DNA of 12,505 nucleotides, from the NCBI GenBank assembly GCA_002794465.1, contig MTSL01000173.1, positions 1 through 12,505 on the forward strand. The letters are read 5' to 3'. This DNA is from Paramicrosporidium saccamoebae KSL3 (lineage: Eukaryota > Fungi > Cryptomycota). A program made the position numbers and the translations under genes. Position 1 is the first letter of the stretch, and each line of letters begins with the position of its first letter. This document shows positions 1-12,505 of this stretch, piece by piece. Under the pieces are notes generated by a model. That model was not told where the DNA came from. It did not search any database and worked only from the letters and a program-made list of their open reading frames with translations.

Positions 1-2132
1 GGCATCGCCAGCCGCCACAAAGGAACAAGCAACAAGAACGATCAACGACGACGTGAGACTGGATGCCTCTATTACAAAGTCTACCTATCTCGGGCAAAGG
101 AGACAGCATTCCGGCAACTCCAATCGCGATACAACTGATAAGGATGTCGTTGTGACAGAGACAGTGGCCCGTGTGGAGCAATTGCAAATCGAGACTCGTC
201 TACCTGAACAAAAGCCGGTGGAGCCAGTTACCCAAGCCACTCAATGCGTTGAGTCTTCTGCGGCCACAATTTCTAGTACTGACCTTGAGGCCCCAACCAG
301 TGAAATCAAAATGAATGGAAGCGACAGTCAACTAGATAAGCTGAGACAGTCTACAAGTCATCCTGCCCCAGTTCTTGCAACAAAAAGTTCTCACAAAAAC
401 TTGACTGCCCAGGCTCCGACCGCTTTGCGATGCGAACTGCAAGGCCAAATTCAAAAGGTCATTGTTACTTCAGGCATTGATGGGAAATTATCACTTTTAA
501 ATGATTTGGCCAAGAGATGGGGCGCTCGTGCTATTATCCACACTGGAAACTTTGGATTCTACGGTACTTTACAGATTGCATAGTCACTAATTGTCAGATG
601 ACGAGAGTCCAAGCCGCATAGATGCAAACAATCTGAGATTTGTTGCAAGCAGAGAAATTGGCCAAGAAAAGGCCAATTCCCTTTCTGACGAGGAGGTAAA
701 AAGCTTGGTTACCACACAAGGCTTGCTGTCAGAGTTTCCGGATTTCGTCAGTGGAGTTAAACGCTTGGATGTTCCCGTGTACGTTGTATGGGGACAATAT
801 GAAGACTTTGCCGTGATTGAAAAATTAAAGAGGGGTGTGTATCATGTACCGAACCTGTACATTTTGGACCATCGCAATTCGTTTGCCATTTCTAGTGGAT
901 CAACCACGCTTCGTCTATTTGGTTTAGGCGGATCTTTCAGCTACCCGAAGCTCTTTGACGTCGGTCTGGGTAATGATTCTGTCTCTGGAGGAGATGGTAA
1001 AATGTGGGCCACTTTGGTCCAATTGGGAGAACTTTTAGATCTGGCCGAAAAGTATGAGGACCTCAACGAGGTGCGTGTGTTTATCAGCCAAGTCAATCCC
1101 AGTAAGGAGCCGCTTGCCCATTTCGTTGCTACTGCAATTAGAGCCGAGTATAGTGTTAGTACTGGAGACACCACCATCTGCTCCATCTTTAATGATCGCG
1201 CGATACATACAGTACAGACATTGAATGCCTTTATGAAGCCAACGAAGGAGGATATTAAATCCATGTGGGACCAGATCTACTTTGCCTGCAATGAAAAGTT
1301 TACCAATGTTCAACGCAAAAGCTGCCAAAAGTTCATCTCGTGCATTGAAAAGTCGTATATTACTGAAGAAATTTTGCACCGATGCACCCATATCAATATG
1401 TGTTCGATTCAATACGGAGAGGCCAAGTTGTGTCTATCCAAGGAAAAAATATCGATTGAAAGTGGGCACGTTCGGGATACGCTCAATGTGTTTGCTGGTG
1501 GTTCGCTCAAGTTAGCCTCGAATACACTTGCTGGTAGTTCCTCCAAGTTAGCCTCCGATGCACCTTTTAGTAATACCTGCAAGTCAACATCGGACATATT
1601 TGTCGGAGGGTCCTCAAAGTCCGTCTCTGATGCTCTAGCTAGTGACTCTTCAAAGTCGACCTCGGATGTTCTCGTCAATAATTCCCCAAAGTCAATGTCT
1701 GATGTGCCTGCTGGTGATTCATCCAAGCTAGCACCTGATTTGCCCGTCAATGGCTCCTCCAGCCCAGCTTCCTCAACGAACCCCTCTGGGGAAAACTTGA
1801 CTTCATCGGTTGATCCCCTATTCTCTGCACTCCCCTCCGCCACCAGTCGTCCTGAAGAGTCTTCGTCGTTTTATATGGATCGTCGTGGATCATCTAATCC
1901 CGACCTTTCTTGCATCCTCAAAAATCTTCCTCGTGACATTAGCGGCGCTGAGCTGGATGAGGAATGTTTGAGCAAATACGACATTGAGTCGATTAATTTC
2001 CGGTCTCCCCGTAATGAAGTTGCATTGGTTACATTTAAGAGTGTGGAGGAGAGGAACCGTGCCATGTCTGAATTGACTGACACTATGGTTAGAGGACGCA
2101 CGATATTTGTTGCCATTCCTCACGCCCGTTGA
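1..2132 (+). CDS. DUF2433-type fungal protein: degenerate calcineurin-like metallophosphoesterase region plus C-terminal RRM (5'-partial; exons <1-563 and 598-2132)
   Basis: The frame of ORF 53..583 is open back to base 2 (ASPAATKEQ...), so the true start is upstream of the window. Removing a 34-nt intron joins IIHTGNFGFY to DDES, matching the HTGDFGFYDD block I recall from fungal DUF2433/RRM proteins. Downstream blocks LDVPVYVVWGQYED, LRLFGLGG and GKMWATLVQLGEL follow the same family. The C-terminal ILKNLP...ALVTFKSVEERNRAMSELTDTMVRGRTIFV is RRM-like. The family call is from memory, not a search. Confidence 0.8.
564..597 (+). other. Spliceosomal intron, 34 nt
   Basis: GTACTT donor, CACTAAT branch-like motif at 585-591, CAG acceptor. 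Removal fuses ORFs 53..583 and 591..2132 in frame and restores GFY-DD. Confidence 0.9.
1488..1775 (+). repeat. In-frame degenerate tandem repeat, 8 x 36 nt (12 aa)
   Basis: Units: VFAGGSLKLASN / TLAGSSSKLASD / APFSNTCKSTSD / IFVGGSSKSVSD / ALASDSSKSTSD / VLVNNSPKSMSD / VPAGDSSKLAPD / LPVNGSSSPASS. Lys is at position 8 in seven of eight units, and the DNA period is visible (aag...gat). Confidence 0.85.
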
Positions 2133-2313
2133 GTACTTGTTACTATTCCTCGCGTTTGCTAAATAATCTTTATGCCATTCGTGAATAAACAACTAAATAT
2201 TCTACAAATCGACACCACTAGTACACAACGATGACAGCGCAACCAAAACGCAGAAATGATAACACAACTCAAATACCAACACTGGTTCTATTGAAAGTAA
2301 TCTACAAAACTAC

Positions 2314-3297
2314 CTAAGCCCGATGCAGTAGCTCCATGGGATCGGTATAATCCGTACGCACTTCGGCCGCACTTCGCTGCAGTTCAAACGTATTCATTAG
2401 CATTCCTGATGTGCTCATCTCTGGACAGATGAAATCAATGGACATGGTCATATTTGCCATGTTTGTCATTGAAACGCTCATTTGGTTGCTTGGACTTGAT
2501 GCCCTGAACACTTGCTCCACGTGCAATGAATTCACTGCCCCATTGACCGCAGGATCGTTGACCCGTGGCATCTGGTATGCGTTCCATTGGAACAACGGAT
2601 ACTCCTCCGAGGGCGGCTCTGGATCGGCGGGCCAATCGCAGATGCTTGGAGCAATCGGCTCCACAGAAATGGACTCCATTAGACGTTCTTTGCGTCGACG
2701 ACGTCGGCCAGAACTACTTGAACTGGAGCCGAGCTTGCGTCGTTTAAAGGCGCCGTCCTTGAAGGCAGCCAGTTCCTCCTCGTTGACCGTCCAATAGGAA
2801 CCCTTTCCCGTGTCCTTGTCGGATTTCTGCAGTTTCACAAAACAACTGTTTAGACTGAGATTGTGACGGATCGAGTTCTGCCAGCCACTGTTTTCGCTGC
2901 GGTAATAAGGATATTTGTCCATGATCCAGGAGTAGATTTGATTCAATGTCAACCGCTTACTGTTTGTGGCCAATAAGGCCTGAGCAATTAGCGAGGCATA
3001 GCTGTAAGGCGGCTTGGCCACGTCGTAGCGACATCCCGTGTACTGTGGATGAAAGGCGTCTCGCTTAAAGCATTCCTCTTCCATTGTTGCCATCGGCACT
3101 GAACTGCTGCTCGTACTTAGTGTCCGTTTGCGATCATCTGGCTTTGGGAGGATTGTGTGCACCTTTGTTGGGCGCACGCGGTGCATCTCCTTGGACATCC
3201 GGTCCGCGTCCAGAAACAGATCCGCAGGGACACACGTTCCATCCTCCTCCATCACTGCAGCTTTCCGACCACTTGGACGGCGATTGTTCATCATCAT
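2314..3297 (-). CDS. Forkhead (winged-helix) transcription factor with no FHA domain (Hcm1/Sep1-like architecture)
   Basis: [14 protein letters not shown]...[17 protein letters not shown]...[18 protein letters not shown]...GKGSYWTV is a canonical forkhead domain. It is followed by a basic NLS-like stretch (KRRK...RRRRRKER). First in-frame ATG is at 3297 (the ORF track starts at an upstream TTG); TAG stop at 2316-2314. Confidence 0.93.
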
Positions 3298-3441
3298 GGA
3301 CAATCTGCACCACCTCCACCATCCAGATTGCCCCTTTTAGACTGCTGTCGGCGCTCAATTTACAAACACCAATAATTTCCTTATTAGGAAGTACCGTTAA
3401 TGTCGTTTGTCATTTGCCTTTTTGGGATTCTTGTTTATGGG

Positions 3442-4532
3442 CTACAATTTACTCTGCAGGCGGTTTTTGCCTTGCAATTGGCCATTACTTTGTGGTTGAT
3501 CCTTACTTTGTGATGGACCATTACTGCGCGACTGATCTTTACTCTGTGGTTGGTCTCTAACGCGAACAACGCCTTCTTGGGCGCAGCTAAGAACGAGGAC
3601 GCCATCCTTAGTATAGAGTCGACCTAGGGAGAAGCCACGGCCGGAACTGGCGCGCGGAGACTCCATTTCATACAAGAGCCATTCATCGACACGGAATGGG
3701 GCATGGAACCAGATACAATGGTCCAGTGTGGCCATAAAGGTTACTCTGGGATTCCACATGTGCAGTCCCGATGGCCTAAGAGAAGTGCTCAACAACAGAT
3801 GATCTGTGGCATATGCTGCAATACACTAACCTTAGCGCAAAAGAGAGACATACTTGATGTAGACCTGTATCGTCGGGAAGGACGTGTCCAACACGAATCC
3901 AAAAGGACTGTCTTGGTGACGCTGGCTGTGCCTCTTTGATTGTCTGCACATCAATGGGCTCGGTAAACCGAATCTCCAAATCAAATGGCTCAAATATGTG
4001 GAATCTAATGGCGTTTCCAATGTCCGGAGTGACCTGTGGATCCGCCAGAATGCCTTGTACGAGCTCCTCGCGGGTGGGAAAGGACTCTGGAGATGGTGTG
4101 GATGGCATTTTGTATTGATGGTCGAGCGAAGATTGCTCGGGAGTGTGGAAGGAGACTTCGCAGACGAATATATTTCTGCCCTTTTGGATCGCATGCACTG
4201 TTCTTGTGCAATAGGCCTTACCTGCAAATCACCTAGCAAACATTTCATGTACCATCTCGGACACGATTCACGCGGTAAAGGATGGGATGGTCGGGGTTTC
4301 CGGGAAGCAAAAAGTATGAATGCAGGGAGTGGACTGTGAATTGCTCAGGAACCGTGCGAGTGGCGGCCATCAGACTCTGGCCTACCACCTGTCCGCCAAA
4401 GACCCCCCGCGCTCCGCTGGGACGCCATAAACTCCTGCTTCTGTACAGGTCGACATCCAGCTCTACAAAATTATGACAAAATTAATCCCGACCATCTAAT
4501 AACACGGCCGTCTCAATTAATGCCTTGGACAT
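3442..4532 (-). CDS. TES1: Acyl-CoA thioesterase II (TesB/Tes1/ACOT8 family), peroxisomal, 333 aa; exons 4532-4493, 4462-4253, 4221-3854, 3825-3442
   Basis: The spliced product reads MSKALIETAVLLDELDVDLYRS...GVFGGQVVGQSLMAA...VHSLHSYFLLPG...VRDGKAYCTRTVHAIQKG...LHQCIAAYATDHLLL...MATLDHCIWFH...WLLYEMESPRASSGRGF...SCAQEGVVR, all TesB-family blocks. Exon lengths 40+210+368+384 = 1002 nt keep the frame. The protein ends in the PTS1 tripeptide SKL. Confidence 0.92.
3451..3558 (-). repeat. In-frame degenerate tandem repeat, 6 x 18 nt (6 aa), directly before the terminal KL
   Basis: RDQPQS / KDQSRS / NGPSQS / KDQPQS / NGQLQG / KNRLQS, then KL-stop. Five of the six units end in the codon AGT. Confidence 0.8.
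3826..3853 (-). other. Spliceosomal intron, 28 nt
   Basis: Minus strand GTATGT...GCTAAGGTTAG. Removal restores LHQ-CIAAYATDH and removes the frameshift between ORFs 3776..4198 and 3442..3795. Confidence 0.92.
4222..4252 (-). other. Spliceosomal intron, 31 nt
   Basis: Minus strand GTACAT...GGTGATTTGCAG. Removal restores VRDG-KAYCTRTVHA. Confidence 0.9.
4463..4492 (-). other. Spliceosomal intron, 30 nt
   Basis: Minus strand GTCGGGATTAATTTTGTCATAATTTTGTAG, with an in-frame TAA. Removal gives LLD-E-LDVDLYRS. The donor and branch site are weak. Confidence 0.75.
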
Positions 4533-4560
4533 GTGAAACGAAAAATTCGTTTATTCTTTT

Positions 4561-6306
4561 ATGATGGGTTTGGACAGCGGCGTCACACCCGAAACTGCCA
4601 AAGTGCTGGTGGTTGGTGCAGGTGGTATTGGGTGCGAGTTGTTAAAAAACCTCGTGTTGGGCGGATTTCGTAACATACACGTGGTAGGGGTGTGTATTAA
4701 TTTTTGAAATGTTTAGGTTGATTTGGATGTTATTGAACTGAGCAACTTGAACCGACAGTTTCTCTTCCGTCGGCAGCATATCGGCCAAGCCAAGGCCAAA
4801 GTAGCCGCTGAAGCTGTAAAATCCATGGTTCCTGATGCCAACATTACGCCATATTGGGCCAACATAAAGGACACTACCCAGTTCCCCTTTTCATTCTTCC
4901 GTACCTTTGATGTTGTGCTGAATGCACTGGATAACCTCGATGCACGTCGCTATGTGAATAATATGTGTCTGAGTGCCAGTGTGCCGTTGGTAGAGAGCGG
5001 CACTTCAGGCTATCTTGGCCAGTGCAGTGTCATCTTGCCTTGCGATAGCGAGTGCTTTGATTGTACCCCGAAAGAGAAGCCCAAAACCTTTCCGGTTTGT
5101 ACCATCCGGACCACACCCTCTTCGCTTGTCCATTGTATAGTTTGGGCAAAGGAATATTTAATGACGAATTTGTTGGGTCCACCGACCGAAGATGCTTTGC
5201 CAGAGGATGAGGCGTTGTTGGAATCTCTAAAAAGGGAAACTGAGGCATTTGTGGCCATCCGTGATATGGGACATGCCAACAGTGTCCTCTACAGTAGGAA
5301 AGTATTTAGCAAAGTCTTTTTCGATGATATTACCTCGCTCGTATCCTTGACAGAGCTATGGGAGAATCGGGACCCTCCCACTCCGCTTAGTATTGATTTT
5401 GATTCAGTTGAAGAATTTGATATGCGCCAAGCGGATGATCATCAAATCTGGACCCTTTCATCTTGGATTGCAGTGTTCAGATCGAGCATTGAAATCCTGT
5501 GTAAACGTGCATTCGCCAACAACAGTTTCACCGAAATCTACTTTGACAAGGATGATGAGGATGTTATGAGCTTTGTCGCAGCTGCAGCCAACATTCGTGC
5601 GCATATATTTGGAATCCCCTTGGCTAGCCACTTTTCACTCAAATCGATGGCTGGAAATATCATCCCGGCGATTGCAACAACTAACGCAATTGTCGCCGGA
5701 ATGATTGTGTTGCAAGCTTTAAACATTTTAAACAGAGAAAAGGCCAGATGCGTGACCGCCTTTTTGACGTACGGTGTCCGTAGAGGGACTTTGTTTGCAT
5801 GCGAGCGTTACCTGCCTCCAAACCAAGATTGCGCCACTTGTCAAGTGGATCGGGCGATTGCGTCTTTGGACCCCACCAAGACGACCCTGGGCCTGTTCTT
5901 GGATTCTATAACCGACGCATATAATAGCATTCGTGGTGTAAATATTGCCAAAAGAGAGTGCACTGTACTAGAAGGCACGCGTATGCTATATGACGAAGAT
6001 TTTGCCGACAATGCAGAAAGGCTTCTGAGCGAACTTGACTGTGGAGATTCCCGGTTCATCAGGGTTGATTTCTGGGACGCCAATGTGCCATTACTTGTCG
6101 TTATTGACAAATCTGACAAGGTCCAATTTTCATTTACCTCCGAACGACAAAATCGTAAGCGAAAGCATATGGCCGAGGACATAGGTAAGGATACAAACGA
6201 CGATCTGAGCAAGGAGGTGAACGACGACATAGATGAAGATATTACTCAGCCGCCAACAAAAATGGCACGATTGTTGATAGCCGATGAAGATGTTGTTGTA
6301 GTTTAG
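4561..6306 (+). CDS. UBA2: SUMO-activating enzyme E1 catalytic subunit (Uba2/SAE2), 570 aa; exons 4561-4683 and 4717-6306
   Basis: [18 protein letters not shown] nucleotide-binding loop, [37 protein letters not shown], Zn-binding CFDC and CATC, catalytic [29 protein letters not shown]. The C-terminus has NLS-like RNRKRK and SIM-like EDVVVV. Confidence 0.95.
4684..4716 (+). other. Spliceosomal intron, 33 nt
   Basis: GTAGGG...GTTTAG, with an in-frame TGA. Removal joins RNIHV to [15 protein letters not shown]. Confidence 0.9.
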
Positions 6307-6361
6307 CAGTTTATAAATCATAGTCATGACAGAATCTATGCAAATGGTTTATTCTTACGAC

Positions 6362-7756
6362 TTATTTTGGTAAAGCCTCGACTTTTTTCTCAACTCCCCT
6401 CTCAGCTTCGGCCTCATCCTTGCATTTGGTCTCCTCAACTGCGGCAGGTGAAGCAGCCTTTTCTGCTGTTCCGAGTTCCTTTTCCAAATCGTTTATGTAT
6501 GTCTCTTGTTCTTTAATCAAATCCTCCATGAGTTGCAGTTCCCGCTCCGCCATGGCAATAATCTCGTCCTCTTCGCCGGGCGCCGGCATTGTCACTCCCT
6601 CCGGTAGTGATACTCCGACAGCGGCAGCGGCGATCCGCGACTCTGCAGTCTCGTTGGCCTCCCGTAGTTTTGTTTTGAGATTGTCAATTTCCTCATCACG
6701 ACTGATCAGAGTGTCCTGAAGTTTGGCAATTTCTCCGCGTTCCTCCTCCAAAGTCGCAGGATCCCTTTCGCCAGTGTTGGCAGTGGCAAGGAGTTCAGAA
6801 TAAGCAGTCTTTTGCTCCTCTAGCTCCTTCTTGACACTTTCCAATTCCTTTTTGACAGTCTCATGCTCCTCTTGAAGCTCCTCTAGATCCTCCTCTTTTC
6901 CCAAAAGACCACCAATGTACTCGGCCATGGCCCTAACATCGGGATCCTGGTCAGAGACGAGTTTTCGACAAAGGGCATCATAATTATCTGCCCTCTCAGT
7001 GGCCTCTTCAAGTTTCTCCTTTAGTGTAGAAGCCTCGGCCTGCAGCAATTCCAGCGCAGCATCATCCACAACCGCCGGTGTAGGTATAGGCGCGGGTGAT
7101 GGAGGCTTTGAAATTTTATCAGGAGATGATGAGTCTGCAGCAGCATCAGGAGTCTTGGACACGGCATCAGGAGTCTTTAACACGGCATCAGGAATCTTGG
7201 ACACAGCTTCGGGAGACTTGGGCGCGGGCTCAGGAGACTTTGACACGGGTCCAGAAGATTGAGATAGGAGTGCAGGAGACTTGGTCTCGGGCTCAGGGGT
7301 GGAATCAACAGGCATAGCCACGGGCGTCGTTTCTTGGGGAGGAACTGCAGCCGCCGGCTTCTCTTCCGTCTCCTCGCTAATTGGGGGAGGGTTGGGAGCA
7401 ACTCCGGGAATACCACCCATCGCACCCATCATCTGAGACAGCATTGTTGGATCCATATCGGCGCCGGTGGCACGAGCACGGGCAGCACGCTTTCGCCGCG
7501 GCTTTCGTCCTCCACTGATCACTTCGTCCTCCTCATCGGCAAGGTTGATCGAGGAAGGTGGGACGTCACTTTTACGGGAAACCTCCTCCCCATCTGTCGC
7601 CGATTTCGCCCCTACTGTGGCACCCATAAAGGTTTCCGGGGCTCTATCTATTGGCGTTCTGCTCGCCCGGCTGCGACGGGGGACAGTGTTGGGATCATCC
7701 AGTCCTGACTTTTGCAAGCGCGACTTTAATGAACTTAGTGCATCATTATCCGCCAT
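6362..7756 (-). CDS. Hypothetical protein, 464 aa: disordered basic and Pro-rich N-half, acidic coiled-coil C-half
   Basis: Long ATG-initiated ORF with protein-like composition. Heptad-like segments include LQAEASTLKEKLEEA, LEELQEEHETVKKELESVKKELEEQK and IAKLQDTLISRDEEIDNLKTKLREA. I recognise no family motif. Confidence 0.8.
   Translation of the reverse strand: MADNDALSSLKSRLQKSGLDDPNTVPRRSRASRTPIDRAPETFMGATVGAKSATDGEEVSRKSDVPPSSINLADEEDEVISGGRKPRRKRAARARATGADMDPTMLSQMMGAMGGIPGVAPNPPPISEETEEKPAAAVPPQETTPVAMPVDSTPEPETKSPALLSQSSGPVSKSPEPAPKSPEAVSKIPDAVLKTPDAVSKTPDAAADSSSPDKISKPPSPAPIPTPAVVDDAALELLQAEASTLKEKLEEATERADNYDALCRKLVSDQDPDVRAMAEYIGGLLGKEEDLEELQEEHETVKKELESVKKELEEQKTAYSELLATANTGERDPATLEEERGEIAKLQDTLISRDEEIDNLKTKLREANETAESRIAAAAVGVSLPEGVTMPAPGEEDEIIAMAERELQLMEDLIKEQETYINDLEKELGTAEKAASPAAVEETKCKDEAEAERGVEKKVEALPK
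7141..7245 (-). repeat. In-frame tandem repeat, 5 x 21 nt (7 aa)
   Basis: + strand units: cagcatcaggagtcttggaca / cggcatcaggagtctttaaca / cggcatcaggaatcttggaca / cagcttcgggagacttgggcg / cgggctcaggagactttgaca. They encode SKSPEPA PKSPEAV SKIPDAV LKTPDAV SKTPDAA on the minus strand. Confidence 0.88.
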
Positions 7757-7806
7757 TGTGTGGGAATGCGTTGTCGCTCAGGTTATGGGCAATAGTCTTT
7801 GGATGC

Positions 7807-7870
7807 TGATTGGTCCAGAGAGCATTGTTTAGTCCTGCTGGTCTAAACAATGTTCGCCGTTGGCCAATCA
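7807..7870. repeat. Compound inverted repeat (64-nt hairpin potential)
   Basis: CATTGTTTAG (7823-7832) is the exact reverse complement of CTAAACAATG (7843-7852). TGATTGGTC (7807-7815) pairs with GGCCAATCA (7862-7870) with one G-T wobble. Confidence 0.8.
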
Positions 7871-8446
7871 TTGTTTGTGTAGGCTGTGAGTCTTCCATTG
7901 GTCGCAATATCGTGCATTTCCTTCAATAAGAATAATGGGATGGTTATGTCGCGTAGTGGGGATAATACCACGGACTTTGTCAAGCGGGAAGAGAACCCGC
8001 CCATTTTTAATCTCCCAAGTTGCCTAGTAATGATCCTCAAATGGTAAGATATAGGTTTCATTATCTTTCATCGATTTTTCTGATTATCCCTTCTGCAAAC
8101 TAGGGATCTATTTCCAAAAGACATGCTAATCAGTCTTCTACGTCACAGTTATATCATGAAAGCTAAATTATGAATCGGAAATCAAGGGTTTTGATGAGTG
8201 GTAAACCAACTTGCTAATTTTAATGATGAATAACTCCCCCATTGGCCATCACAATCAGATGTTGGGATCTTTCCTCTAAACTATGGACGAAAGTAAATAA
8301 AAGAAGCTCTCATTTGGCGCGTACGATAGAAGATTCTTGCACACTAGTTGTTGTAATGCCACAAAACAGGTCCCTCAGTAATTATAAACGCCTAGATAAC
8401 ATATATACAGCCCCTTAATCTAGAACCTTTACATGTCTAATGATCA

Positions 8447-8601
8447 TGCCCACTGGTATCCATTACAAAGCTCCCGTGGATCATTGATATCTGTTACCAA
8501 ACTCCCACGGATCATTGGTATCTATTACAAAGCTCCCACGGATCATTGGTATTTATTACAAAACTCCTACGGATCATTGGTATCTATTAAAAAACTCCCA
8601 T
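8447..8601. repeat. Minisatellite, 5 x 31 bp, no spacers
   Basis: Consensus GGATCATTGGTATCTATTACAAA(G/A)CTCCCAC. GGATC recurs at 8478, 8509, 8540 and 8571, with a more degenerate first unit at 8447-8477. Confidence 0.95.
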
Positions 8602-8651
8602 GGTTCCAAATCCTTCAGTCTTTATCCCCAGACCTCATTGCAGGGGTCGCT

Positions 8652-9122
8652 ATGGAGCAGGAACGCTATGAGATTACTGTGGATGCCGATGACGTCATGG
8701 ATTCACAACCAACAGAGGAACCGTCGACAACACGGCTAAGGTCAGCCGTGACAAAACGAAAGGGACGTGGATTCTCCTCGGCTGCCGACTCTTCCGGTCT
8801 CTCCGCAGTCACCCATTTCGACACACTTTACGAATCCTCAGGTCGTGCATTACGCTCTATTGAGGGCTGGGTGCTCTTTGTCACCGGGCTACACGAGGAG
8901 GTCACTGAGGAAGACTTATACGACCGGTTTGCAGACTATGGGACAGTGAGGGAATTAAAGATGGATTTGGATCACAGGACGGGGTATGTAAAGGGATATG
9001 CCTTGGTGGAGTATCTCGAATATGCTCAGGCCAAGGAGGCGCTAGAGGCACTCAATGGGTCGTCGTTTATGGATGGAATTTTGAATGTTGATTTTGCATT
9101 CAGCAAGCCGCCCACCCAATAA
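8652..9122 (+). CDS. RBM8A: RNA-binding protein Y14/RBM8A (exon junction complex core), about 156 aa
   Basis: KRKGRGF motif, then RSIEGWVLFVTGLHEEVTEEDLYDRFADYGTVRELKMDLDHRTGYVKGYALVEY, the Y14 RRM signature. I chose the start at ATG 8652; the ORF-track extension from 8433 only translates the minisatellite. Confidence 0.92.
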   Translation: MEQERYEITVDADDVMDSQPTEEPSTTRLRSAVTKRKGRGFSSAADSSGLSAVTHFDTLYESSGRALRSIEGWVLFVTGLHEEVTEEDLYDRFADYGTVRELKMDLDHRTGYVKGYALVEYLEYAQAKEALEALNGSSFMDGILNVDFAFSKPPTQ

Positions 9123-9173
9123 TAAACTTGTCCATGGAAACAGCCCTGATGGGCCGGGATGTCTTGTTCATAA

Positions 9174-10607
9174 ATGCCCACACATGCAGTGCCAGAAAAT
9201 ATAAATATCGGACTTTTGGGACACGTTGATGCTGGAAAGACCACGCTAGCCCGGTTGTTGAGCACTCATGCTTCAACGGCCTGCTTCGACAAGAGTCCGC
9301 AAAGTCAATCCCGCGGCATAACTCTTGACCTCGGCTTTTCTTCCCTCTCCATCTCCTCCCGTCAATTCACCCTCGTCGATTGTCCTGGCCATGCAACACT
9401 CCTCCGCACTGTGCTATGCGCCTCGGCAATCATCGATGCGGTTGTTCTGGTGGTGGGACCAGAGGGCATTCAAACACAGACAGCAGAGTGCCTAGTACTG
9501 GCAGAATGTACTACCGAGAGACTGCTAGTTGCGTTAACCAAGATGGATTTATTCACAGAGCCAGACCGGAGCAAAAAGATCGAGGAGCTGAAGACGAAGA
9601 TTGGGAAAGTCTTGGCAGCGACAAAATTCAAAGAGGTTCAGGTTATCCCAGTGTCGCCCTACATTGAGGATACAAAGGAACAGTTCCTTGTGGCCTTGGA
9701 TCGGCTTGTTCCAGGCTCGCCGCTTCGGGATCCAAGCGGCACTGCACTTGTAGCTGTTGATCATTGTTTCACCGTAAAAGGACACGGCCCCGTAATGACC
9801 GGTACGGTTCTACAAGGAACTATCTCAATCGGAGACAAATTGGAAATCTGTAGCCTTCAAACAACTTGTAAAATCAAAACGATCCAAAGCTACAAGCGCT
9901 CCATGAATTCTGCCATGCAGGGAGATCGTGTCGGATTGGGAGTTACTGGGCTTGTCTCTGTGGATGGAATTGAAAGAACTCTTCTCTCCATCCCCGGGCA
10001 TCAGAGACCAATTGACTCGTTCGTAATGACTGCCAGACCGATCAAATATTACAAGCACCCTCTAATTTCAGGGGTCAAACTACATGTTTCCGTCTTGCAC
10101 CAGACTACGACCGGCACACTGACATTCTACAGAGCTTCGGGTGAAGAGGGGGAATTTATAAATACCATAGAAGATTGTAGTTCTGATGTGAAAGTGCTGG
10201 TTCAATTGACGATGCGGGTCATCGCGCCTCCTGGATCGGCCGTCTTGGTGTCCAAGCTTGATGACGATCCCAAAGCGAAGAGCTGCAGATTAGCCCTCTA
10301 CGGACATGTAACCGGCATGGGTGAGCCGAAGATATTTCGGTGGAAATACAAACGTGGCATGGTTCAACGTGTGGTTGATGACCGTCGTCTTATTGGATAT
10401 GGCCTTTGCCCAACGTCGGCCGGGCTGCAGCGATTCCTGGGTATGGAATGCCATATTCTGGCCCAAGACGGATCGTATATTTCCACTGGACGGATCCAGT
10501 CCCCATTTGGAACTACAGGGAAATTCAACATTAGTTTAGACCATCCCTCCAGGGCTGGTGACTATTCCAACTCTATTGTAGAGCTCCGAATAAAGACTTT
10601 TATCTAG
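9174..10607 (+). CDS. EEFSEC: Selenocysteine-specific translation elongation factor, eukaryotic type (eEFSec), 477 aa, no intron detected
   Basis: NINIGLLGHVDAGKTTLARLLSTHASTACFDKSPQSQSRGITLDLGFS, TLVDCPGHATLLR, QTQTAECL, VDHCFTVKG..VMTGT, QGDRVG, CRLALYG, KYKRGMVQRVVDD and IQSPFGTTGKFNI align by eye, in order, to animal eEFSec domains 1-4. STAxFDKxPQS..RGITLDLGFS is not found in EF1A, eIF2-gamma or Hbs1. Confidence 0.93.
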   Translation: MPTHAVPENINIGLLGHVDAGKTTLARLLSTHASTACFDKSPQSQSRGITLDLGFSSLSISSRQFTLVDCPGHATLLRTVLCASAIIDAVVLVVGPEGIQTQTAECLVLAECTTERLLVALTKMDLFTEPDRSKKIEELKTKIGKVLAATKFKEVQVIPVSPYIEDTKEQFLVALDRLVPGSPLRDPSGTALVAVDHCFTVKGHGPVMTGTVLQGTISIGDKLEICSLQTTCKIKTIQSYKRSMNSAMQGDRVGLGVTGLVSVDGIERTLLSIPGHQRPIDSFVMTARPIKYYKHPLISGVKLHVSVLHQTTTGTLTFYRASGEEGEFINTIEDCSSDVKVLVQLTMRVIAPPGSAVLVSKLDDDPKAKSCRLALYGHVTGMGEPKIFRWKYKRGMVQRVVDDRRLIGYGLCPTSAGLQRFLGMECHILAQDGSYISTGRIQSPFGTTGKFNISLDHPSRAGDYSNSIVELRIKTFI

Positions 10608-10748
10608 TAATACTGTCGTGTATTGGGACATGAACAAACTCTCACGCCAACGGCCGAAAATGGATAAACTCTCTCATGCCTAACTATACGACTACAATAC
10701 ATATACCAGACGATGCTAATTCTAAACAACATCTTTAACAATAATTTA

Positions 10749-11241
10749 CTACTTGGCCTGCTTGTTACGGAAATCCTTCACGGCCGACTTGATCGCATCC
10801 TCGGCCAGCATGGAGCAGTGCAGCTTGACGGGCGGCAGACAGAGTTCTTGGGCGATATCCGTATTCCTGATAGCGGTTGCTTCGTCCAACGACCGTCCTT
10901 TGATCCACTCCGTCGCCAGACTCGACGAGGCAATTGCCGACCCGCATCCAAACGTCTTGAACCGCACATCCTCAATGATACCGGCGGGACTGACTTTGAT
11001 TTGCAGCTTCATGACGTCGCCGCAAGCCGGCGCGCCCACAAGACCCGTGCCGACAGTGGGGTCGTTTTTATCTAGAGAGCCCACATTTCGAGGGCGTTCA
11101 TAGTGTTCGAGAACCTAGCGTTAGTATGCACACATTTAGTACCTTCTGGTGGTATGTGCGCAATGTCAAACACGGCAAGGCGGTGGAGGAGCGAGAAAAT
11201 ACGCTGCCCGAGAGCACCAGTCGCCTGCTTATAGGAAGCAT
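10749..11241 (-). CDS. ISU1: Mitochondrial Fe-S cluster scaffold Isu1/IscU, 154 aa; exons 11241-11143 and 11114-10749
   Basis: The spliced product has an Arg/Ser/Leu-rich acid-free presequence (MLPISRRLVLSGSVFSRSSTALPCLTLRTY), then HQKVLEHYERPRNVGS, GAPACGDVMKLQI, KTFGCGSAIASSS and the Hsp70-binding LPPVK motif followed by LHCSMLAEDAIK. Confidence 0.96.
11115..11142 (-). other. Spliceosomal intron, 28 nt, canonical branch point
   Basis: Minus strand GTACTAAATGTGTGCATACTAACGCTAG, containing a perfect TACTAAC. Removal gives YHQK-VLEHYERPRNVG. Confidence 0.95.
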
Positions 11242-11256
11242 CTAGAGTCTATTCTC

Positions 11257-11283
11257 AGCCAATCATATCCCGGCTTATATAAA
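11257..11283 (-). promoter_or_regulatory. Candidate ISU1 core promoter elements (CCAAT box and TATA-like element)
   Basis: AGCCAATCA at 11257-11265 and a TATATAA-containing tract at about 11275-11283, both within 45 nt of the ISU1 ATG. This is a motif match only. Confidence 0.3.
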
Positions 11284-11549
11284 AGAAAGAGAGCAAGGTA
11301 ACCCCACCAATTCAATCAAATAAAATGCACTTTTTTATGCGCATCCCATGGATTTAGGATAAAGGGTCGGTTAATAAGCGGTAGGGGGAAAGTTTTTACT
11401 AAATTACATGGTGCGTTTATAGGCCGCCGTCCTCAGTATGATTGATAATCCAATCATAGCGGATACATTTTAGCAGAATCTCTGCTTCCAACTTTGCAGG
11501 AATCAACCGACTACACGTTTATTTTTGAGTATTCAAGGAGCATGTCAAT

Positions 11550-12505
11550 TTATAGTTCCATTTTCCGACATTCACGCACCGCAGCTAGCACATCGATTCG
11601 TCCGTGTCCAAAGTAATTATTAGGTACAGAGGTCGGCGAGTTCCCGCCACACAATGGTGCAGCATCTACTGGAGGGAGTAACTTTACAGCAGTCATCTCT
11701 AGCAAGGATTGGATCTTATCTACGTTGCCGGACAGACTAGGGCACATTGAAATGATGAGTGCCGTTGCTCCACCCACATGAGGACTGGCCATCGATGTAC
11801 CAGAGAGAGACCGGAACCCATTGCCCGGGTAGGCAGCCATTACGTTAACGCCCGGAGCAGTGAGATCCGGCTTGCAATATTTCTCTGTCCCAATGACACA
11901 GGGCCCACGAGATGAAAAGGGAGCCAATGTGTCGTCACTATCAGTAGCTCCGACGGTAATCACCGACTTTTCCAAAGCCGGCGGATCAGCAATAGTGCTA
12001 CAATCGGGTCCCTCATTACCCGCACTCACAGACATGAACACTCCGGCTGCACGAAGCGCCTCTACAGCAGCCGTCATGGCTCTTTTGCTACAACCCTCCG
12101 GGTCAGGACAGCCATAAGAGTTACCCACAACATGTGGACGCAATTTGGGGTCGGCATTCTTGCCGTCAAGATCGTGGGGAGCAAGGAAAAAGTTGAGACA
12201 ACTCAAATAAGTTTCGGGCGAGCCAACTCCACGATCCATATTGCGACACGCCATCCAACGTGCTTCAGGCGCCACTCCATAACCATCGGCTCCAACAGCA
12301 ATGCTGGCCACGTGTGTACCATGTCCTTGGTCGTCACAAGGCGCATCGGACGCAAAACCGCATTTGGCACGGCCATCAGCGGCAAACAGTTCTCGAACCC
12401 CATCCCACCACGCCTTGTTGTGGTCATAGCTTCCATCTTTCTTGAGTCCAATATAGTTGTTCTTAATGTTGGGATGTTCAAATTCAACTCCCGTATCAGC
12501 AATGG
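11550..12505 (-). CDS. Subtilisin-family (S8) serine protease, bacillopeptidase-F-like (5'-partial)
   Basis: The frame is open from 12503. It contains the full catalytic triad: IADTG (Asp codon 12497-12495), DQGHGTHVAS (His 12323-12321) and GTSMASPHVGG (Ser 11795-11793), plus the oxyanion SAGNEG. Subfamily-like blocks are GVAPEARWMACR, FFLAPHDLDGKNADPKLRPHVVGNSYG and PNNYFGHGRIDVLAAV. Confidence 0.92.
   Translation of the reverse strand, partial: IADTGVEFEHPNIKNNYIGLKKDGSYDHNKAWWDGVRELFAADGRAKCGFASDAPCDDQGHGTHVASIAVGADGYGVAPEARWMACRNMDRGVGSPETYLSCLNFFLAPHDLDGKNADPKLRPHVVGNSYGCPDPEGCSKRAMTAAVEALRAAGVFMSVSAGNEGPDCSTIADPPALEKSVITVGATDSDDTLAPFSSRGPCVIGTEKYCKPDLTAPGVNVMAAYPGNGFRSLSGTSMASPHVGGATALIISMCPSLSGNVDKIQSLLEMTAVKLLPPVDAAPLCGGNSPTSVPNNYFGHGRIDVLAAVRECRKMEL

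Follow-up and report, generated by a model that had tools for sequence, protein, structure and literature searches.

Selenocysteine (Sec) was long believed to be absent from Fungi, and the fungi in which a 2019 study (Mariotti et al.) detected it reportedly fall in three phyla, Chytridiomycota, Zoopagomycota, and Mucoromycota, with Rozellomycota not among them. A 2023 review still gives the count of that study, Sec in nine early-branching fungal species. The locus described here raises the question of whether a parasite living inside amoeba nuclei still decodes UGA as Sec, since it carries a gene for eEFSec, the eukaryotic selenocysteine elongation factor. The window, by which we mean the whole stretch of 12,505 nucleotides that was analyzed, spans contig MTSL01000173.1 (assembly GCA_002794465.1) from end to end and belongs to Paramicrosporidium saccamoebae (Rozellomycota); a sequence-only reading of this DNA, made without knowledge of its origin, had guessed a Rozellomycota-like host, and the identity of the contig makes that guess correct. 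The P. saccamoebae genome comprises 7.3 Mb and 3750 genes at 46.9% GC, and the assembly consists of 221 scaffolds. Because the eEFSec gene is under purifying selection and its gene order is conserved across a clade of relatives, retained Sec decoding is the most likely reading: we put at roughly 75% the probability that the gene is native, functional, and vertically inherited and that UGA is still read as Sec in the parasite and its uncultured relatives.

A four-domain eEFSec in Paramicrosporidium

The complete, uninterrupted, four-domain eEFSec with PGH, VDHCF, and GDR motifs that had been recognized from the letters alone is borne out by the open reading frame, by Pfam, and by alignment, and it is a genuine, canonical member of its family. 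The frame runs from ATG to TAG with zero internal stops, and domains 1, 3, and 4 score above the curated Pfam cutoffs (Table 1). Domain 4, which EF-Tu and eEF1A lack, is present here, as seen in the Pfam match, the invariant residues, and a full-length structural alignment.

Table 1. Features of the window at and around the eEFSec gene
Feature	Position	Strand	Detail	Evidence
eEFSec coding sequence	9174..10607	+	Single exon, 477 codons (477 aa) plus TAG	ORF list, Pfam, PDB search, AF2/Foldseek, dN/dS
eEFSec domain 1	9198..9713	+	EF-Tu-type GTPase (aa 9-180)	Pfam GTP_EFTU, aa 9-180, 98 bits; motif positions
eEFSec domain 2	9729..10022	+	Beta-barrel (aa ~186-283), D196/H197 (VDHCF) and R252 (GDR)	Alignment to human; Pfam GTP_EFTU_D2, 28 bits, slightly under cutoff of 30.3
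eEFSec domain 3	10023..10328	+	Eukaryotic SelB third domain (aa 284-385)	Pfam euk_SelB_III, 41.5 bits, cutoff 27
eEFSec domain 4	10329..10604	+	eEFSec-specific C-terminal RIFT domain (aa 386-477), tail shortened	Pfam eEFSec_4th, 39.8 bits, cutoff 27
RBM8A/Y14-type RRM gene	8652..9122	+	Upstream neighbor of eEFSec	Pfam RRM_1; clade-conserved adjacency
Spacer	9123..9173	+	RBM8A stop to eEFSec ATG, 51 bp	Coordinates
ISU1 (NifU_N) 3' exon	10749..11084	-	Convergent downstream neighbor of eEFSec	Pfam NifU_N, 148 bits
Syntenic block	591..12505	.	Eight to nine genes (ten ORFs queried), collinear with L003	tblastn, gene tables

The GTPase motifs are G1 GHVDAGKT (residues 16 to 23), G2 RGITLD (47 to 52), G3 DCPGH (69 to 73, with PGH at 71 to 73), and G4 TKMD (122 to 125); VDHCF lies at residues 195 to 199 and GDR at 250 to 252. 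Residues H73, D196/H197, and R252 align with human H96, D229/H230, and R285 (numbered from the PDB chain after subtraction of a 20-residue tag), of which D229, H230, and R285 are said to act in the Sec-binding pocket. In an alignment of 31 eEFSec sequences, H73, K123, D125, and the pocket residues D196, H197, and R252 (31/31 sequences) are invariant columns, as are R399, F445, G446, and K450 in domain 4; the invariant pair C371/R372 lies just upstream of domain 4, in domain 3. The pocket residues and the invariant residues of domain 4 are retained in every member of the Paramicrosporidium clade, which has as common signatures the P-loop GHVDAGKT and a G4 motif of the form [T/S]KxD. The G4 Asn is thus replaced by Thr or Ser throughout the clade, with K123 and D125 invariant, whereas the other sampled eEFSecs have NKxD with the exception of one sequence, P0081 (TKSD).

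A search of PDB sequences placed human eEFSec at the top (E value of 2e-87), followed by archaeal SelB (8e-57) and EF-Tu (7e-32). The AF2 model of the protein (pLDDT 86.4, pTM 0.81) has a pLDDT of 84 to 94 over the domain 4 region, and domains 2 and 3, all-beta with a pLDDT of around 90, were superposed on 5izk/7zjw. Foldseek returned full-length matches to human eEFSec (5izl/5izk), ribosome-bound rabbit eEFSec (7zjw_E), and archaeal SelB, with TM scores of 0.81 for the rabbit protein and 0.83 for SelB over about 480 to 530 aligned columns; the EF-Tu matches covered about 420 columns at a TM of about 0.6.

With mammalian eEFSec (PDB 5IZK/5IZL/5IZM, 7ZJW), the P. saccamoebae protein has in common the four-domain chalice architecture (full-length superposition, TM 0.77 to 0.81), motifs G1 to G3, the catalytic His, the Sec pocket, and the conserved domain 4 residues. 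However, identity to the human protein is 32 to 33% in the structural alignment made by Foldseek, and BLASTP gives about 38 to 40% to animal eEFSecs. At 596 amino acids the human protein is longer by 119: a domain 1 loop (residues 79-106 of the PDB chain) and, in domain 3, about 40 amino acids (chain 375-424; the alignment gap sets query 322-334 against chain 374-425) are missing from the parasite protein, which continues for 22 residues past the last aligned position where the human one continues for 64. The human G4 is NKID and the human P-loop is GHIDSGKT. In size the protein resembles archaeal SelB (Methanococcus maripaludis, PDB 4AC9), which has about 470 to 480 amino acids, the same four-domain fold (TM 0.74 to 0.83), and no long insertions, but SelB is the weaker match, at 25 to 27% identity, and the P. 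saccamoebae protein falls under the eukaryote-specific Pfam models euk_SelB_III and eEFSec_4th. Early-diverging Sec-using fungi, such as the chytrids Hyaloraphidium curvatum and Synchytrium microbalum, have the same eEFSec family and domain set, in keeping with an ancestral opisthokont trait of patchy survival in non-Dikarya fungi; their two eEFSecs differ in being 37 to 39% identical to the P. saccamoebae protein and in having 553 and 608 amino acids.

Gene neighborhood and uncultured relatives

The neighbors in the window are genes for a forkhead protein, an acyl-CoA thioesterase, UBA2, the RBM8A-type RRM protein, ISU1, and a subtilase. The sequence-only reading had spoken of ordinary eukaryotic housekeeping genes with tiny introns, and both descriptions stand, the former on Pfam and the gene table and the latter on a 33-nt intron in UBA2 (4684-4716). 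Its mention of a DUF2433-type gene does not, as neither the first gene in the window nor the full-length ortholog in the relative L003 gave a Pfam match to DUF2433, even at an E value of ≤0.1. The acyl-CoA thioesterase gene has an unannotated N-terminal exon near position 4347. The true start of the RBM8A-type gene is likely the Met at 8652; the tblastn match of its open reading frame to L003 begins at amino acid 77. The spacer between this gene and eEFSec is the putative site of the eEFSec promoter and 5' leader, and on the other side the stop codons of eEFSec and ISU1 are 141 bp apart.

This arrangement recurs in uncultured organisms. The collinear relative L003/L004, found on a 121-kb metagenome contig and in independent JGI and Logan assemblies, has an eEFSec 49% identical to that of P. 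saccamoebae, and tblastn placed all ten queried window ORFs in L003 in conserved order and orientation at 34 to 88% identity, with ISU1 at 88%. Contigs of 121 and 99 kb from such relatives come from metagenome and Logan data (JGI 3300037657; SRR11844784; SRR21707646). In all, eEFSec adjoins RBM8A and/or ISU1 in six uncultured lineages at 38 to 82% eEFSec identity; besides L003 these adjacencies are seen in L002 (82%), L008 (47%), L007 (46%), L006 (42%), and L010 (38%). The RBM8A-eEFSec adjacency is kept in L002, L003, and L005 to L008, and the eEFSec-ISU1 adjacency in L003, L005, L007, and L010.

Selection on eEFSec and the search for other Sec components

The gene is under purifying selection: comparison with L002 gave a dN/dS of 0.116 (dS 0.90) overall and of 0.09 to 0.19 for each of the four domains. 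We looked for companions of eEFSec in the window and in syntenic loci totaling about 57 kb (L002, L003, L005 to L008, and L010). Neither Rfam (E value of ≤1) nor ARAGORN found a tRNA-Sec or SECIS element in this DNA, the only Rfam matches being two subthreshold chance ones, Guanidine-II and L31 leader, and no selenoprotein gene or second Sec machinery gene was seen there. A Seblastian-like comparison of the window with seven syntenic loci revealed no genuine frame conserved through an in-frame TGA. Its 113 raw read-through matches all shadowed known genes, either off-frame or in antisense, and were rejected, and the sole TGA beyond the called gene models, at 4347, was set aside as a shadow of the thioesterase exon; two trivial matches remained after masking. 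These RNA and selenoprotein negatives are weak evidence, because the window part of the scan covers under 0.2% of the genome. A metagenome collection was also scanned with a eukaryote-type tRNA-Sec pattern, which matched at least 120 loci. The pattern is valid, with 98 of the 120 listed loci called tRNA-SeC; none of the 80 contigs named among the matches listed came from the three JGI samples with clade members, and tblastn across the 120 listed loci tied none to the Paramicrosporidium clade.

Conceivably, selection maintains this eEFSec for another role, with a different aminoacyl-tRNA or as a nontranslational GTPase, after loss of the Sec pathway and the selenoproteins. The lack of any other Sec component in the window and syntenic loci would suit such a history, as would the clade-specific changes of Ser to Ala in the P-loop and of Asn to Thr or Ser in G4, the shortened protein, and the heavy reduction of the genome. 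We nevertheless consider it unlikely. The residues D196/H197/R252 and the invariant residues of domain 4 are kept in all clade members, and the low dN/dS holds in all four domains, the eEFSec-specific fourth included. Loss of selenoproteins reportedly goes with loss of eEFSec, as in insects, plants, and most fungi. Moreover, according to Amses et al. (2022, PNAS), every fungal phylum but four encodes Sec, and Rozellomycota is outside the four.

An eEFSec that is present, intact, and constrained implies that this intranuclear parasite and its uncultured relatives decode UGA as Sec, and we expect genes for tRNA-Sec, the other Sec machinery, and selenoproteins elsewhere in the genome. By homology with the animal system, eEFSec in its GTP form would bind Sec-tRNA(Sec), with the selenocysteinyl group sitting in the domain 2 pocket. 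Together with SBP2 on a 3'-UTR SECIS element, the factor would bring Sec-tRNA(Sec) to the ribosome at an in-frame UGA, and GTP hydrolysis via His73 would then lead to its release.

Descent of the gene and probable Sec use in Rozellomycota

The sequence-only reading had proposed an eEFSec tree as a check on descent. The NJ tree unites the eEFSecs of Paramicrosporidium and its uncultured relatives in a clade (bootstrap 0.93 to 0.95), but grouping of that clade with the two named chytrid sequences received 0% bootstrap, so that this tree does not establish fungal monophyly of eEFSec. The clade's separation from the chytrids would agree with acquisition of eEFSec, perhaps with the whole Sec trait, by the clade ancestor from a nonfungal eukaryote such as the host amoeba or an animal, and so would the parasite's home in amoeba nuclei and the predominance of animals (38 to 40% identity) among the named best matches in the best 120 of the protein search. 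Such a transfer seems quite improbable, however, since no close donor appears: distances from the clade to animals equal those to chytrids, at about 1.0 to 1.1, and no amoebozoan is among the best 120 eEFSec matches. The gene also lies within a housekeeping block whose order is kept down to 38% eEFSec identity, and its divergence from L003 is inside the range of its neighbors. With synteny kept clade-wide and divergence neighbor-like, any transfer would be older than the whole clade.

Least credible is an assembly artifact, in which the contig would be a chimera or would stem, as contamination, from the host Saccamoeba or some other eukaryote; tetranucleotide ESOM was used to bin the genome out of a host-associated metagenome of 72 Mb and the contig is short (12.5 kb), but its UBA2, one of the markers suggested earlier for placing the host, is PSACC_02703 [P. 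saccamoebae], with named matches among the best 120 that are 100% Fungi, the window GC of about 0.48 is in line with that of the genome, gene density and the 33-nt intron suit a compact Rozellomycota genome, and the recurrence of the ten-ORF order in independent assemblies of other samples excludes a chimera. On the UBA2 matches and the L003 synteny, contamination and chimerism were rejected; to the sequence-only reading, too, the gene had not looked like a contaminant fragment.

How new is an eEFSec in this phylum? Words beginning with "selen*" occur neither in Quandt (2017) nor in its five supplements, and in the literature on Paramicrosporidium, Rozellomycota, Cryptomycota, or Rozella with selenocysteine or selenoprotein, only Amses et al. 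(2022) was relevant; no explicit account of the P. saccamoebae Sec machinery or selenoproteome was found. Amses et al. (2022), whose phylogeny makes Rozellomycota the first branch from the root, count 11 Sec-positive genomes, and their statement on the phyla implies that some Rozellomycota genome had already been scored Sec positive. The earlier claim that Sec machinery would be new for Rozellomycota is weakened by this, although the gene itself is real. As the phylum-level statement seems to have been published already, the advance is incremental: the P. saccamoebae eEFSec is an ordinary member of the eEFSec family, new or barely recorded, and its novelty is limited.

The 21st amino acid is probably still in use in a deep fungal branch, represented by P. 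saccamoebae and no fewer than six uncultured relatives. We also favor, with less confidence than the main reading, a more specific picture, in which a seven-lineage Rozellomycota clade (P. saccamoebae and six uncultured lineages) kept UGA-to-Sec recoding through genome reduction by means of a streamlined eEFSec of archaeal SelB size, with G4 [T/S]KxD and a P-loop Ala, and has a selenoproteome that was never described, its selenoprotein genes being missing or truncated in the GCA_002794465.1 annotation. If this is true, no fungal genome known to encode Sec would be more reduced than that of the parasite, which would offer a minimal eukaryotic Sec system. Misannotation is probable for genes that contain a TGA, both in this assembly and in related metagenome bins, and the P. 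saccamoebae eEFSec is a naturally minimized protein for structure-function work. A constrained eEFSec in Rozellomycota supports Sec decoding as ancestral to Fungi and lost many times, and suggests that the Sec trait is able to persist in an obligate intranuclear parasite with a genome of 7.3 Mb.

The eEFSec gene product

Pfam searches of the predicted protein found an EF-Tu GTPase domain (aa 9 to 180, 98 bits), a eukaryotic SelB third domain (41.5 bits against a cutoff of 27), and an eEFSec C-terminal RIFT domain (39.8 bits, cutoff 27), along with an EF-Tu domain 2 that scored 28 bits, slightly below its cutoff of 30.3. Among PDB sequences, human eEFSec ranked first (7zjw_E and 5izk, E of about 2e-87), followed by archaeal SelB (8e-57) and EF-Tu (about 7e-32). 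The motifs DCPGH (aa 69 to 73), VDHCF (195 to 199), and GDR (250 to 252) aligned in HMMER with PDB chain residues H116, D249/H250, and R305, which are human H96, D229/H230, and R285 once a 20-residue tag is subtracted from the chain numbering; the equivalents of these residues do not vary across 31 aligned eEFSecs. A confident AlphaFold2 model computed from the 31-eEFSec alignment (mean pLDDT 86.4, pTM 0.81) superposed in Foldseek over its full length on human eEFSec, ribosome-bound rabbit eEFSec (TM 0.81), and archaeal SelB (TM 0.83); EF-Tu structures gave only about 420 aligned columns and a TM of about 0.6. The sequence-only reading had described a complete eEFSec with PGH, VDHCF, and GDR motifs, and all of these analyses agree with it. 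The product is a genuine, orthodox eEFSec. Human eEFSec is 119 residues longer than the 477-residue P. saccamoebae protein, which is without the domain 1 loop (chain 79 to 106) and about 40 domain 3 residues and has a shorter C-terminal tail; archaeal SelB is similar in size to this shortened protein.

Native location and neighboring genes

Amoebozoa include selenocysteine (Sec) users, and the P. saccamoebae assembly is a tetranucleotide ESOM bin from a 72 Mb metagenome whose source was an infected Saccamoeba culture, so the native origin of the eEFSec needed checking. The host had been guessed to be Rozellomycota-like, correctly: NCBI places P. saccamoebae in Rozellomycota, and the UBA2 of the contig is PSACC_02703 of that species. 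Among the best 120 UBA2 matches listed, the named ones were all fungal (Basidiobolus, Umbelopsis, Mortierella, Coemansia, chytrids, and others), and none was amoebozoan. A 49% identical eEFSec homolog, P0003 (locus L003, from an uncultured relative), is carried by two independently assembled contigs, one from JGI (121 kb) and one from Logan. All ten window ORFs (first gene, forkhead, two thioesterase exons, UBA2, coiled-coil protein, RBM8A, eEFSec, ISU1, and subtilase) recur around it in unchanged order and orientation, with 34 to 88% amino acid identity. Because this order recurs on both assemblies, a chimeric contig is rejected. Adjacency of RBM8A and eEFSec, of eEFSec and ISU1, or of both was also found in other uncultured relatives, namely, L002 (82% eEFSec identity), L008 (47%), L007 (46%), L006 (42%), and L010 (38%). 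In L006, thioesterase and UBA2 lie upstream of the conserved eEFSec block, and in L010 the downstream genes (ISU1, subtilase, DEAD helicase, Med6, and 2OG oxygenase) match those of L003. No synteny with the window was seen at P0014, an eEFSec homolog in an animal-type context with an adjoining claudin gene. The GC content (about 0.48) and gene density of the window agree with those of the published genome (strain KSL3, MTSL00000000; GC 46.9%, gene space 76% of the genome) (Quandt et al. 2017). The eEFSec is native to P. saccamoebae, and the earlier view that it is not a contaminant is borne out.

Several neighboring gene models call for revision (see the table). The proposed DUF2433-type gene was not reproduced, as Pfam found no DUF2433 in the first gene or in its full-length ortholog. 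The first gene is 52% conserved with L003; a C-terminal RRM is its sole significant Pfam domain, and a GNFGFY… segment is metallophosphoesterase-like. The deposited UBA2 model omits ten conserved residues found in all relatives, which a 33-nt GT..AG intron restores, an instance of the tiny introns expected from sequence. Relatives of the RBM8A-type gene show homology from aa 77 onward only, so translation probably begins at the Met at 8652. The 31-bp repeat, whose translation is a recurring HWYLLQNS.GSLVSI.KLP peptide, would then be 5' leader or intergenic DNA. The thioesterase model is truncated, since an N-terminal exon sits upstream of the called gene. ISU1 and subtilase, merged by the gene caller, are separate genes in L003, L005, and L010.

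Features of the window and proposed corrections to gene models
Feature	Position	Strand	Details
First gene	1-2132	+	L003 counterpart at 1303-3171
Repeat, first gene	1508-1584		36 bp x 2.1, coding, in frame
Thioesterase, called gene	3454-4108		200 aa
Repeat, thioesterase C terminus	3483-3552		18 bp x 3.9, coding, in frame, SKDQ.QSNG
Thioesterase N-terminal exon	~4270-4480	-	Acyl-CoA thioesterase hotdog domain, …RGVFGGQVVGQSLMAATRTV…HSLHSYFLLPG…
UBA2, removed by deposited model	4654-4716	+	63 nt; PSACC_02703, 559 aa
UBA2, revised intron	4684-4716	+	569 aa
Repeat, coiled-coil protein	7143-7248		21 bp x 5, coding, in frame, PDAVSKT-like
RBM8A-type, annotated N terminus	8433-8651
Tandem repeat in RBM8A N terminus	8454-8600		31 bp, 4.7 copies, 85% match
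eEFSec ORF	9174-10607	+	ATG to TAG, 477 aa, single, uninterrupted
eEFSec G4 motif	9537-9548	+	aa 122-125
ISU1-subtilase merged call	10749-12503	-	429 aa, NifU_N and Peptidase_S8
ISU1 5' exon	immediately upstream of 11084		…EHYERPRNV|GSLDKND…

Constraint, clade-specific variants, and descent

Comparison with the 82% identical eEFSec of L002 gave a dS of 0.90, a dN of 0.10, and a dN/dS of 0.116, with values of 0.09 to 0.19 in all four domains. The eEFSecs of the syntenic loci form a clade (NJ bootstrap 0.93 to 0.95), and all of its members retain the G1 to G3 motifs, the Lys and Asp of G4, the residues of the Sec pocket, and the domain 4 invariants. The clade P-loop is mostly GHVDAGKT rather than GHVDSGKT, with Val in P0004 and Ser in P0008 (both eEFSec homologs) at the Ala position, whereas every other sampled eEFSec has Ser. 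Its G4 is [T/S]KxD, in the same column in L002, L003, L006 to L008, and L010, in place of the NKxD of other sampled eEFSecs, of which the homolog P0081 (TKSD) is the sole exception. Active GTPases, Rac1 among them, also have TKxD motifs, so the change is here taken to be tolerated rather than a sign of decay.

The clade eEFSecs are equally far from animals and from the two named chytrids, Hyaloraphidium and Synchytrium (Kimura distance about 1.0 to 1.1), and a thinly sampled NJ tree nested them inside no sampled group. No amoebozoans were among the best 120 eEFSec matches listed, and the divergence between the window and L003 eEFSecs falls within the range shown by their housekeeping neighbors. 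Long residence of eEFSec in the lineage is the simplest reading. The thinly sampled tree recovers no fungal eEFSec group (0% bootstrap), however, which leaves a small probability to an ancient horizontal transfer into the lineage.

Probable selenocysteine decoding in the lineage

Sec has reportedly been found in nine fungal species, in the phyla Chytridiomycota, Zoopagomycota, and Mucoromycota, and a 2023 review still gives "only nine species." The genome paper nowhere mentions selenium (Quandt et al. 2017). Amses et al. (2022) describe HMM searches of 137 taxa, a set that cites the P. saccamoebae genome and adds a new single-cell Rozellomycota genome; their statement that Sec is encoded in all fungal phyla except four, taken literally, covers Rozellomycota. 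A phylum-level claim is thus probably already in print there, as one figure track, which limits novelty. Literature searches turned up no paper that explicitly describes the Sec machinery or selenoproteome of P. saccamoebae. Added here are the native eEFSec under purifying selection in a fixed gene neighborhood, in P. saccamoebae and six uncultured relatives, and the clade-specific G1 and G4 variants.

The Sec system has several parts, of which eEFSec is a single one. No tRNA-Sec or SECIS was found in the window or in about 57 kb of syntenic DNA, nor did a scan of the window and syntenic loci find a conserved frame through TGA; at so small a scope, these results say little. A metagenome collection yielded at least 120 loci with eukaryote-type tRNA-Sec, 98 of the 120 listed being confirmed by ARAGORN, and none of the matches listed was attributable to the P. 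saccamoebae clade. One such contig, L012, carries a SelB/eEFSec-like ORF about 4 kb from its tRNA-Sec (4636-5478 and 9541-9612), distant (25 to 29% identity) and unrelated to the Paramicrosporidium clade.

Lineages that lose selenoproteins are said to lose eEFSec as well, and a constrained eEFSec for that reason suggests that Sec is decoded. Survival of Sec decoding in the P. saccamoebae lineage, which the sequence-only reading had proposed, is probable, at roughly three in four.
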